Shown piece after piece: positions 1 through 64,000 of a stretch of DNA of 64,000 bases. The stretch is from a virus, in the IMG/VR virus record IMGVR_UViG_3300029422_000001, positions 46,744 through 110,743 of that record, one strand, 5' to 3'. Below the pieces are notes generated by a model. The model ran no database searches. It was not told the DNA's origin and saw nothing but the letters and a program-made list of their open reading frames with translations. How positions within the stretch are numbered: the stretch's first letter is position 1; each line of letters opens with the position of its first letter. The position numbers were made by a program, and so were the translations under genes.

Positions 1-3000
1 AGGTTTTGCCGAAGATCTTATAGGTGATGATTCTAAGATCGAATTTAGAAAATACGTAGCTCGTAATGCCTTCCTTGGCCTTCAATCAGAATCAAGGATG
101 AAAGACATAGCTTCTGTCATAGAAACTCTTTCGGGGCAGCCTCGCGTGGCGGATGCGCTAAGTACGTTTTCCCGGCTGTCGGGTAGAGCGAGGGAGCGGG
201 CTATGGCTATCCGTGGCATACGGTCAAGAATAGAAGAACTTGAATCCGAAATAGAAGATCTTGCTACTCGTCCTCGTAACGTAGATGGAAAAGACCCACA
301 AGCTGAATCCATACAACGAAAAACTAAAGAATTGGAAGATCTTAGAACCAATTACAATAATTCGTTGTCTGAGTTATCAACGTTAATAGGAAAAGAGTTT
401 TCGATAGAAGAGTTGGTAAGTAGAACCGAATCTGTTTTATCATCACCTCTTTCTCCTATAAGTTCACAAGATGTAATAGAGGCCTATGATACGCTTGTAG
501 CTTTTGATGATTATTTCAATGTAAAATCAAGACAGGAAAAGAAGTTTACGGCCAAAGATAAAGCCATGAGATCCTTGGTAAATGAATACCGCAGGAGTTT
601 GATGGATTATAGGAATATGAATAACTTCTTATCTAAGATGCTTGATAAAAGATTCTTAGCTGAGGAAAACAGGGGGTTTTCAAAAGCGCTGTCTTCTCTA
701 TGGTCTACTCCTTATAAGGGGGATGACAAGGTTCCTGATTTTGCAGAGCCTAATAAAGTTGGTGAATATGACACTGATGAGGTAGTAGATCAAGCTGTGT
801 CAGAAGGTAAGATTTCGGAAGACGAAGCTTGGACTATCAAGGCTTTTATGCATGCTCTTGATAGAGTAAGGGAAGATAGGATGAAGGAGGCAGAAGATGA
901 TATAAAAGAGTCACCGCTTACGGAGTCTGTATCGGATGAAGATTATGAGGCTGCTATGGATAATCCTATTATGGTTCCGGTAGTAAGGCAGTCTATAATT
1001 GATAAACTATATACAGGTAATGCCGATCTTCTTACTGCGAGAGAAAAAGATGTGTATGATAAATACAAACAAGATTTTGATGATTATGTATCGTCTTTAG
1101 GTGATAGTCCTGTTAATCTCATTAAATCATTATCTGAAAAGGCTGACAGGCTTACAAGTCCGAGATCAGTATATGAGGAAAATAAAGCTATTATTGATAT
1201 GGCTAAGTCTAATTTGGAGCCAGATCAAAGAAAGGAGCTTGATGATGCTATTTCTTCGTATGTTGATATAATGAACAGGCGGGACAAAGGAGAGAAAGTT
1301 GACGAAGATAAACTTGCAGATTCGGTATTTACCATAGAAGATCTTGGCCAGGTTGGAAATATCACGGACCTCCTTCCTTATATCGAGCAAAACAGGATTA
1401 TTGATAAAGGTCGTATCTCTGAATCTACGTTAAGTAATTTCGGGGAGGATGATGCTAATATAGATTCTCTTGTAAATGAATTAGACGAATCTGATAATAC
1501 GCCGGGAGCCAATATAGATAGCGCCCAGAATCCAGAGACGTTGATGGTTAGAAGAATCTCTAATGATGGCAATGAAAGGTATGAAATTGCGGGTCTTAGA
1601 GCCGATAAATTTATATCTTCCATAAAATCATTGGTTCCTATTCAAATAAGCTCTGAAACGAACGCTAATGGCACTAAAAGGTATTCTCTTAACATAGGTG
1701 GAGAAACGGCTACTATAATTGAACTTCCTTATCATGCGAGATGGTCTATAGATAAAGAATCGGCTCGTGTTCTTAACCGTTACACAGATGTGTCTATTCA
1801 GGACGTGGGTAATTCCTATTCTTTGGTTTATAAGCGTCTTGATTCAGATGAGTTGGTTCCGTACAGAACGGGTGTCGGATTCGGAGAGAATGAAGTAGAT
1901 AAAATAGATCAGGAAGCATTATCTTCTTTGAAAAAAGGAGATAAGGTTAATCTCGAAATAGATGTAAATGATACCTATAATCAGTCTCTTTTTGCCGAAT
2001 ACAATGATGCTGTTCAGTCCGGCGATAAAAAAAGAATAGAATCTGCTGAGAATAAACTGGTGTCCAATATGGTTATCAAGGTCATGAGTGGGAACAGATT
2101 CGTTTCTGTTGTAAAAGCTGACACAGGGGGCATAGATGGTATAAGTAAAATAAGAAGAACGGCTTTTAACAAGTGGAAGAAAGATGCTGGTCGGTCGGCT
2201 ACCATCAGCGTCGGCACGCATGTCGTTGCCCAGACTCTTCCCGGAAGACCGGTGTTTAACATGAAGGTGAACGGTCAAGGATATGGCCAGGTAGAAAATC
2301 TCCCCATTACCGAAAAAGGTGCTGAAAAAGTATCTGATGTCGGATATGTATTAAATGGCAAAGTCGTGCTTAAGAACGGATCTAAATACACAGGCTTCCC
2401 ATTTGCTTATTCTATATTAAATGACAAGGGGAATAATTACAAAAATGTAAGAGTTCCGGTAGTTGTCATCAAAGGTAAAAACGGTCTTAATTATCTTTTC
2501 CCAGTTAGCCTACGTTCTGTAGAATCAGAGGAAGGGCAGAAATGGATGTCTTTTATAGATATGCTGCTTGAATCTGGTGATTCTGAATTGCTACAGATGG
2601 GTCAAGATGATATACAAGATCTTAATGCGTATCTAACCAAGTTAGGCCTTGATCCGGCTTCGTATCAAGTATCGTATTTGAATCCTATTTCAGGGCTTAG
2701 AAAAGCTCGTGAGGCTATAGAAAAATTATCTACGGTTCCTGATGTTGTTAAGTGGGTAGAAGATGAAAGCAGGAATGTGAAAGACATTGTGACGTCTGAA
2801 GTAGAATCTGGAATAGATTTCGAAGGTGAGATGTTTGTCGCTCCTAAGATCAGGATTCAGTTTGGTAAATCATCTTCCAGACCTAAGTCGCTTATAGAGG
2901 ATGATCTTCCTTTCTCTGATGAGGGTAAGATCGTTACTTCTAAAGAAGACGTGGATGTTTATGAAGAGGAAATGTCAGAGGAAGGGGCTGTCCGGGGGAC

Positions 3001-4693
3001 TCAGCCGGCGCCATTAGCTCAGCCGGCTCCTGCGGCACAAGCTGCGCAGTCTTTATCTGGCAAGAAGCGTACCTCCAGGAAAAACTTCTCTCTTATGTTA
3101 AACGAAATAGAATCTCATATAGAAAAAGAAGGATTGCCGTCTTATGCTAATATTTTTGATTTTATAGCAAGGAAGATTGTAGGAGGTGATTTGAGGTTTC
3201 TTCGTGAGAGAGGTAATCCTAAAAGCCTTAAGGAAGAAATGGGATTAGAACCTAAAGGAACAGTAGGTGATAAAATATCCACTCCTTCCAGTAAAGGTGG
3301 TAAGACTTTAGAAGAATATGTTTCTTGGCTTCGTTCTCAAACAGATCAGGTGGTGGTTGATTATGTTGGGCCAAGATATGATGAACAAATTATATCAGAG
3401 TTGAAAAACTTTTTGAAATATATTGATTTTGTTCCAAGCAAGGCTTTGAATTATTCTCTTAGAGTCAATGGCATGGATACCCTAAAAGAATATGGCACAA
3501 AAGAGGAAGTAGAAAAAATGGAATCTGATATCAATAGTTTGGTTTCTAAAGTTTTTCCTACGGTGGATAATAAAACTGTAGAAGATGTTTCTACTGCAAT
3601 AAAATCAAACAACTTGCCTGCCATATGGGAGCCTGTGGAAAGCCTTGATATGACAAACGAGGAAAAAATAGAGTTTTTGAATAACGTAGCAGATTTCCTT
3701 AGCGGCATACCAGAGTATGATGCTGTCGTGGAGTCTATAGAGTCAGAATCAGATAATATTTTAAATGATGGAAAAGAAGGAAGTGCAGAAGGCGGTGCAG
3801 TACGCACTGAGGAAGATGGCGATAAAAAGGGAGATGGAGAAGGCAAAGGACAATCCAGAACAAATGTCGAAGTTGAAAGAAATGTCGAATTACCTGGATC
3901 TGAAGAAGGAAGAGTAGATAACTATAGGAAGAACGGAAATAAGTTCTCTGACATTGCTGAAGTTACTTTATGGCTACTTAGAAGGGCTGCCGGTATAACC
4001 TCTATCCCGGAAGGAGAAGAGGTTTATGTAGAGGGAGATGAGGTTAATAGTATTATGACCGATATGGAATCAAGGTACGGGATAGACACCATCAACCACT
4101 CACATACGACTAAGGCTATAAGGGATCTTGACGGCGTGTCAGGTTATAAAGTAGAATACGGCTTAACCTTTTTGACATACGATCCTTTTATTAGAATATC
4201 CAATCCAAGGAAAGAATCTAAGGCTGCGAAAGACGAGCCTCGTATATCCGAAGAACCGCTTACTCACATATCAAGGGTGACAACCCCTTATTTCCTGTAC
4301 GGCGGTGATGAAGCATATACATCTGTTCCGGCTAAGGTAGAACCTATACCGGAGAAGATAATGGGTCGTAATGGCATTAAATTTGGTATGAGTGTAGTCG
4401 AGCTAACCAAATTAGGATACAAAAAAGCTGGTGGAAACTGGATATATAAATTCTATATGAACTCAGGTGTGTATGATTTGTATAATATCAGTACCGGTGA
4501 AGCGTTTAGGGCAAAACCGGATCTTGGAGTTAAGATAAGTTCCAGTGCATTCATCCGCTCTTTATCTCAATCTGGTAGAAAAATACAAAATATGATGAGT
4601 AATATGAGCCAGGAAGAGATAGATAGGAATAAGAATCTCGTAGAAGGTTCTGATAATTCGGATTCGATAAATGAGTTAAATAAGGAGTGTTGA
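1..4693 (+). CDS. Giant virion-associated protein, 5'-partial (1531 aa from first Met at 98; frame stays open back to nt 2, so more than 1563 aa)
   Basis: No stop in frame from nt 2 to the TGA at 4691-4693. Long acidic, low-complexity protein with PAPLAQPAPAAQAAQ linker. Co-oriented with the other giant ORFs. Confidence 0.8.
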   Translation, partial: GFAEDLIGDDSKIEFRKYVARNAFLGLQSESRMKDIASVIETLSGQPRVADALSTFSRLSGRARERAMAIRGIRSRIEELESEIEDLATRPRNVDGKDPQAESIQRKTKELEDLRTNYNNSLSELSTLIGKEFSIEELVSRTESVLSSPLSPISSQDVIEAYDTLVAFDDYFNVKSRQEKKFTAKDKAMRSLVNEYRRSLMDYRNMNNFLSKMLDKRFLAEENRGFSKALSSLWSTPYKGDDKVPDFAEPNKVGEYDTDEVVDQAVSEGKISEDEAWTIKAFMHALDRVREDRMKEAEDDIKESPLTESVSDEDYEAAMDNPIMVPVVRQSIIDKLYTGNADLLTAREKDVYDKYKQDFDDYVSSLGDSPVNLIKSLSEKADRLTSPRSVYEENKAIIDMAKSNLEPDQRKELDDAISSYVDIMNRRDKGEKVDEDKLADSVFTIEDLGQVGNITDLLPYIEQNRIIDKGRISESTLSNFGEDDANIDSLVNELDESDNTPGANIDSAQNPETLMVRRISNDGNERYEIAGLRADKFISSIKSLVPIQISSETNANGTKRYSLNIGGETATIIELPYHARWSIDKESARVLNRYTDVSIQDVGNSYSLVYKRLDSDELVPYRTGVGFGENEVDKIDQEALSSLKKGDKVNLEIDVNDTYNQSLFAEYNDAVQSGDKKRIESAENKLVSNMVIKVMSGNRFVSVVKADTGGIDGISKIRRTAFNKWKKDAGRSATISVGTHVVAQTLPGRPVFNMKVNGQGYGQVENLPITEKGAEKVSDVGYVLNGKVVLKNGSKYTGFPFAYSILNDKGNNYKNVRVPVVVIKGKNGLNYLFPVSLRSVESEEGQKWMSFIDMLLESGDSELLQMGQDDIQDLNAYLTKLGLDPASYQVSYLNPISGLRKAREAIEKLSTVPDVVKWVEDESRNVKDIVTSEVESGIDFEGEMFVAPKIRIQFGKSSSRPKSLIEDDLPFSDEGKIVTSKEDVDVYEEEMSEEGAVRGTQPAPLAQPAPAAQAAQSLSGKKRTSRKNFSLMLNEIESHIEKEGLPSYANIFDFIARKIVGGDLRFLRERGNPKSLKEEMGLEPKGTVGDKISTPSSKGGKTLEEYVSWLRSQTDQVVVDYVGPRYDEQIISELKNFLKYIDFVPSKALNYSLRVNGMDTLKEYGTKEEVEKMESDINSLVSKVFPTVDNKTVEDVSTAIKSNNLPAIWEPVESLDMTNEEKIEFLNNVADFLSGIPEYDAVVESIESESDNILNDGKEGSAEGGAVRTEEDGDKKGDGEGKGQSRTNVEVERNVELPGSEEGRVDNYRKNGNKFSDIAEVTLWLLRRAAGITSIPEGEEVYVEGDEVNSIMTDMESRYGIDTINHSHTTKAIRDLDGVSGYKVEYGLTFLTYDPFIRISNPRKESKAAKDEPRISEEPLTHISRVTTPYFLYGGDEAYTSVPAKVEPIPEKIMGRNGIKFGMSVVELTKLGYKKAGGNWIYKFYMNSGVYDLYNISTGEAFRAKPDLGVKISSSAFIRSLSQSGRKIQNMMSNMSQEEIDRNKNLVEGSDNSDSINELNKEC

Positions 4694-4695
4694 GT

Positions 4696-5226
4696 ATGAG
4701 AAGGAGATTTTTTAATGCTGCGGATAATTTCGTGGGAGGATGTTATAATAAGTTATCCAATGAAGATATAAAAAGGCTTGGAGGAAAAAGACCTTATGTA
4801 TGTCAGTTTAATAAAATTCATATACATATAGGACCTGTATTAAAAGATCATGATTCTGATGTTAGTTACATAATGTTTAATAGTGATTGGAATAATGGTG
4901 GTTATGAATCTATGGTTTATAATCATAGCAATAATGGTATTTTTATATTAGGTGAAAACAAAATTGGTAACATAGAAGATCATATACAAGATCTAACATA
5001 TTGGTACGAATATGATCCAAGCATTAATGAAAATCAATGTTATTTTTATTATGAGGCTAATAACAGCGGAAATGCTATCAAGTTGAATGGTGAGTTTAGT
5101 GATACCAGTACTGTTTTCAACATTCCCAGCTTGGAAGTCTCCACTCTTCGTGATGGCAGTTTGAGTTTTCCGGAGATTTATATAGAAGGAATTTGGGATC
5201 CGTCATTGTATAAGTCGGTTTTGTAA
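4696..5226 (+). CDS. Small protein with MRRRFF N-terminus (paralog 1 of 3 MRRRF genes), intact
   Basis: ATG at 4696, 3 nt after the stop of the giant ORF, preceded by AAGGAG. The track ORF 4687..5226 uses an upstream GTG. The N-terminal MRRRFxN...GG motif is shared with the ORFs at 20640 and 21263. Confidence 0.6.
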   Translation: MRRRFFNAADNFVGGCYNKLSNEDIKRLGGKRPYVCQFNKIHIHIGPVLKDHDSDVSYIMFNSDWNNGGYESMVYNHSNNGIFILGENKIGNIEDHIQDLTYWYEYDPSINENQCYFYYEANNSGNAIKLNGEFSDTSTVFNIPSLEVSTLRDGSLSFPEIYIEGIWDPSLYKSVL

Positions 5227-5252
5227 TTAACTTTGCAAAAAAGTTAATTACA

Positions 5253-7511
5253 ATGGGTGTCAAATGTCAGATAGAAAAAAAGGAAAATGAAATAAAACGG
5301 GTTAAGGCTCCTAACGGGGAGCCTTCCGTTCTTTACGAAAGTGCTTTAAAAGTATTAGGAAACAGCGAGCGGGCTCTTCAGGTATGGGCTAAGGCTTACA
5401 CTCCGGGTTTTTTGTCGTATTACGGTCATTGGAATAACCCGGCTCCAGGGGAGATGTTTAACACCGATCCCAATGGCGAACCTCTTTTAGAAGATGTGCT
5501 GTCGTATATGAAGCGTCAGACTTATTTTGCTGATCCTTTAACGGCTCAGGATGTTAAGGATGTAAGGGATTTCCTTTTGTCTACTCATTATTTTTTCAAT
5601 GCGTCTTCATTGTCTAATGCTATTCTCTTCGATTTTTATGTAGATGGCAGTTTGATACTGAATGAGCAGAAATTAAGGAGATCCGGTTTGTATGATGAAA
5701 CAGAAATAAGTCGTATTTTATCCGATCCTTCTGTTTTAAACGAGGTTTCGACTTCCATGAGAAAGTTAATAGATTCTTCTATTAACGAACATGATAGGGA
5801 AAAAGATAATTATTTTATGTCTATTGACTATCAGTATGGTCCTATTGTTTACAAGGAGGGAGTGTTTAACCAATTTGGTAAAAAAGTACCATATAATCCT
5901 TCTGAGCTTTATTATGCTATGCGTAAAACAGTAGCCGGCATAAAAAACTTTTCTGAATTTTCATCTGCTTTTGAATCGTTGAGAAACTCATACCCTGAAC
6001 TGGTTGAGAAATTCGTTTCTGATAAAGAATTTGCCGAATCTATGTTTGATGAGTTCTCATCTACGAATAAGATTCCGGTAATAAACATAGAAGGGGATGA
6101 TGTGGTGGAAGGCAAGAGAAGATCCTTATCTAAGCTACAAGATCTGTCTTATTACAATCCTGGCAAAATAGAGTTCCTAAGAGCTCGTATATCAGCTTAT
6201 TTACATAGGGCTAATGCCGACACCGAATCTGATTTAAGAAGCATGATATGGGATATAGAAGAGGCTTGTACGTGGTTTGGCATAGATATAATAGGGACAT
6301 CGGAAACTTATGATGGCACAGAAGAATCTTTGAATAAGATAGATAATTTGATGCTGGATCTTGATATTTATGTGGCCAGGCATAATGATGTAAATTATGC
6401 TCCAACGCTGGCATCTTTTATAGATGATGTTCTTGGTGATAGCACAGATTATTATTCTGAATTATTGCCGGAGTATATGGATAATTTGAATATCGTTTAT
6501 TCTGAATCCGATATAGACCCAGTAGAAGCGTTTGAGAAACATTCATTGCTTAAGGTAGGAGATAATCTATATCAAAGGATCAGCAAAGATGATATTAACG
6601 AGATGTATCAAATATCAACAGTGTTAGCCAAGCACAACCTAACTCATTTTTCTACTAAAATATATCCTGAATCTTGTTTTAAGAACGGCGTTTTGGATAA
6701 AGAGAAAGTACGGAACGTAGATAATAATACGCTCATGGATTCCATTAAAAAATACGTCAGATCGTTCATGGATTCTCAGAACACAGAGGACATGATAATG
6801 ACCAGGATGGCGTTTGGGCACCCGGAGGTACTTGACGTTCCTTACGTGGATGTGGATCGGGAGTATAGTCGATACATGAACAAAAAACAAGATAGCGAAA
6901 ATCCATTATCCTTATTCGATTTATACCAATCTTACCTTGACAACAAACTCCATAAAACAAAATTATATGATAATGCCTATAAGTATCTTGACTTCAAACC
7001 TGGTCCATCTTTGGGCCTTATTTCTGATGATCCTGATATTTTGAAATCAATAGAATTATCTTTATCTGGAAAAGACAGGTTGATGTTGTTTGATTATAGC
7101 ATGACCAGTACCGACCCTTCTTTATCAGAATTGTTTTATTTGGAGAAGTATGACCCTTCGTATGCCGGGAATGATTTTGAACACTATTTTTACACCAGGC
7201 ACCCGTATTTGTTAAAAGAAAAATCGGGCCCTAATATCGTAGAGCAAGATGGTGTTATAACAGCCGAAGGTATTTATGATAATTTTATAAGAGTAGGTAA
7301 TAAGATATGGTCTAAAGTAAGCGAGAGTAGTTCCGGCTCTATCTACCAAAATCTGACAGGAACCGAATCGGAGGTGAAATACGATTCTACCCAGAAGGCT
7401 AAGACGGTAGAAACTGATTACGCTCCATACCAAAACAGATCTGGCTTGACGCAAGATATGATCGTAAGCAAGTCTGAATTGGATGATCTTAACAAATTAG
7501 AATGCAGGTAA
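5253..7511 (+). CDS. Large hypothetical virion protein (752 aa)
   Basis: Uninterrupted 2259-nt ORF in the same orientation as the flanking giant genes. No recognisable catalytic motif. Confidence 0.75.
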   Translation: MGVKCQIEKKENEIKRVKAPNGEPSVLYESALKVLGNSERALQVWAKAYTPGFLSYYGHWNNPAPGEMFNTDPNGEPLLEDVLSYMKRQTYFADPLTAQDVKDVRDFLLSTHYFFNASSLSNAILFDFYVDGSLILNEQKLRRSGLYDETEISRILSDPSVLNEVSTSMRKLIDSSINEHDREKDNYFMSIDYQYGPIVYKEGVFNQFGKKVPYNPSELYYAMRKTVAGIKNFSEFSSAFESLRNSYPELVEKFVSDKEFAESMFDEFSSTNKIPVINIEGDDVVEGKRRSLSKLQDLSYYNPGKIEFLRARISAYLHRANADTESDLRSMIWDIEEACTWFGIDIIGTSETYDGTEESLNKIDNLMLDLDIYVARHNDVNYAPTLASFIDDVLGDSTDYYSELLPEYMDNLNIVYSESDIDPVEAFEKHSLLKVGDNLYQRISKDDINEMYQISTVLAKHNLTHFSTKIYPESCFKNGVLDKEKVRNVDNNTLMDSIKKYVRSFMDSQNTEDMIMTRMAFGHPEVLDVPYVDVDREYSRYMNKKQDSENPLSLFDLYQSYLDNKLHKTKLYDNAYKYLDFKPGPSLGLISDDPDILKSIELSLSGKDRLMLFDYSMTSTDPSLSELFYLEKYDPSYAGNDFEHYFYTRHPYLLKEKSGPNIVEQDGVITAEGIYDNFIRVGNKIWSKVSESSSGSIYQNLTGTESEVKYDSTQKAKTVETDYAPYQNRSGLTQDMIVSKSELDDLNKLECR

Positions 7512-7553
7512 TTTTTGTACATATATATAGTTTTTCCATAGTTATAATTTGGG

Positions 7554-7579
7554 AAGTGAGGCTTGTGAAAGTCTCACTT
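7554..7579 (+). terminator. Hairpin aagtgag-N12-ctcactt followed by T-rich run. Terminator of the 752-aa gene and/or a subterminal hairpin of the IS left end.
   Basis: Perfect 7-bp inverted repeat read directly, 43 nt after the stop at 7511. Confidence 0.4.
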
Positions 7580-7730
7580 TTCTCATATATGTACGTATAT
7601 CAATAACATACAAGAAAAGTTAGATTTTCATTGTTTATGAATTATTTTTATTAAGTTTGCAATATTAGTTTCAGGAAGGGATTATGGAAATAAGGAAAAG
7701 TAAAATAGCATGCATATTACTTTAATCACA

Positions 7731-7738
7731 TAATTTTG
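7731..7738 (+). promoter_or_regulatory. TAATTTTG, matching the Bacteroidota sigma-A -7 box (TAnnTTTG), upstream of tnpB
   Basis: Exact consensus match about 22 nt upstream of the ATG at 7760. Confidence 0.3.
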
Positions 7739-8968
7739 TATCATAAAGCTGATAAGATAATGATCAAAGGTTACAAATATAGATTAGATCCTACACCGGA
7801 ACAGATTGTCCAAATGGAGAAAACATTTGGCTGTTGTAGGTATGTCTATAATTGGGCTCTTGATCTTAAAATCAAAACTTATCAGGGTGAAAAACGATCT
7901 TTGTCAGCGGTTGATTTATGCAAGCAGCTAACGTTACTCAAAAAAGATGATAACCATCTTTGGCTAAATGAAGTATCTAATGAATGCTTGCAACAATCTA
8001 TCCGCTGTATGGATAGCGCTTTCACCAAATTCTTTAGAGAACATGCTGGTTTCCCAAAATTCAAATCCAAACATAGGGGCAAGAACGTTTTTAAGAACGT
8101 AAACTCTGTTAAGTTTGATTTTGAAAACAACAGAGTTAAGATTCCTATCATTGGTTGGGTAAAGTTCTTTGCCAATCGGTCTTTTGAAGGAAAGATTGGT
8201 ACGATAACAATATCCAAATCATCAACTGGTAAGTTCTATGCAAGTATCTTAATAGATGACGGAATCCCTAATCCTGACAAGTTTGTTATCAATCCCGATA
8301 CGACAGTGGGAATTGATGTAGGGATCAAGGATTTCGCCGTCCTTTCCAACGGCCAGGTTTTTAGTAATCCGAAGTATTTTGAATCTGCGCAGAAAAGATT
8401 AGGATGCTTGCAAAGAAGAATGTCTCGTAAAAAGAAGGGAAGCAACCGATACAAGAAGGCAAAGCATGATGTTGCTGTTTGTCATGAACGGATTCGAAAT
8501 TGTAGACAAGATTTCTTACATAAGGTTAGTAAGAGGATAGTAAGTGAGAACCAAACTATTATCATCGAAGATCTTAATGTAGGAGGTATGTTGAAAAATC
8601 ATTGCCTTGCTAAAGGGATTGCTTCTGCATCATGGAGCGAGTTCTTTAGGATGTTGCAATATAAATCGGATTGGCGCGGTGTTAATTTAATTCGGATTGG
8701 AAGATTCGAGCCGAGTTCTAAGATGTGCGGATGTGGGTATATCCATCGTGATCTGAAGTTATCGGATCGTGTATGGACTTGTCCTGAATGTGGTGCCGTC
8801 AATGATCGTGATTTACTTGCAGCTAATAATATTAAAAAGTTTGGGTTAGAAAAACAGAATCTTCTACCCCAAGAAAATATTAACAAGACACCGGTGGTGA
8901 ACCGGGAAGGGGACGTGGAGTTGCCTACGTTGGTAGGAACGGTGAAGCGTCAAAATGTACTGGTGTAA
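7736..8968 (+). CDS. tnpB: TnpB, IS200/IS605-family RNA-guided endonuclease (OrfB); no TnpA partner
   Basis: N-terminal KGYKYRLDPTPEQ motif. RuvC-I TVGIDVGIKDFAVLS, RuvC-II IIIEDLNVGGM and a CxxC...CxxC zinc finger (CGCGY...CPECG). RuvC-III NDRDLLAANNI. The track start is TTG; a likely ATG lies at 7760 (MIKGYKYRL). Confidence 0.85.
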   Translation: MYHKADKIMIKGYKYRLDPTPEQIVQMEKTFGCCRYVYNWALDLKIKTYQGEKRSLSAVDLCKQLTLLKKDDNHLWLNEVSNECLQQSIRCMDSAFTKFFREHAGFPKFKSKHRGKNVFKNVNSVKFDFENNRVKIPIIGWVKFFANRSFEGKIGTITISKSSTGKFYASILIDDGIPNPDKFVINPDTTVGIDVGIKDFAVLSNGQVFSNPKYFESAQKRLGCLQRRMSRKKKGSNRYKKAKHDVAVCHERIRNCRQDFLHKVSKRIVSENQTIIIEDLNVGGMLKNHCLAKGIASASWSEFFRMLQYKSDWRGVNLIRIGRFEPSSKMCGCGYIHRDLKLSDRVWTCPECGAVNDRDLLAANNIKKFGLEKQNLLPQENINKTPVVNREGDVELPTLVGTVKRQNVLV

Positions 8969-9205
8969 ACTGGCATTTAATCACCTCCTATATTTATAAT
9001 CTGATACAAAATCAAACCGGATTAAGTATCAGAACTATATCCCATGTCTTGAATCACACAAAAGAACAGGATACAGATTCTTTGTGAAAGGCATACATTT
9101 TCCTATATTTGTGTGTTCTTTAGTTTTTAGATTTAAGTTTTTCATGGTATTAGTTTAGATTAGTGTAGATCAGGGCTCGCAGTGATGCGGGCCCTGGTTT
9201 GATTT
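8850..9205 (+). ncRNA. Candidate TnpB omegaRNA (reRNA) and IS right end. Contains a GNRA-capped hairpin 9171-9196 (cagggcucgca-GUGA-ugcgggcccug) plus U-run.
   Basis: Established architecture places the omegaRNA over the 3' end of tnpB and about 100-250 nt downstream. The hairpin and U-tract were read directly. Boundaries are not determinable without homologs. Confidence 0.3.
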
Positions 9206-9374
9206 AAAAAGTATTAAAATATTTGCTATTTAAAATCCTGTTCCTGTCTTTGCTCCAGAAACAATGAACAACGAGATCCCACCTCTGGTTGTTTGATGTT
9301 GAAAGATATTTTTGGCTCATTAGGGTTTGTCATAGTGGGATCTGACATTCTCTTTTGGGCCTATTTTTTTTATC

Positions 9375-9941
9375 ATGGATAAAGTTTCTGTTTTTGAAAG
9401 TTCGGATTTTGGAGAGCTTAGAATTATTGTAGATCCAAAAGGAGATGTTTGGTTTGTGGCGTCAGATGTGGCTAAATCTCTTGGATATATAAATGCTAAA
9501 GATGCGGTAAAAAGACATGTAGATGATGATGATTCTATGCTTTTGCAAGTATCTGATAATCAATGGGGCGTAAAACGATCTATATTGAAAACCAGATATA
9601 TAGATAGTATAAGAATAATTAATGAATCTGGTTTATATTCTCTTATATTATCTTCAAAATTAGAGTCTGCTAAGAGATTTAAGAAATGGGTAACATCTGA
9701 GGTTCTTCCTTCTATTCGTAAAACAGGAGAATATAAAACAAGTTCCGGTGGAAAGGGAATTTTGGTCCCTGACTTTTCTAATCCGGCAGATGCAGCAAGA
9801 GCCTGGGCTGATCAGTATGAAGCTGCTCAGAGAGCTATAGCTGAAAAATCTCAGGCAGAGGCAGAAGCCGGCGTTCTGATGGGACGTACATGGGGTACGG
9901 TGGTGGTATTTACGACCATTACGGTATGCATGAGAAGATGA
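9375..9941 (+). CDS. Bro-N (BRO/antirepressor N-terminal) domain protein
   Basis: FESSDFGELRIIVDPKGDVWFVASDVAKSLGY matches the Bro-N signature (F..IR....G..WF.a.DVa..LG). Confidence 0.7.
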   Translation: MDKVSVFESSDFGELRIIVDPKGDVWFVASDVAKSLGYINAKDAVKRHVDDDDSMLLQVSDNQWGVKRSILKTRYIDSIRIINESGLYSLILSSKLESAKRFKKWVTSEVLPSIRKTGEYKTSSGGKGILVPDFSNPADAARAWADQYEAAQRAIAEKSQAEAEAGVLMGRTWGTVVVFTTITVCMRR

Positions 9942-10147
9942 AGGAAATGGAAGAGCGAGAAAACGAGCTGGAAGAAAGGGAAAGAAGGCTCGAAGAGCGC
10001 GAACGTCGTCATGAAATGGAAGACCGGGAATACCGGAGGATGGGTTACGAATCCTATCCGACCGATTACTATGGAGACGACAGATACTACGGTGACGGAC
10101 CTCAGATGCGTAGAGGTCGCGGACGTGGCAGAGGTCGTTCTTATTGA
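9890..10147 (+). CDS. RE-rich / RGRGRGRGR-tailed ORF overlapping the Bro-N 3' end in the +2 frame. Possible frameshift-fused C-terminus.
   Basis: EERENELEERERRLEERERRHEMEDREYRR coiled-coil-like region and C-terminal RGRGRGRGRSY. Open in the +2 frame from a TGA at about 9820. Confidence 0.35.
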   Translation: MGYGGGIYDHYGMHEKMKEMEERENELEERERRLEERERRHEMEDREYRRMGYESYPTDYYGDDRYYGDGPQMRRGRGRGRGRSY

Positions 10148-10240
10148 GGAGCAGACGCAGAGGATCCAGCTTATCAGAAATATGTAGATACTTACGGCTA
10201 CCATTTTTCTAATGCTCTCGCTGATGAGGCGGTAAAGAAG

Positions 10241-10534
10241 ATGGTCAACGTCGATGGATCCAAGAGGATCTGGAAGCAGCCGGAAATAAAAGATATTTTT
10301 GAAAAGTGCGGAGCGAAGAAGCCGGATAAAGCGACATGGGGCGATGTCCAATATGTCTTTGCAATGTACTATTCGGATGGTTTTCCGAAGGTCTTCAAAT
10401 GTGAGAACGAGTTGGTGAAAGCTACGTTAATGTATTTGGATGATCCGGATGCTCCCGAAGGAGTAGCCTTTATAAGATGGCTTGCCGTGCAAGATTACCT
10501 CGGCGAAAAAATAAACTGGAAGGATCTGACCTGA
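10241..10534 (+). CDS. Hypothetical protein (97 aa)
   Basis: ORF with protein-like composition. Confidence 0.5.
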   Translation: MVNVDGSKRIWKQPEIKDIFEKCGAKKPDKATWGDVQYVFAMYYSDGFPKVFKCENELVKATLMYLDDPDAPEGVAFIRWLAVQDYLGEKINWKDLT

Positions 10535-10638
10535 GATCCAGACCCAGGTCCTTCCGGTGGTGCGGGAGCCATAGTAAAAAATATGATTCCCGCATTCCCG
10601 TTTTTCCCGTTTGGAAAAAAAAGAATAAAAATGTTATA

Positions 10639-10680
10639 CCGGTCGGCGGGCAATAGAATACCCGTGGCCGGTTTGTTTCA
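10639..10680 (+). terminator. GC-rich hairpin ccggtcggcggg-N10-cccgtggccgg plus TTTGTTT
   Basis: Stem with G-U wobbles read directly, about 100 nt after the stop at 10534. Confidence 0.45.
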
Positions 10681-10698
10681 CATAACTTTTTTTTTGAC

Positions 10699-10875
10699 AT
10701 GAATATAGCACACGAATCTAAATCGAATAAAACCCCATTGTATTTAATAGGAGAGTTGATTGGCGTACCGAATACGGTTATGGACTCAGCATTGCATGAA
10801 CTGAAAGATAGAATAGACAAAGACCCTAAATATAAAGATGTTAAAAATTGGCTCGAATCTTTACCCAAGATCTGA
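10699..10875 (+). CDS. Small unlisted ORF (58 aa): MNIAHESKSNKTPLYLIGELIGVPNTVMDSALHELKDRIDKDPKYKDVKNWLESLPKI
   Basis: Translated by hand; it falls below the ORF-track cutoff. Immediately followed by its own hairpin terminator. Confidence 0.45.
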   Translation: MNIAHESKSNKTPLYLIGELIGVPNTVMDSALHELKDRIDKDPKYKDVKNWLESLPKI

Positions 10876-10898
10876 ACCTATTTTTTTTTCAATACCAG

Positions 10899-10934
10899 GC
10901 CCGATGCGATTTTAACGTATCGGGTTTTTATTTT
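10899..10934 (+). terminator. Hairpin gcccgat-N13-atcgggt plus TTTTTATTTT
   Basis: Read directly. Classic intrinsic terminator shape. Confidence 0.5.
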
Positions 10935-10979
10935 AATTCATATTGTTTTATTTTAAATCTAATTAATTCGTGAATGTCG

Positions 10980-10987
10980 TACTTTTG
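10980..10987 (+). promoter_or_regulatory. TACTTTTG -7 box candidate upstream of the IscB omegaRNA/iscB
   Basis: TAnnTTTG match about 270 nt upstream of the iscB ATG. Bacteroidota promoter consensus. Confidence 0.3.
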
Positions 10988-10989
10988 TT

Positions 10990-11257
10990 GAAAAAGTATT
11001 TTTTATGGAAAATAAGGAAGATTACGTTGGTTACGAAGATCAAGAACTGTGTAACCGGTATTACAAAGAGGCTGAAGCCATGAGGCAAAAGCAGGACTGG
11101 TCTCGGCTTAGGGCTGTCCCTGCTCCGGCTAAGGGAACGCCATCGCCCGGCTGGGGTCAGCTTGGACGTGGAAATGATGTCCGTGTCAAGTATGTTAGCA
11201 TCAATTCAGGATTAATTCCTGACTTATGTTGAATAAACATTAAAAACGTTTGTAGAT
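10990..11257 (+). ncRNA. Candidate IscB omegaRNA (guide + scaffold), directly upstream of iscB
   Basis: Locally GC-rich (gggctgtccctgctccggctaagggaacgccatcgcccggctggggtcagcttggacgtgg) within an AT-rich genome. Small hairpins present (ggg-ctgt-ccc; ggac-N11-gtcc). IscB omegaRNAs are encoded immediately 5' of iscB. The 75-aa ORF 11005..11232 lies inside it and is probably not real. Confidence 0.4.
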
Positions 11258-12478
11258 ATGGTGTACGTACAAGACATAAATGGTAAACCTATGATGCCAA
11301 CAACGAGGCATGGTAAGGTTAGGAGACTGCTTAAAGATAAAAAGGCAGTCGTTGTGAACCTATGTCCGTTTACCATCCGATTAACGTACGTCACATCTGA
11401 TTACAAACAGGAAATTGTGTTAGGCGTTGATGCTGGAACTAAGCATGTTGGTCTATCAGCTACAACGAAAAGCAAAGAACTTTACAGTAGTGAAGTGATC
11501 CTTAGAAATGATATCGTAGATCTTTTGTTTACCAGAAGGGAGCTACGAAGAGCAAGACGGAACAGGTTAAGATATAGAAAACTTCGTTTTAATAATAGAA
11601 TAAAAAGCAAGCGTCCAGGATGGACAGCACCTTCGGTGAAGTACAAAATAGACGCCCATATTCGTGTTATTGATAATGTTTTTTCTATACTGCCTGTATC
11701 TCGTATTGTTATTGAAGTAGCTCAATTCGATACTCAAAAGATTAAGAATCCTAATATATCGGGTAAAGAATATCAGGAAGGTGATCAACTTGGGTTTTGG
11801 AACACAAGGGAGTATGTTTTAGCAAGGGATGGGCATAAATGTCAGTATTGTAAAGGAAAGTCAAAAGATAAGATCCTTAATGTTCATCATCTTGAATCCC
11901 GAAAAACGGGAGGTGATTCCCCTTCTAATCTTATTACCTTATGTGAAACTTGTCACAAAGAATACCATAAAGGTAATATAGATTTGAAGATCAAACGGGG
12001 ATCGTCGCTCCGCGACGCGGCCGTAATGGGGATCATGAAATGGAAGTTGTATGAAGAACTGAGATCCAGATACGACAGAGTTTTTATGACGTTTGGTTAC
12101 ATTACGAAACATAATCGGATTAAATATGGGATTGAAAAATCCCATACATCCGACGCGTTTGTCATTTCTAAGAATATTAATGCGAAACGAATCGAACGTC
12201 AATATTTAAAACGTTTAATTCGTAGACATAATAGACAAATACATAAAATGAAAATTTTAAAAGGGGGGAAGAAGAAAAACAATCAAGCTCCTTTTGAGGT
12301 TTTCGGTTTTAGGTTGTTTGATAAAGTGTTGTATAACAATAAAATATTCTTTGTTTATGGAAGGAGAAAATCAGGGAGTTTCAATATCAGGGATTTCAAC
12401 GGAGAAAATTCAAAAGATGTTTCACGCAAAAAGTTTAAACTCATTAGAGGGAAGAGGCATCCGATTATATTAAAGTAA
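11258..12478 (+). CDS. iscB: IscB, OMEGA RNA-guided HNH/RuvC nuclease (Cas9 ancestor family), 406 aa
   Basis: N-terminal PLMP domain (GKPMMPTTRHGKVRRLLK). RuvC-I GVDAGTKHVGLSAT and Arg-rich bridge helix RRELRRARRNRLRYRKLRF. HNH DGHKCQYC...NVHHL...NLITLCETCHKEYH and RuvC-III SHTSDAFVIS. Domain order and spacing match characterised IscBs. Confidence 0.85.
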   Translation: MVYVQDINGKPMMPTTRHGKVRRLLKDKKAVVVNLCPFTIRLTYVTSDYKQEIVLGVDAGTKHVGLSATTKSKELYSSEVILRNDIVDLLFTRRELRRARRNRLRYRKLRFNNRIKSKRPGWTAPSVKYKIDAHIRVIDNVFSILPVSRIVIEVAQFDTQKIKNPNISGKEYQEGDQLGFWNTREYVLARDGHKCQYCKGKSKDKILNVHHLESRKTGGDSPSNLITLCETCHKEYHKGNIDLKIKRGSSLRDAAVMGIMKWKLYEELRSRYDRVFMTFGYITKHNRIKYGIEKSHTSDAFVISKNINAKRIERQYLKRLIRRHNRQIHKMKILKGGKKKNNQAPFEVFGFRLFDKVLYNNKIFFVYGRRKSGSFNIRDFNGENSKDVSRKKFKLIRGKRHPIILK

Positions 12479-12515
12479 ATGAACAGATTTAATAAATTTA
12501 ATAGAAAAACGTATC

Positions 12516-12821
12516 ATGTATAATAAAGAAATAGTAATATGCGCGGCCATCTGGGTGCAGGACGACAAGAAACGTCCCTATCAGCCCACCAATATACCAT
12601 CCGGCACCGTGTTCTGTGGATTGAGACACCCCTCTATACTATCTCAACTTGCGGCATACGGTATAGCCCATAAAAACCGCAGTGTTCAAGGATTTTTGAC
12701 AAGCAAGAATCGGTTTCTAACAAGAGAGGAGGCATCTGAACTTGTTAAGAGCAATAATCAGGAAATGGTAGTAGATAGGAGTGCCATTAGAGAACAATTG
12801 TATTCAGAAGATCTATATTAA
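12516..12821 (+). CDS. Hypothetical protein (101 aa)
   Basis: ORF downstream of iscB. Cargo, phage moron or IS-flank gene. Confidence 0.45.
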   Translation: MYNKEIVICAAIWVQDDKKRPYQPTNIPSGTVFCGLRHPSILSQLAAYGIAHKNRSVQGFLTSKNRFLTREEASELVKSNNQEMVVDRSAIREQLYSEDLY

Positions 12822-12838
12822 CTAAAAAACAAAACAAC

Positions 12839-13192
12839 ATGGGGTTTAAAATCAAAAAGTCAATCACTTATGATATGATGGACGACAGTCGGGTAGAGTA
12901 CGAATTTGATAATACCAATGATTTAAATCATATCATATTTAAAGGTAATTGTAGAGAACCTTTTTCATTTAGCAGAGTACTTGTTGAAGAATTAATTAAG
13001 ACATTTGAAACCATACGGGATAGATACTCTGATAATTATGAACTTAAGGTCTATCTTTACAATTGTATAATTCAACTGAGCGTAAATCCAAAGGACCCCA
13101 GTGAATCCTTTTTTGGCGTATATGATAGAGATGAGATGAAATTGATATATAGTATAAAAAATAGTATCTTGAAAGGAATGTTTGGCATATGA
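12839..13192 (+). CDS. Hypothetical protein (117 aa)
   Basis: ORF abutting the next ORF (4-nt overlap). Confidence 0.5.
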   Translation: MGFKIKKSITYDMMDDSRVEYEFDNTNDLNHIIFKGNCREPFSFSRVLVEELIKTFETIRDRYSDNYELKVYLYNCIIQLSVNPKDPSESFFGVYDRDEMKLIYSIKNSILKGMFGI

Positions 13193-13500
13193 TTACTAAA
13201 CAAGATATACAAGCAGCAGCATCGTATATTTTCCGAAGCAGTTTTGTCTCGGAGGACCGGGCAAGGAAAGCAATGGTAAGAGCCGGCAATAACGCTACCA
13301 AGATCCTCGTCAAGACCTTTAGAGGCAAGTTGTTCAATAAAGCTTTTGAAAGAGCCCGTAGAGGAAAGGATATCAGCTCTTTTGAAAGACAGGAAAAAGA
13401 AAGTGGTTTCAATTTTCTACATAATCCTAATAATGGTCGTATGCAAAGCGGTCATGTCAAAATAGATGAAATTGGACTATTTAAACAAATAATAGAGTAG
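13189..13500 (+). CDS. Hypothetical basic protein (103 aa)
   Basis: ATGA start/stop overlap with the preceding ORF. Confidence 0.5.
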   Translation: MITKQDIQAAASYIFRSSFVSEDRARKAMVRAGNNATKILVKTFRGKLFNKAFERARRGKDISSFERQEKESGFNFLHNPNNGRMQSGHVKIDEIGLFKQIIE

Positions 13501-13538
13501 GGTACGTAAGTTATCCGACTTTTTCATATATTTGTGGC

Positions 13539-13862
13539 ATGGCAAGAGGTTATTATTGGATACCACAAACAGATGAAACGTTAAATGGCAGAAGCTATTA
13601 CGTGGCTAAGATAGTAGGAGATATCACGTTTGATACTAAACGAAAAAGAATCGTATTTCAAGCTGATAGGTATTTCCCTGTAGGATCTGTTTTCCATTTT
13701 ACGCACAATTGCTTTAACTATATCATAACTTGCCGACTTCGTAAGCCGGGGCTTTGGTTTGAAGCCAGGAGAGAAGATTCAGGCTCTATTTGTCCTGAAG
13801 ATATTGAGCGCTTTGAATCGGGAAGGTTTATTCACCGAGATGGGTACATGCATTACATATAA
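13539..13862 (+). CDS. Hypothetical protein (107 aa)
   Basis: ORF followed by the hairpin tgacga-ttttt-cgtca and a T-run at about 13880-13910. Confidence 0.5.
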   Translation: MARGYYWIPQTDETLNGRSYYVAKIVGDITFDTKRKRIVFQADRYFPVGSVFHFTHNCFNYIITCRLRKPGLWFEARREDSGSICPEDIERFESGRFIHRDGYMHYI

Positions 13863-13972
13863 GCTGAACTTGACGATTTTTCGTCAGATTATAATTTTTT
13901 TTCATATTATTTTAAGCCATCAGACTGAGAAGTTAGGTGGCTTTATTTTTTATGATATGCTTGATTTTTAAC

Positions 13973-13980
13973 TACCTTTG
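13973..13980 (+). promoter_or_regulatory. TACCTTTG -7 box 24 nt upstream of the 2140-aa gene
   Basis: TAnnTTTG consensus match read directly. Confidence 0.35.
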
Positions 13981-14003
13981 TCTCATAACAAAAATGTTTT
14001 ACT

Positions 14004-17000
14004 ATGACATCAACGTGTATTATTAAAAGAGATAATAAAAAGAAAGTTGTTTCTGTCTCTACCAGATCAGGGGACAGGTCTATGTTGTTTGATAAAATAG
14101 CATCTATTCCTCTTATGGAGAACAGAGAACGGGCTACTACTGTTTTTAAAACCGTATTTTCTAATAAGTTCTTAAAGGCTTTTGGCGACTGGAGAAAGAG
14201 AGTGCCTATCAACAAACCGGCTTATAATAAGGTAAAATCCAACATCGATCTTATTCCGGAAGCCTATAGAGAAAGGGTGCTGGATAAGGCTTCTAAGATG
14301 AGTAACCCTGTTCTTGTGTCAAAATCAGATGCACCTTATGAAATCCAAGAATCGGGCTTTGGATTCTACAGCCAAAATCTGGGTGATAATATTATGTTGG
14401 TGGATGTTATGGTTCCTTCAAGTATTTCCGTGCCGGAAGGACCTGGAATAGACGCCGGGCAGTATCTACAAGATGCTATATCTTCGGACTTCACTCCCGT
14501 ATCTATGGTACAGGATAAGGGTGTTAATTATATGGTTATAAAAGACGGTCTTAAGATATTTAGCCCAGAAGAGTTACCACAGACAGATTCTAATCCTGTG
14601 GGTGTAACGTATCAGACCGGAGAGCCTCGTTTGTTTTTCATGAACGATCGTAGTCAATTATTTGAAGATTACGGAGAAGCTCTTCGCTCTGGCGGGAATG
14701 ATATTAGAATAGGATTCTTATCAGGCACCGTTCAAGAATCTGCCTGGGATGGCGTGGCAGGCATTACTTACAAAGCTGGAAAGTATGTTCTTAATAATCC
14801 CAAATCTTTTATACCGGTCATGACCGCTTCTGCTTCTACTTCTTTATCAACAAAAGGTGGTATAATTAACTACCTTATAAAGAAAGGTCTTTTGTCCGGA
14901 TCTAAGATATTCGATCCTGAAACAAGAAGCTATTATCTTACAGGAGAAGGTCATACAGGACAAATTAGACTTTTCAATTCAGCCTTATCATACACCGAGC
15001 TCCGTAATCATTTTGGTTCCGATGTTTCCATGAACGACCAAGGTATGATAACCATAAGCTCGTTGGATAACAGTAAGGTAACTATGAGACTCGCCACCGG
15101 AGGAACGGAAAGGATTAGTAGGGAACAGATAAAGAACGATCTTAAGTCAGGAAGATACAATGAATTGGACGCCAAGTACGATCATTTTGATGCGCTTGTA
15201 GTTTCATTCATATTAGAAGACAACGATCTTTATGCTGATACTAAAGCTAAGATCGTATCGGATTATAGCAGGCAGGAACGTGACCAACGAAATTCTATTG
15301 TCGAGATACTGAAAACGCTTGGAGTTAGTGTCATAGGTATGACCGACTATATAGAGAAGTATCAAACCAAATACGGGCATGAACCTTCTGCTAAGGCATT
15401 GGCTGATATTGCCAATAACGTAATAGCAGTTGGTGAAGATGCTACTTTATCTGATTTAGTAGAAGAAACAGCCCACTTCCTTGTAGAGGCATACAGAGAT
15501 CAGAATGCTGTTGAGGCTGTTCTGCAAGATGTAGAAGGTACGGAAGAGTGGAACCAATATGCAGGTCAGTATTATAATACATACGGTAAGGTATATGAAG
15601 GAGCTGAGCTTGATAATGCTGTTAGGAGAGAAATTCTTGGAAAGATCCTCGCCAGGGAGATGCAGACCGGCACAGCACAGGCGCCGGTAGAGCCCACCTC
15701 CTTCCTGGGGCGCGTCCGGCAGCTTCTCTCTGGAATCGTAAGCTGGCTTAAATCAGCTTTATCAACCCAAAGACAAGATTTGAATAACGTTATTAAAAAC
15801 ATTCGTGATCTTGCCATTACTGACATAGATAAAGGATTTGACACCTCTCTGTTAAAGGATAATGACTTTACATTATACTCCCTTTCTTCTATGAACAAGA
15901 ACAAGTTTCTTGAGTCTAAGATCAGATCACTAAGAAAAACATTAAGAGACTTACGTCAGATAAGCTCTGATAGGGCTGTAACTACGTCTATGACCCTTGC
16001 GCAGCTTAAGACCATAGAAGATAAGATAAATAAGGTAGAGACCGAAATAGACAAGAATGAGATGGCGGCTGCCATGAACAGCATGATCTCCACAGCCGAA
16101 GCTCAGGTCAGATACTTAAACAATGTCGTGAACACCATTCTTCATGGAGATACTAAAGACGGTAAGCTTCACTTCAATACCAATGATCGAAAGAACGTAG
16201 ATATTATCAACAATCAGGTTCTTCCGATCATGAACGATCTTCGAGGATATATCCGTAACAGAAGTACCGAATTTGATGAACGTGAAAAGCAGGATTATAC
16301 AAATAGGATCAATACCGTCATTGCCGACATTAATGGTATTCAATCTGATATTAAATCAGTACAAGACCTTGATGAAAGTACGTTGCTTGATAAGTTAATG
16401 AACGAACTTCATGTGCCGGCAGATAAGGTAAAGAGAGTAAAAGAATTTTTTGACAAAGTTCAACATGATGTCTCTTGGATAAGTAGGTGGTTTGGTATAT
16501 TAGAGCATTCTTCCAGTCCGTTCAATAACGCTCTTGGAGCTATGATTGCCAAAGACAATTACAATGCGATGGTGAATGCCCAGCCCGCCATATCCGACTT
16601 CCTGGCATATGCTAAAAAGCATGGTTTTAACAAATCTGAATTTGAAAAACTGCTTCAGAAAGTAGACGGCAAAACTTCTAATTACCTTCGTAGTGCTCTT
16701 GATATGGCTAAATACGATCGTAATAAGAAGCTGGCGCAGATGCGAGCGTTTGCGACTGCCATGAACATAGAGATATCAGAAGAAGAAATTGGTGATGTGG
16801 TTGACAATAACCGTAATTACGTATTTAAAAGAGAAGTAGTTGACAAGGATGGAAATACGGTTACTGAAAACGCTAAATTCAAACCATCGTCTGATAGAGT
16901 TAATACCGATATTTTTACCATCGAGCAGGAAAAGATTTATACAGAACAGATGGAAAAGTGGGATGCTGAAAATTCGGAACTGGAATTTAGCGAAAGTTAT

Positions 17001-20000
17001 GCCACAAGAATGGAATCCATATACAAAAAGGCTAAAGAAGAATTAGGGCATCCGGTTTCTCAAACAACCAAAGAATACCTTAATGCTCTATCCAGGCAAA
17101 AACGGATATTGAGGCAGCCTTTTATTGATAGCGGTGGTAATTTTGATGAGGTTGCCTATTTTAAAAGCAGCAATTACGAAGAAGAAGGACTGCTTCGTAA
17201 ACAACGTAAGGAAGCAGCTTCGGAATACATATATGTTGGTACCAGACGTGTTGAAAAAACCGGAGACCAGCTTAAGATGGCTAAAGAAATACAAGCCATA
17301 AATGAAGTTTGGAGAAAAGAATCAGATAAGGTTTCCAATGCCGTATCAGAATCGTTTTTGCAAAAATTGAGAACGATTCAAAGCGAGTCGGGAGGAGAAG
17401 CTGCGCTGAAGACACTTATGTTGGGAGGTCACCTGTCATTTAATGATCGGTTTTGGAATGATGTAGAATCGGAACAGTCGGCACGTACCGAATCAAATAA
17501 CAAGGCTTCGTATCTCAAAATGGCGCATGATATCATTAGTTCTACGACAAGTGATAGAGATGCGACTGACGTGGACTCGATTGTAAAAGATATAGAAAAA
17601 AATAAGGCCATTATCAAGGAAATAATCGGAAACAATCGCGATGTGGCTGATATCGGAGAAATTAACGAAGCGACATTTACCTCATCCGAAAGAGATGCTT
17701 TTAGGGCCGCATCTGAAGCTATTGAAGCCGATTACGCTATTTTGATAGATTATGCTAAGATGGTGGGTCTTGAAGATATTGATAAGTACCTTACTAAAAG
17801 CAGTAAGGCTGAAAACGAAGTAAATCAGTCTTATTTAAATGCTCTTGCTGACTCCAAGGAAGTGGAATGGAAGTTCGTACAACGTCATACTACGGCGAAG
17901 AAAGCAAAAAGGATTCAGGCTTTAAGGGATAAGCTGTTTAAGGCTGCTGATAACCGATATCTGTTTACCGTATCTGAAACCAATTACCTGTCAGAAAAGC
18001 TTGGTATAAGCAAAGAATTAGACGGTAGAGATTTTAGGAATGCTGTTAATGCTAAGATGGCCAGCTTATTTTTAAATAATACAAGAGAGGAGGGCATAGA
18101 AGAGGCCAATGCTATTGTTAATGAATTTGCCAGGAGCCAGGTCTTTTCGTACTATAAACGCATGGCGCCTACCGGATATGCGGCTATGATCGACAAAATT
18201 GGTCGAGGTGAGATAGATGTGGCGCAGATGGTTAAGGACGTACAAAATGGTACATCCACCCAAGATTATGGCATGGACATATCGTACCTGTCTTTCGATC
18301 CTGCAAGGGCATGGGTGGCTGAATCTGAAGCCGAAAATAGCGGCCGTAATCCTGATTATGTAAAAGATCATGGGTATGGTCATCGAATGCCTAAGAAAAG
18401 CCTGTATCGTGACGAATCGTATTTCAATGACTTTGGTATCAAGTATGATGCTGACGGTAATGAGGTTGCTACTAAAAACGTAGAGCAGTGGAATATGATT
18501 CAAAAGCTCAAAGAAATAAAAAGACAATCCCTTGATCTATATAAAGAGCAGAGTCCCAATTTGTATGCTATTCCACAGATATCAAAACAAGACATAGAAC
18601 GTATGGAAGGATTGGGTATTAACTTCAAAAATACGGTTCGTAATTTTGTATCAGATCTGTGCCTGGACAGAGTAGACGATTCTCTATATGGTAAGACCAG
18701 GCAAGGGGAAGTATATGATCCGGAAGACAGACTTAGGTCTATACCTAAATACTACATATATGAGTTGGAGAACCAAGATGATGTATCTCACGATTTTGGC
18801 TACTCTTATTCGATGCTTATGATGCAGTCATCGTTATATAACGAAAAGCAGAAGTCTATAGAGCTTGCCCAAGGACTGGAGCAGATGTTACTGAATAAAC
18901 AATTTGAAGGCGGTAAGAAGGCTGAAGCAACCCAAGCATATCAGATGTTCAGGGACTTCTTCAACGATCATTATTATGGCATTAGGATGAACACCAAAAA
19001 ACTTACGGTGAACATCGGAGGATATACGGTAGACCTTACAAGAATTATGATGGCTGTTGAAAGATTTATGTCGGTTATGAACTTGGCACTGTCTCCGTTT
19101 GTGGCAGCTACCGGCGCCCTAACAGGTCATATCAACCTCATCGTGGAATCTGCCGTAGGACAGTATATAAGCAAAGACTCCCTTAAATACGCATCGGCTG
19201 AGTTTTCACGTCTTGCGCCATCTTGTATAGCAGAAACCGGAGACATAGATAGGAAAAGCAAATTATATGTCATAGGTGAGAGAATGGGGATATTCAATAT
19301 CCGAAATCGTATGTATGGTGCCGGATACAATAGAGCGGCCAGGACCTTAATGCGTTCGCCTATGTATGCTTTTATGGAAATCCTGAACTACCCTCTTGAT
19401 CCGCAGGTTATGATTGCTACTATGGACAATGTTCGTTATTACAAAGGCCGGTTCTACACGTTCCAAGATTTCAAGATGGAAAAAGAACGTAATAAAGAAC
19501 AGAGTACCATAAAAAGAGAATGGAATGCATTAAAAGATCGTACTTTATGGAGTATGGTAGACGTCGTGGATGGGAAGGTGGTTGTAAAGCCAGGATCGGG
19601 TGTTACTGTTGAGGAAGTTGAAACCCAGATGGCTATAACCAGAAATCAAGTTCGTAGCTTGTCGCAGATATGTAACGGATCTTTGAATGAAGAAAACCGA
19701 ACTGCCGCATCGCGCAACTGGATAGCCAGGTTCATGACCGCCCACCGAGGATGGTTGGTGCTGGCGGCTCAACGTCTGTGGAAAAGACGTGGCTTCAATT
19801 TCCAGACAATGCAAGAAGAGGAAGGACTGTCAATTACGTTAAAGAATATGATAGCCAAAACATTTAGCTTAGCTTCCGAGTCTGGTATGAAAAACATCAT
19901 AGATGCCTGGAACGAAAATAAAGACAATATGAATGAGGTAGAGAAAACCAATATAAAACGTCTCAGTGTCTATGCCGGCACGTTCCTTATCATGCAAGCC

Positions 20001-20426
20001 GTATCCATGCTTCTTGCCGGATGGCGTGATGATGATGAAAACGAAGAAAGTTGGCTTACTCAATTTGGATCCTATGTCGGATTCAGAACCATAAACGAAA
20101 TAGCTTCACAGATGCCGTTTATTATGGAGCTTAACGTTGTAGATATCATTAACGACCCGTTTGTCATGGGGCGGAAGTTGAAGGATCTTACTGATCTTAG
20201 GAATTACTCACTTGATAAAGTAACATCCGGCACATACAAAGGAGAGTCTAAGTTATTTAGGCAACTCGCCAAACAGACGTTTATCAAACAATGGTATAAT
20301 ATCAAGACGCCGGAAGACGTAGCGCGCGCCTATAATTGGTGGCAGCAGACGAACAACAAGTCAATGATGTTCTTCATCGGCGCCACTCCTGATTCGGAAG
20401 GGGACGATGATGTTAATTACAAATAG
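14004..20426 (+). CDS. Giant virion/ejected protein (2140 aa). Candidate crAss-like virion-RNAP-type protein by size and context only.
   Basis: Uninterrupted 6.4-kb ORF. No canonical DxDGD motif was found by eye. The size class (about 2.1-2.2k aa) and the neighbourhood of giant genes resemble virion-packaged RNAP modules of crAss-like phages. Confidence 0.8.
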   Translation: MTSTCIIKRDNKKKVVSVSTRSGDRSMLFDKIASIPLMENRERATTVFKTVFSNKFLKAFGDWRKRVPINKPAYNKVKSNIDLIPEAYRERVLDKASKMSNPVLVSKSDAPYEIQESGFGFYSQNLGDNIMLVDVMVPSSISVPEGPGIDAGQYLQDAISSDFTPVSMVQDKGVNYMVIKDGLKIFSPEELPQTDSNPVGVTYQTGEPRLFFMNDRSQLFEDYGEALRSGGNDIRIGFLSGTVQESAWDGVAGITYKAGKYVLNNPKSFIPVMTASASTSLSTKGGIINYLIKKGLLSGSKIFDPETRSYYLTGEGHTGQIRLFNSALSYTELRNHFGSDVSMNDQGMITISSLDNSKVTMRLATGGTERISREQIKNDLKSGRYNELDAKYDHFDALVVSFILEDNDLYADTKAKIVSDYSRQERDQRNSIVEILKTLGVSVIGMTDYIEKYQTKYGHEPSAKALADIANNVIAVGEDATLSDLVEETAHFLVEAYRDQNAVEAVLQDVEGTEEWNQYAGQYYNTYGKVYEGAELDNAVRREILGKILAREMQTGTAQAPVEPTSFLGRVRQLLSGIVSWLKSALSTQRQDLNNVIKNIRDLAITDIDKGFDTSLLKDNDFTLYSLSSMNKNKFLESKIRSLRKTLRDLRQISSDRAVTTSMTLAQLKTIEDKINKVETEIDKNEMAAAMNSMISTAEAQVRYLNNVVNTILHGDTKDGKLHFNTNDRKNVDIINNQVLPIMNDLRGYIRNRSTEFDEREKQDYTNRINTVIADINGIQSDIKSVQDLDESTLLDKLMNELHVPADKVKRVKEFFDKVQHDVSWISRWFGILEHSSSPFNNALGAMIAKDNYNAMVNAQPAISDFLAYAKKHGFNKSEFEKLLQKVDGKTSNYLRSALDMAKYDRNKKLAQMRAFATAMNIEISEEEIGDVVDNNRNYVFKREVVDKDGNTVTENAKFKPSSDRVNTDIFTIEQEKIYTEQMEKWDAENSELEFSESYATRMESIYKKAKEELGHPVSQTTKEYLNALSRQKRILRQPFIDSGGNFDEVAYFKSSNYEEEGLLRKQRKEAASEYIYVGTRRVEKTGDQLKMAKEIQAINEVWRKESDKVSNAVSESFLQKLRTIQSESGGEAALKTLMLGGHLSFNDRFWNDVESEQSARTESNNKASYLKMAHDIISSTTSDRDATDVDSIVKDIEKNKAIIKEIIGNNRDVADIGEINEATFTSSERDAFRAASEAIEADYAILIDYAKMVGLEDIDKYLTKSSKAENEVNQSYLNALADSKEVEWKFVQRHTTAKKAKRIQALRDKLFKAADNRYLFTVSETNYLSEKLGISKELDGRDFRNAVNAKMASLFLNNTREEGIEEANAIVNEFARSQVFSYYKRMAPTGYAAMIDKIGRGEIDVAQMVKDVQNGTSTQDYGMDISYLSFDPARAWVAESEAENSGRNPDYVKDHGYGHRMPKKSLYRDESYFNDFGIKYDADGNEVATKNVEQWNMIQKLKEIKRQSLDLYKEQSPNLYAIPQISKQDIERMEGLGINFKNTVRNFVSDLCLDRVDDSLYGKTRQGEVYDPEDRLRSIPKYYIYELENQDDVSHDFGYSYSMLMMQSSLYNEKQKSIELAQGLEQMLLNKQFEGGKKAEATQAYQMFRDFFNDHYYGIRMNTKKLTVNIGGYTVDLTRIMMAVERFMSVMNLALSPFVAATGALTGHINLIVESAVGQYISKDSLKYASAEFSRLAPSCIAETGDIDRKSKLYVIGERMGIFNIRNRMYGAGYNRAARTLMRSPMYAFMEILNYPLDPQVMIATMDNVRYYKGRFYTFQDFKMEKERNKEQSTIKREWNALKDRTLWSMVDVVDGKVVVKPGSGVTVEEVETQMAITRNQVRSLSQICNGSLNEENRTAASRNWIARFMTAHRGWLVLAAQRLWKRRGFNFQTMQEEEGLSITLKNMIAKTFSLASESGMKNIIDAWNENKDNMNEVEKTNIKRLSVYAGTFLIMQAVSMLLAGWRDDDENEESWLTQFGSYVGFRTINEIASQMPFIMELNVVDIINDPFVMGRKLKDLTDLRNYSLDKVTSGTYKGESKLFRQLAKQTFIKQWYNIKTPEDVARAYNWWQQTNNKSMMFFIGATPDSEGDDDVNYK

Positions 20427-20562
20427 ACGAAGAATATCAGACTTCCATTGTTTTTGTATGATTCCAATATGTTATATTAGCATCGTCAAAGAGTAGATTA
20501 TGCGTTTTTTGTTCTTACTTGAAAGGTTATGTAGGTTTATTTTTTCTGAAATTGTTTTCTTA

Positions 20563-20604
20563 CCGGTTCTCAGTCAGAGATGATAGGGAACCGGTTTCTT
20601 TTAT
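20563..20604 (+). terminator. Hairpin ccggttc-N19-gaaccgg plus TTTCTTTTATGTT
   Basis: 7-bp perfect inverted repeat about 140 nt after the stop at 20426. Confidence 0.45.
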
Positions 20605-20639
20605 GTTGTCAATTATTGCTATCTTGCAAACAAAAAATC

Positions 20640-21258
20640 ATGAGACGAAGATTTCAAATAGGGATGGGGGGTAAATCCCTCGCTTATAATCAATAAAGGC
20701 ATATACATCCAACATGTAGATGGAGGATTATATACAAAAGAAAATTGGTCTAATAAAGGATATTCCAATGATCTATGCAATGGAATAGCTCTTGTAGATA
20801 AAGTGTGTTTTGTTATAGCCACCGAATATATTGGCACATTTCGTTGGGGTAAGGATGGAGAAATAGACAATATATTTGCACAAGATAGTTCTCATATGGA
20901 GACCGTTAAAAAGGATTATTGGGGGCGTGAAAATCAGAATGCGTATCTTAAATATGATACCAGTAATACAGATTACGCTTTTAATAAAGCTAATAGCTAT
21001 TTATTTAAAAATGGTCAAAATGGATATGTAGGTGGCGCCGGAGAGTTTTTTTTGATATCATTGTATGCGAATGAAATAAACGAATGCCTTTTAATGGTAG
21101 GAGGTACGATAATGAGTAATAGAATGTGGACATCCACTCGAAATGAAAAATTTACCTATTCGTGGTATTATGATATAAACATCCAAGGAGATCATTTGGA
21201 TACAGGTTCAAGGGGTAGTTCACGTTATGTCCGCCCCTTTACTGAATTAATTTTATGA
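20640..21258 (+). CDS. MRRRF paralog 2: DUF1566/Fib_succ_major-like (lectin-fold) protein, frameshifted at a G6 tract 25 nt after the ATG
   Basis: ATG at 20640 gives MRRRFQIGMGGKSLAYNQ*. With 5 Gs instead of 6, the frame continues as ...GMGVNPSLIINKGIYIQHVDGG... into the track ORF 20803..21258. That ORF ends ...MWTSTRN...RYVRPF, which resembles the DUF1566 YWSST...VRxV tail. Confidence 0.5.
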
Positions 21259-21262
21259 AATT

Positions 21263-21999
21263 ATGAGAAGAAGATTTGAAAATAATGCTAAACTATATGA
21301 GTATAAGATAGTTAGCGATTGTATAGGGGGGGGGTAATCGTAGAAGGAAAGAAAGTAGGCACCATTCCACAGGGCGGGCAATTTATCTTTCTGTCTAAAA
21401 AAGAACGGCTGGATTCCATAAGTGTCCAAGGCGGTGTTCCAATGGAAGATAGGCAAGAGATCGATAGTCAGGTTGATACGACAGAGGAATTGCTTGAACA
21501 GGATTCGGTGGTTCTTGCTATTGCTTTAACAACCTCTCCTTATTATGGATTTAGAGTAAGTGTGATAGCACCTGATGAGTTTACGCTAAGAACAACCAAT
21601 AGGATTAATAGAACCTTTTTAATAACAAGCTTTACTCCACCTGCTGCTATATACGGTGTAAACTTTAGTGATCCTATTGTCCTTAATTATGATAGTTACC
21701 AATATGAGATGTCAGATCTTGTAATTGATGGACCTCATGATAGAATAGTTAGGGCAGATCCTAATTTTACTTGGGCTATAAGATGTACAGATGCCGACTT
21801 TACACCTTTGCCATATCCAGAATCATGGTCTGGCCAAGGTTTAAATTCTATGTTCTTATCAGAAATGAAACGTCTTACTCCTGGTGATCATCATGTATCA
21901 TATACAGCTTATATTAATTTGGACTTGATAGATGATGGCGGAAGTAAAGTTCATACTGAATATCTGATATTAGAAAAAACACTTAATTTTACGATATGA
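21263..21999 (+). CDS. MRRRF paralog 3, frameshifted at a G9 tract (21326-21334) after codon 21
   Basis: ATG at 21263 gives MRRRFENNAKLYEYKIVSDCIGGG*. One extra G fuses it in frame to VIVEGKKVGTIPQ..., the track ORF 21319..21999, which otherwise needs a TTG start. Confidence 0.5.
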
Positions 22000-22045
22000 C
22001 AACAATCCCCAACCGTACGCCTATTGTATGGTTGGGGATTGTTGT
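22000..22045. terminator. Perfect 15-bp-stem hairpin (caacaatccccaacc-N16-ggttggggattgttg) at the convergent +/- junction. Likely a bidirectional terminator.
   Basis: Exact inverted repeat read directly. Lies between the + gene ending at 21999 and the - gene ending at 22089. Confidence 0.55.
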
Positions 22046-22088
22046 AGTTACCATCTTTTCTTGTATAAGCAGAACATGAAATAAGTTT

Positions 22089-22577
22089 CTAAGCATTAAC
22101 TTCATGACCTCCCCTATCTGTGAAAACTAAACCAATACCTTCTATGATATGTCCTACTACAGGAGCTTTGTCAAATTCCTCCTTCGTAGCCCAAGTAGCA
22201 TTATCAGGCATAAGATCCTTGAATGCGTCCGAAACATCACCTTGACACCAGCAGTTATTTGATGTAACAATGCCTTTCCCTTCGATATTGATATACATTT
22301 TTCTTCCACCACATCCAAGGCTGTTCCATCCGCTCGGTACGTTTTCCACCATAGGCTTAAGCACCCAGCTTACACCGTCTATCCTAACCCATCCAGGATC
22401 GTCTTTGTGCTTGTCGTACAAGTTTTGCCAAAAAGAGCATTCGTAGCACCATCCCCTGTCTTCCATGACAGTTCTTATCTCACTCCTTTCAAATCCATCT
22501 GCATCCATCGTGTGCGGAGAATGAGGCTGGTGAGGGGTGCCACATTTTGGACATACGAGTTTTAAATTCTTTTCCAT
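22089..22577 (-). CDS. Hypothetical Cys/His-rich protein (162 aa)
   Basis: N-terminal CPKCG...H..H and several internal Cys. Last gene of the minus-strand array, or lies within the right flank of the TnpB-2 IS. Confidence 0.5.
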   Translation of the reverse strand: MEKNLKLVCPKCGTPHQPHSPHTMDADGFERSEIRTVMEDRGWCYECSFWQNLYDKHKDDPGWVRIDGVSWVLKPMVENVPSGWNSLGCGGRKMYINIEGKGIVTSNNCWCQGDVSDAFKDLMPDNATWATKEEFDKAPVVGHIIEGIGLVFTDRGGHEVNA

Positions 22578-22644
22578 GTTATGAAAAATATTAAATTAAA
22601 TAAAAATCTATTACATTTCTTTATAAGTTTCGGAATGCACCTTC

Positions 22645-23877
22645 TTAACAAAATACATTCGTAATCCTTACCGGGTTAAACAATAACCCTCTATCAATTA
22701 TCCTTTGAATGGATTCACAGGAATCACCGACTACTTTTCTCATAATGTTTAATGCCCCATTTACATCAGCATTTATGAGTTTTCCTACTGAAGATTGAAA
22801 CAATCCTCGTTTCTTCCTTCTTCCTAAATAGCTATCATGTTTTCCTATCTTCTCAAATGCCAATGAATCACATTTTGAAGTATATGATTCTTCGTGAATA
22901 ACTATTTCAATACCAGATAATTCACATTTATATTCTAAATAACTTACTAATCTCGCAAAAGGGATTTGGGTAAACTTTTGGTTGTTTCTTTTTCCCATGT
23001 TTACTCCAGTTTTCCATCCCTTGTTATAGCCTACAACTAATTTTGTTATCTTAGAATCGATAAGTAAATCAACTATCTTTCTACTGATTTTATGAAAGAC
23101 ATCTTCTATGTACTGTTCTCTATCATAATATAATTTCTTTATTCGTTTTGTTGTTCCTTTTATCTTTTGTAAATCTTTGATACTATTTAATTTAGCAAGT
23201 GTTTTATTAAATCTCTGATTATATGATTTAACAAAATTACCGCTAAAAAGATAGGTAAAATCTTCACTAACTAATGTTACAAGATTGTCTATTCCTAAAT
23301 CAATAGAAGCAACTTTTTCTTCCCTACCTTTAGATACTTCAGTATCTTTTACCTCATAAATGATTTCTATCTTATATCCACACGCTAATGGTTCTATTCT
23401 AATCTGTTTAAAATCTTTAATCAAATCAGAATACTTTTCATATTGAGGAATATCTATTGAAAGATTTTTTGATAGGATTATTTTCCCATCTTTTATTCTG
23501 CAACTCTGACTCGTGTAATACAAATTAAACTCAGAACCTCTCTTCCTGTAATTAGGAAGACCTGGTTTTTTCTTATACTTATTAGGATGTTTTTTGTAAT
23601 CTTAGACCGATTTGTAATAGCTTTTTATATTCTTATCAAGAATACGAAGAACTTGTTGAGAGCATTGAGCCTTTAGTAATCTGTAATTAATGTCTCCATC
23701 TAAGTTCTTGGTATTCTTCATGATAGAATCAAGTTTAAAATAGGATAACCACTTATCTTCTTTAGAAAGTGTTTCTCTGAAAATATATAATGCCTGATTG
23801 TACAAGTTATTGCTAATCTTGCACAGAGATGATATATTTTCATTGTTTCCTATGTTGAACTTGTATGCTAATCTCAT
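22645..23877 (-). pseudogene. tnpB: TnpB copy 2 (IS200/IS605-family) interrupted by a single in-frame TAA (minus-strand codon at 23602-23604). Otherwise a full-length, about 410-codon reading frame.
   Basis: Track ORFs 23602..23877 (MRLAYKFNIG...) and 22645..23523 are in the same frame: ...YKSV*DYKKHPNKYKKKPGLPNYRKRGSEFNLYYTSQ... RuvC D (ASIDLGIDN), E (IHEESYTSKCD), zinc finger and D (NADVNGALNI) are all retained. Confidence 0.75.
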
Positions 23878-23989
23878 GATTTTTAATACTATAAATATTG
23901 TCTATGAATCATATATCTAAGATACGAATTACATTTGTATTACAGAATAGAATCTATTATTTTTAATGTTATTTTGCACCATATTATTT

Positions 23990-24181
23990 TCAACATAAAA
24001 ATTTGTAACCTGGTTTTACCACTTCAGCTTCTTCTCTCGTATCAAACATTAAGGTAGTAGTTGATTCTGTACATTCACAAATGTAAGATACTTCCACCCA
24101 CCACCTAAAAATCCCAGAGCCATAATCATCATAGTACGGCTCAGAAAGAACTTCTTCTACATACCCATCCAAATAATTCAT
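23990..24181 (-). CDS. Hypothetical small protein (63 aa)
   Basis: ORF in the tightly packed minus-strand array, overlapping its neighbour by 4 nt. Confidence 0.4.
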   Translation of the reverse strand: MNYLDGYVEEVLSEPYYDDYGSGIFRWWVEVSYICECTESTTTLMFDTREEAEVVKPGYKFLC

Positions 24182-24891
24182 GATCGCTCCTCCTTGTTTT
24201 TAGATTCTGCTTCTTCGAGTATGCTAATTACTTTGTCAACAATATCTGAATCGGACATCTTCTCAATAAAAACATCCATTGCCTTAGTTATGTCATTGGC
24301 TTCTTTTTCTTCAAAAGCTATTTCTCCACCGGTAATAGCATCAGATAATGATGTAGATAAGTGTCTTATCTTATCAATGCTCATAAACGTAAATGGATTA
24401 CCACCTTGACCCCCACCCATTTCTTTCATGATCTGATATCCACCTGAGATAAGTCTGCCTGATGTCGTGGCCAAAGAGGATACGATTAGGGACAGTACCG
24501 CCGCTTCCGTCCGCTCCTCGGACACGCCCTTCGACCACACGGCTGCCCTTATAGCGCCGGCCAGGTCGTCTATGTATGGCATGAGGCAATCCTCCATCGC
24601 TTGTGTTATATCAGCTATAACCTCACTACGCTCTTTATTTATGTAGTAGATAGAAGCATTGTACTTCTTTATCTCTTTGTCCATGTCATTTAAAAGACGT
24701 TTGATATTGTGCTTATACATAGGACTGGTTTTAATTACCTCCTTTAGCTTAAGAATGTAATTATAAGCCTGGTCGTTTACGAATAACGTCATGGTCTCAA
24801 CCGTTGAATGAAGCGTGTTGAGACTGTTAAGAATCTTATCGAAATTGTTTATCAAATAAGCTTTTCTGGCTTTTGCTGCATAGTTAATCAT
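24178..24891 (-). CDS. Hypothetical protein (237 aa)
   Basis: ORF, minus-strand array. Confidence 0.6.
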   Translation of the reverse strand: MINYAAKARKAYLINNFDKILNSLNTLHSTVETMTLFVNDQAYNYILKLKEVIKTSPMYKHNIKRLLNDMDKEIKKYNASIYYINKERSEVIADITQAMEDCLMPYIDDLAGAIRAAVWSKGVSEERTEAAVLSLIVSSLATTSGRLISGGYQIMKEMGGGQGGNPFTFMSIDKIRHLSTSLSDAITGGEIAFEEKEANDITKAMDVFIEKMSDSDIVDKVISILEEAESKNKEERS

Positions 24892-25426
24892 CGCATTCGA
24901 ATTTTAGATTTTCAAGTTCATGTATTTGTAACCTAAGAGACTTAATTAAATTCGTTCTCTGTTCCTCTGCATGTTTTAAAGCCTCTTCCTTGCTTTCAAA
25001 AGCACAATCCCCTATCTGATAAGGGGTGTAACGACCAGGGGTGTCGGCTAATAAAAGACCACCACAATCTTCTATTCTGGCTTTTACCTTTCTTATTTTC
25101 CCATCTTTTAGACACATGTCTGTAACCCATACGAATTTACCATATAATTTACCATACTCTTCTGATCTCTCTTCTTGCAATTCATACCATTTAGGCTTAG
25201 GAAATCTTAATGTGAATCTAATTTCGGTATCTTTCTCTAAGACATTAATATCATACGCCTCCGGCCACAGTTCTTTTATGCTGTCTTCGTCTTCGGCATA
25301 CGCTACAAGTATGAATGAATCATCGGATTCACCACTACACCAATATGGATATTTTATAGGCCATTTGACTGGACGGTAGTCATTACCGCAGTCGGATTTT
25401 TTAATGTAAAATCTTGCTCTAATCAT
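24884..25426 (-). CDS. Hypothetical protein (180 aa)
   Basis: ORF, minus-strand array. Confidence 0.6.
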   Translation of the reverse strand: MIRARFYIKKSDCGNDYRPVKWPIKYPYWCSGESDDSFILVAYAEDEDSIKELWPEAYDINVLEKDTEIRFTLRFPKPKWYELQEERSEEYGKLYGKFVWVTDMCLKDGKIRKVKARIEDCGGLLLADTPGRYTPYQIGDCAFESKEEALKHAEEQRTNLIKSLRLQIHELENLKFECDD

Positions 25427-25433
25427 ATCGTTA

Positions 25434-25745
25434 TTAATTTAATAATTTTTCTATTTTAATTGATTTTGATGATAGATACATATTCCATGTTCCTCTGCCT
25501 CTATCACCTTTTTCGTTTTGTTTTTGGATTGTCAAGTACAGATCTCCGTCTTCACATACTTCAACTTTTTTCAAGAAGCCTATCATTTCATCTCCTGCTT
25601 CGTGTAAAATACGGATCTTATCTCCTTCTTTTAACCCATAATTGGAATCAAAATATTCTTTTTTGATTCTATCAATGTTGTCTTTATGTTTTTTTATAGC
25701 ATAAAGCTCTTTTCTTAATAAATAATTTAGTTGTTCTATTGTCAT
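25434..25745 (-). CDS. Hypothetical protein (103 aa)
   Basis: ORF, minus-strand array. Confidence 0.5.
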   Translation of the reverse strand: MTIEQLNYLLRKELYAIKKHKDNIDRIKKEYFDSNYGLKEGDKIRILHEAGDEMIGFLKKVEVCEDGDLYLTIQKQNEKGDRGRGTWNMYLSSKSIKIEKLLN

Positions 25746-26299
25746 TTCTTTTCCTCCTTATTTAATGGCATTAACCCTTTTCCGTGCTTGTCATACCACA
25801 GCATAGCTATGCAGTTCCATGCACATTGTGCAAGATGAAAACATCCTGTATCGGAATCCATTCTTTCTCCTTTCATGTATTCCATCAGGTGTCGAAACAT
25901 TGCAGCTCGATACCGTTCAAATCCGTTGTCAAGATTCTGCCAAGTATTAGGATCGTACTTTTTGGCTCCGGCATGATAGACTTTTACAATGTCCTCAATC
26001 TCTTCCATTGGAAGTAAATCCCATCGTAGTTTATCGTCAATGATGTCATTTTTCACCGATTTGTTTTCTCTGGATACTTTGACAGGAATAATACCCATAA
26101 TGTCCGTTCCTACGATAAACGTCTCTCCATTGCAACAAACCTCCGCATATTCATCATCTACCTCTATGTCTGATACTGCCTCCACTATAGCTCCTCTGGC
26201 TATTTCTAATTCGGAACTGATTACATCACTTTCCAACATGCGAAAAATAGATCCTTTTGGATAAAGGATGTTTTTAGTATTATTGTCCATCTTTTCCAT
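25742..26299 (-). CDS. Protein with dATP/dGTP diphosphohydrolase N-domain-like motif (185 aa)
   Basis: KLRWDLLP...GAKKYDPNTWQN recalls the phage dNTP pyrophosphohydrolase N-terminal family (KLRYDLIP...GA.KYG..NW). This is a recollection, not a search result. Confidence 0.45.
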   Translation of the reverse strand: MEKMDNNTKNILYPKGSIFRMLESDVISSELEIARGAIVEAVSDIEVDDEYAEVCCNGETFIVGTDIMGIIPVKVSRENKSVKNDIIDDKLRWDLLPMEEIEDIVKVYHAGAKKYDPNTWQNLDNGFERYRAAMFRHLMEYMKGERMDSDTGCFHLAQCAWNCIAMLWYDKHGKGLMPLNKEEKK

Positions 26300-26343
26300 T
26301 GTTTTATCGTTGTTTTAATCGCTTGATATAATAATATAATCCA

Positions 26344-26682
26344 TCATTCTCCTGTAAAGCGGTCAAATTCTTCTCCGCTCATGACAATGCGGTTAATGAT
26401 AATTATGCCGTTATCGCTATAATCATCATCTTTAATTCCCATATCATCAAGCTCTTTCTTTAAGTCTTCAAATGTGGGACCTTTCTTGTCTTTAGAAAAT
26501 AAAGTAGCATGTACAACCTTTCCGTTGTTTAGTTTTACTCTCACGGTATAGAGATATCCTTTTTCTTCTTCATCCTTTTTATTGATACCATCAAGGATGC
26601 TATTTATCATATCCTTGTTCTCACGTGATAGGTTGGGTATAGCTATTCTGACCTTGAATCTAAATACTTCGTTTTCGTTCAT
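26344..26682 (-). CDS. Hypothetical protein (112 aa)
   Basis: ORF, minus-strand array. Confidence 0.5.
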   Translation of the reverse strand: MNENEVFRFKVRIAIPNLSRENKDMINSILDGINKKDEEEKGYLYTVRVKLNNGKVVHATLFSKDKKGPTFEDLKKELDDMGIKDDDYSDNGIIIINRIVMSGEEFDRFTGE

Positions 26683-26966
26683 GACTTTCTGTTTTTATTG
26701 TTTTCAAAATATTGTCTTACGGCTTCTATGGCTTTATCATCATCAAAAACTTCTTCAAACTCCGTGTAGAACCTATCTCGCTCCATGCAGAATGTGTTTT
26801 TCCCTTCCGGTATAGGACGGAACACAACCATCCTCTCTTTGTCGTGATTGGTTCCTATTATGTTATTATCTAAGATAATAGAATACCTTCTTGAACTTTT
26901 GTTGATAACAACATCATGTTGAAGACCATACAATTTAAGTATTTCCCTTAATTCATTTGTTTTCAT
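26679..26966 (-). CDS. Hypothetical protein (95 aa)
   Basis: ORF, 4-nt overlap with neighbour. Confidence 0.5.
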   Translation of the reverse strand: MKTNELREILKLYGLQHDVVINKSSRRYSIILDNNIIGTNHDKERMVVFRPIPEGKNTFCMERDRFYTEFEEVFDDDKAIEAVRQYFENNKNRKS

Positions 26967-27323
26967 TTATATTACTCCTTCCAAATTTACTTTAATAGAA
27001 CCATTTATGGTTTTAATGCTCCCATCTATGGTTGAAATCACATCATCTATATCATTTATAATACTTTCCATGTCATCAACCACCTCCTCCATATCAGTTA
27101 CAGCCTGATCTGATTCCCAATATCTTTCTGAGTCTTGTAACGATTCCGGTATATTATCTCTCGCCTCAGTCTCTTCGTCTAAAATCATATCAACATCATC
27201 TTTGGCTGAATTTATGTTGCACTTCAACTCCGATAACTTTGATTTGATGTATTCAAAATCTGTTTTATACTTATTTACGTTGTTAATAACATCCGATATT
27301 TTTTTTCTTCTCTTGTTGTTCAT
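26967..27323 (-). CDS. Hypothetical acidic protein (118 aa)
   Basis: ORF abutting the helicase gene. Confidence 0.5.
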   Translation of the reverse strand: MNNKRRKKISDVINNVNKYKTDFEYIKSKLSELKCNINSAKDDVDMILDEETEARDNIPESLQDSERYWESDQAVTDMEEVVDDMESIINDIDDVISTIDGSIKTINGSIKVNLEGVI

Positions 27324-28741
27324 GCTTTTATCCTATTATAATATTCTATAACCTTTTCTTTTCTATCTCCTGGTTTTACTGCCATATTCTCAGCCAAGAA
27401 CCTAAAATACGACACCGGTATGTCCTTGAATCTAATTCCTTCATATTTTCCAAACCACATTATTATACTATCAAGATCGTCTTCTCTCCTACCATCTCCA
27501 TTCACAGATTTAAGCGAGGCTGCCCGACGAAGGATCTCGTCTTTGGTAATAATATCACCCATCCTTATATTAGACAGAAGTTGATCGCCAGCAAACATAC
27601 ACCAGCCCTTAGAAGGGAATTGCTCGATTGTCAGGTCTTCTATCCGACCAAAGCGTCTCATGTTGTCGCAGCAATCAACTATCAGCGCCTCTTTCTTGTC
27701 AGGATGGATGCGGACGGCGCGGCCTAATATTTGGTAATAAGTTGAATATGAGAAAGTTGGTCGACCAAACATCACACAATCAAGTTCAGGAAAATCAAAT
27801 CCGGTAGCAAGCGTTGAATAATTAAAAACCACCTTCAACTTACCTTCTTTGAAATCGGATATGATTTGCTCTCTTTTCTTTTTGGTTGTTAGCGATGTTA
27901 CGACACCGGTTATGGCTCCCATCCTGGCATTCATGAACTCTGATATTCTATTACATGATTCGATAGAATCCATGCAAACCAAAATGGCTTTACGCTCGTT
28001 CATAAGTTGAAGAAGGCGCTTGTAGATAGAGTTGTTTAAGCCGTTTCGTACAATACTTTCTTTAATAGATTCGTTGGTGTATTCGGCTCCGGTACTGTTT
28101 AACATCAGAGCCGATTCATCAAACGACCATCGTTCGTACTTAAGTGGACACCAAAACCCTTGAGAAGTTAGTTCTTGTATTTGAGTCACATGAACTATTT
28201 TCTTGAAGAAGTTATGCTCGTCTTTCGTCAGCATATTGAGCTTGCTATAGTTCCCTTCCAGCATGGAACTGTAGGTTCGGAGGCGGCAGGGAGTGGCGGT
28301 GAAGCCCAGTACCTTCGCCTCTGGGAACCTGTTCATAAACTCCATAAATTCAGAACCTTCTTCAGGAGAATATCCTGAATGACATTCGTCTATCAATAAG
28401 GTATCTATCCCTATATCCTTCAACCTCGCTACATCTTTCTTTATGCTCTTTAATGTTGCATAAGTCATAGCCGACAGCTCCTTTATACCACATGAAGCAG
28501 AATATATAGTAGGTTTAGAACCGAATGATACGGCCTTTGCATAATTCTGCTCCAGAATCTCTTTTGAGGGCTGTAATACTAATGTCGGTCTATTTATTTC
28601 ATGTGCTATCTTGGATATCAGAAGGCTCTTTCCACATCCGCATGGGGCTACGATTATGCCAGGCTTCTTAGATCTTCCTGTAAGAAACTTAAGCCCGGCA
28701 TCTACTGCTTCTTTTTGGTAAGGTCTAAGTTCAAAGCCCAT
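27320..28741 (-). CDS. SF2 DExH-box helicase (473 aa)
   Basis: Motif I APCGCGKS, motif II LLIDECH, motif III GFTATP, motif VI YQILGRAVR. Confidence 0.85.
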   Translation of the reverse strand: MGFELRPYQKEAVDAGLKFLTGRSKKPGIIVAPCGCGKSLLISKIAHEINRPTLVLQPSKEILEQNYAKAVSFGSKPTIYSASCGIKELSAMTYATLKSIKKDVARLKDIGIDTLLIDECHSGYSPEEGSEFMEFMNRFPEAKVLGFTATPCRLRTYSSMLEGNYSKLNMLTKDEHNFFKKIVHVTQIQELTSQGFWCPLKYERWSFDESALMLNSTGAEYTNESIKESIVRNGLNNSIYKRLLQLMNERKAILVCMDSIESCNRISEFMNARMGAITGVVTSLTTKKKREQIISDFKEGKLKVVFNYSTLATGFDFPELDCVMFGRPTFSYSTYYQILGRAVRIHPDKKEALIVDCCDNMRRFGRIEDLTIEQFPSKGWCMFAGDQLLSNIRMGDIITKDEILRRAASLKSVNGDGRREDDLDSIIMWFGKYEGIRFKDIPVSYFRFLAENMAVKPGDRKEKVIEYYNRIKA

Positions 28742-29117
28742 CGCAATCTATTATATTATTTTTTGAAAGTTCTATTATCGCCTCTTTCAACATCTCCCTT
28801 GCTTTATTCTCATTATCTTCAAACAGGCATACACTGCATGTAGCACCTTTGGAGGGGTAGTCTCTGTAGGCTTCTGCTCTTTCTACAACGTACTCACAAC
28901 AATAGTCGTGACTCATGTCTTTTGCTATACTTATAAAATGATCTTCTCCATCCATCAACACGCAATATTCAGCATCGTTTTCGCATGCAATAACACCTTT
29001 GTTTTTTAAAATGGATAGCACTTTATTTCCAAAAAGTCCAATATAGACCCATATATCTTTCCCTGCATTTTTGTAAAAAATATCCATTCCTTCTTTGATT
29101 GTGACTTTCTTTTCCAT
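28731..29117 (-). CDS. Hypothetical protein (128 aa)
   Basis: ORF, minus-strand array. Confidence 0.5.
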   Translation of the reverse strand: MEKKVTIKEGMDIFYKNAGKDIWVYIGLFGNKVLSILKNKGVIACENDAEYCVLMDGEDHFISIAKDMSHDYCCEYVVERAEAYRDYPSKGATCSVCLFEDNENKAREMLKEAIIELSKNNIIDCDGL

Positions 29118-29123
29118 AATCCC

Positions 29124-29474
29124 TTATTTTATATCAGTAATTAAAACATATATTTTAGCAATATCTTCAAGACTCACAGAAGAACGTATATATAGTTTTT
29201 CTTCGTACTCATATAGAGCGTACCCTTCTTTTATGTCTAATATCTTAATCACATGCTTGCCTCTTTCAAATGGATCCTCAAAGTAGCTCTTATGTTCGTA
29301 TCTTTGACCTACTTTGATTTTGTCAGTTTTCTTCTTCATCTTATAACGCTCTACTGCTCTACCTGTTTTTATGAAAGCTGTCGTGAGTAAGTATAATAAA
29401 ACTAAATACAAAAGGATCGCTACTCCACATATTAGATCTTCTTTCATTACACTCCTTTTAAATAGTTGAACCAT
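29124..29474 (-). CDS. Hypothetical protein with N-terminal TM helix (116 aa)
   Basis: Hydrophobic CGVAILLYLVLLYLLTTAF segment. Confidence 0.5.
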   Translation of the reverse strand: MVQLFKRSVMKEDLICGVAILLYLVLLYLLTTAFIKTGRAVERYKMKKKTDKIKVGQRYEHKSYFEDPFERGKHVIKILDIKEGYALYEYEEKLYIRSSVSLEDIAKIYVLITDIK

Positions 29475-29613
29475 ATATCCTCCAGCTTCTCCTAAAGCTC
29501 AAACGCTTTCTTGAAATTCCCGCATTTTACAGCAACGTCTCTCATGTATTCTACGTTTATAACTTCCGGATCTTGCCGGTATTTCGTTCTTAACTTTTGA
29601 ACATCCTCGTATT

Positions 29614-30633
29614 TCATCGTTTTATCTTTTTAGACGGATCCCAATCTGAAGAGAAAGGGCATTCGTTTTTGTTATGTAATCCAAAGTCACAATAATAACA
29701 CAGCGCCGACGGGCAGGGTAGCTTGTTTTGCGAAACAGGCTGGCTTAGGGTGGCGCGCCGCTTGCTATACCTGGCTTCTTCTGCTCCCTGGATGTACGCT
29801 TGAAATGTTTTTACACTATTATCTTCAAAATCATACATTTTAGACAAAGTGTCATTTAGCATTTCTATAGATTTTGTTTTACGTTCTTCATCTACTTTAA
29901 CCTTTTGGTACTGCCTGGTTCTGGTAAAGAAATAGATGTTCATATCTGGCAGAACTCCACCATATTTTCTATAGATGTAAAACGAATATATAGGATGCTG
30001 TAAATTCGTTTCCAACTTCTTAGAGTCAAAAACCTTGTTTCCTGATTTCCAATCTATGACATAATGGTGAACTACGTTCTTGCTCTTTATAGCCAGATGA
30101 AGGTCTACCGATCCTACTATGTACACATGAGTATGAATTACTCCATTTATATCAACAGGCTTAGGAAGACGGTACGGCAGCACAAAATCTTCTTCGACTC
30201 CAACTATAGCGCCGTGTCTGATAAGTTTCTCACAGGGATTAAGATCACTATCAGCTATCATAAACCTATTCCCGTCTTTTTTAAACAGATCCACAATCCA
30301 AGCAAGAAGCTCCCCAGATTGTTTCATGGCTATCATCATATTTTCCGGTGATAGCCAAGGTATGTCTTCTTGGTAAGCATAGTAACTTATTGCTTCTCCA
30401 AGGTCTTTACCAGAAGGCTGTCTTCCGTTCTTAAAGAAGTATTCCAGTGTCTTATGGATAACCGTACCATAAGATGTAGCTTCTTGTTTTTCTGTAGACC
30501 TTTTGCCCTCTACGTAAGTTTTATACCATTTCATTGGACAGGTAAGAAACGTATCTATCTGGGAATAAGATATGGCAAGACGTTTCACACCATTAAACTC
30601 CTTATATAGCAAATGCGTTTCCGGGACCATCAT
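29614..30633 (-). CDS. Cas4/RecB-like PD-(D/E)XK nuclease with 4-Cys cluster (339 aa)
   Basis: N-terminal Cys (TCPMKWY), core GSVDLHLAI...IDWKSG (D...D-x-K), C-terminal CPSALCYYC...C triad. This is the Cas4/DUF83 architecture. Confidence 0.7.
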   Translation of the reverse strand: MMVPETHLLYKEFNGVKRLAISYSQIDTFLTCPMKWYKTYVEGKRSTEKQEATSYGTVIHKTLEYFFKNGRQPSGKDLGEAISYYAYQEDIPWLSPENMMIAMKQSGELLAWIVDLFKKDGNRFMIADSDLNPCEKLIRHGAIVGVEEDFVLPYRLPKPVDINGVIHTHVYIVGSVDLHLAIKSKNVVHHYVIDWKSGNKVFDSKKLETNLQHPIYSFYIYRKYGGVLPDMNIYFFTRTRQYQKVKVDEERKTKSIEMLNDTLSKMYDFEDNSVKTFQAYIQGAEEARYSKRRATLSQPVSQNKLPCPSALCYYCDFGLHNKNECPFSSDWDPSKKIKR

Positions 30634-30989
30634 AAGTCATTGTCTTTAAATCCTTCTGGGTAATATACGACATACTTCTTACCGTCTTCTGGTGTCATGG
30701 CAAACTGCATGTAGTTATTACGATTACGATGCTTGCCATCCAATCCTCGTTTCCAATACAGGATACCGTCTATATCCACATAAGATCGGCCGCGGTCGGC
30801 TCTAACCACGTCCGTGTGTAGCAGATACCCGTCGGAAGACACAATCCACACTTTATCCCCTTTGCTTAAATAAGATATTCTTTTTCTTACAACAACCCTT
30901 TTCTTATTATCCAATACAAATTCCTCGTCAGTCATACTCTTCATCCTCCTCTTCTTCTGTTTCAAAATCAATTCCATAATACTGATCAT
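30630..30989 (-). CDS. Hypothetical protein (119 aa)
   Basis: ORF, minus-strand array. Confidence 0.5.
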   Translation of the reverse strand: MISIMELILKQKKRRMKSMTDEEFVLDNKKRVVVRKRISYLSKGDKVWIVSSDGYLLHTDVVRADRGRSYVDIDGILYWKRGLDGKHRNRNNYMQFAMTPEDGKKYVVYYPEGFKDNDL

Positions 30990-31142
30990 AATGCTTGGTC
31001 AGTTCTTCTGGTTCTAAATCTTGTCCAAAATCCATGTTAAAAATATCGTAATTAGTAAAGCACTGTTCCTGCCGGCAGGAAATCTATGAATGCTGCTTTT
31101 ATTTCTTCAATTAGGCCCAAGTGTAACCTTGGGCCATTGTAT

Positions 31143-32843
31143 TTATTTTTTGTCATCTCCTTTTAGCTTCTTTAAAGTATCTGCAATCGGAAGCTGATCA
31201 ATGACTCCCAATGCCGGAGCGACGGTCTTGACAACATTGTTAAGGAAATTACCGGTACTGTTCTGACCGCCGTCAAATACTGTGATATTTCCGAGGTTAA
31301 TGTGCTCAAATGCCTTAACCTGTTCTCCGGCAATTTCTTTCCACTGATTAACCATCTTGTACTGGATGGCGATCTGAGGATTGGATTCTGCTGCTTCCAC
31401 CATGGCCTTAAATCCGTCGGCTTCTGCCATTAACGACTTTTTCTTACCTTCGGCTTCTGCCTCCAGCTTCATCTGAATAGCTTTTGCCTCCGCCTCAGCT
31501 CTTGCCAAATGTGCTGCTGCCTCAGCCTCAGCCCGGCGTTTGATCTTCTCGGCCTCGGCATCAGCTTGCAAGATAGCCTCTTCCTTCTGGGTTTCAGCCG
31601 GCACAATCTTTTCAGCCTTAAGCGCAGCCTGAACTTTCTTAGCCTTAGCTTCTTCCACTTCTTTGTCGGCAAGCTCTTTTGCTGTTTTTACAGCCGCTTC
31701 CGATTTAACTTTTTCTTCTCCGGCCTTCTTCTCTGATTGAGCTTTGATGATCTGTAGTTCTGATACTGATACAGCAACCTCCTTCTGGGCATTGTTGTAT
31801 CCTATAGACGCATTTTTCTCAGCCTCAGCCTTCTTAATCTGAGCTTCAGAGTCTTGTATTGCTATAGCTGCTTCCTTGTCAGCTTCAGCCTTATTCTTTC
31901 CGACTTCTTCCATTCTTTCAGCCTCGGCTTTATTTACTTCAAGTTCTGCCTTAGATCTTACGATCGCCGATTCCTTGTCGGTTAAAGTTTTTGCGATAAC
32001 CGCAGCCCTGTCTCTATCTGCTTGAGCTACACCGATCTGTTTCTCTTTGTCGGTTAAAGCTAAAGCTATTTCTTTTTCTTTCTTCGTTTCAGCTACTATT
32101 GTCTCCTTTTCTTTTTCAGTACAAGCAATTTGAATCTCTTGTTCTTTTTTGGTATTAGCCACAGCCGTTTCTTTTTCCTTCTGCTGTACAGCAATTTTAA
32201 TAGCACCCAGCTTCTCCTGTTCTTCGATATTAGCCTGTGCCTCGTTCAGAGCCCTACTTTCAGCTTCCTTACCAAGGTTCATAATATAACCGGCTTCGTC
32301 TCTGATGTCACTGATGTTGATGTTCAGGAGGTAAAGACCTAACTTGTTAAGCTCGTTATCAATGTTCTTTCTCGCCTTATCCAAAAACTCATCCCTGTCA
32401 GAATTAAGTTTTTCGATTGTCATTTCAGCAATAATCAAACGCATCTGACCGTAAACGATGTCCGTAATAAGATTTTCAGTAGATTCGGTATCCATCCCCA
32501 AAAGTCTTTCTGCCGCATTTTGCATGATCTCTGGATTTGTACTGATAGCTACTGTAATGGTCGTAGGTACATCTACTCTAATATTCTGAGATGACAAAGC
32601 ACCGGTAAGCTTGCAATCTATTTGCATAGGCTCCATTGACAAAACATCATAGCTTTGAATAATAGGCAAGACAAATGCCGCTCCACCATGATATAATTTC
32701 GCCGATTTCTTTTCCCCACCTGTCTTACCGTAAACGACCAAGACCTGATTAGGTTTACATCTACGATACCTTGATAAGACTCCGATGATTGTCAAAATAA
32801 TCACTACAGCTAAGATAGCTGACACGTACATGATTATTGTCAT
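31143..32843 (-). CDS. Flotillin-like SPFH/band-7 protein (FloT/YqiK type, 566 aa)
   Basis: N-terminal TM helix, SPFH core, then a long EA-repeat coiled coil (AEAE..., KAEAEK...), the flotillin-domain hallmark. Confidence 0.8.
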   Translation of the reverse strand: MTIIMYVSAILAVVIILTIIGVLSRYRRCKPNQVLVVYGKTGGEKKSAKLYHGGAAFVLPIIQSYDVLSMEPMQIDCKLTGALSSQNIRVDVPTTITVAISTNPEIMQNAAERLLGMDTESTENLITDIVYGQMRLIIAEMTIEKLNSDRDEFLDKARKNIDNELNKLGLYLLNINISDIRDEAGYIMNLGKEAESRALNEAQANIEEQEKLGAIKIAVQQKEKETAVANTKKEQEIQIACTEKEKETIVAETKKEKEIALALTDKEKQIGVAQADRDRAAVIAKTLTDKESAIVRSKAELEVNKAEAERMEEVGKNKAEADKEAAIAIQDSEAQIKKAEAEKNASIGYNNAQKEVAVSVSELQIIKAQSEKKAGEEKVKSEAAVKTAKELADKEVEEAKAKKVQAALKAEKIVPAETQKEEAILQADAEAEKIKRRAEAEAAAHLARAEAEAKAIQMKLEAEAEGKKKSLMAEADGFKAMVEAAESNPQIAIQYKMVNQWKEIAGEQVKAFEHINLGNITVFDGGQNSTGNFLNNVVKTVAPALGVIDQLPIADTLKKLKGDDKK

Positions 32844-32874
32844 AACTTTTAAAATTTAATTGTTGATAAAAAAA

Positions 32875-33369
32875 TTAGATACTTAATTCTCCTTCTTCAT
32901 ATTTTATATTCACCTTGTCACCGTTTTTGTAGGTTTTTCCAGACAAGCATCTTACTCTCATTTGCTCCTGTCTTCCATTTTTCGAAATATTTACCATATA
33001 ATGATTCTTCCCTGATCTAAACACTATCTCCACTTCTCTTCCATTTAAATCTTCCGGACATTCGTACACCATTTCTTGCTTTAACTTAAGAAGTAACTTA
33101 TATACGTAAAACAAAACGATAAAGAAAAGCGACCCTATCACAACCCCTACTAAATGGGAACCCGAAAAGTAGGTAGTCCAGCTATATCCAAGAATAAAAT
33201 GTGTTATGCCCTTGAATGATATGATGTCCGACAAAGACATGCTTAAATCAGAAGCACTGTCAATGTCAATATCCGTATCCAGATCAGATCCTAATATCGA
33301 CAACAAAAACTGTATAACAAAAGCAAATGACGCTATTAAAGCCATGCATAAAATTATGTCACTTCCCAT
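32875..33369 (-). CDS. NfeD-like membrane protein (TM helices + C-terminal OB-fold beta-barrel), cognate partner of flotillin
   Basis: 2-3 predicted TM segments. C-terminal GREVEIVFRSGKNHYMVNI...GDKVNIKYEEGELSI beta-rich tail. Gene order NfeD then flotillin as in bacterial operons. Confidence 0.7.
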   Translation of the reverse strand: MGSDIILCMALIASFAFVIQFLLSILGSDLDTDIDIDSASDLSMSLSDIISFKGITHFILGYSWTTYFSGSHLVGVVIGSLFFIVLFYVYKLLLKLKQEMVYECPEDLNGREVEIVFRSGKNHYMVNISKNGRQEQMRVRCLSGKTYKNGDKVNIKYEEGELSI

Positions 33370-33610
33370 ATCCTTCTGTTATTATTTTGTAAACAAGATC
33401 AGTCATATCTTTGATGGTCTCCATATCATAATCAATAATAACAATATTGAATTTTTGTTCCACCATCACATCAAGCTCAATCCGATCAACAGAATCTAAT
33501 CCAAGTTCTTTAAACGACACATCTTCTTCATGAACTATATCTATTTCCGAATTAAGAAACTGAGTAATAATTATATCCTCTATTATCTTTCTGATTCTTA
33601 CTTTTTCCAT
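33359..33610 (-). CDS. Acyl carrier protein-like (83 aa)
   Basis: FKELGLDSVDRIELVMMVEQKF matches the ACP phosphopantetheine-site motif (LGxDSLDxVEL) with a conserved Ser. Confidence 0.6.
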   Translation of the reverse strand: MEKVRIRKIIEDIIITQFLNSEIDIVHEEDVSFKELGLDSVDRIELDVMVEQKFNIVIIDYDMETIKDMTDLVYKIITEGYGK

Positions 33611-34311
33611 TGCTTTCTAATTTTGTTAAATAAGTATGTTTTTATGTTTTTCAATCTCTCTTTGTCTGTTTCAGAACTTCCGGTAAATAAATAATCCGGA
33701 TTGCCTTTAGCCGGCGGCGTAGGCAATTTAGATACGGCAAACAACCAATCCATTTCCTTATTCTTCTTAGGCTCCAAATAAGGCTCGGTAGCGATCTTAA
33801 ATTTTTCAGCTATTAAGTCAAAGAGCTTTGAATTTTTAAGGTTCATATGAACTGAAAAAGTTTGAGAAGGCGGTTTCCATATGAAGTTACATAAGCTCAT
33901 TGTATAATCTCCTGACTCTGCTATATAAGATTCCGTTACCTGAAGTATGACCTCTTTCTTGAATGAGGTGTTACCCATAAACCAACACAATCTGGATTCT
34001 GCTTCTTTTCTGCTGACACCTATGTCTTTTGAATATGATTCGTACATTCCTATCATAATCTTCAACGTTTCCAGAACCTCGTCTGTCATTTCCGGTGTCT
34101 CTATATAATTCACAAAAGACGTTCCCTTGTTGGTCAATCTCATCACGCCTGATTTTAATTTCTCAACCAGGCCAAGCTCTATATACCTCCCAGCATCTTC
34201 TTCTGGCATAGCTTCGATCATAACCGAATCCTTCTGTCTTATGGCAAGAAGATTGGCAAGATCATTAGGGGTCATGTCTGATGCTGCAAGTTGTCTGAAA
34301 TTGATGTACAT
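33598..34311 (-). CDS. Hypothetical protein (237 aa)
   Basis: ORF, minus-strand array. Confidence 0.55.
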   Translation of the reverse strand: MYINFRQLAASDMTPNDLANLLAIRQKDSVMIEAMPEEDAGRYIELGLVEKLKSGVMRLTNKGTSFVNYIETPEMTDEVLETLKIMIGMYESYSKDIGVSRKEAESRLCWFMGNTSFKKEVILQVTESYIAESGDYTMSLCNFIWKPPSQTFSVHMNLKNSKLFDLIAEKFKIATEPYLEPKKNKEMDWLFAVSKLPTPPAKGNPDYLFTGSSETDKERLKNIKTYLFNKIRKQWKK

Positions 34312-34313
34312 TC

Positions 34314-34607
34314 TTAATCAGCTTTAATAAAAATAACATCCTTACCATCCTCCCTCTCTACGTGATTACACGGGCCTGCGACTACATCTACCGACCCGCA
34401 TGTAATGTGGTCATTAAATATACATCCTTCACATCCTAAGTCTGGCTCTGGAGCATCCACACATTTTAATCTTACAAGTCCGGCATCAAACACTTCTCCT
34501 ACTTTAAATTCCTTCTTTTCCATATTTCCTCCTTTTTTTTTAACTATTGTATCCTTCTTTGATAATCGAATTTCTACCGGTAGATACCGACTGACGAAGA
34601 TCATCAT
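34314..34607 (-). CDS. Hypothetical Cys-containing small protein (97 aa)
   Basis: CVDAPEPDLGCEGC...C..H pattern. Confidence 0.45.
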   Translation of the reverse strand: MMIFVSRYLPVEIRLSKKDTIVKKKGGNMEKKEFKVGEVFDAGLVRLKCVDAPEPDLGCEGCIFNDHITCGSVDVVAGPCNHVEREDGKDVIFIKAD

Positions 34608-35142
34608 GTACAGAATCTACCGTAGAATACTTGTTTCTGGTTGTAAAAATCACTTCCAGCATCTCCTTGTAGTCACCTAAAGCTACTTCGTATCTCGGAT
34701 CCACTTTGGCTTTTCTTTCAGCCTCGGCATTACTTTTAGCCAGTTCTCGGTCGAGGAGGTCTTCTTTGATTCGGTCAGCAATCATATCAAGTTCTTTTTT
34801 AATAACTTCTCCTGCTGCCCGAAGTTGACCTTCTACGTCACCAAGCTGGTCTTGGACGGTACCTATTTCTTTCTTTAGACGATCGTATTCGTTAATCATA
34901 CCCATATCACCTGCATAGCCGGAAAAGTCCTTGATTATTCTGGTTCCTTCTTTAAGGAGCTCAATGACTCGTCTTTTGCGTTCTCTGCTTATTAAAGACG
35001 GAAGACGATAATTCATATCCGCTACTGCTTTATCATGTATGGAGTTGATTAAAAACATCTCTCTTTCATCCCCTGCGAACTCAGTAAGAACCAAAAGGAA
35101 CTTACTTATCAAGTATTCGTTTTCTTCTACGGTAAGTCTCAT
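34540..35142 (-). CDS. Hypothetical coiled-coil protein (200 aa)
   Basis: ORF. The start may be internal because it overlaps the next ORF by 68 nt. Confidence 0.5.
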   Translation of the reverse strand: MRLTVEENEYLISKFLLVLTEFAGDEREMFLINSIHDKAVADMNYRLPSLISRERKRRVIELLKEGTRIIKDFSGYAGDMGMINEYDRLKKEIGTVQDQLGDVEGQLRAAGEVIKKELDMIADRIKEDLLDRELAKSNAEAERKAKVDPRYEVALGDYKEMLEVIFTTRNKYSTVDSVHDDLRQSVSTGRNSIIKEGYNS

Positions 35143-35155
35143 ACGTTTCTTTTTT

Positions 35156-36289
35156 TTAATATACTGACTGTTCTTCCTTTACCTCTTGTTCTTGATCTTG
35201 ATTGCTCGTAACGTCTTCCACAGTATAGAGCTTGGGCGGCGTCGGCGGCTGGTTGGGGTTCACGAACTTCGTCCCTCCCTCCCCGTACATCCATCCATGC
35301 CCCGGCAGGATCTCTGGGTGGATTGTATTAGTAAGCTCTTCCATACTAACTTGCCTTACCTTCAGTATATGATGAAACACCAGTCCGGCTGTCCTGAATG
35401 ATGTTTTGTTTTCAGTTTTAAACCGGTCAAGAGTCTGATACCAGTCTTTTCCAAATATCATATACTTATCTAGCCCGTACCGACGAGGATTATGCAAACC
35501 TATCATCAACGTACATAATTGACCCAGCGTATCAGACTGGTAAAAATCAGAAAGACGAGGCGGCTGCTCTTGTGGGCTTTTTATCCTTCCTTCTATCTCT
35601 CTATTGAATTGGGATATGATGAGGAAAAATATGTTTTTATATACTAATTTAGCCTCATTCATAACCGCCACCAAATCATCTATAGCCGACTTAGGATCTA
35701 ACCCCATTCTTTTTATCAAAGCAATATGATCGACTTTAAATATTATAAGACGTTTGTCTTTGTGTTTGGTAGCTATATGATACACAGCCGCCTCAAACTC
35801 TTTTACCGTACACGGAGCATCGATGTATATTATATTATTCCTGATTTCACCTTGAAGGATTTCAAACATCCTCATCTCTTCTACTGTATTAGAATCTTGC
35901 CTTCTTAATATTTCAGGAGCTCGCTTTTTCATATCTTGGCTCATTCTACGAAGAAGAAGATCTTGAGGATTCATTTCGAACTCGCAATTAACAAGAAAAT
36001 AATCTTCTGCTTGCGGGTTGATCATCGGATTCATCACATTTTCCAATATCTTTTGGGCCACATACGATTTACCTACAGATGGCCGGGCTCCTATGGCAAT
36101 AGCGTGCTGAGGAAAAATACCTCCAAGTAAAGCTTCGTCAATATAATCGTATCCGGTTTTAGCGGGGATAAGCTCTCCCCGCCTGTATTTCAATATATTC
36201 TCATACGCCTCTTCCATAACCTGTTTAGAGGTCTTGAATATCCTTCTTATATCTATCCTATTTGCTATCTCCTCTTGCATTTTTGTCAC
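35156..36289 (-). CDS. DnaB-like replicative helicase, RecA-fold C-terminal domain (377 aa)
   Basis: Walker A GARPSVGKSYVAQ, typical of the DnaB C-terminal domain. Downstream motifs fit the DnaB/gp4 family. Confidence 0.8.
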   Translation of the reverse strand: MTKMQEEIANRIDIRRIFKTSKQVMEEAYENILKYRRGELIPAKTGYDYIDEALLGGIFPQHAIAIGARPSVGKSYVAQKILENVMNPMINPQAEDYFLVNCEFEMNPQDLLLRRMSQDMKKRAPEILRRQDSNTVEEMRMFEILQGEIRNNIIYIDAPCTVKEFEAAVYHIATKHKDKRLIIFKVDHIALIKRMGLDPKSAIDDLVAVMNEAKLVYKNIFFLIISQFNREIEGRIKSPQEQPPRLSDFYQSDTLGQLCTLMIGLHNPRRYGLDKYMIFGKDWYQTLDRFKTENKTSFRTAGLVFHHILKVRQVSMEELTNTIHPEILPGHGWMYGEGGTKFVNPNQPPTPPKLYTVEDVTSNQDQEQEVKEEQSVY

Positions 36290-36536
36290 CTTTCGTATCC
36301 GATTTGGAGCCCCTATTAGCTTTTACTGATTTATACCTAAGACCGTTCTTGGTATGAGAACAATCTTTGCCTTTCCTCCAGCCCTTTCCCTTCTTCTTGT
36401 CCGTTTCGTAGTTTTTACGACCAAGCTCTCGGCGTTTGGCTTTCTGTTCCGGTCTGGCATTTATCTCCTTGTCCTTTTTAGCCTTTTTCTTCCTGGCTTC
36501 GGGATGAGTCCTGTAGTACTCTGTTGATCTGCCCAT
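36258..36536 (-). CDS. Extremely basic 92-aa ORF (K/R about 40%). A histone-like DNA-binding protein or a spurious ORF.
   Basis: Fills an otherwise 250-nt gap. Composition is unusual. Confidence 0.3.
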   Translation of the reverse strand: MGRSTEYYRTHPEARKKKAKKDKEINARPEQKAKRRELGRKNYETDKKKGKGWRKGKDCSHTKNGLRYKSVKANRGSKSDTKGDKNARGDSK

Positions 36537-36588
36537 GTGCTTATATTTTTTTTGATTAATAATAGCACAAAGATAGGCAATTCGCGCC

Positions 36589-37155
36589 CTATTTCAACCT
36601 GCCGTAGCTCATATCAGGATCACACCAGACATATCCGTCTTTCTCATCATGAAGATACTCAGGACATCCTCTACATGCGCTACTGCCTGACACTATTTGA
36701 TTGTTTTTATTAGGGCACTTATCTCCAGGTTTATGCCATTCTATTCTCGAACCTGATCGTTCTTTGTTTACATGACATAACTGAAAGATTTTTCCCATCG
36801 TCTTCTCGCCGAACATACCTATATGTGTGTATTCTTCCGGTATAGAGAGAAATTCAGATAAATCTTTATACATCCTTTTCCGTTCCTCCGGCGTAGACCA
36901 TAGTCTGTCAAGTTCGGCATGGACTCTTATCTTAAGAGACCTCAGTGATGGCCCCGCAAGCCGGCCTTTAGCTTTTCCCTTATTCGGCCCTGATTCATGA
37001 ACACCGACATAAGCGTTGCATGGTTTACACATCATAACCATCCCTAAGCCTTTTCTGCTATATATTTTATCGGCATTGACCAACTCGGTTTCTCTTCCGC
37101 AATAAGGGCAAATTTCGCCTCTTAAAATCCGTTGTTGCCGCACATTGAGTTCCAT
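36589..37155 (-). CDS. Zn-ribbon protein (188 aa)
   Basis: CPYCG...CKPC N-terminal ribbon and C-terminal CRGCPEY...C. Confidence 0.55.
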   Translation of the reverse strand: MELNVRQQRILRGEICPYCGRETELVNADKIYSRKGLGMVMMCKPCNAYVGVHESGPNKGKAKGRLAGPSLRSLKIRVHAELDRLWSTPEERKRMYKDLSEFLSIPEEYTHIGMFGEKTMGKIFQLCHVNKERSGSRIEWHKPGDKCPNKNNQIVSGSSACRGCPEYLHDEKDGYVWCDPDMSYGRLK

Positions 37156-37397
37156 ACTCTATCCTTTTGTTTCTCTTTAAACTTTTCATACAAACTGCTT
37201 TCAGTTTCCATTTCCGAGATCTCCACCTCTACGTCCTCTCTTTTGAAAATTACTTTCTTGGCTGTAGGATACGCACATTTAGAGATACGAATAGCATTAC
37301 GAATAGCGTAAACAAAATACGTTTCTGGTGATGATTCGATCACCACTACCTCGTTTAAAGTGTTTTTATAATTTTCCATATTATCTACTTGCTTCAA
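37122..37397 (-). CDS. Hypothetical protein (91 aa)
   Basis: ORF, minus-strand array. Confidence 0.45.
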   Translation of the reverse strand: MKQVDNMENYKNTLNEVVVIESSPETYFVYAIRNAIRISKCAYPTAKKVIFKREDVEVEISEMETESSLYEKFKEKQKDRVWNSMCGNNGF

Positions 37398-37734
37398 TTA
37401 CACACCCTGGATTATCTTCACATGCCTCTTTGTATTCGATAAGAAACTTAAGAAATGAATCATAAGACCCCCATCCGTTTTCTGGTTCGTATCTCAAAAG
37501 ACTCTTTCTCTTGGAGATCATAATATATATACCTTTTGTGAGTATCTTCACCATCTCCTTAGTATCTATTTCCCTGCCCAATTCTTCCGGTCTCCAAACA
37601 TAATCGTACAGCGTTTCTTTATTTTCCGATACGAATATTCTTTGTGCCATCTTGTTCATGTTGTGGGTGATGTTTGCAACCCATTCACGATCCTCTTCTT
37701 TCTTCTTGTTCTTAATATAAACATCCAGGCTCAT
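37381..37734 (-). CDS. Hypothetical protein (117 aa)
   Basis: ORF, minus-strand array. Confidence 0.5.
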   Translation of the reverse strand: MSLDVYIKNKKKEEDREWVANITHNMNKMAQRIFVSENKETLYDYVWRPEELGREIDTKEMVKILTKGIYIMISKRKSLLRYEPENGWGSYDSFLKFLIEYKEACEDNPGCVIEASR

Positions 37735-38725
37735 GATATTTTTCTTTTATCTTGTTACTAATTATCAAATCTGCCACATCATCTCCGTCTCCTACATTTT
37801 CAACATTTTGAAGATAGTCCGATACTTTTATCCTTGACTTCATCATCATCCCATCTATCTTTTTACTCCATGTCTCAAATGCTTGTCCTTTGTCCGGAAA
37901 AGCTACAGTCTTTCTATCTTTTAAAACATCTATCACTTCCGGCCTTAGATTCTGCAACCCACCGGTAGCTACAAATAACTCATCTGGTTTATTCACAGCG
38001 CATATAATAGCCGTCTTTTCTGATTCCACCAAATTAACCACCTTATCCGGATACTGGCTTAGAAGATGTTCTCCAAACAGGCATTGTCTAAACAAGAAGT
38101 CTCTTGCATGCAACGAGTGATAAAACATAACATGAGGCCGCTCATTGTCACCGTCTTTTTCCTTCACTCTTTTTACATCAATCTCATTCCCCTGGCTGTC
38201 GGTCTTTATACAAAAGTCCATGATCTTGCCGGTTCTGCATACAAAATCTTTGTCTATCTGCCAGAATATACAACACCCTTTCCATCCCCATAAGTCCATT
38301 GTTCCGACATGATACCTTCTGAACACATCAGATACCCTTTCTTTTCCCCATAGAGACGATAAAAATCTAAATACGGTGTTTCTATCGTCTGGAACCACAG
38401 TCCTCTCAAACTCGCTAAAAGGTATGTAATTTACAACGTCAGGATTTACAGGAGGACGATAAGCTCTTATACACTTGTTTCCCGAAATCCAAAGATCTTT
38501 GTCACCTACATCCTTGCCGGTAGGTCGTTTATCGTAACCGCAAGTCCGTTCATGATCGCATCTTCCGAACTCGTTTCCAACAACCTGACCTGTTGCCACA
38601 TCAATATAAGGGGTGAGGCACCGGCTTTTCCCGCAGGCCGGGCAGGTTAGCTTCAGCCGGCTCCTGCCGGGTCTGCGGTCAAGTTGAAACCGGGGTACGT
38701 TTTCGTATTTTCTAAAATCAAGCAT
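37712..38725 (-). CDS. Primase-like protein (N-terminal Zn-binding domain + TOPRIM-like core, 337 aa)
   Basis: CPACGKS...CDHERTCGY zinc motif. Later VESEKTAII and FPDKGQ resemble TOPRIM E / DxD elements. Confidence 0.6.
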   Translation of the reverse strand: MLDFRKYENVPRFQLDRRPGRSRLKLTCPACGKSRCLTPYIDVATGQVVGNEFGRCDHERTCGYDKRPTGKDVGDKDLWISGNKCIRAYRPPVNPDVVNYIPFSEFERTVVPDDRNTVFRFLSSLWGKERVSDVFRRYHVGTMDLWGWKGCCIFWQIDKDFVCRTGKIMDFCIKTDSQGNEIDVKRVKEKDGDNERPHVMFYHSLHARDFLFRQCLFGEHLLSQYPDKVVNLVESEKTAIICAVNKPDELFVATGGLQNLRPEVIDVLKDRKTVAFPDKGQAFETWSKKIDGMMMKSRIKVSDYLQNVENVGDGDDVADLIISNKIKEKYHEPGCLY

Positions 38726-39068
38726 TTTTAACTCCTCTCATCGCCTCTATGATTCTATCTGCTATAGTTATAGACCATGACACCACATCTGGTACATATA
38801 CTCCGCAATCTATTTCACCTTTTCTATTTTGTGCTTTAACAAACTCAATAGAATAAGCCTTAATAAGATCGAATCTACGTTGCTCCCAGTCTACATCTTT
38901 GTTTTCGTCATTTACAGGAAGGGTATCGAGATAAAAATTTAAACTCTCACTTATCACATTCCCATTATCACCATAGAACTGTATTCTGTCATGGTCGCTT
39001 CTTGTAGTTGAGCTACTGAAAGTGATTACGTCTATTATCTCTCCTGTTCTTCTAATTTTTCTTTTCAT
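38718..39068 (-). CDS. Hypothetical protein (116 aa)
   Basis: ORF, minus-strand array. Confidence 0.5.
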   Translation of the reverse strand: MKRKIRRTGEIIDVITFSSSTTRSDHDRIQFYGDNGNVISESLNFYLDTLPVNDENKDVDWEQRRFDLIKAYSIEFVKAQNRKGEIDCGVYVPDVVSWSITIADRIIEAMRGVKNA

Positions 39069-39298
39069 ACTCTTCTTGTATTTCTGACCAATATAGGCAT
39101 TATTATTTCGATGGTCTTGCCATATTTCTTATGAGATGCAAGTACACATATTGCATATTTATCTCCTATTTTCAAATCTTTCGATAATCTTAATCTCGAA
39201 CCCCTTTTGATGTTAATAAAATAACCACCAAAAGGATTGATGCATATCGGTTTTACGATTTCTATATAATCTCCTTCAGGAATAACAATATCGTTCAT
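39065..39298 (-). CDS. Hypothetical protein (77 aa)
   Basis: ORF, 4-nt overlaps on both sides. Confidence 0.45.
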   Translation of the reverse strand: MNDIVIPEGDYIEIVKPICINPFGGYFINIKRGSRLRLSKDLKIGDKYAICVLASHKKYGKTIEIIMPILVRNTRRV

Positions 39299-40611
39299 AT
39301 TATGAATCTTTTAGACATTTCCTCTGCAATATCATACACGACCGTATGATCCTCTTCATTGTACGGCTTATTGATATTCAGCACTCCTTTTCTCACTTTG
39401 AACTTCTTATCTTTTCTAAGGTGATTCAACATACCTTGTTGGAACACGCAGTCCGCCTTTTCAAGTGCTATACTGTCTTCTGTCCATTCTTTCAACGTAT
39501 ATCCTTTGCTGCTCGTGCTTTTTGGAGAAAAGTTCATAATACGTGCATCAATCCCATACCATGCTTTAACCATTCTTCTTTCAGCTTCTAATTGAAATGC
39601 GTATGATTCCCATATTCCCCCTGATTTAAAGTCGAGAATAACCACTTCTTCCTTCTCCACGTCTCTTACCTCCTTCTTCGGATCACCTTTTTTAAACTGC
39701 CCTGTAGCCCTTTGATACACGGCTCCAAAATAACCTTCTTCTTTGTATTTGAATGTCATTTTAACCATCGCATCTATCGGCGTAGCTACTAAATAGTCTT
39801 CTAATGACAATATTCTTTCAATCATCATCGGCTTAACCTTATACTCTGAACAAAATTTGGCAAACTTCATAATTCTGACAATCATATCATCAAGATCATC
39901 AATACTGTTAAAAAACCGATCAAGATTTTTCTTAGATATTTTCAGCTTGCCTTCTTGCACTGTCTTAACTACAAAGCTTCGATTTAAGACCATATCTCTA
40001 CCTGTTAGGTACAATCCGTACAGATAGTGCATGATCGTTCCCCTGTCGGCTTCATACTGTGCCACCTCTTCCGGATTGCGACCAAGCATCTTCATCTCTT
40101 GCTTCCATTCCTGAAGTGCGGTCTTATCATCTACATACCCATCTTTGATTAAAGTTGTTACCGAAGCATATATCTTGGCCGTTCCATCATCCATCTTCCT
40201 TACATAAAAACGATTGTCGTCTAATGTCAATCTTACGAATTTGGGAGTCTCAATCTTCTTTAACTCATCACAGATATAAAACGGTTCTAACGTTTCCTGA
40301 TTTTCTGTAAACGGATTCGAATCCTCTTCTCCAGGGTTAGGAGCGGCTTCCTCCGCCGGAGCTTCCGGTTCCTCCTTCTGGGCCTGCTCTGTCTCAGGCG
40401 CCGGCTCTTCAACTACTGGAACCTGTCCGCCTCTTTCTGCTATGTCTCTGTTCTTTATTAAAGACATAACCTCCTTCTTCAACTGCTCTGGTGTTTGGTT
40501 AGGATCTGACACCGACATCACAACATCGTTCATTCTAAACAACGTATTTCCTTCTCCTTCCACCATAGGGACAAATCCTAAATCTGTCAATATTTTTATT
40601 TTCTCTTTCAT
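39295..40611 (-). CDS. PD-(D/E)XK-type nuclease (recombination exonuclease-like), 438 aa with acidic/Pro-rich N-terminal linker
   Basis: ATPIDAMVK ... VVILDFKSG ... YAFQLEAERR fits the D...hhDxK...Q/E core. Confidence 0.5.
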   Translation of the reverse strand: MKEKIKILTDLGFVPMVEGEGNTLFRMNDVVMSVSDPNQTPEQLKKEVMSLIKNRDIAERGGQVPVVEEPAPETEQAQKEEPEAPAEEAAPNPGEEDSNPFTENQETLEPFYICDELKKIETPKFVRLTLDDNRFYVRKMDDGTAKIYASVTTLIKDGYVDDKTALQEWKQEMKMLGRNPEEVAQYEADRGTIMHYLYGLYLTGRDMVLNRSFVVKTVQEGKLKISKKNLDRFFNSIDDLDDMIVRIMKFAKFCSEYKVKPMMIERILSLEDYLVATPIDAMVKMTFKYKEEGYFGAVYQRATGQFKKGDPKKEVRDVEKEEVVILDFKSGGIWESYAFQLEAERRMVKAWYGIDARIMNFSPKSTSSKGYTLKEWTEDSIALEKADCVFQQGMLNHLRKDKKFKVRKGVLNINKPYNEEDHTVVYDIAEEMSKRFII

Positions 40612-40793
40612 GATCTTCCTCTAATCAATTCTTCTTTAATACAATGTAACACTGTTTCCACTTCATCTTTATCTCTATCTTTCACTGCGATAGCTATATC
40701 CTTACCATAACTTTCTCTCTGTATGTGAGCATAAAAGATAGTTTCATCGTCAGCTTCTATTCTTATTTTATAAAGTTTTCTCATATCTGTCAA
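40608..40793 (-). CDS. Hypothetical small protein (61 aa)
   Basis: ORF, minus-strand array. Confidence 0.4.
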   Translation of the reverse strand: MTDMRKLYKIRIEADDETIFYAHIQRESYGKDIAIAVKDRDKDEVETVLHCIKEELIRGRS

Positions 40794-41292
40794 TTATTTC
40801 AATAATTAATCTACCTCTTTCTTTAATCATTCCCCTGCTTTCCATATCCAGCACCTTCTTTACCGCATACTTCCACACAAAAGGAAATTCTGTTTCAAGT
40901 TTATCAAATTCCATCCGGTCAAGATACATGTCGAATACCGTATGCTCTGATTCATGAAGGAAAACTATATTATCCCTGCAAGTGGCAACCGACTTATATA
41001 ACCTTTTCGGAAGTATGTGACAGACGTTACATACTGTAGGAAAATGAATAGCTTTACCAGTCATAGACATTCGAATAGTACTCAACTCCTCCAACATAAG
41101 ACGAAAAAACCCGGATAAATCCGGGTTCTCTAACTTTTTCTTCTTGCTGCTGTTTTTAATGGATGTAATTCTGTTTTTTTTCTTCGGAGTCAACTCTTTG
41201 CTCCTGCAAGCCTGGCATAAGCCATGACTTCTTATCATCACTTTTCGTCCACATCGTTCGCAGACGTATAGCTTCTTTTCCTTGCTTTCCAT
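40768..41292 (-). CDS. Zn-ribbon protein (174 aa)
   Basis: N-terminal CERCG...CQAC. Confidence 0.5.
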   Translation of the reverse strand: MESKEKKLYVCERCGRKVMIRSHGLCQACRSKELTPKKKNRITSIKNSSKKKKLENPDLSGFFRLMLEELSTIRMSMTGKAIHFPTVCNVCHILPKRLYKSVATCRDNIVFLHESEHTVFDMYLDRMEFDKLETEFPFVWKYAVKKVLDMESRGMIKERGRLIIEIIDRYEKTL

Positions 41293-41477
41293 TCGAATAA
41301 TAATGATATTATTGAAAAGAACAATCCCGCCGAAGCCAGTAGATAAGGTACGTTCATTAATAATTTAGATACCTCGTCTGTCTTAATCACTATCAGAAGG
41401 AAAGCGCCTGCTGAAAGCAATGATATTATCGCCACAACAAGCGCTATGTTGGAAACTACATCAGCCTTACTCTTCAC
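41238..41477 (-). CDS. Small membrane protein (79 aa, 2 TM)
   Basis: Two hydrophobic helices. Confidence 0.45.
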   Translation of the reverse strand: MKSKADVVSNIALVVAIISLLSAGAFLLIVIKTDEVSKLLMNVPYLLASAGLFFSIISLLFEWKARKRSYTSANDVDEK

Positions 41478-41937
41478 TCTTCTTCTCGCCTAATTTTTCA
41501 GCTCCCTTCTGAAGATCGTATTTAAACACTTCAATGATTTTCGTTTCCACAATAGACTCGCAATTCCAGTCTCCTAACGTACCCTGCATACCTTTAGTCA
41601 ACACAGCTTCGGCATCCTTAGGATTTCCGGCCTGGATATACATATAGCATGGAGTTTTCTTTTCTTTACCTTTCTTTTCATCCAGTGTAATGTAATTCAC
41701 CTTACACTTATACCAGTACTCAGCTTCTCCGTTGAAGAAGATTTCCGACACTTTAATAGGATTAATTTTTACAACCTCGAAAGAATTGTACAAATCCTCG
41801 AAGATCTCCAACGATCTTGATTCTGCCTCTGTGTAAGACAAGGCATCCACTAAATACTTTTCAGTTACTTTCTTTTTTTTGCCGTTCTCGATATTATCAA
41901 TCTCGGCTTTTACCGTAATTTCAAACCAGCGATTCAT
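41467..41937 (-). CDS. Hypothetical protein (156 aa)
   Basis: ORF, minus-strand array. Confidence 0.55.
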   Translation of the reverse strand: MNRWFEITVKAEIDNIENGKKKKVTEKYLVDALSYTEAESRSLEIFEDLYNSFEVVKINPIKVSEIFFNGEAEYWYKCKVNYITLDEKKGKEKKTPCYMYIQAGNPKDAEAVLTKGMQGTLGDWNCESIVETKIIEVFKYDLQKGAEKLGEKKSEE

Positions 41938-41948
41938 TGTATTAATAT

Positions 41949-42209
41949 TTAATTAGTTGATTTCTTTCCTTTTTCTATTTCTGTTTGAAGCCTGGCTGAG
42001 CACCATTGTAGTACATCCATCATCATCATATTATTATTTGATAATACACCTTTTATAACCAAAGCCAGTTGACGAGGAGACATACGCTGACTCATATCAA
42101 ACCTACATTCTTCTTCGTTTACTATCGTGGCCACAAAATATTTGCAACCTTCTAAATGTATCAGGGCTTCAGTCATAGCCTCTTTAATCTTTTCTTCTTC
42201 CTCTTTCAT
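41949..42209 (-). CDS. Hypothetical protein (86 aa)
   Basis: ORF, minus-strand array. Confidence 0.45.
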   Translation of the reverse strand: MKEEEEKIKEAMTEALIHLEGCKYFVATIVNEEECRFDMSQRMSPRQLALVIKGVLSNNNMMMMDVLQWCSARLQTEIEKGKKSTN

Positions 42210-42277
42210 GTTTCTTATTTTTCGGACAAAGATATGTCTTTCGTTGCTTAATAAGAGACAAAATGATTTAATATAAA

Positions 42278-42946
42278 TTAATTTTCTTCTGGGTTAACAT
42301 CGATAGACATATTGTATCTTTTCCTGATAAAGACTTCTGTTTCTTCATTAAACGGGTAGGCTTCTTTCAAGAAAGCCATAGCCCGCTCCGCATCTTTATC
42401 TGCTATCTCAATATATCTCTCGAAAGTCATGCAAAGGTCGATGTTGTACGCACGCTCCTGTTTTATCTTGTCCACGTATTTCAACACTCGGCTTCTTATG
42501 TTGTTGGCTTCCTCTACTGTCTTATTAAATGATCCTATTTTTGCTGATTCAGGATCATTGTTTTCTTTGTTAACTCTTTCAAATTCTTCATTGGTGTATC
42601 CTACGCAACCCTCTACTGCCGGCACGACGCCCTCGTTTATGACGTTTAACCTCTCATAAGATCGGTTTAAATACTTTGAACCCACCTTAAAAGCCCTGGA
42701 CCTGACCAGTAAATTCACCACCTCTGTAGCGTCCTCTATCTTTCTAAATCCTACACCTATGTCTTTAATAACAAATATCGGAACCCCGCAATCCGGGTAC
42801 ACAACTTCCTTTTCGTTCTTTATATTCCAATTTTTAGCTTCAATTGGAATACCCTTACCAGCAAGCTCTTTGTCTATATACAGACTTATCTCTTCGTCTG
42901 TCAATGCCACAATCTCATCTCTGCTTAAATCAAAAACTGTTTTCAT
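42278..42946 (-). CDS. Hypothetical protein (222 aa)
   Basis: ORF, minus-strand array. Confidence 0.55.
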   Translation of the reverse strand: MKTVFDLSRDEIVALTDEEISLYIDKELAGKGIPIEAKNWNIKNEKEVVYPDCGVPIFVIKDIGVGFRKIEDATEVVNLLVRSRAFKVGSKYLNRSYERLNVINEGVVPAVEGCVGYTNEEFERVNKENNDPESAKIGSFNKTVEEANNIRSRVLKYVDKIKQERAYNIDLCMTFERYIEIADKDAERAMAFLKEAYPFNEETEVFIRKRYNMSIDVNPEEN

Positions 42947-43145
42947 TTCTTTTATTCATTAAATTAAACAATCTACCTCTTTGTTCGGGCTCCGTATATT
43001 CCACCCATATATCGGCTGCTACATTTCTAAGAAATTCCATAAAGTCTTGATGATCCCTGTATTCAGCAGAATCAACTTTTCTCACAAAACTTAGAATTTC
43101 CTTTAACATCTTATTGTTTTCTTCAAGAAGTTCTCTGTCGGTCAT
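42930..43145 (-). CDS. Hypothetical protein (71 aa)
   Basis: ORF, minus-strand array. Confidence 0.45.
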   Translation of the reverse strand: MTDRELLEENNKMLKEILSFVRKVDSAEYRDHQDFMEFLRNVAADIWVEYTEPEQRGRLFNLMNKRNENSF

Positions 43146-43151
43146 AACCTT

Positions 43152-43361
43152 TCAAATTTTCTTCTTATGGTGTTGATTCTTTACCGCTCCGGCTACCGCC
43201 GACAACTCCACGTCCCTTTCCATTGTTACCCGAAGATCTTCTTCTGTTAAAGAAAAAGACATAGTTAACACAGGAGTATCCTTAAAATACCAATCACATA
43301 ATTCTTTTAACTCTTTACGTTCATCCTCGTTTTTACATTTATGAATGGTAAGGTAATTCAT
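43152..43361 (-). CDS. Hypothetical protein (69 aa)
   Basis: ORF, minus-strand array. Confidence 0.4.
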   Translation of the reverse strand: MNYLTIHKCKNEDERKELKELCDWYFKDTPVLTMSFSLTEEDLRVTMERDVELSAVAGAVKNQHHKKKI

Positions 43362-43434
43362 TCTTTCCTCTTTTTCTTTGTCTGTTAAATATTTTTTTCA
43401 TAATTCTAACTTTTAAAATTGAGTATATAATTAC

Positions 43435-43695
43435 CTAAGGTAATAGATCATCCAAATAAGCCCATGATTCCATTTCATCTAATCTGCATAAAATACATCC
43501 TGGACGGCTGGATATAAAAGTTTTGTTCTCTTCCAATATACCCATAATTGGATTCTTTGATCCTATTGTTGATTTCTTAGGGAGAAACACAATAAAACGG
43601 TGGCAATCTGGAATTACTGTTATAGAATGCCACACGCTGTTAATGCGCCACTCTGCACCAGCTTTAAAAAGAGGAATAGCATATTCTTGTTCCAT
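43435..43695 (-). CDS. Hypothetical protein (86 aa)
   Basis: ORF, minus-strand array. Confidence 0.45.
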   Translation of the reverse strand: MEQEYAIPLFKAGAEWRINSVWHSITVIPDCHRFIVFLPKKSTIGSKNPIMGILEENKTFISSRPGCILCRLDEMESWAYLDDLLP

Positions 43696-43701
43696 GTCTA
43701 T

Positions 43702-44157
43702 TTAGTTTTGAATTAATGTGAAAAGGGCAATTATAGTCGCAACTGATATAATAGATAAAATAACGTTTGCCAATATATGCTTTAAGAGGCGCCTTTCGAG
43801 ATTTGCGATATGCTTTCTTAGCCCTTCGCAATGTTTTTTTGTAGATCTGGATTCTTTGAGTTCTTTGTTGTATTTTTCCATATTTTTGTCACACCATTTC
43901 ATTATATCAGCACTTGCTTTGTTAAGCATATCTCTGATTTTTTTATCATCATAGAATGGTATCTCAACATCAACACAAGTATATGGATTGTATGATACTC
44001 CGTATGTATAAAAATGTACTTTCAATGTGACAACTTCAGGCTTAGCCATTTCTTCGGCTTGTTTCTTTATCTGTTCATCTGTTGCTTCGGCTTTAGCTTT
44101 AAGCTCATTGTAGTCTTCTATATTCAGCAAAGCCATGTTTTCAAATTCTGTATTCAT
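43702..44157 (-). CDS. Hypothetical protein with C-terminal TM anchor (151 aa)
   Basis: C-terminal ILANVILSIISVATIIALFTLI. Confidence 0.5.
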   Translation of the reverse strand: MNTEFENMALLNIEDYNELKAKAEATDEQIKKQAEEMAKPEVVTLKVHFYTYGVSYNPYTCVDVEIPFYDDKKIRDMLNKASADIMKWCDKNMEKYNKELKESRSTKKHCEGLRKHIANLERRLLKHILANVILSIISVATIIALFTLIQN

Positions 44158-44343
44158 ATCTACTATTTCTTATTTAGAGTGAATGTTTGCCAAATGCTTT
44201 ATCCCAACGCCTGCTTGCTATCTGTACACATACTACCAACGCATCACGATATTTACGGGATTAGATGGTTCTTATGTGGCGGATGTTGATAATCCTAACA
44301 ACGCATTCGTACTGATTTTTGCAAACTGTTCACTCAATTATTT

Positions 44344-44595
44344 TTAATTTTTAATTAATTCAACTCCTATAATATCTTCGTAATCAATATAGTGCATCAT
44401 TGAAACACCGTTGTCATCATCGGCCATTATTTCAACACAAGCAGAACAGCCATTGAACGCACCTTCGATTGTAATACCTGTTAATTGCCTAAAGAATCCG
44501 AGAAATTTCTTTGGTCTGATAACTCTAATACGGACAAGATCATTCCAAGTTATTCCTTTCTCTTTGCAAATAGATTTAAACTTCTCGGCTGTCAT
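44344..44595 (-). CDS. Hypothetical protein (83 aa)
   Basis: ORF, minus-strand array. Confidence 0.45.
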   Translation of the reverse strand: MTAEKFKSICKEKGITWNDLVRIRVIRPKKFLGFFRQLTGITIEGAFNGCSACVEIMADDDNGVSMMHYIDYEDIIGVELIKN

Positions 44596-44612
44596 AATTC
44601 AATTATACTTAA

Positions 44613-44909
44613 TCATTTAATTTGTTCTCGCATATAGTTAATCCAATTCAAATACCATTCGCGGGATTTTTCTTTAGCTTTTTCTTCATTCTCAATACCT
44701 TCATAAAATTCATCTTCTTTTGAAAACGGATCATACTCAATAAATTTCTCGGTATTGCAGAATGGGCAAGGAATATCTCCTTCTCCATATAAATTCCCGT
44801 TTTCGTCACATTTATCCAAATCCCATAGATATCCATTGATACAACGAGCATCTGGATAAGATGCACCAAAAAATGGAAATTCAGGACATTGCTTATTTTG
44901 TCCGCTCAT
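44613..44909 (-). CDS. Cys-rich small protein (98 aa)
   Basis: CPEF...C..G...CDENG...CPFC pattern. Confidence 0.5.
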   Translation of the reverse strand: MSGQNKQCPEFPFFGASYPDARCINGYLWDLDKCDENGNLYGEGDIPCPFCNTEKFIEYDPFSKEDEFYEGIENEEKAKEKSREWYLNWINYMREQIK

Positions 44910-44929
44910 GACTCATTTCTTTTTAGCTG

Positions 44930-45214
44930 TTAGTTATTTTTTGAAATCCAGTTATCCGTATCACAGTGAAAGCAATATCCGGTTTTAGGATGCTCCGCAC
45001 CGTCTTTAGCTCCGCAGGTTCCGCAATAATATTCCTTATCATATTCTGGGGAAAGACCTTTATTTCGTTCTTTGATAACAGCTTTTCTTTCTTCGAGCAT
45101 CATCATTTTATCAGGATTACGACTCAAATAAAATTTTCTGACTTTATGTATTTGCTTATCAAACAGATCATCGGACTCGGCAATTTGTTTTGCTGTATAT
45201 TTACTCATACTCAA
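44930..45214 (-). CDS. Zn-binding small protein (94 aa)
   Basis: C-terminal CGTCG...CFHC. Confidence 0.5.
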   Translation of the reverse strand: MSMSKYTAKQIAESDDLFDKQIHKVRKFYLSRNPDKMMMLEERKAVIKERNKGLSPEYDKEYYCGTCGAKDGAEHPKTGYCFHCDTDNWISKNN

Positions 45215-45367
45215 TTATTTTTAAAGTTTATCTATTATTTTGTCACCCATTTCCTGCCATTCATCACTCACGCTTATAACCAATCCTATGACAGTGAATG
45301 ATAATAACAACGTAAAAATAAGCCATAACAGAAAGCAGATAAAAACACATACACACCTCATGATTTT

Positions 45368-46114
45368 TTAGTTGTTAGATAAAAGCAAAATCGGTTCATT
45401 TGACCCCGCAATTGCTTTTATTTGTTCTGGATTGATAAAACTCTTAACTTGTTCGCTTATATTACAAATGGACTTGATCATATCAACGAATAATTTCGAG
45501 GTACATTCGTTACACTCCACTTCCATTACCTGTTTATATCTATTGTATGATATGCTCGTTACACAATTCAGCCAGTGCGCATAGGTTCCTTTTTCTGTAT
45601 TTAACCTGCTGTATTCTACTTTTGTCTCTCCATTTCCATATTCAATTACTCTTTTTAGAAATGGTTTTGCATAAACACTAAAACCGAAAGGTTGGGCGTT
45701 TAAGGCATCTAAACGGGAAGTTCCATCCCTCCATTCTCCATTTTCATCGCCTCCTGTCCATTCCTTAGAGGGGTTAGGGACAATATTTCCGTTTTTGTCA
45801 TATGAAAACATGCAATTCGTTTCCAGTTGATACTTAATAACAGGCACTTCTTCTACTATTTTATAACTCAAACATCTCTTCAGGACTTCCCTGATTTGAC
45901 TTTCCAAATCAGAAAGTGCTATACTATTGAAATATCCTTCGTTGCCTAATCTGTTTGTAGGTAATTTGATCCCATAAGAATGAATCTTGTCCACATCTTC
46001 TTTTGACAAGGTAGTGGTAAACACTCCTTCTTTGGTGACATTCACTTTAACAGTTACAGACAAACTGTTATTAGCGTTCTTTTCCGTTATATTTAGTGTT
46101 GTTAATGCTGCCAT
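45368..46114 (-). CDS. Hypothetical protein (248 aa)
   Basis: ORF, minus-strand array. Confidence 0.55.
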   Translation of the reverse strand: MAALTTLNITEKNANNSLSVTVKVNVTKEGVFTTTLSKEDVDKIHSYGIKLPTNRLGNEGYFNSIALSDLESQIREVLKRCLSYKIVEEVPVIKYQLETNCMFSYDKNGNIVPNPSKEWTGGDENGEWRDGTSRLDALNAQPFGFSVYAKPFLKRVIEYGNGETKVEYSRLNTEKGTYAHWLNCVTSISYNRYKQVMEVECNECTSKLFVDMIKSICNISEQVKSFINPEQIKAIAGSNEPILLLSNN

Positions 46115-46132
46115 AATCAGATCTTTTTAAAA

Positions 46133-46393
46133 TCAATTCGAATAAATATAATACATTCCTGCTTCATATACCTTATGTACATCAGGGTCATTCTTGTCTT
46201 CCGGTTCCAATTCACTCTCTTCACAAGTATAATCCCATTCAGAGTTGTAGTACATATCCTCGTCTGTTTTCTCCAAGGAACAATCTTTCATTAGATTCAT
46301 ATTTTCTCCCCATACTGCAACTTCTTGTCGTTGCTCTTCTTCTGTCATAAGAGATATTTTGTCTTTCAATTCTTTCCAAGTCATGATTTTCAA
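46133..46393 (-). CDS. Hypothetical acidic protein (86 aa)
   Basis: ORF, minus-strand array. Confidence 0.45.
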   Translation of the reverse strand: MKIMTWKELKDKISLMTEEEQRQEVAVWGENMNLMKDCSLEKTDEDMYYNSEWDYTCEESELEPEDKNDPDVHKVYEAGMYYIYSN

Positions 46394-46408
46394 AAGATGA
46401 TTAATAGT

Positions 46409-46792
46409 TTATTCTACATCAAAAAGCTGATCTAACACCAATAATTCGGCATCCATATCTTCATCTTTCGGGAAACGAACTTTTATGTTTCCGAACTTAG
46501 ATGTCTTAAACAAGATGTAGGGGTTCATATCTTCGGCGGTCACCGGCTTATATTCCTTAACTTCCGACATCTTGAGATACCAGTCGCCTATTTTTACAAA
46601 TCCGGAGAAGATAGAACACAGATGCGCTTTTACGGACTGTATCTCCTTTTTATCTTTGAAAGGTATAATTTCGTCCTTTCCCCTTATCCTGATTGACAAG
46701 AAAGGACGAATGTTATCTGTTTCATTTTGAAATTTGAAGCCTGTTATGGCTTGCTTGGGGATTCTTCTTCCCATTAATATAAAATAGCTCAT
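46409..46792 (-). CDS. Hypothetical protein (127 aa)
   Basis: ORF, minus-strand array. Confidence 0.5.
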   Translation of the reverse strand: MSYFILMGRRIPKQAITGFKFQNETDNIRPFLSIRIRGKDEIIPFKDKKEIQSVKAHLCSIFSGFVKIGDWYLKMSEVKEYKPVTAEDMNPYILFKTSKFGNIKVRFPKDEDMDAELLVLDQLFDVE

Positions 46793-46832
46793 TGTGATAA
46801 GTTTATAAAAAAATGGTATATAATTACTTCAA

Positions 46833-47630
46833 TTAATTAGATGCAAATATGCTAATTTTGTTTAGATATCCTTCTGTCATCTCTATGAAATTCACACAAT
46901 CTAATTTGCTTAACTTGTAAATCAATGCCGGATTGTGTACTATGGCTATAATTTGCGTTTGTGGTTTATGGAATGACAATACATTATAAATTTGCATTAC
47001 GTTGTCAATGTCAAGATTCCTATCTGGCTCATCCATGAGAACCGTGTATTCAAAACTGCTTTCTGTTAATGTTATGCGGTTTCTTTCATAATACTTCAAC
47101 AGGTTATCAATTCTTTTAATCCAAAACGCATTTGATTTTTTCTTGTATTCTACAAGATCTTGTATTGGAAATGTATAATCCTTTTGACCGAACATTAAAT
47201 TGAAGAGTGATTCCAATGATAACACCACTTTCTCTCCATAAGATCTTCGAATATTATTCACATACAAATCGAAATTGCTGATGTTTTTCAATACGCTATC
47301 TCGATTCATCTCCGCCGATGGCAATAAACGGAATACTTTCCCTGCATAATCAGATGATATGTCAATCCCATCAAGAACCTTGTCATCATCATCAAATATA
47401 GGTGGAAAATCCAGCGCCTCAGCCGGCATTTCAGAGCACATGGACTTCTCGCATAACGCATACATTGATATGATGTTAAGCAAAGTTGATTTTCCACTAC
47501 CGTTTTTACCTACAATCACATTCACTCCTGGCTTGAAAATAAATTCTCTACTATTTTCAAACGCTTCTATGTCAGAAGCATATTCAAAAGGAGTTTTTGT
47601 ATTGTCTTTTATTTTTACTGATGTTATCAT
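46833..47630 (-). CDS. Small ABC-type ATPase (AAA_15/21-like; 265 aa)
   Basis: Walker A GKNGSGKSTLL, signature-like RRSYGEK, Walker B VLMDEPDRNLD, H-loop IVHNP. Confidence 0.75.
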   Translation of the reverse strand: MITSVKIKDNTKTPFEYASDIEAFENSREFIFKPGVNVIVGKNGSGKSTLLNIISMYALCEKSMCSEMPAEALDFPPIFDDDDKVLDGIDISSDYAGKVFRLLPSAEMNRDSVLKNISNFDLYVNNIRRSYGEKVVLSLESLFNLMFGQKDYTFPIQDLVEYKKKSNAFWIKRIDNLLKYYERNRITLTESSFEYTVLMDEPDRNLDIDNVMQIYNVLSFHKPQTQIIAIVHNPALIYKLSKLDCVNFIEMTEGYLNKISIFASN

Positions 47631-47641
47631 TGTAATCCTTT

Positions 47642-48496
47642 TTAAAAATCAATTACCGCCCGAACCATGTCTCCGATGTGCTTGTTGCCGGTGCCCGTGA
47701 GGCCACTGGAGAAGACCACGTACCACGCGACGGCCTGGCTGCTCTCAGTACTGGACCAATACCACGTCGAGGAGAGGGGAGATGCCGAAACATAAGTGAA
47801 TGCTTTGTTTAGTTCGTCCATATAATGGGCCATTAAATTTAATTGACCAAGAGATGGTATATACTCGCCATCTTCCAGCAGATTTCTCAATTTTGGATTT
47901 CTGGTTACAAGGCGTTCCGTATTGCCGCGTCCGTCAATGTCAAACAGCGCATCACATTCACGCTCGTAATATGTCCCACTTCCGGATTCTTCACGGCTAT
48001 CATCGTCAAGCAATTGTATGATATCATGCTCCGTCAGTGAGATTGCAAATGACATGTATCTGTGCTTCAACCCAATGTATCGTACACAATCTTTGGAGTT
48101 ATCGCCGGTAAACGGCTCTGCATGTCCGTCTTTGTAGATTATATACAGTCCGTCAGTTGACTCTTTCTTATCCTCTTCGGATGGTACTCTGTTTTCACAT
48201 GTACATTTCTCACTTTTGGATCTTACGATTATATTCAACTCATTTAATACATGATCCCTGATGACGCTCTCGCACGCTTTTCTTACAAAATCATGATCTC
48301 TTCGTTTGAGTTCATCATTCACCATGCATCTGATCCAGTTTTCTATCTGGTTGTCACCTCCATATGTATTAACCATGTACCGTTTTACGTGTTTCTCCAA
48401 TAACGGCTCTATGTTTTTGATTATATCTTCTTTGGTAAGGTGAAGTTCATTTAATATACAGTTCCTTACTGCCCTGCATTCTTTACTTGTGCTCAT
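47642..48496 (-). CDS. Protein with C-terminal DUF1566 (Lcl-like, C-type-lectin-fold) domain (284 aa)
   Basis: C-terminal GEYIPSLGQLNLM...YWSSTESSQAVAWYVVFSSG...MVRAVIDF matches the DUF1566 hallmarks (WRLPT..EL, YWSST, VRxV). Confidence 0.5.
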   Translation of the reverse strand: MSTSKECRAVRNCILNELHLTKEDIIKNIEPLLEKHVKRYMVNTYGGDNQIENWIRCMVNDELKRRDHDFVRKACESVIRDHVLNELNIIVRSKSEKCTCENRVPSEEDKKESTDGLYIIYKDGHAEPFTGDNSKDCVRYIGLKHRYMSFAISLTEHDIIQLLDDDSREESGSGTYYERECDALFDIDGRGNTERLVTRNPKLRNLLEDGEYIPSLGQLNLMAHYMDELNKAFTYVSASPLSSTWYWSSTESSQAVAWYVVFSSGLTGTGNKHIGDMVRAVIDF

Positions 48497-48507
48497 GATA
48501 TGCCCAT

Positions 48508-48975
48508 TTAATACTGTGAATCATATTTTCTTTCTCTCCCGCTGTCTTCCCCTATAGGATTATCCCATCCGTATTTTACAGCCGTAGCTTTAAATAGAGG
48601 TAGCCCGTAAAATCCATAATCATCCTCATCCCAGTCTTCAAGACCTTCTTCCAGGATGTAGTTCCACATCATTACACATTCAAACATTAAACTGGCTGAT
48701 ATTCCTCTCTGATTTAATGCCTTTTCAAAACCGAATCTTACATCTTCTTCAAGCTGTTTCAAAACATTCTCCCTGGTAAATTCAACTACAGTACTGTTCC
48801 ACCTTTCTTCGTTATTGTATTCTTCGTTCGGCTCCATACCGAAATCCTTTATCATGTTATATGGGATAAATTTAGCCAGTCTGTTAAAATCTCTACCGTC
48901 TAAACATTTTGATGCTAATTCTTTAAGTTGTTCTAATGTTTTCATAAGCAATTTTGTTTTATAGGTTAATCCCAT
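48508..48975 (-). CDS. Hypothetical protein (155 aa)
   Basis: ORF, minus-strand array. Confidence 0.5.
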   Translation of the reverse strand: MGLTYKTKLLMKTLEQLKELASKCLDGRDFNRLAKFIPYNMIKDFGMEPNEEYNNEERWNSTVVEFTRENVLKQLEEDVRFGFEKALNQRGISASLMFECVMMWNYILEEGLEDWDEDDYGFYGLPLFKATAVKYGWDNPIGEDSGRERKYDSQY

Positions 48976-49655
48976 CCTCCAGTAGTGTACAAAGATACAT
49001 CTTCCTCCTCTACGTTTACACCTTTAATAGCCTGTAGAAGTTTTTTCTTTGTCTCCCGGCACATATTGTAACCATATCCTTTATACCGATATGAGCGCTC
49101 CCATGTACTTACTGGAAAAGGAATATTTTCGTCAATGACCAGCCTCTTCATATGAAGATGTTCGAAGAATTTCTCATGATAGAGTAGTTTGTACTCGTAT
49201 GCTACTATACTTGCAGATGAGAATGGAAAATAATCATCTTCTTTTTCTTCGTATTTGGGCTCCTTATAGTAAGCCATTTTTGCCACAGTAAAATCGAAGC
49301 TCCTAAGAATCTCTTCCGGCTTTCCAAACTCTGACTCTATAAACTCTACCCATACCTTTTCTCCCTCTTTCTGGAATGCGCATACCTTCTTATTTCTATA
49401 TTTAAATTTCCATCCTTCTTTCTGATGTTTTTCATCATTGAACAAATCAACAGCCTCCTGAAAATCGCTTTCACTTTCAAAGAAAATATCAATGTCTTTT
49501 ACTCTTTCTCCGGAAAGGATATTTTTAAAACATCCTCCGGCAATGAATCCTTTATGACCTTCCATATATTTGTCAAGCCATCTTATTTGCCAGAAGTTAT
49601 CTGGAGTGTCTGTTATGAAATTACTCATATCGTTTATGTTTTTGATTGTCACCAA
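48966..49655 (-). CDS. Pol-beta-superfamily nucleotidyltransferase, CCA-adding/poly(A)-polymerase head-domain-like (229 aa)
   Basis: FIAGGCFKNILSGERVKDIDIFF matches the class-II CCA-enzyme motif GGAVRDLLLGRPPKDFDI (hGGxxR/KxxLxGxxxKDxDh). Confidence 0.55.
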   Translation of the reverse strand: MVTIKNINDMSNFITDTPDNFWQIRWLDKYMEGHKGFIAGGCFKNILSGERVKDIDIFFESESDFQEAVDLFNDEKHQKEGWKFKYRNKKVCAFQKEGEKVWVEFIESEFGKPEEILRSFDFTVAKMAYYKEPKYEEKEDDYFPFSSASIVAYEYKLLYHEKFFEHLHMKRLVIDENIPFPVSTWERSYRYKGYGYNMCRETKKKLLQAIKGVNVEEEDVSLYTTGGWD

Positions 49656-49903
49656 GCGAGATAAAAATTCCGCTTTACAATAATACAGTAAGGGTAGCCA
49701 TCCAGATCAATACCATTATCTGCAAATGTATCCAGGACCCGTTTTTCAACATATTTCAGTTTTACTATTATTCCTTTCTGTAACTCTTCTAACATCTTTT
49801 CATTACACTCAATAGGCCCAATAAGACAGTATCTATTCGAAGGATTGTCTGATATACAATATGTCTGACATCCTAACATGTTGCTTAAAATATTCTCATA
49901 CAT
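49649..49903 (-). CDS. Hypothetical protein (84 aa)
   Basis: ORF, minus-strand array. Confidence 0.45.
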   Translation of the reverse strand: MYENILSNMLGCQTYCISDNPSNRYCLIGPIECNEKMLEELQKGIIVKLKYVEKRVLDTFADNGIDLDGYPYCIIVKRNFYLAW

Positions 49904-49927
49904 ATTTTTATGATTTTAATATGATAT

Positions 49928-50659
49928 TTACAAACGTCGAAACTGATAGTGACTCGCTGTATTTACGATCTTTGACAAAGCCCCTGCTTTTAAGCAGGGG
50001 ATCAATTCTTCTGGATTTTCAACAGTTCCTAAAAGATATTCATTGCCCTCAAAAGGAATGCAACAATTCCACAGCGTTCCATTGGAACATTCATACTTAT
50101 AAGACAATCCATCAGAATCGTCCACAATTTCCCTTGCAAACAAGCTGATATGCCATTCTTTATCGTCCTCGTCTCTTACCAGCACTTTGTCAAACGGCTT
50201 AAAATCATATTTCGGCTTTTCTTCAATCCCGAAGAAGCGTTTCAGATACTCTTTAGCTTTAGGTTCTTTGCTTGCCTTTAATGCGTCAACCAACTTTTGT
50301 CTTTCGGACTCAGTGGCAAATCTGTATTTTTCTATCTGATTTTCCCAAGCAGATAAACCATCTTCTATTTTAAGAATACCTTTTTGATTTAAAGAGGCAT
50401 AAAAAGACGTTAAATATTTCCCATGTGTATTTAAAATAAAGATATAGCTACCATCTTTATTGCTTAACACCTCTCCATCTTTAAATGTAATATATTCTGG
50501 AACTTCAAGAAGGAGGCGATTTTCGCTGCTAAGTGCTTTTCCTGTAGCAGAAAACCAGTCTGCCGATACAGAAATCGAATGAATTACAACCAATAACGGA
50601 CAATTTGACGAATTGTCTTCATATACGATTTCTGCTCTATTTTGTCCTTTCTCTGTCAC
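49928..50659 (-). CDS. Hypothetical protein (243 aa)
   Basis: ORF, minus-strand array. Confidence 0.55.
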   Translation of the reverse strand: MTEKGQNRAEIVYEDNSSNCPLLVVIHSISVSADWFSATGKALSSENRLLLEVPEYITFKDGEVLSNKDGSYIFILNTHGKYLTSFYASLNQKGILKIEDGLSAWENQIEKYRFATESERQKLVDALKASKEPKAKEYLKRFFGIEEKPKYDFKPFDKVLVRDEDDKEWHISLFAREIVDDSDGLSYKYECSNGTLWNCCIPFEGNEYLLGTVENPEELIPCLKAGALSKIVNTASHYQFRRL

Positions 50660-50777
50660 AATACGACCTGCTATTTCCCCTATGTTTATTTTTTCGCCGT
50701 TTCTAAATCAAACGGAACAATAATTGGATTTTCCATATTTTTCTTGTTTTTAGTTGTTATAAAATAAGATGGGTTAC

Positions 50778-51842
50778 TTAAACCCATCCCAGTTGTTTTG
50801 CTATTCTCTCCATTTCGTTATATGCTATCCTATGACATCCAACGGTTAGCAAATCGTTTTCGTACCGATTTAGACTCCACTGGTGACCGGTGACGTCCTC
50901 CACCAGACCGTGCCGAAACTCGGCGCCCCGGTGCATTGCCGACACAGCCCGCCACAGTTTTCTGGCTTCTGCTATTCCAATCTTTATCTGTTTACTTGTC
51001 TCAATAATATTTCCTTTTATACGGATCCAGGCGTTAGGTTTTTCACCAGGAATATAGAAAGGTGTATTCAAGAAATTTATTTCTCCTGACTTCCACTCTT
51101 CCAGTTTTTCATCAAAATCCTTGTAACGGGCTTCTTCTTCCTTTCTTAATCTCTCTAATTTTATTCTTTCTCTTTCTTCCTCACCCTTTCTCCATCTTTC
51201 AGATCTTTCTGAATACTTAATCCATGTACCTTCCCCGCAAACTTCATCTACAATCACATTAACGGTTCCAAGGACTTCCAGTGCTTGATGATTCAACAAT
51301 ATCTGGAAAATGTGTTTCAATTCACGGACATACTCACGTTTAATCTTATCTGATTTCCGTGATAATTCATGGTTAGTTCCAAGCCATTCGTTTGCGCTCT
51401 TTTTAAGAAGACGCCGGGGAGTCCCCATATCGAAGAACTCAATATAATCCATCAGATTTTTAAACGTTTCCCAAATATCTCGATAGGACAATTCGGTTCT
51501 TGCTTTTTTGTATTTTTCAATAGCATCTTTAATGGATTCCAACATATTGGTAACAAAGAGCATGTTACCGATACAATATGACATATTACATTCAACATAG
51601 AACACCTTTGAACCAGTTGGTATTGCTTCACGAACATAATATTGATGCTTGCTTGTAGTAGAAGAATGGTATGTATCATTAATCAAATACGCCTTTTCTC
51701 CACGCTTGTTTCGCACGATTCTTCCGACCTCAAAATGTCTTCCATAGGAATAAATACTTTCACCTTCAAAATAGAAGTTACTACCATGCGCTGATTCTTG
51801 CTTTTCGTTTGCCCATAAGTGAGCGACCATTGAATTGTTCAT
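50778..51842 (-). CDS. Hypothetical protein (354 aa) with ERERIKLERLRKEEE coiled segment
   Basis: ORF, minus-strand array. Confidence 0.6.
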   Translation of the reverse strand: MNNSMVAHLWANEKQESAHGSNFYFEGESIYSYGRHFEVGRIVRNKRGEKAYLINDTYHSSTTSKHQYYVREAIPTGSKVFYVECNMSYCIGNMLFVTNMLESIKDAIEKYKKARTELSYRDIWETFKNLMDYIEFFDMGTPRRLLKKSANEWLGTNHELSRKSDKIKREYVRELKHIFQILLNHQALEVLGTVNVIVDEVCGEGTWIKYSERSERWRKGEEERERIKLERLRKEEEARYKDFDEKLEEWKSGEINFLNTPFYIPGEKPNAWIRIKGNIIETSKQIKIGIAEARKLWRAVSAMHRGAEFRHGLVEDVTGHQWSLNRYENDLLTVGCHRIAYNEMERIAKQLGWV

Positions 51843-51854
51843 ATAAGTATGTTT

Positions 51855-52262
51855 TTAATTGTTTAACTTGCTTCTATTATATGATTCTCTTTGTTCATAT
51901 TTTTCAATGCGTTCGGTTATCATATCGCAGAAGACTTGCCCCTCTTTTTCGGAACCTCTGAAGTAACCAACCATCTTCAGGATATTTCCGTCAAATTCAT
52001 GGACAAACTTGTTATAATAATGTTCACCCATTACCCGTCCGTATTTTTCTACGAACAAATCCTTGTCCAGTGATTCATCCTTAAAGCAACGGTTGTAATC
52101 CCATCTTACGATACGAAACAATGTTTCAAAATTCAATCTTTCCATATCTTGTATTTTATGAATTTCCTCACATTCTTCATCCGTTAATCCAGTGTAATCA
52201 TCATTGATTAACGGACAAGCCCAATAAGATGGCAACCTGTATCTTATTACTTTTATGCTCAT
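51855..52262 (-). CDS. Hypothetical protein (135 aa)
   Basis: ORF, minus-strand array. Confidence 0.5.
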   Translation of the reverse strand: MSIKVIRYRLPSYWACPLINDDYTGLTDEECEEIHKIQDMERLNFETLFRIVRWDYNRCFKDESLDKDLFVEKYGRVMGEHYYNKFVHEFDGNILKMVGYFRGSEKEGQVFCDMITERIEKYEQRESYNRSKLNN

Positions 52263-52651
52263 AGTTTTATTAATCTACAGTTACTATCTTCAAATACCGG
52301 AACCTTCCCTTGTTCTCTAAAATAAGCAGTGGCCACCTTGAAAGCATAAAGCGGATTTACTTTCTGGATTTCTCGTTGTGATTTATAGAAAGATACTGGC
52401 TGGCATACATAGAAGTTTTCATTGCCAAGACTCCCAAAAAGCCAATCCATACTACCTTCATCACAATTAGTGCCACCCAGTATTATTAAATCACATCCGG
52501 TCTTCCGGGTTCCCAAAATAAATGCCTTGTTCTCATTCTCTGGCTGCATGAATATCTCTTTATCGATATTAAACCAATCACCCTGGCAGCTCTCTACATC
52601 CCGGAGAATAATTCCTTCAATCTCACGGGCATATTCTTCTTGTGTTTTCAT
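52259..52651 (-). CDS. Hypothetical protein (130 aa)
   Basis: ORF, 4-nt overlap. Confidence 0.5.
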   Translation of the reverse strand: MKTQEEYAREIEGIILRDVESCQGDWFNIDKEIFMQPENENKAFILGTRKTGCDLIILGGTNCDEGSMDWLFGSLGNENFYVCQPVSFYKSQREIQKVNPLYAFKVATAYFREQGKVPVFEDSNCRLIKL

Positions 52652-52688
52652 AAGATATGTTATTAAAAATGATAACTACATATGTTTC

Positions 52689-53102
52689 TTAAAAGAAATT
52701 CCAACAACCTGTTACGATAAATTCTCCCATCCCGTATTCAGCAAGTTGCTTAAACGATTCTATCCCATTGCAATAACAAGAAACATCATCATTATCATCA
52801 TCGTTGATGCTCAATGATAGTTTTATTGTCTTTCTTTGTTCATTTCCTGTCTTTTTCCGTACAATCTGACATTCTACGTATTCAGGCTCCTTACCTGTTT
52901 TTTCTACAAATTCATGAAATCTTAAATCAATTTCATGTTTGACTTCTTCAACGTTAGATATTATTACCTCGTTTTCACAATCCCCGCAAATAGCATGCTC
53001 GAAAGATTCATCAAAATAATCTATTATTTCTCTGGTATTCGGATTTACTATGGCTTCACAGACAACATTTGTTCCACCACATCTTGTACATATATATCCC
53101 AT
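52689..53102 (-). CDS. Zn-ribbon protein (137 aa)
   Basis: CTRCGG...C and CGDC motifs. Confidence 0.5.
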   Translation of the reverse strand: MGYICTRCGGTNVVCEAIVNPNTREIIDYFDESFEHAICGDCENEVIISNVEEVKHEIDLRFHEFVEKTGKEPEYVECQIVRKKTGNEQRKTIKLSLSINDDDNDDVSCYCNGIESFKQLAEYGMGEFIVTGCWNFF

Positions 53103-53246
53103 AATTATCTTCTTTTAAAATGTTCAACAATTTCATCTACTGTAGCCTTACGCCACGCAAGACAGGTCCCATCTCCCCTGAACCGGAGCTCTTTGCACTT
53201 TACCCACCTGTCTCCTGTGGCATCCGTCACTATCAGCCATTATAAC

Positions 53247-54056
53247 CTATTCTTCTAAGCCATTCTCTATCATGACTTCCTTTATCAATTCATCTGTCTC
53301 CTCGTAACATCCCCAGCAAGAATCAACCTCTTCCCATTCTTCGCAATCTTCATCCTCTCTTGATTCGTCTTTGTATTTCTTGGTAAATGCTACCTTCTTT
53401 TCAAGAACGTACCCTTTTACATCTCCCCACATCCACATACCTATGGACTTTACTTCATTATCTATAATTTTGGCACAATCTTCTTTCCAATCTCCTTCTT
53501 TGTTGCAGACTTCATTATCATATTTTTCTTTTGTAACGTATGCTATCCCTTTTATATAATCACCTTGACTATAACCCCTTGTTGACCACTCTATAGCTAC
53601 CACATCTTTTCCATATTTGGATATGATATCTAACAGGTCTTCATCATCCAGATCCTCTATTAATTCTCCTCTGTAATCAAAGTCCTTCAAATCACCTGGT
53701 AAAAACTCTTGACCTATATATGGACTTGTCTTATGCTTCAACTCCCATACATTGCTACCTCTGTTGTATGTGAATGAGATCCCATTCGCTTCCCCTTTCT
53801 TTAAATATTTTACAATATCTTTCTGTTCTATATGCTTCATTACAATAGCATCAATAACATCTCTAAGATCATGCTTGTTATCGTAGAAGAAAGTTTTCCA
53901 ATTGCATTCATCATGCAATCGATGCATATCAGAGTATTCAAAAAAGAATGACCCAAACAAACCCCAATTAGTTATAGGGCATTCTGAATCATGGCAATAA
54001 TACACTTTAATGCGATAATCGCCTACTTCTTTTGTTGTAATAAGATCGTCTTCCAT
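53247..54056 (-). CDS. Hypothetical acidic, Cys-containing protein (269 aa)
   Basis: ORF, minus-strand array. Confidence 0.55.
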   Translation of the reverse strand: MEDDLITTKEVGDYRIKVYYCHDSECPITNWGLFGSFFFEYSDMHRLHDECNWKTFFYDNKHDLRDVIDAIVMKHIEQKDIVKYLKKGEANGISFTYNRGSNVWELKHKTSPYIGQEFLPGDLKDFDYRGELIEDLDDEDLLDIISKYGKDVVAIEWSTRGYSQGDYIKGIAYVTKEKYDNEVCNKEGDWKEDCAKIIDNEVKSIGMWMWGDVKGYVLEKKVAFTKKYKDESREDEDCEEWEEVDSCWGCYEETDELIKEVMIENGLEE

Positions 54057-54104
54057 GTCTTTATATTTTAAATAGTTCTTAATTTTTCTGCTGCTGTCAT
54101 AATA

Positions 54105-54419
54105 TTAATCTGTTATTCTGTAATAATAATCAAGTTCTTCTCCCTTAAAGTTATTCATGGCATACTCGTCAGCTTCTCGCCACAACCGGTCATACAGTGC
54201 AGCCAGTTCACGATTGCTGTCATAATGCTGCCAGATTTTATGATTCAATACGAGCGTTAATTCCGTGAAAAACTTATAATCATCTTTCCATTCACTGAAT
54301 GCACGTTTGTAGGTATCTTTGACACCTGCTACACCATACTTGTCGGCTATGCTGAAATCTTCCCAAAAGGTAGTTATCCGGTCATAGCCGTTCTCCTGCA
54401 TAAATTCTCGAAATGTCAT
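54105..54419 (-). CDS. Hypothetical protein (104 aa)
   Basis: ORF, minus-strand array. Confidence 0.5.
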   Translation of the reverse strand: MTFREFMQENGYDRITTFWEDFSIADKYGVAGVKDTYKRAFSEWKDDYKFFTELTLVLNHKIWQHYDSNRELAALYDRLWREADEYAMNNFKGEELDYYYRITD

Positions 54420-54453
54420 AAGCTATTATTTTAATCTTCTTTTTACATTATGC

Positions 54454-55209
54454 TTACTTTTTCCAGCACCAAAAATTCACAGCATATTTTCCAGTAGTTA
54501 TAAATATCTTATCTCCTCCTATCTCCGCAAGTATGTTCTTTCCAAATATCCTTGTAAGAAGCGGTATATACTTTGCATCTATAGGTAAATCCTGGATTTC
54601 TTTTATAGGTCTATATGGCACAAACGCTTTGTTCTCATATACCATCTCAATATACAATCCATCCGGTGATTCAAACACGTCTTTCCCTTTCTGTCTCATC
54701 CCAGATCGTATTATCCGTTCTTTCCAAGATTGAATATATGATTTTCTAAGGGTCTCATTTATCTTATTAATGACCTCTTCCTTAAATTCGTAATACTCAT
54801 ATATACGACCTTTGTAGTCAGCTATCATTTCTTCAATCTTACTTTCGGATGCCCATAACCCATAATACACATAGCAATCCAATAATCTATCTACCGAAGA
54901 AACACCAATCAGTACCATTTTAGAAAGTGGATTTCCCTCTTTTTCCAATTCTTCTCTTGCTCTGTCTGTCGCCGCATCCCACCATTGCCCTTCACACTTC
55001 TCTATCTCCCCGTTGTCAAGTACGATATCGAACTTTCTACCTCCGAAAGCTTCTCTTCGCTCATTTCTCTTTGCAAGGAAATCATAGAATATACCTCCTA
55101 TCCTTCCAATAATGGTATCATCTCCGTACTTTGTGCTAATTTTATCAGGCATTTCGTCAAAGACAAGGAACTTCGATTCTCCTGACTCTACTAAATATAA
55201 TAGCTTCAT
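54454..55209 (-). CDS. Hypothetical protein (251 aa)
   Basis: ORF, minus-strand array. Confidence 0.55.
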   Translation of the reverse strand: MKLLYLVESGESKFLVFDEMPDKISTKYGDDTIIGRIGGIFYDFLAKRNERREAFGGRKFDIVLDNGEIEKCEGQWWDAATDRAREELEKEGNPLSKMVLIGVSSVDRLLDCYVYYGLWASESKIEEMIADYKGRIYEYYEFKEEVINKINETLRKSYIQSWKERIIRSGMRQKGKDVFESPDGLYIEMVYENKAFVPYRPIKEIQDLPIDAKYIPLLTRIFGKNILAEIGGDKIFITTGKYAVNFWCWKK

Positions 55210-55220
55210 GATTTATCTCT

Positions 55221-55700
55221 TTAGATGTAAGTTATGCTGCCAACATTAATCTGCATTATATCGTTTTCCAACGTAATGAAATTATTTTGTTTTATGGGCC
55301 CAAACATCAATCCATATACACTTACTGTATTAAACAACCTAACAGTGTGAAAATCTTCATTTGGCTCTACCCTGTTTTTATCCCAATATCCCAAATCGTT
55401 GATAGTTGCCGGGAATCCTCCTACGTCGTTATACTTATAGTAATCGTTTTGATTGAAAACGATTCCCTTTATTAACAGGTTCCCGATGCTTTTCATGTTG
55501 AATCCGGACAACGCGATCTGCTCTGAGATATAACTAATCAAACAGTTATGATACGTGTTTGGCTTATCTCCTCTCTCGTTAATAATTTTCTTCCATTTCT
55601 TCGTTAATGGAACCCTAATAGCCATATATGCACCAAATACGACTATGTTAGGACATTCTCCTTCAAACTTCGTTAAATCTTCTACTCTCATAATTAACAA
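55221..55700 (-). CDS. Hypothetical protein (159 aa)
   Basis: ORF, minus-strand array. Confidence 0.5.
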   Translation of the reverse strand: MLIMRVEDLTKFEGECPNIVVFGAYMAIRVPLTKKWKKIINERGDKPNTYHNCLISYISEQIALSGFNMKSIGNLLIKGIVFNQNDYYKYNDVGGFPATINDLGYWDKNRVEPNEDFHTVRLFNTVSVYGLMFGPIKQNNFITLENDIMQINVGSITYI

Positions 55701-55793
55701 ACATTTGTATTGTTTTCGTCGTTCATTATCTGACTAATGTACGGTCCTGGCCACAGACAGCCAGGCCGACCTCATGGCAGGGCAGGCGCCGCC

Positions 55794-55982
55794 TTATTCT
55801 GGCTGTTCTACCCACTCCCTGTATCCTACATTAAAACCAATAGGATCATACCTTTTGATCATAGTGCCATAATTCTCTCTACCGCAATACCTGTTCTTTC
55901 CTCCAATGATCCATGCCTCATCGTCTCTATCTGGAGATATGGAGTTAAGATACTTTTCATAATCCTTTCTACTCTTTCCCAT
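55794..55982 (-). CDS. Hypothetical small protein (62 aa)
   Basis: ORF, overlaps the next by 14 nt. Confidence 0.35.
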   Translation of the reverse strand: MGKSRKDYEKYLNSISPDRDDEAWIIGGKNRYCGRENYGTMIKRYDPIGFNVGYREWVEQPE

Positions 55983-56328
55983 CTTTGTCTTGATTTAAAC
56001 AATAGTTAATAAAATAAGCAACCTGTTCATTTTCCCCTGTATTATCAAAATCACCTAAAGTCATATCATCATAATCCAGCAGAACCATACGAAAACCGTT
56101 TTTTTTGACATACACCTCCGTTAAAAACATAGGAATCCCAGCAATTTCTATTATCACCGGAAACTGATCATCAAAGTCAAACGCATTATTATCTTCTCCC
56201 CATTTTTTAAATTTTAGCTTTATACTTCCACCGTTCTCCACTAATGCCTCTTTGATGTACTTTAACCTTTTTGCATTCAGATCAATCTCTGCTTTTTCTA
56301 TTTCTTTGTACAATTCATTCAGATCCAT
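55969..56328 (-). CDS. Hypothetical protein (119 aa)
   Basis: ORF, minus-strand array. Confidence 0.5.
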   Translation of the reverse strand: MDLNELYKEIEKAEIDLNAKRLKYIKEALVENGGSIKLKFKKWGEDNNAFDFDDQFPVIIEIAGIPMFLTEVYVKKNGFRMVLLDYDDMTLGDFDNTGENEQVAYFINYCLNQDKDGKE

Positions 56329-56830
56329 ATTCCACTATATTTATGTTGTCAAATTTTTCTTTTATAACATCCAAGGCTCCACACTCGTTTGTTACCATAA
56401 CATACTTTCCTGGCTTCATTCTCCACAGATTAAAATATCTTGTCACATTTATAATGCTATTAAATAATGATATTTCGTATCTTGTGTTCCCATTTTCATC
56501 ATGTCCAGCTTTTTTAAAATAACATAGGGTCGGCTTGTATTTGAAATAATTAAAAAGCCTATACCATCCCTTCCCGTTACATGTTTCACGATTCCATATT
56601 CCAGTAAGCTTCCTATATCCCCTTACCGGTATTTTCACTATTTCCCTTGGCACGATTTTAATATACTTTCCTTCTCCGATTGGTATAGTCATATTACCTG
56701 TCTCTTCCGTGCAAAAGTATTCTATTTCAGATGCCATGTCTTTATATACATAGAACCGGTATAGGTTCCCGTCAGGGTCTACCCGATCCATGTAATATAA
56801 TATCACTTTGTCTACTTTTATCTTTTTCAT
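56315..56830 (-). CDS. Hypothetical protein (171 aa)
   Basis: ORF, minus-strand array. Confidence 0.5.
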   Translation of the reverse strand: MKKIKVDKVILYYMDRVDPDGNLYRFYVYKDMASEIEYFCTEETGNMTIPIGEGKYIKIVPREIVKIPVRGYRKLTGIWNRETCNGKGWYRLFNYFKYKPTLCYFKKAGHDENGNTRYEISLFNSIINVTRYFNLWRMKPGKYVMVTNECGALDVIKEKFDNINIVEYGSE

Positions 56831-57150
56831 TCCTTTATTCTACTTATCTTTAAATTGTTATTCTTACAGTATTCCTTCAACCAACTATCTGTTAGATAAC
56901 GATTGACTCTATCGTATTTCTTTTTCGGACCCTTGCTCCAGAATTTCCATTCGTTTGTGATATCGTACCCATATTTATCAAACCAATAGATATAATACAC
57001 TACGTTACCGTATAAATCCACTCTTTTTCTTTCCTGTATGACTACCTCATAAGGTATCTCCTTGTCTCTTTTTCCCATCTTTGTCCTCCTTTCTTGAATA
57101 AAAAAAACGGCACCTATCTTCACAGACCAGTGCCGGCAACTAACTCGCAT
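56827..57150 (-). CDS. Hypothetical protein (107 aa)
   Basis: ORF, minus-strand array. Confidence 0.5.
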   Translation of the reverse strand: MRVSCRHWSVKIGAVFFIQERRTKMGKRDKEIPYEVVIQERKRVDLYGNVVYYIYWFDKYGYDITNEWKFWSKGPKKKYDRVNRYLTDSWLKEYCKNNNLKISRIKE

Positions 57151-57156
57151 GAAAAA

Positions 57157-57567
57157 CTACTTAACCTCAACTAATTCTACAGAGTTGTAGAATTTAGTGA
57201 AGCTACCAACAAATTCTCTTATATTTTTATATTCTTCTGGTCGTTTTCTGTTACCATCTTTTATATAATTCACCCACAGTCTATCCTCTATGTTCTTAAT
57301 CGCATTCTCTATCGTAAATTCGTCGCTGACGCTCATTAAACACGAAGACCCGGTTTTCTTATGTGGTTTATATATCCTTGAAAAAGACCACATTTTTATT
57401 CTATCATATATATATCCGTTGTTGGGATAAACGAATCCTATCCGGCTGTCACCTTCTTTAGCGTAAAACACACCTGGCTCCTTCCCGCCCTTTCTATATA
57501 CTACAAATCCTTTTTCTTTTAGGATATTAACCACTTTATCTAATTTATTTTCTACGTTCATTTTCAT
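57157..57567 (-). CDS. Hypothetical protein (136 aa)
   Basis: ORF, minus-strand array. Confidence 0.5.
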   Translation of the reverse strand: MKMNVENKLDKVVNILKEKGFVVYRKGGKEPGVFYAKEGDSRIGFVYPNNGYIYDRIKMWSFSRIYKPHKKTGSSCLMSVSDEFTIENAIKNIEDRLWVNYIKDGNRKRPEEYKNIREFVGSFTKFYNSVELVEVK

Positions 57568-58018
57568 GCAAAAATTTAAAAACGACCCTCATTATAGTTG
57601 CGAAGTTCTCTACCTTAACCCACTCATGAGCTACTGCTCTAAGTACAGACGTTTCATATGTTGGGACATTGTCTTCTTCAACCACCTTACAAGAAGCCAG
57701 AACTCCTTCAGTCGGCTTTAGTCCACGGTCATGCAGCTCGCAGAGACCGTCTGGCCGGCGGAACACGCACCACCCGTCTTTCTCTGTTGGTTGGATCATC
57801 GCTATTGGTTTTTCTTTCACTGCAAGATACCCTACCATCCACATTGTTTCTTTTAACCTGTCAGCGTATCCGGCATCTATGATAGCCTCTATGTCTTTTG
57901 GCGTACCAATACAAGCAACCTTACACATGTTCTTGCATTTATCACATGCACAAGGTTGCTCCCATCTGTTATGATCTATGCCTACCAACTTCTTTATCCG
58001 TTCTACTTCTTCTTTCAT
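57545..58018 (-). CDS. Cys-rich protein (157 aa)
   Basis: CACDKCKNMCKVACIG plus later Cys. Confidence 0.5.
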   Translation of the reverse strand: MKEEVERIKKLVGIDHNRWEQPCACDKCKNMCKVACIGTPKDIEAIIDAGYADRLKETMWMVGYLAVKEKPIAMIQPTEKDGWCVFRRPDGLCELHDRGLKPTEGVLASCKVVEEDNVPTYETSVLRAVAHEWVKVENFATIMRVVFKFLHENERRK

Positions 58019-58019
58019 A

Positions 58020-58304
58020 TTATACTATCTCTGTTAGTTTTTCATAATACAACTTCATTTCCGGTGAAGCATATTCCATGAATGCTTCGAATAAGTGGGG
58101 TACCTCTATTATCATATTCACATTACAACCTTCTGCCTGTGAAAGCAATTCAGGATCATTACTGTACAGACACGCAACATGAGCACCTATATTAAATACA
58201 TGCAAATCTATCCTTACGTATTCTATACATGAAGACAATGCATTAAACAAATTCTTTACTTCATTCTTGTCAAAAAGTTCTATAAATTCTCTCAACCCCA
58301 TCAT
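58020..58304 (-). CDS. Hypothetical protein (94 aa)
   Basis: ORF, minus-strand array. Confidence 0.45.
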   Translation of the reverse strand: MMGLREFIELFDKNEVKNLFNALSSCIEYVRIDLHVFNIGAHVACLYSNDPELLSQAEGCNVNMIIEVPHLFEAFMEYASPEMKLYYEKLTEIV

Positions 58305-58684
58305 TTTACTACCCTTTCTACGTGTTTAATTAATACTACTGCTATCCCCTTACCGGTTTTTATCGCACATTCCGACCCTTTTATCCATTCTACACACCCT
58401 ACATACTTTTCCGTAGCATGAAATCCGGGATTGTATTTTCCAGATGTACTGAACTCTACCGTATCCCCTACCTTCAGATCGTTAAAAGCAATAGACCATG
58501 TGGTCCAAATTCTGTCATGTCTCCCAGGCTGAATGGCCCCGATTACGCCTTTTTTACAACCGTTTTTTATTGCCCTTAGTATTATCTTCCTATCACCTTC
58601 GATAAGGCTGCAAAAGCGCCCGTAAAAGGTTAAATCAACCTGTTTTCCTCCTATTTCTTCTCTTATTTTTGTTATTCTGTTCAT
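58301..58684 (-). CDS. Hypothetical protein (127 aa)
   Basis: ORF, minus-strand array. Confidence 0.5.
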   Translation of the reverse strand: MNRITKIREEIGGKQVDLTFYGRFCSLIEGDRKIILRAIKNGCKKGVIGAIQPGRHDRIWTTWSIAFNDLKVGDTVEFSTSGKYNPGFHATEKYVGCVEWIKGSECAIKTGKGIAVVLIKHVERVVK

Positions 58685-58928
58685 TTTCTGATTTTGTTTT
58701 ATTTTTTTCTCTGTTTTTTCTATCTTCTATAGAAGATGATAATAACATTATCTTTTCTATGTTACTTTTTGACTGTAAAAAAGAATCGCATTTCATTACT
58801 ACTACCACCTTCTTAAGTTCCCCATTATCGTATAGCGATACACGCATCATGTTTTGCACCTCGTCCACTATCAGACCTGGAGTAGTCTTAGCCATTTTGC
58901 GTAGCTTATTATACTCCGGTCTTTCCAT
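58635..58928 (-). CDS. Hypothetical protein with basic C-terminal tail (97 aa)
   Basis: ORF overlapping neighbours; uncertain. Confidence 0.4.
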   Translation of the reverse strand: MERPEYNKLRKMAKTTPGLIVDEVQNMMRVSLYDNGELKKVVVVMKCDSFLQSKSNIEKIMLLSSSIEDRKNREKNKTKSENEQNNKNKRRNRRKTG

Positions 58929-59193
58929 TTCCTCTGTTTATTACTCTATAGTATTTATCCTTATCCCCTTCTTTCAACTTCTCCAGATAGAAAATTCCAT
59001 CATGTAAATGAGACAAACAAAACCTGTATCCGTATTTCTGTACTCTTCTTACATGATCCCGCAGTCTTATCTCTTCACTTTTGTCTTGTACTTTGATTTT
59101 AATACTGTCTCCTTCTTTGATTGTGTATAAAATAGTTTGAATCTCTTCTTTTTTCATCTTATAAAATATTTTAACGGCAGCACCTATACTCAC
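58909..59193 (-). CDS. Hypothetical protein (94 aa)
   Basis: ORF, minus-strand array. Confidence 0.45.
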   Translation of the reverse strand: MSIGAAVKIFYKMKKEEIQTILYTIKEGDSIKIKVQDKSEEIRLRDHVRRVQKYGYRFCLSHLHDGIFYLEKLKEGDKDKYYRVINRGNGKTGV

Positions 59194-59220
59194 GCACCAC
59201 TACTGCCTTATGTTTAACAA

Positions 59221-60030
59221 TTAAATACTTAACTCTTCAATGGTCAAGCCTTTTTCTTTTGCCCACTTTAGCATCGCGCATAATTCTGTTTCTGACTTAT
59301 ATTTCGGATCACGCCACGCCCATCCGAATTTATCCAGGACATGATGATATAATTCGTCGGCCTTTGCCGTGTAAATGTCTTTGAATAAATGCTCCGAACC
59401 TTCCGGTATAAGCATCTCTGTTGTTGCAAAATCGGAATACGATAAACATCCGTAAGCATATTCTGTTATTTCACTCCATGCTTCTCCGGCTTTAAATCCA
59501 AATTCTTTTACAAAAGCCAAAGTTAGATACATATTTAATAATATTGTTACATCATATCCGGAATCCGACTTTCTTTCTATTATTTCCTTTTCAAATTCCT
59601 TTAAATCTTCAGGTCCTAAAAAGATGTATCCTGATACCGACCGGTAATTAGTCTCCGCATACTTCTTGCATTTATCATCATTGACAATCTTACTAATGTT
59701 AGATAACATCTTTTGCCTCCATTCATCACAAAACTCTACCTCTACGTTCATCCAATCAGTACCATAATTATATTCTTTCGGATATCCGACCGATGTTACC
59801 TTTATACTATTCACGCCATATCCGTAAAGGCGTTCACTTACCTCATTCGCCCATTCCTGTACAAAAGGAATAAACTTATTGTAATAAGAATCAAAATCAA
59901 AATCCGATTCCTCCTCATATTCTGGCATCTCTTCATAATCCTGTTCAAAGAAATGACGAGGATCTGCTATTGTTTCGTAGAAACTTACGTTAATGAAACA
60001 AAACTCGTTGGTTGTCGTTTTTAATATCAT
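59221..60030 (-). CDS. Hypothetical protein (269 aa)
   Basis: ORF, minus-strand array. Confidence 0.55.
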   Translation of the reverse strand: MILKTTTNEFCFINVSFYETIADPRHFFEQDYEEMPEYEEESDFDFDSYYNKFIPFVQEWANEVSERLYGYGVNSIKVTSVGYPKEYNYGTDWMNVEVEFCDEWRQKMLSNISKIVNDDKCKKYAETNYRSVSGYIFLGPEDLKEFEKEIIERKSDSGYDVTILLNMYLTLAFVKEFGFKAGEAWSEITEYAYGCLSYSDFATTEMLIPEGSEHLFKDIYTAKADELYHHVLDKFGWAWRDPKYKSETELCAMLKWAKEKGLTIEELSI

Positions 60031-60281
60031 AACTTTTTGTATTTACGTACATTTTTCTTGCCATAGAATCTACACATGGCACGAATCTGACTATAAAATA
60101 CTTTTGTCCTCCTGGCCTCAAAGTATTTAAACATTTCTTCATTCTTTGTTTCCCAAACGTAATCCGTTTGGGAACTCATGCGATCTTTCTCCTTGCGTGA
60201 ATAATGGTAATATGATACCACAACACGTTTCATACCATTCTTTACAGGTACGATATTTACGTCTATACTATTCTCTGTCAT
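60027..60281 (-). CDS. Hypothetical basic protein (84 aa)
   Basis: ORF, 4-nt overlap. Confidence 0.45.
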   Translation of the reverse strand: MTENSIDVNIVPVKNGMKRVVVSYYHYSRKEKDRMSSQTDYVWETKNEEMFKYFEARRTKVFYSQIRAMCRFYGKKNVRKYKKL

Positions 60282-60400
60282 ATTATTATTGTTTTATGCA
60301 TTATACAAATACAAAGAGCGCATACCTTCACAGGCCGGCGCTCCTTTCAATAAAAATAAAAAAACTAATATTACATAAACATATTGTTTTCTACTCTTTA

Positions 60401-60634
60401 TTACAATACTTTTGTTCCGCAATTATTATATCTTCCGTACTCTTTTTTCGTATCATTCAAGATTTCAAAAACCATCTTCTTGTGATCTTCGTTTGGTAAC
60501 CTATCCTTAACAGCCGATATTACGCCCGCTATAGACGTAAAGCCTGAATCTGTTATTGAACACAGCAACACGCCTCTGTCGGCTCCGGTGCTTATTGCTG
60601 ACGCCTTTATAATATCATTCTTATATATTCTCAT
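60401..60634 (-). CDS. Hypothetical protein (77 aa)
   Basis: ORF, minus-strand array. Confidence 0.45.
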   Translation of the reverse strand: MRIYKNDIIKASAISTGADRGVLLCSITDSGFTSIAGVISAVKDRLPNEDHKKMVFEILNDTKKEYGRYNNCGTKVL

Positions 60635-60655
60635 AACTTTTTTGTTTTATTGTTT

Positions 60656-60764
60656 GTGAGATGCCCAGAATCGAACCAGGACCGGCACATACGCACCGGC
60701 ACGCCGCGTCATCCCCTCTATGATGCAGAAATTGGCATGCCTATCCTCACGAACCGACATGCCA
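60656..60764 (-). ncRNA. tRNA-like structured element 1 (T-arm GGTTCGATTC + acceptor-like 3' end; no canonical cloverleaf found) with adjacent 7-bp hairpin tggcatg/catgcca
   Basis: Minus-strand read ...cctggTTCGATTctgggcatctcac. A 5' partner gggatg for the acceptor was found. D and anticodon arms could not be folded by hand. Confidence 0.3.
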
Positions 60765-60809
60765 AAACCCAAAACTTAATTTGATGAATAAAATAGATTA
60801 ACAAAAATA

Positions 60810-61124
60810 CTATTCTAATTCTTTTATAATATCTTTCACAATATTCAGCCTTACCTCCTTCGTTTCTGGACTAAGACAACCAAACCACCCATAAAACGTT
60901 CTTGTTTCCTCTGGTTCTGTGGCCATACTTATCTTCTCCTCCAATTCCGGGAAATATATTCTCACCATTTCGTCTGAACGAAACTCATAGATATTTTTAT
61001 GTGTTTTGAAATACATAAACACTACATTTCTTAACGCAACACATATGTATTCCCCATCCTCTAACCTATCAATCATCTCATATACCTTTTTCCATATGAA
61101 TAATCGCTCTTCTTTTGTAAACAT
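60810..61124 (-). CDS. Hypothetical protein (104 aa)
   Basis: ORF, minus-strand array. Confidence 0.5.
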   Translation of the reverse strand: MFTKEERLFIWKKVYEMIDRLEDGEYICVALRNVVFMYFKTHKNIYEFRSDEMVRIYFPELEEKISMATEPEETRTFYGWFGCLSPETKEVRLNIVKDIIKELE

Positions 61125-61132
61125 ATCTTTCT

Positions 61133-61480
61133 TTATTTTTGTGGTATTATTTGACTGTACGCAGACTTTTCCATGTACACAATACTATGCTCCTGTCCAA
61201 GTATTTTCTTTGCCGCCTCTTTCTTTATCGCGCAATATCTCCCTGTACGATACGGATTCTTTTGATCTGATCCATCCTCGACTTCGATAATAAAACAACC
61301 TCCGTCATCTATTATCTTTTTGCAATTGTCACATATTTCTCCCGTGCATATATGATGCGGCGCCTGCCCTTTGATGTTATTCCCTAATAAAGCAATCCCC
61401 ATCTCTTCACCGCATACTATGCATAGTTCTATGGATGGATTCAACCCATGCTCTGGATGCAATACAATACCGTCTTTCAT
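61133..61480 (-). CDS. Cys-containing hypothetical protein (115 aa)
   Basis: CIVCG...HHICTGEICDNC. Confidence 0.5.
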   Translation of the reverse strand: MKDGIVLHPEHGLNPSIELCIVCGEEMGIALLGNNIKGQAPHHICTGEICDNCKKIIDDGGCFIIEVEDGSDQKNPYRTGRYCAIKKEAAKKILGQEHSIVYMEKSAYSQIIPQK

Positions 61481-61881
61481 TTTCTATCCTCCTTTATTAA
61501 TTCTATTATAAACTTTTTATCTTGTTCCCACAATGGCAGCCCTTCTTTTACTGTGTATGCCACTGTTTCCCTCTCTCCTATTAATCGCACGGCAATCTCT
61601 CTTGCTTTCAAGTCATCCTCCTCATGCGATTTGTTTATTAAATCATAGGCACATGATTCCACCTTTTGCCTTTCGATTATTATCGAACCCATTAACTCGC
61701 TTATATGCGATCCTAAAAACGATAAGACATTAATAGCTTTCCCAATATCATTTGAAATAGCACTTGCTAAATACATCTTATCCATATACTCCGGCAAAGC
61801 CTCGTATGCCGTTTCTATGTTTTTATACTGATTTTCGTTTACCTCCCTTTTAATCAGTTCTTCAAATTCTTCTTTTAACAT
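61477..61881 (-). CDS. Hypothetical protein, about 134 aa from MLKEEFEELIK. The track ORF 61477..62028 carries a non-protein-like N-terminal extension that translates the tRNA-like element.
   Basis: The first 49 codons of the track ORF (MRKISSLIFLCFRQNAPICEDRSICFMGFMVQ...) coincide with the structured-RNA region. An internal ATG sits at 61881. Confidence 0.5.
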   Translation of the reverse strand: MLKEEFEELIKREVNENQYKNIETAYEALPEYMDKMYLASAISNDIGKAINVLSFLGSHISELMGSIIIERQKVESCAYDLINKSHEEDDLKAREIAVRLIGERETVAYTVKEGLPLWEQDKKFIIELIKEDRK

Positions 61882-61902
61882 GTTCTTCCCTATTTTAATG
61901 TT

Positions 61903-61990
61903 GTGTGAGATCGCCGGAATCGAACCGACTTGCTGCACCATGAATCCCATAAAGCAAATGCTCCGATCTTCGCAGATGGGAGCATTCTGT
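61903..61990 (-). ncRNA. tRNA-like structured element 2 (T-arm gtcggTTCGATTccggc + acceptor gatctca/tgggatt minihelix)
   Basis: Read directly. An acceptor-T-arm minihelix can be drawn (7 bp with 2 G-U). No canonical D or anticodon arm. Confidence 0.3.
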
Positions 61991-62574
61991 CTAAAGCATA
62001 AGAAAATTAATGAAGAAATTTTTCTCACTTACGCCATAGCATCTAAAATAGCTATCAGCACTATTTCTATGACAAACATAATAGAAAATATCTTAAATGC
62101 CTTTTTCATATCGCTATCTCCTCCTTTTTATTTTTTTTTTAGTTCCACAATAAACTGTTCCGGCTCTGCTCCGACCTACGTTCCACCTACAACCGCAGGC
62201 CTTAGCCCAAGGCGCCGCCTACTCCCCCTCTATGGCAGCCTGTTCGTACCTACAAAGCCAATCCCCATCTACACAACTATCACTACGCGATAATAAACAT
62301 TTATCCTTATAACAATCATCCTTATGACAATCATAAAAAAATACACCTATCACAACTGTAATCCTTAACGTCTACACAGCTAACTACCTTAGCATATACT
62401 ATTCCATCACTGCCTTCTATTCCTTTTACCCCGAAAATAGAACCTTCTACCTCCTTACTCAAATCTAAGTCAGGCGCAAAGTCATATACGTTCATACCAT
62501 CCATATTTTAATTGTTAAACATCCCGCTTAAAAAAAAATACTCACATAATGCAGTCCTCAACCCTTAATCTGTT

Positions 62575-62983
62575 GGAAGGAACCTATATAATGCTGTTTT
62601 AAACCCTTATCATATTGAATTTTGTGGAAATGATCTACAGAACACTGTTTTAAAACGCTTATCTATTGAATTTTGTTGGTAGAAACTACAAAATGCTGTT
62701 TAAAACGCTGTAAGTCTTAATTTTGTGGGAAAATCCTACATTATGCTGTTTTAAAGCTCTGATCTATTGAATTTTGTGGGAAGAAACTACAAAATGCCGT
62801 TTAAAACGCTGTAGGTCTTAATTTTGTGGGAAGAAACTACAAAATGCTGTTTAAAACGCTGTAGGTCTTAATTTTGTGGGAAAATCCTACATTATGCTGT
62901 TTTAAAGCTCTGATCTATTGAATTTTGCTGGTAGAAACTACAAAATGCTGTTTAAAACGCTGTAAGTCTTAATTTTGTGGGAA
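62575..62983. repeat. Tandem direct-repeat array, 8 units of about 50-52 bp in two alternating variants (A: gaaactacaaaatgctgtttaaaacgctgtaRgtcttaattttgtgggaa; B: aatcctacattatgctgttttaaagctctgatctattgaattttgtgggaa). The first two units are degenerate.
   Basis: Units were segmented by hand. The conserved core is ctaca..atgctgttt(t)aaa...attttgtgggaa. A units contain TAATTTTG. Confidence 0.85.
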
Positions 62984-63190
62984 GAGAGTGCCCACCCTCT
63001 CCCCCTCTCCCCCTCTCCAACTCCCGCTAATCCTCCGGCTTTCCGCATAGAACCCACGCCCTACCGCCTCACTACCGGCATACGGAGAGCGCTACAAGCT
63101 TATACTCTGGCATGAAGTATGGGGTGTTTGGAGATAATATCATTCCATAGAGAGAATAGAGAGTCTTCAGCCCACGCCCTACCGTCTGCT
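62984..63190. repeat. CT-rich tracts (ccaccctctccccctctccccctctccaactcccgc) plus two copies of the motif cccacgccctaccg (about 63050 and about 63170)
   Basis: Strong strand compositional asymmetry (pyrimidine-rich on +) read directly. The motif duplication was read directly. Confidence 0.5.
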
Positions 63191-63364
63191 CCTCCTATCA
63201 AAATAGATATTTAAACCTATAATCAAAGCCAATAAAGAAAAGCAAAAGACCATTACAATATTATACTGATCCGGTCCGTACTCCAACATAGAACGAATAC
63301 CAACCGACAGAAAATACAAGTCAGCTACTAATAAAAACCACCACATAAAATAAAAAAAATACAA
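63179..63364 (-). CDS. Small 2-TM membrane protein (61 aa)
   Basis: Two hydrophobic helices. The ORF lies in a compositionally biased region and is uncertain. Confidence 0.35.
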   Translation of the reverse strand: MYFFYFMWWFLLVADLYFLSVGIRSMLEYGPDQYNIVMVFCFSLLALIIGLNIYFDRRSRR

Positions 63365-63730
63365 TAAGTGTGTCCGAAAATACGGGTATTATAAAACCTA
63401 ACTAATTGATAGTCAAGCATACATCATTTTTGAGAAAAATACAATAAGCTTAATTTTCAATCCATAGAGACGAAAAAGGCGGCATCCGACACCCTATTTT
63501 GGGTCAGAAAACCGCCCAAAGTTTCGTTTTAGACCAATTTTAACGACATTATATAGACAAAATACCGGCATTATATCCAAACAGCCTTATTTTTGTTTCG
63601 ATTTGAACCAATATACGCATTCCTACCTTGTTTGTCGTCGTGTTCACTCTCAGAATATCTTACCCGTAAATAGAAAGAGTAGGATACAAAAATAGGGCTG
63701 CTCCGATATTCGGAACAACCCTACTCCTGT

Positions 63731-63988
63731 TTAAATACTGTTTATGTTTTCCTTCACGTATGTTCGTGATGTATGGACTTTGCGTTTGCATTTGTCCTTT
63801 CCCGTATCGGCATGATACGCTTCTTTAAGATCACGATACAACATAAATTCACGATACGCTCTTTTCCGCTTTTCTTTAGCTTCTTTCCTGGACAGACCGC
63901 GGACGTCTACCATATAAGATTTAAATTTCCTTTCCATGTTATTATATTGTTTATAATTTAGAGGTTGCTCCGGAATCGAACCGGACAC
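63731..63988 (-). CDS. Small basic protein (85 aa). Its 5' end overlaps the tRNA-like 3' segment, so the true start is probably internal.
   Basis: K/R-rich ORF (REAKEKRKRAYREF). Confidence 0.4.
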   Translation of the reverse strand: MSGSIPEQPLNYKQYNNMERKFKSYMVDVRGLSRKEAKEKRKRAYREFMLYRDLKEAYHADTGKDKCKRKVHTSRTYVKENINSI

Positions 63989-64000
63989 GCATTCCTATCC
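63961..64000 (-). tRNA. 3' portion of a tRNA(-like) gene truncated by the window edge (T-arm tccgg-TTCGATT-ccgga, acceptor gcaacct)
   Basis: Perfect 5-bp T-stem and canonical TTCGAtt loop on the minus strand. The 5' half lies beyond nt 64000. Confidence 0.4.

Follow-up and report, generated by a model that had tools for sequence, protein, structure and literature searches.

Why does a phage carry, among its replication genes, what looks like a bacterial flotillin operon, and does the acyl carrier protein (ACP) gene beside it belong to the same unit? These questions are raised by a stretch of 64,000 nucleotides of viral DNA (IMGVR_UViG_3300029422_000001:46744-110743; the window), in which an earlier note had read ACP, NfeD and flotillin, in this order, as a single module. 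The three open reading frames were found where that note had placed them, all on the minus strand and in the order described, and are preceded by a fourth ORF:

33598..34311, minus strand: ORF of 237 aa, possible ACP partner
33359..33610, minus strand: acyl carrier protein-like gene of 83 aa that adjoins the flotillin cassette without belonging to it (PP-binding, phrog_5934)
32875..33369, minus strand: divergent short NfeD-like partner, 164 aa, with three predicted TM helices and a C-terminal OB fold
31143..32843, minus strand: flotillin (FloT/YqiK-type SPFH protein), 566 aa (ORF; Pfam Band_7 7.6e-26 and Flot 1.9e-9)

The window is about 96% identical to GenBank OR575929, the epsilon crAss-like phage crAssE-Sib. 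Flotillin and ACP are already labelled in that record, and these labels are thus not new for phage; the 164-aa partner is entered there as 'transmembrane protein', and the crAssE-Sib paper makes no mention of flotillin or ACP. New here are the host origin of the pair, the selection acting on it, and the recurrent loss of flotillin with the ACP kept. The surrounding block consists of replication genes (a DnaB-like helicase, a PD-(D/E)XK exonuclease and a primase/helicase), as first proposed, and the order 237-aa ORF, ACP, NfeD-like gene, flotillin is common to both phage subclades. Flotillin-like genes are rare in phages, any flotillin-like match being found in 11 of 50,697 GenBank phage records, which bears out the remark that their presence in a phage replication-gene cluster is unusual. 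The closest GenBank phages by DnaB (Cellulophaga phi17:2 and phi4:1, 29% identical) gave no flotillin or ACP match and are too distant for testing whether the ACP and the pair are conserved together. The ORFs are not chance reading frames, since hundreds of metagenomic contigs conserve them and purifying selection acts on them. A scan for sigma-70 promoters and terminators, with a model unsuited to Bacteroidota promoters, yielded no excess over shuffled expectation.

The flotillin displays the layout that had been read from its translation, namely a membrane anchor, an SPFH domain and a coiled coil rich in E and A, and carries a C-terminal Flot domain as well:

32760..32843, minus strand: N-terminal membrane anchor, residues 1-28 (Kyte-Doolittle windows above 1.6; layout as in the Bacteroides homologue)
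32211..32756, minus strand: SPFH/Band_7 domain, residues 30-211 (best stretch of Pfam PF01145; coordinates checked by translation)
31434..32201, minus strand: E/A/K-rich coiled-coil region by composition, residues about 215-470, polymorphic in length between strains
31167..31496, minus strand: C-terminal Flot domain (Pfam PF15975), residues 450-559

The PF01145 search proposed at the outset gave 91.7 bits against a cut-off of 23.6 over residues 30-211, and PF15975 gave 38.1 bits against 27 over residues 450-559. Residues 215-470 are 57% E, A and K with one proline in 256 residues, which suggests a coiled coil. Among 120 relatives, in-frame indels occurred only at residues ~300-460, with protein lengths of 408-595 aa, while the SPFH domain was free of indels and the Flot domain was ungapped. 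As there were no tandem repeats of note in the coiled-coil DNA, this length variation would not be simple repeat slippage. With the NCBIfam FloT equivalog model (NF058507) the protein reached 144.4 bits against a cut-off of 700, over profile positions 4-274 only. Judged by these profiles and by the alignments given below, it is a member of the flotillin family and an orthologue of the Bacteroidaceae flotillin, not a FloT equivalog.

Homologues of the pair were found on bacterial chromosomes. By tblastn, 30 Bacteroides, Phocaeicola and other Bacteroidales loci encode a flotillin that is 62-66% identical over its full length; in the loci examined, it is directly preceded by a 165-aa TM-OB gene, and an ACP is lacking. 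Identities for flotillin and partner, respectively, were 82 and 62% between phages, 74 and 48% between Bacteroides and Phocaeicola, and 66-71 and 35-45% between phage and bacterium, so that the partner diverges about twice as fast as flotillin, along one trend. These comparisons show both phage genes to be homologous to the Bacteroides/Phocaeicola chromosomal pair, and the likeness to an NfeD2-FloT or YqiJ-YqiK-type arrangement, noted from the first, holds in that a TM-plus-OB partner adjoins flotillin on its upstream side. In a neighbour-joining tree, the phage flotillins were monophyletic and sister to those of Bacteroides plus Phocaeicola. Since they form one clade in this position, the pair probably came once from a host lineage, and the depth at which this monophyletic clade branches suggests long retention. 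No member of this phage group is in culture, and the 66-71% identity with flotillins of Bacteroidaceae is also a pointer to its host range.

We then have two sets of observations on the maintenance of the pair. In pairwise comparisons of 80 strains with one reference, the window, which are not phylogenetically independent, pN/pS was 0.044 for flotillin, 0.075 for the partner, 0.042 for DnaB, 0.054 for the exonuclease, 0.051 for the 237-aa ORF and 0.31 for the ACP. Between subclades, where synonymous sites are saturated, pN was 0.11 for flotillin and 0.09-0.15 for the replication genes. These values indicate purifying selection on the pair in the strains that carry it, of a strength equal to that acting on the replication genes. 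On the other side, the 237-aa gene was used to collect 78 related contigs independently of flotillin; 23 of them had no intact flotillin and fell into at least 10 junction classes. The resulting 29% is a rough figure, as the collection goes back to the best 80 among 203 IMG/VR matches, most of them from one data set. Some of the flotillin-less contigs also had no NfeD-like gene. The commonest allele lacks flotillin together with the elements that follow it:

31042..32871, minus strand: segment missing in the commonest flotillin-less allele, defined by its junctions, with flotillin, the downstream hairpins and the 34-aa ORF
31114..31135, no strand assigned: G+C-rich palindromic hairpin (GGCCCAAG...CTTGGGCC), 8 nt after the flotillin stop codon
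31052..31156, minus strand: small ORF of 34 aa (in relatives 50-52 aa), sharing 14 nt with the 3' end of flotillin

The hairpin has no U tract in gene orientation, and the scan lists it as an 8-pair stem on the opposite strand; the 34-aa ORF is lost with flotillin in the common deletion. The junctions of that deletion (32872/32870 to 31041/31044, in 15 IMG/VR contigs) lie in A/T-rich microhomology, fusion ORFs remain after some deletions, and Logan contigs contributed more independent flotillin deletions, one with 9 nt of microhomology. HEARO insertion as the driver of flotillin loss was not significant (8/23 against 8/55, p = 0.064). The pair is thus dispensable, flotillin having been lost from about 29% of the sampled strains by many independent deletions, and such frequent loss shows that its benefit is not general.

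We believe, at somewhat better than even confidence, that these results are best explained by a two-gene NfeD-like/flotillin operon that was captured once by an epsilon crAss-like ancestor from a Bacteroidaceae-like host lineage and is conditionally useful, the ACP being separate from it. We infer the mechanism of the pair from its homologues. In bacteria, FloA is bound by the OB fold of NfeD, and under stress the two together stabilise unfolded proteins with no need of ATP (PMC11222466). By analogy, the phage pair would be transcribed with the replication-gene block and both proteins would insert in the host cytoplasmic membrane; flotillin would form oligomers by means of the coiled coil and the C-terminal domain, and its NfeD-like partner would dock on it through the OB fold, in the manner of bacterial FloA-NfeD and FloT-NfeD2. 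The complex might then supplement or replace the host flotillin in stabilising membrane and unfolded proteins independently of ATP and in controlling membrane fluidity, and an energy-stressed infected cell might thereby be kept productive. Such a cell may be persistently infected; according to the abstract of PMC11054128, phages of this lineage may persist in their hosts. We expect the benefit to vary with host or conditions; strong constraint in carriers and frequent loss would then both be accounted for. Against this explanation counts the fact that the host presumably already has a flotillin pair of its own.

The phage flotillin could instead be a mimic, co-assembling with the host flotillin or displacing it and so redirecting or disabling the membrane microdomains of the host. 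Superinfecting phages might be excluded as a result, effectors of abortive infection or of membrane-associated defence blocked, or the homeostasis of envelope proteins altered. We consider this possible but rather unlikely. The high similarity to the host flotillin (66-71%) extends over the oligomerisation regions, and strong constraint in carriers coupled with at least 10 independent losses is what accessory conflict genes typically show. If selection fluctuated in such a conflict, the presence/absence polymorphism would be explained too, as would the variable length of the coiled coil, to which the in-frame variation (408-595 aa) is confined. However, the SPFH and C-terminal domains are invariant in length, a pN/pS of 0.044 denotes plain purifying selection with no diversifying signal, and there was no match to any PADLOC defence model; a reading of the pair as a defence system was dropped for the same want of a PADLOC match. 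A related proposal, which we advance only tentatively, is that the pair serves epsilon crAss-like phages as a factor for persistence or conflict that pays under certain conditions (in a carrier or pseudolysogenic state, in superinfection exclusion, or by neutralising a membrane-associated host defence) and is held by balancing or fluctuating selection, with in-frame changes in coiled-coil length tuning the geometry of SPFH assembly. Were it true, the natural flot+ and flot- strains would constitute a ready-made experiment on bacterial flotillin function.

The identity of the middle ORF was weighed separately. The regions concerned are:

33067..33369, minus strand: membrane part of the NfeD-like protein, residues 1-101, with an acidic D-x-D-x-D stretch and an S-F-K-G-x-x-H-F motif (AF2 model and conservation)
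32878..33063, minus strand: OB-fold domain of the NfeD-like protein, residues 103-164

The earlier note had called this protein NfeD and had named failed domain searches as grounds for rejecting the assignment. The 164-aa protein had no NfeD match in Pfam, NCBIfam, PHROGs or PADLOC (none at E <= 0.1 for Pfam PF01957), which formally amounts to the refutation that had been foreseen and, like the weak hhalign results given below, counts against the explanation that we favour; within the wider family, 1 of 58 members matched Pfam NfeD, at 6e-5. What stands is the architecture and the position upstream of flotillin. The AF2 model presents helices at residues 2-25, 52-69 and 72-101 plus a beta domain, so that a membrane-anchored N-terminus precedes a C-terminal five-stranded OB fold, as defines short NfeD proteins, and residues D31, D33, S51, K53, G54, H57 and F58 are nearly invariant in 58 family members. 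The gene lies directly upstream of flotillin, co-oriented and separated by a 31-nt gap, and the same holds in the phage subclades and on Bacteroidales chromosomes; flotillin is usually the second gene of an operon in which nfeD is the first (PMC11222466). A profile of the OB domain alone, searched against PDB sequences, retrieved YuaF (E 0.0027) as its best natural full-domain match, followed by 2exd (E 0.052) and 3wwv (E 1.2). The designed Cake and Bagel repeat proteins that topped the list repeat one short motif and were discarded, and the full-length family profile retrieved only spurious TM-helix matches to ErbB2. Alignments with hhalign to single E. coli sequences were weak (YbbJ, probability 15%, E 0.0018; YqiJ, 1.3%). 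A BFVD relative annotated as 'NfeD-like C-terminal domain-containing protein' is 36% identical over 175 columns.

Despite the failed Pfam search, we regard it as quite improbable that the ORF has nothing to do with NfeD and that a small membrane protein of other descent, with an OB fold of generic type, just happens to lie beside flotillin. Its synteny with flotillin is kept across Bacteroidales and phage, the two genes diverge together, its size and architecture fit short NfeD proteins, and both YuaF and the annotated relative point the same way. The protein is therefore best labelled as divergent NfeD-like, on grounds of predicted structure, synteny and transitive homology and notwithstanding the NfeD HMM, and so are the 'transmembrane protein' of GenBank and more than 400 Bacteroidota-type proteins missed by Pfam NfeD.

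The ACP was examined in the same manner, with the following site at its centre:

33491..33505, minus strand: LGLDS motif with the predicted phosphopantetheine-attachment Ser40 (translation)

The proposal of an ACP with its phosphopantetheine serine in LGLDSVDRIEL was upheld. PP-binding (PF00550) matched at 26.5 bits against a cut-off of 20.8 in the search that had been suggested, phrog_5934 ('acyl carrier protein') matched at 2.1e-8, the pI is 4.35, and LGLDS is invariant across phage subclades that are only 34-39% identical in this protein, the serine being the predicted attachment site. The housekeeping AcpP equivalogs of NCBIfam reached at best 28-29 bits against cut-offs of 70-92, and by these scores the protein is a divergent carrier-type protein and not an AcpP orthologue. 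One variant occurs on at least 1000 contigs, the matches listed in a homologue search were filled with near-identical phage variants and so supplied no distant context, and this ACP is absent from all other GenBank phages. Its reading frame shares 13 nt with the 237-aa ORF and 11 nt with the NfeD-like gene; as read from this layout, it is translationally coupled to the upstream 237-aa ORF, and in relatives the two are always found together. The 237-aa ORF had no family match in Pfam, PHROGs, NCBIfam or PADLOC, its GenBank phage homologues were limited to crAssE-Sib, and its AF2 single-sequence model (pLDDT 35) was unusable.

The earlier note took ACP, NfeD and flotillin as one functional module with which host lipids or membrane domains are remodelled; scaffolding of replication or assembly factories was among its examples. 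Tight packing (the 11-nt overlap with the NfeD-like gene), the gene order kept in both subclades and the position inside the replication block would agree with this, and Erwinia jumbo-phage virions hold both an SPFH-domain protein and an ACP, although the two were not reported as linked (PMC7760394). Yet we judge it highly improbable, because the ACP is absent from every examined bacterial locus of the pair, is kept in 23/23 flotillin-less contigs (including those that also lack the NfeD-like gene), is under a different constraint regime (pN/pS 0.31 against 0.04-0.08, several-fold weaker, with occasional premature stops) and is coupled to the 237-aa ORF. Besides, the annotation of the 151-kb OR575929 contains no PPTase, acyltransferase or lipid enzyme, and an essential factory scaffold, which should not be deleted, is hard to reconcile with recurrent loss in about 29% of strains; an essential role of the pair in replication or assembly is unlikely. 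The comparisons show the ACP to be a genuine carrier-protein-like gene that behaves independently of the pair, and it most likely serves a separate function with the 237-aa ORF. Finally, that the pair is functionless host DNA in the course of being lost, as recurrent deletions with junction microhomology and leftover fusion ORFs might suggest, is scarcely tenable against pN/pS values of 0.044 and 0.075 equal to those of essential replication genes, retention in both subclades despite saturated synonymous sites, a monophyletic and deep-branching phage clade, and flotillin indels that are in-frame and restricted to the coiled coil.

This human-gut phage lineage is very common in gut metagenomes and holds a full host-type flotillin operon that is maintained by selection, yet cleanly deleted in many natural strains. 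The function of the bacterial flotillin/NfeD pair is still debated, and these near-isogenic natural variants allow the role of flotillin during infection to be asked.

Other phage-encoded SPFH proteins are known in RaK2-like jumbo phages and elsewhere, and in the phage papers found their role is given as unknown ('poorly understood' or 'unclear'; PMC7760394, PMC13239085). These have been reported as SPFH-domain proteins or lipoproteins, rather than as complete flotillins that have a Flot domain and are paired with NfeD, and neither an operon of host origin nor a polymorphism within populations has been described in their case. The T5-like Vibrio phage KIT04 (LC487410) has a 'flotillin family protein' that is 29% identical over the SPFH half and a small multi-TM protein with an acidic loop immediately before it; however, this 82-aa partner has no OB domain, phage family and host are unrelated, and there is no evidence of a recent host origin. 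A classic case in which a host SPFH complex bears on a phage is that of HflK/HflC-FtsH with CII in the lysis-lysogeny decision of phage lambda, in which HflK/C is host-encoded and acts through the FtsH protease. It is relevant here because the lineage encodes a repressor and anti-repressors, according to the same abstract (PMC11054128), but there is no sign of a protease partner in our case, the NfeD-like protein being the short form without a protease domain.

Among bacterial operons, yuaF (nfeD2)-floT (yuaG) of Bacillus subtilis and nfeD-floA of Staphylococcus aureus differ in that the phage flotillin scores only 144 bits against the FloT model cut-off of 700 and the phage partner fails Pfam NfeD. 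In Escherichia coli yqiJ-yqiK, a C-terminal OB-fold membrane protein likewise stands upstream of a flotillin of about 550 aa; YqiK and the phage flotillin are co-linear from end to end (23% identity, E 1e-20), but YqiJ (DUF1449) gives only the weak profile match to the phage partner mentioned above, and the Pfam YqiJ model none. The closest counterpart is the Bacteroides/Phocaeicola pair, for example at 4471-4968 and ~4990-6641 of locus L013 of B. xylanisolvens XB1A. Unlike the phage pair, which lies inside a replication block after an ACP and a 237-aa ORF and is polymorphic in coiled-coil length and in presence or absence, it is flanked by housekeeping genes; but it consists of the same two genes in the same order and orientation, with a flotillin alignable over its full length and a partner of the same size (164-165 aa).

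The genes considered here lie among same-strand replication genes, including a DnaB-like helicase and a PD-(D/E)XK exonuclease, and are arranged as follows:

33598-34311, minus strand, 237-aa ORF, which precedes the acyl carrier protein (ACP) gene
33359-33610, minus strand, ACP-like ORF of 83 aa
32875-33369, minus strand, middle (NfeD-like) ORF of 164 aa
31143-32843, minus strand, flotillin ORF of 566 aa

The 83-aa ORF shares 13 nt with the preceding 237-aa ORF and 11 nt with the 164-aa ORF, and a 31-nt gap separates the latter from the flotillin ORF. At 96.5% identity, the region matches GenBank OR575929, a 151-kb human-gut phage deposited as 'phage csAssE-Sib' and published as crAssE-Sib. 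It belongs to the epsilon crAss-like phages, under the proposed genus name Epsilonunovirus, and its lineage encodes a repressor and anti-repressors (PMC11054128). OR575929 carries the labels 'acyl carrier protein', 'transmembrane protein' and 'flotillin family protein', so the gene labels for flotillin and ACP are not new. Flotillin, acyl carrier protein and membrane are not mentioned in the text of that paper, and a literature search found no paper joining flotillin with crAss-like phages.

An earlier note had proposed an ACP, NfeD and flotillin module. Its flotillin assignment was borne out by Pfam Band_7 (91.7 bits) and Flot (38.1 bits), both over their cut-offs in the 566-aa ORF. The protein starts with a hydrophobic anchor, E, A and K make up 57% of residues 215-470, and E. 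coli YqiK is co-linear with it (23% identity, E 1e-20). The Bacillus FloT equivalog was rejected (its NCBIfam model requires 700 bits, and the protein reached 144). Among strains, flotillin length ranges from 408 to 595 aa through in-frame indels in the coiled coil (window 31434-32201, residues ~215-470). They are restricted to residues ~300-460 and leave the SPFH and C-terminal domains free of any gap. No tandem repeat accounting for this variation was found in the coiled-coil DNA.

The 164-aa ORF matched nothing in any HMM library searched, and to that extent the proposed NfeD domain failed the search, but a divergent short NfeD is supported by other evidence. An AlphaFold2 model, built from a shallow, 7-sequence alignment, predicted three TM helices plus a small beta domain (mean pLDDT 73, about 85 in the C-terminal domain). 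With a profile of the OB domain only, the best natural full-domain PDB match was YuaF (E 0.0027), followed by 2exd (E 0.052), and HH alignments to YbbJ and YqiJ of E. coli, each as a single sequence, were co-linear and weak. A viral structure library contained a 175-aa protein, 36% identical to the partner over its full length, annotated 'NfeD-like C-terminal domain-containing protein'. Taken together, the model, the OB profile, the annotated relative and the synteny with flotillin place the ORF with the short NfeDs of YuaF/NfeD2 type, as a divergent member that current HMMs miss. By profile search the family grew to 408 proteins, each about 170 aa long; these more than 400 proteins have in common D-x-D-x-D, S-F-K-G-x-x-H-F and a C-terminal OB domain (alignment A3, proteins P0170-P0310). 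The Pfam NfeD and YqiJ models miss nearly all of them, Pfam NfeD being reached by only one of 58 sampled members, and we regard this as an annotation gap for Bacteroidota-type NfeD partners.

A scan of bacterial homologues, with one genome per prokaryotic species, found 30 loci of Bacteroides, Phocaeicola and other Bacteroidales with a full-length flotillin match (62-66% identity by tblastn, 66-71% in local alignments). In B. xylanisolvens XB1A, a 165-aa gene directly upstream of flotillin shares 34% identity with the phage partner (E 1e-28); this locus has no ACP, and next upstream comes a housekeeping gene in divergent orientation. The same TM-OB and flotillin pair, surrounded by housekeeping genes, was present in a metagenomic bacterial contig. 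In every comparison the partner had diverged about twice as much as flotillin, all on one trend: flotillin and partner identities were 82% and 62% between phages, 74% and 48% between Bacteroides and Phocaeicola, and 66-71% and 35-45% between phage and bacterium. A neighbour-joining tree, distance-based and with few outgroups sampled, placed the phage flotillins as a monophyletic group, sister to Bacteroides plus Phocaeicola. The simplest reading of these sequences is that the two-gene operon was taken once, long ago, from a Bacteroidaceae-like host lineage, which would also point to the host range of the phage.

The ACP assignment held, with PP-binding at 26.5 bits (cut-off 20.8) and PHROG 5934 'acyl carrier protein' at 2e-8. 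The protein has a pI of 4.35, and LGLDS is invariant between phage subclades with 34-39% identity. The housekeeping AcpP equivalog was rejected; scores lie far under the equivalog cut-offs, and it is therefore a divergent carrier protein. The order 237-aa ORF, ACP, NfeD-like gene, flotillin is common to both phage subclades. Nevertheless, a three-gene module found no support: the ACP is missing from the bacterial loci of the pair that were examined, it was kept in all 23 flotillin-less phage contigs, its pN/pS is 0.31 versus 0.044 for flotillin and 0.075 for the partner, and the annotation of OR575929 lists no PPTase, acyltransferase or lipid gene. Across 79 strain comparisons (window 33359-33610 against strains L033-L112), the ACP, much less constrained than its neighbours, showed five premature-stop codons in all, and in two alignments the gap lengths were not divisible by three. 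The ACP is a genuine carrier-protein gene of the phage, and its most plausible partner is the 237-aa ORF, which is just as conserved and to which it is translationally coupled.

Computed pairwise against the window as sole reference in 80 close strains, pN/pS of flotillin (0.044) and partner (0.075) is in the same range as that of DnaB (0.042) and exonuclease (0.054). Between subclades synonymous sites are saturated, and flotillin non-synonymous divergence (0.11) is as low as in replication genes. When relatives were sampled through the 237-aa gene, independently of flotillin, intact flotillin was absent from 23 of 78 contigs with enough flank (29%, among the best 80 of 203 matching contigs, mostly from one IMG/VR data set). 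Since the pair is present in both subclades, these absences are secondary losses, with at least 10 junction classes. The commonest deletion removes exactly window 31042-32871 (flotillin, downstream hairpins and a small ORF), with A/T-rich microhomology at the join, and leaves the NfeD-like gene and ACP intact. One deletion from the other subclade shows microhomology of 9 nt. Further deletions fuse the NfeD-like N-terminus, with its membrane part, in frame to the flotillin C-terminus (L117 5001-5480, L118 2912-3676 and L119 5001-5765 in related contigs; proteins P0027, P0028, P0031 and P0034). The NfeD-like gene is also wholly gone in two variants and partly gone in a third.

After the flotillin stop codon, window 31045-31135 holds two G+C-rich palindromic hairpins (GGCCCAAG...CTTGGGCC and TTCCTGCCGGCAGGAA) without a U tract, both inside the commonly deleted segment. 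Some strains have an insertion of ~360 nt just downstream of the flotillin locus, at the point that corresponds to window 30976/30978 (e.g. L141 6002-6246, plus strand); it matches the Rfam HEARO RNA (RF02033, IscB-type omega RNA; 94.4 bits, gathering score 83, E 4.6e-20). It is not in the window, has no accompanying long ORF, and occurred in 8/23 flotillin-less versus 8/55 flotillin-intact contigs (p = 0.064). Elsewhere, the helicase is 473 aa in the window (27320-28741) and 817 aa, with a Hom_end_hint (intein/homing-endonuclease) domain, in related contig L117 (7882-10335), which suggests an intein insertion polymorphism. In crAssE-Sib a DNA (cytosine-5)-methyltransferase gene (OR575929 113296-114423) lies between 180-aa and 102-aa ORFs whose window equivalents (24884-25426 and 25434-25745) are adjacent, at ~25426-25434; judged by coordinates only, it appears to be missing from the window. 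Downstream of the dGTP diphosphohydrolase gene, the same position holds a TnpB/IS605-type gene in one related contig and an NAMPT/NAPRTase (NAD salvage) gene in another (L113 13180-13707, L114 12880-13707), marking another variable accessory hot spot of the lineage.

In bacteria, nfeD is usually the first gene of the operon and flotillin the second, and the NfeD OB fold binds flotillin. In MRSA the complex keeps unfolded proteins stable at the membrane with no need for ATP, a property of importance when cells are stressed or depleted of energy (PMC11222466). By analogy, the phage pair would insert into the host inner membrane, assemble like bacterial flotillin-NfeD, and add to the host's own upkeep of membrane proteins and of an intact membrane during infection or persistent infection. 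The pair would pay off only under certain conditions, accounting both for the strong constraint where it is present and for how often it is lost. Chief among the alternatives is that the pair acts as a mimic or in conflict, for example by co-assembling with host flotillin, excluding superinfecting phages or countering defence; the presence/absence polymorphism fits it, although pN/pS gives no sign of diversifying selection in the pair and PADLOC gave no match. An essential scaffold for replication or assembly is unlikely given the natural flotillin deletions, and the selection data rule out a neutral passenger.

Phage SPFH proteins are already known, and their authors call them unexplained (PMC7760394, PMC13239085). 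What is new here is the recognition of the partner as NfeD-like, the putative Bacteroidaceae origin of the operon, the separation of the ACP from the pair, and the presence/absence and coiled-coil length polymorphisms of flotillin. In the T5-like Vibrio phage KIT04 (LC487410), the annotated flotillin is directly preceded by an 82-aa multi-TM protein without an OB domain (locus L202, 2680-2928). This protein, which has a DLDD loop and some three hydrophobic segments, may be a truncated NfeD/YqiJ-like membrane partner.

Follow-up and report, generated by a model that had tools for sequence, protein, structure and literature searches.

Tandem direct repeats in the intergenic DNA of phages are mostly the iterons of replication origins, as in lambda, P1, P4, SPP1 and the lactococcal phages. 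Iteron arrays such as lambda ori, P1 oriR/incA and those of R6K and RK2 are made up of phased direct repeats of 17–22 bp, all in one orientation, at a single non-coding site near an active promoter, with an AT-rich unwinding element, a DnaA box and an initiator gene adjacent. Other kinds of repeated site have different layouts. The centromere sopC of the F plasmid consists of 12 tandem repeats of 43 bp, which are bound by SopB. The stoperators of mycobacteriophage L5 are asymmetric 13-bp repressor sites that block elongation and are found genome-wide. Repetition and phasing are also common in terminase recognition sites, for instance cosB of lambda and pacL and pacR of SPP1. Podoviruses have stacked early promoters at the leading end of the genome, A1–A3 of T7 for the host RNA polymerase and the hairpin promoters P1–P3 of N4 for the virion RNA polymerase. 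These are not tandem copies of one unit; those of N4 have stems of 5–7 bp with 3-nt loops. In phage phi14:2, long intergenic regions among the early genes (g004–g006) are highly transcribed.

The array described here is best called a member of the direct-repeat control arrays of phage genomes. It is unusual in its 51-bp unit, its marked variation in copy number, and its position beside a mapped genome end in an uncultured but abundant gut lineage. It lies in a stretch of 64,000 nucleotides (the window; positions 46,744 to 110,743 of IMG/VR record IMGVR_UViG_3300029422_000001) from a ca. 151-kb epsilon crAss-like phage with 93.5% identity to crAssE-Sib. The GenBank record of the latter, OR575929, is named csAssE-Sib and comprises 151,256 bp from the human gut; the array region matches the end of this record, also at 93.5%. 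Epsilon crAss-like phages encode no DNA polymerase and have a minimal replication set (PMC7886860). Epsilonunoviruses carry a repressor, anti-repressors and a homologue of the virion RNA polymerase (PMC11054128). In the Crassvirales the virion polymerase transcribes the early and middle genes, and the host polymerase the late genes (PMC10136315). The paper on crAssE-Sib, the only one on this phage group, is silent on repeats, on an origin and on the region around the array (PMC11054128).

The eight units of the array lie head-to-tail (Table 1), and a tandem array of eight units of about 50 bp, as the earlier note had described it, was confirmed by Tandem Repeats Finder (period 50, 8.4 copies, score 406) and by repeat-family analysis. 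The units start at 62584, 62635, 62686, 62736, 62787, 62837, 62887 and 62938, abut without spacers, and all share one orientation. Each is composed of a block 1 (CTAcAnnATgCTGTTTtAAA), a variable spacer of ca. 14 nt, and a block 2 (T[T/G]AATTTTGt[t/g]GGAA). There are two unit variants, distinguished by the box at the unit end: a T variant with TAATTTTG (boxes at 62718, 62819, 62869 and 62970) and a G variant with GAATTTTG (boxes at 62617, 62668, 62769 and 62920). The same note had the two variants alternating; both are real, but their order is G G T G T T G T, so the alternation is not strict. Tandem Repeats Finder also gave higher-order periods of 101 and 151 bp, and the three-unit block 62669–62819 is duplicated at 62820–62970 with 95% identity. 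When up to 2 mismatches were allowed, TAATTTTGTGGGAA had 7 matches, 6 of them inside the array, against 1.27 expected, and a 24-mer core had 4 matches against 0 expected. Blocks 1 and 2 are absent outside the array, both in the window and in the 151-kb genome of the relative.

Table 1. Features of the array locus (window coordinates)
Feature	Position	Strand	Basis
First leftward gene past the array	62331..62504	-	Relatives encode 86–92 aa
Decayed leftmost unit (CTCACATAATGCAGTCC...TTAATCTGTTGGAAGGAAC), between array and next gene start	~62541..62583	.	Sequence reading; also in relatives
Tandem array of eight 50–51-bp direct repeats, head-to-tail	62564..62985	.	Tandem Repeats Finder, repeat families, in-register units
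Right junction (GAGAGTGCCCACC), then pure-pyrimidine tract	62986..63018	+	Tandem Repeats Finder, 8-bp x3
First copy of CCCACGCCCTACCG(CCT)	63053..63069	+	Repeat families, relatives
Second copy of CCCACGCCCTACCG(TCT), overlapping the stop codon of the 55-aa ORF	63171..63187	+	Kept in nearly all relatives
Conserved 55-aa ORF, two predicted membrane-spanning segments (MWWFLLVADLYFLSVGI...DRRSRR)	63179..63346	-	Relatives; crAssE-Sib CDS
Leftward sigma-70-like promoter, TTGACT-17-TATAAT	63388..63416	-	Sequence; relatives
Terminator-like hairpin, then T run	63476..63495	- only	
Equivalent of crAssE-Sib record end/start (...gttcact / ctcagaatatc...)	63648..63649	.	Record ends; PMC11054128
14-bp hairpin + TTTTT, ending the upstream leftward gene 63731–63937	63683..63712	-	Sequence; kept in relatives

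A CT-rich tract and a duplicated motif had been reported to the right of the array, and both are present. The tract contains a 24-nt pure-pyrimidine mirror repeat (62995–63018), which is the longest pyrimidine run in the window and differs in length among relatives. Its minus strand is the only G-quadruplex motif in the window, and this flank is locally GC-rich, its stability exceeding the mean of the window by over 3 SD. The duplicated motif is 14 nt long; CCCACGCCCTACCG has two exact copies, at 63053 and 63171, with 0 expected. About one third of the relatives have the first copy and the remaining ones have CCTGCGCTCTCGGCC in its place, and the first copy therefore looks like a product of gene conversion from the second. 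Both copies, along with a purine-rich tract on the minus strand, lie in the ca. 190 nt between the 55-aa ORF and the array.

The 55-aa ORF is located between the leftward promoter and the array. It is intact in 33 of 34 relatives, with mostly conservative substitutions, and the crAssE-Sib record has an annotated CDS at this position. The region was said to be unexplained by any ORF – this holds for the array itself, but the flanking DNA taken as non-coding carries this conserved minus-strand ORF. The promoter is also shared: in relatives the -35 element is TTGATT, and TATAAT is kept in all but one. No intrinsic terminator was found between the promoter at 63416 and the array. In the hairpin at 63683–63712, two G.U pairs exist on the minus strand only. 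Leftward of the array, the next start codon (62504) comes after 59 nt, and the gene that it opens is interrupted in this genome after 57 aa by a 15-bp duplication and an altered A-run length. ARAGORN found no tRNA in the window; Rfam gave no match at gathering score, and permissive E-value searches gave noise-level matches only. The tRNA-like elements of the earlier note are not tRNAs but T-arm-like GGTTCGATTC motifs. Over the gene-poor stretch, mean pairwise identity is ca. 0.90–0.97 in most 50-bp windows, matching the flanking genes. The locus is similar in this respect to g004–g006 of phi14:2, which are also a long gene-poor stretch conserved about as well as its neighbours, but those regions have no comparable tandem array.

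Arrays of relatives were collected from IMG/VR with a 20-nt degenerate core. This gave 63 stretches, nearly all of which are the array, and core matches within them are commonly 51 bp apart. The array is at the same locus in every relative examined, with the same left and right sequences wherever the flanks were assembled. The relatives yielded 117 units, 61 of them distinct. Most (81) measure 51 bp; a further 28 measure 52 bp and the other 8 measure 50 bp. Counted outside the columns fixed by the search pattern, the columns AAA, C, TG, T, AAT, TTG, GG and A are 95–100% conserved among the 61 distinct units, and six adjacent spacer columns take at least four alternative hexamers. Within any one genome the units have been homogenised. 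Assemblies contain between 1 and 9 copies, most often 3; crAssE-Sib has three units only at the same place, and the eight in the window are near the top. Flanking sequence is ca. 90–96% identical among genomes with 1–9 copies, and nearly every genome examined retains at least two units. A sub-unit of 21–23 bp (about two helical turns) has been amplified independently in several lineages, and most of these sub-units contain block 2 (AATTTTGTnGG). Together with the genomic uniqueness of the array, this pattern of conserved columns, variable columns and amplified sub-units favours selection on specific positions of a DNA site. It argues against a purely neutral satellite and for a site that can be multiplied.

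A second, unrelated variable repeat is found in the relatives ca. 2.7 kb from the array. The possibility that the two are inverted copies of one motif was rejected, as they have no similarity. Of 80 contigs, about 12 and about 21 end inside these two repeats. Homologues of NrnA with ca. 35–37% identity, presumably on contigs of the second epsilon genus, have a different gene neighbourhood, and the first gene after the array has only close homologues among the matches listed. A prophage or host copy was considered and rejected, since, apart from single matches due to chance, the scan of bacterial genomes gave only one to three phage fragments that seem to have been mis-binned. Among the 185,579 species genomes scanned, none had the core in a spaced array.

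The start of the crAssE-Sib record was set by its authors with PhageTerm (p = 1.5e-22), and their paper gives no terminus type (PMC11054128). This start corresponds to 63649 in the window, 664 bp to the right of the array. No public contig starts at this site – contig ends cluster inside the arrays instead – and the end is therefore treated here as a single published observation. On a linear genome the array is 0.7–1.1 kb from one end. Since the start maps to 63649, the array precedes a leftward early/replication block of ca. 40 kb, in which small ORFs with no assigned function come first and replication genes later. In the csAssE-Sib annotation, leftward genes run from 110.9 kb through the record end to 17.4 kb, and rightward structural genes occupy 17.4–110.8 kb. 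On a circular map, then, leftward genes run on for ca. 17 kb upstream of the array, and the strand switch is ca. 18 kb away. The array was said to head the leftward genes, which is correct relative to the published genome end, but on the circular map it is ca. 18 kb inside the block. The site is flanked by the leftward promoter with the 55-aa membrane ORF on one side and the first small early-type genes on the other, and with its terminator hairpin, leftward promoter and nearby PhageTerm start it looks like a control region.

The array is interpreted, with moderate confidence, as functioning at the level of DNA: a set of phased putative sites in one orientation for a sequence-specific protein, in a control region beside the genome end. 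The repeats themselves are observed, as are their phasing, pattern of conservation, genomic uniqueness and location; protein binding and, more tentatively, a role in replication are inferred. The array would work as DNA and not as a gene or a structured RNA. Its asymmetric sites stand in a row, in one orientation and on one helix face (50–52 bp, about five turns), and a putative sequence-specific protein bound to them could assemble into a complex of several proteins. Contact would most probably be made with block 2 (AATTTTGTnGGAA), and perhaps with block 1 (CTGTTTTAAA) as well. Such an array might serve as an origin or copy-control site for a phage with no DNA polymerase of its own, and transcription running leftward across the neighbouring purine-rich tract could assist in opening or priming the DNA.

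This identification as an iteron-type origin or copy-control site is tentative, but it is ranked first among the functions considered: repeats of this kind in phages are mostly origins, the site is found once in the genome, its units are in helical phase, and the phage depends on host polymerases (PMC7886860). The iteron-like organisation proposed before is borne out by direct repeats of 50–52 bp at about five helical turns, a single genomic site, conserved blocks and a variable spacer. Like known iteron arrays, the repeats are phased and in one orientation at a single non-coding site near an active promoter, and in some lineages the 21–23-bp sub-repeats have iteron-like spacing. Unlike in those arrays, each unit is over twice as long as a classical iteron, and the copy number of 1–9 among close relatives is unusual for an essential origin. 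The adjacent elements are also missing. In a nearest-neighbour stability profile the array averages -71 kcal/mol per 60 bp, against a window mean of -74.7 (SD 5.3). It is thus less than 1 SD less stable than the mean, no adjacent 60-bp stretch falls in the least-stable 5%, and no DNA-unwinding element was found. DnaA boxes (TTWTNCACA) number 4 in the 64 kb, with 8.1 expected, and none is within 3 kb of the array. Pfam and PHROGs searches of ten neighbours and ten annotated DNA-binding or ATPase proteins found no Rep, DnaA, O-like or Par domain, nor an HTH domain in the neighbours; many small ORFs are uncharacterised, and the replication genes are 22–26 kb from the array. Cumulative GC skew, set beforehand as the check on an origin, has its minimum elsewhere. 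In a complete relative this is at ca. 17.4 kb, at the strand switch and ca. 18 kb from the array, with the maximum at 110 kb; yet the skew simply tracks gene orientation. Around the array and terminus the skew merely changes in magnitude, from -0.33 to about -0.17, and the plus-strand block has no matching step. Of the candidate "replication origin or regulatory hub", therefore, the architecture and the control-region setting are supported, and the skew test and the searches for an unwinding element, a DnaA box and a nearby initiator are not in its favour.

The position of the array also bears on transcription. It could be a gate for early leftward transcription, a possible but doubtful alternative that takes two forms: operators or "roadblock" sites at which a phage regulator, for example the Epsilonunovirus repressor, stops transcripts begun at the 63416 promoter from running on into the early genes, or stacked promoters for the injected virion RNA polymerase. 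The leftward promoter and its small ORF are on one side of the array and the first early-type genes on the other; no intrinsic terminator intervenes, and the PhageTerm genome start is close by. All of its sites have one orientation, and tolerance of copy number suits a regulatory array. The L5 stoperators are likewise in a single orientation between a promoter and downstream genes, but they occur genome-wide, whereas the 51-bp units are clustered at one locus only. The same objection applies to both forms, as operators and polymerase promoters normally recur and this motif is absent from every other intergenic region. Epsilonunoviruses encode candidate partners in the repressor, the anti-repressors and the virion RNA polymerase homologue (PMC11054128), but no regulator is linked to the array. 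Early transcription by the virion polymerase fits the presence of TAnnTTTG boxes before plus-strand late genes and before few leftward genes (PMC10136315), but no common early-promoter motif was found in phi14:2. More narrowly, it is unlikely that the genome end which enters first carries, in this array, a promoter stack or entry platform used by the injected virion polymerase. It would agree with T7 and N4 in that the array is less than ca. 1 kb from a mapped end, ahead of small early-type genes, in a phage of a group that injects a virion RNA polymerase. However, the array has no host-type box other than one facing outward, and the junctions between units, which form an imperfect inverted repeat (ATTTTGTnGG-N5-7-CCnACAnAAT), give hairpins unlike those of N4: 9–10 imperfect pairs with 5–7-nt loops and energies of -1.5 to -8 kcal/mol, barely above shuffled sequence (p 0.04–0.56). 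Single-junction hairpins are weak, and those of the commonest variants are the weakest. The outward-facing box suggests another transcriptional role, in which each unit is a promoter for the Bacteroidota primary sigma factor (-33/-7 type) firing rightward, towards the genome end, to produce a non-coding RNA that would be rich in pyrimidines and antisense to the 55-aa ORF. This is rather unlikely. TAATTTTG fits TAnnTTTG in 4 of the 8 units and in 54% of distinct units family-wide; an invariant CTG is ca. 21 nt upstream of the box, at the -33 position, and an invariant A is 6 nt downstream. TAnnTTTG is also 12–70 nt upstream of seven plus-strand late genes in the window, so the phage does appear to use the box, in keeping with transcription of late genes by the host polymerase (PMC10136315), and phi14:2 makes abundant long non-coding RNAs from its intergenic regions. 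TAnnTTTG is not enriched overall: 43 and 27 sites were counted where 39 and 31 would be expected. Conservation is off-consensus: the critical T positions vary (T35, the first T of the box, 54%; T39, a T of TTTG, 87%), the two unconstrained "nn" positions hardly vary at all (98% and 97–100%), ca. 12% of units have CTTG instead of TTTG, and TTTG is absent at -33 (19–21 nt upstream), where there is only the CTG. The box faces away from all nearby genes and is antisense to a conserved small ORF; no conserved plus-strand ORF or terminator follows the array, both local terminators being minus-strand only; and there is no conserved RNA helix downstream, an 8-bp GCGCTCTC/GAGAGCGC stem having been lost in one third of the genomes. 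The spacing of 50 bp is also smaller than the footprint of RNA polymerase. The suggestion of stacked promoters made from the Bacteroidota -7 box is weakened accordingly.

Other explanations give the repeats no role in initiating replication or transcription. The array may be a minisatellite, with one functional 51-bp module and extra copies that are neutral products of slippage or recombination. The range of 1–9 copies (mode 3) at ca. 90–96% flank identity would be expected of one, as would the homogenised units, the duplicated 151-bp block, the 21–23-bp sub-repeats and the second variable repeat ca. 2.7 kb away, both arrays simply being places where short-read assemblies break. This too is judged rather improbable, as nearly every genome examined has two units or more, the division into conserved and variable columns is upheld across units and genomes, and block 2 is in most of the independently amplified sub-repeats. 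A packaging or concatemer-junction signal, made up of putative small-terminase sites or a processing signal for the nearby end, would account for the uniqueness of the site and for the PhageTerm start 664 bp away in the same gene-poor stretch. Nevertheless it is quite unlikely: 660–1080 bp is a long way between a recognition site and the cut, the terminase genes are ca. 20 kb from the array, the published paper states no terminus type, no public contig starts at that end, and variable copy number is unusual for pac or cos sites. Least probable of all are a plasmid-type partition centromere and an element acting as RNA, such as repeated hairpins or a CRISPR-repeat decoy. The array resembles F sopC in its tandem units of ca. 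45–50 bp, its tolerance of copy number and its nature as a putative protein-binding array in DNA. It has also been proposed that crAss-like phages persist in the manner of plasmids (PMC10983915; PMC11054128). Unlike F, however, the phage has no detected gene for a partition ATPase or centromere-binding protein (no ParA, ParB or ParM domain in the scanned proteins), and the unit has no strong inverted repeat, the one that it has being weak and not conserved. For an RNA element, folding of the plus-strand array RNA is better than that of shuffled sequence (z = -2.96), a value inflated because one unit is repeated eight times. The minus strand has z = -0.74, and the plus strand folds better in 38 of 43 junctions because G.U pairs form in a G/T-rich strand. 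A known RNA family or conserved RNA structure was rejected on the lack of an Rfam match, the minus-strand z and the loss of the 8-bp stem. A CRISPR decoy is contradicted by the absence of spacers and by an alignment score to a Bacteroidota type II-C repeat that equals the shuffle mean.

A DNA-level array of protein-binding sites, with replication as the tentative function, remains the preferred interpretation, and the locus has practical consequences whichever function it serves. Together with the second repeat ca. 2.7 kb away, the array accounts for the break points of roughly 40% of the public contigs of this phage group, and calls of genome completeness are affected as a result. Strains could be told apart by the copy numbers of the two repeats. 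Although epsilon crAss-like phages abound in the human gut, they have never been cultured, and no origin, early promoter or packaging signal is known for them. If the array were a platform for the virion polymerase, it would be the first recognisable promoter element for the virion polymerase of a crAss-like phage, and its copy number would tune the firing of early genes and perhaps the pulling of the genome into the cell. As a unique and conserved cis element beside the only mapped genome end, the array is a concrete target for experiments in these phages.

The position equivalent to the published PhageTerm genome start of the relative crAssE-Sib (csAssE-Sib), at window position 63649, is flanked on both sides by a 27-nt inverted repeat whose arms are 81% complementary. 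Two alleles occur among the relatives immediately to the left of this position (63617–63640), and the difference between them is a 14-nt indel. The 151-kb genome of crAssE-Sib has 11 TGAT(N)ATCA palindromes, and 4 of these are in the approximately 3 kb that surround the genome start. One palindrome overlaps the -35 of the leftward promoter (TTGACT-17-TATAAT) – in the window, this site is mutated to TTGACTATCAA (63398–63412). The palindrome is possibly an operator for a dimeric regulator. The 1.6–2.0-kb stretch of crAssE-Sib, which includes the palindrome-containing segment at 1800–1965, is AT-rich and has many repeats.

A second variable tandem repeat, unrelated to the 51-bp array (eight tandem units of 50–51 bp), is found outside the window, about 2.7 kb to the right of that array and directly after a terminator hairpin. 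Among 80 public contigs, about 21 terminate within this repeat and about 12 within the 51-bp array; therefore, both arrays break short-read assemblies.

Coordinates of features around the genome start and of TAnnTTTG boxes before late genes
Feature	Coordinates	Strand	Description
Inverted repeat	window 63573–63599 / 63683–63709
TGAT(N)ATCA sites around genome start	crAssE-Sib 1813, 1924, 1951, 151028
Second variable tandem repeat	crAssE-Sib 2066–2176	-	22–31-bp units, ..ATGTTTATGTGATGGGAGAGATATGAAA..
First gene after 51-bp array	window 62219–62504	-	86–92 aa in relatives
phrog_15742 gene	window 61477–61881	-	134 aa, unknown function
T-arm-like element 1	window 60640–60800	-	tRNA-like T-arm, acceptor-like 3' strand at end
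T-arm-like element 2	window 61900–62070	-	tRNA-like T-arm, acceptor-like 3' strand at end
T-arm-like element 3	window 63945–64000 (cut by window end)	-	tRNA-like T-arm, acceptor-like 3' strand at end
TAnnTTTG boxes before late genes	window 5228, 7731, 9307, 10980, 13527, 13973, 20871	+

The first gene after the 51-bp array has 513 homologues, and one 90%-identity cluster has 3819 members. In the window, a 15-bp tandem duplication (62303–62334), together with an A run that differs in length by one base, splits it into ORFs of 57 and 44 aa; either the frameshift is genuine or the assembly is at fault. The phrog_15742 gene is found in the window and in crAssE-Sib and is missing from most relatives (column identity of about 0.15 across the gene) – it is an insertion or deletion adjoining one of the T-arm-like elements.

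The three T-arm-like elements share the terminal pattern ..GGTTCGATTCcgg..CTCAC/CCTCT, with a start codon 20–30 nt downstream of each end. Two of the three also have a TAnnTTTG box 175–200 nt upstream of the start codon (60809 and 62080). ARAGORN and Rfam called no tRNA, tmRNA or Y RNA in them; these elements might be small RNAs, signals for processing, or tRNAs that have decayed. A Ro60-related protein is encoded in the crAssE-Sib genome. The bacterial partners of Ro60-related proteins are Y RNAs, which mimic tRNA.

In the presumed Epsilonduovirus contigs (L348–L350), the NrnA-like phosphodiesterase is only 35–37% identical. Its gene and that of the polynucleotide kinase are located at the distal end of this block of replication genes, away from the genome end and adjoining the convergent junction with a 2180-aa structural gene; module order therefore differs between the two presumed genera.

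Seven rightward structural (late) genes in the window have a Bacteroidota-type TAnnTTTG box 12–70 nt upstream, and few leftward genes are preceded by one. This distribution fits transcription of the late genes by the host polymerase, and of the early and middle genes by the virion polymerase, in the window's phage.
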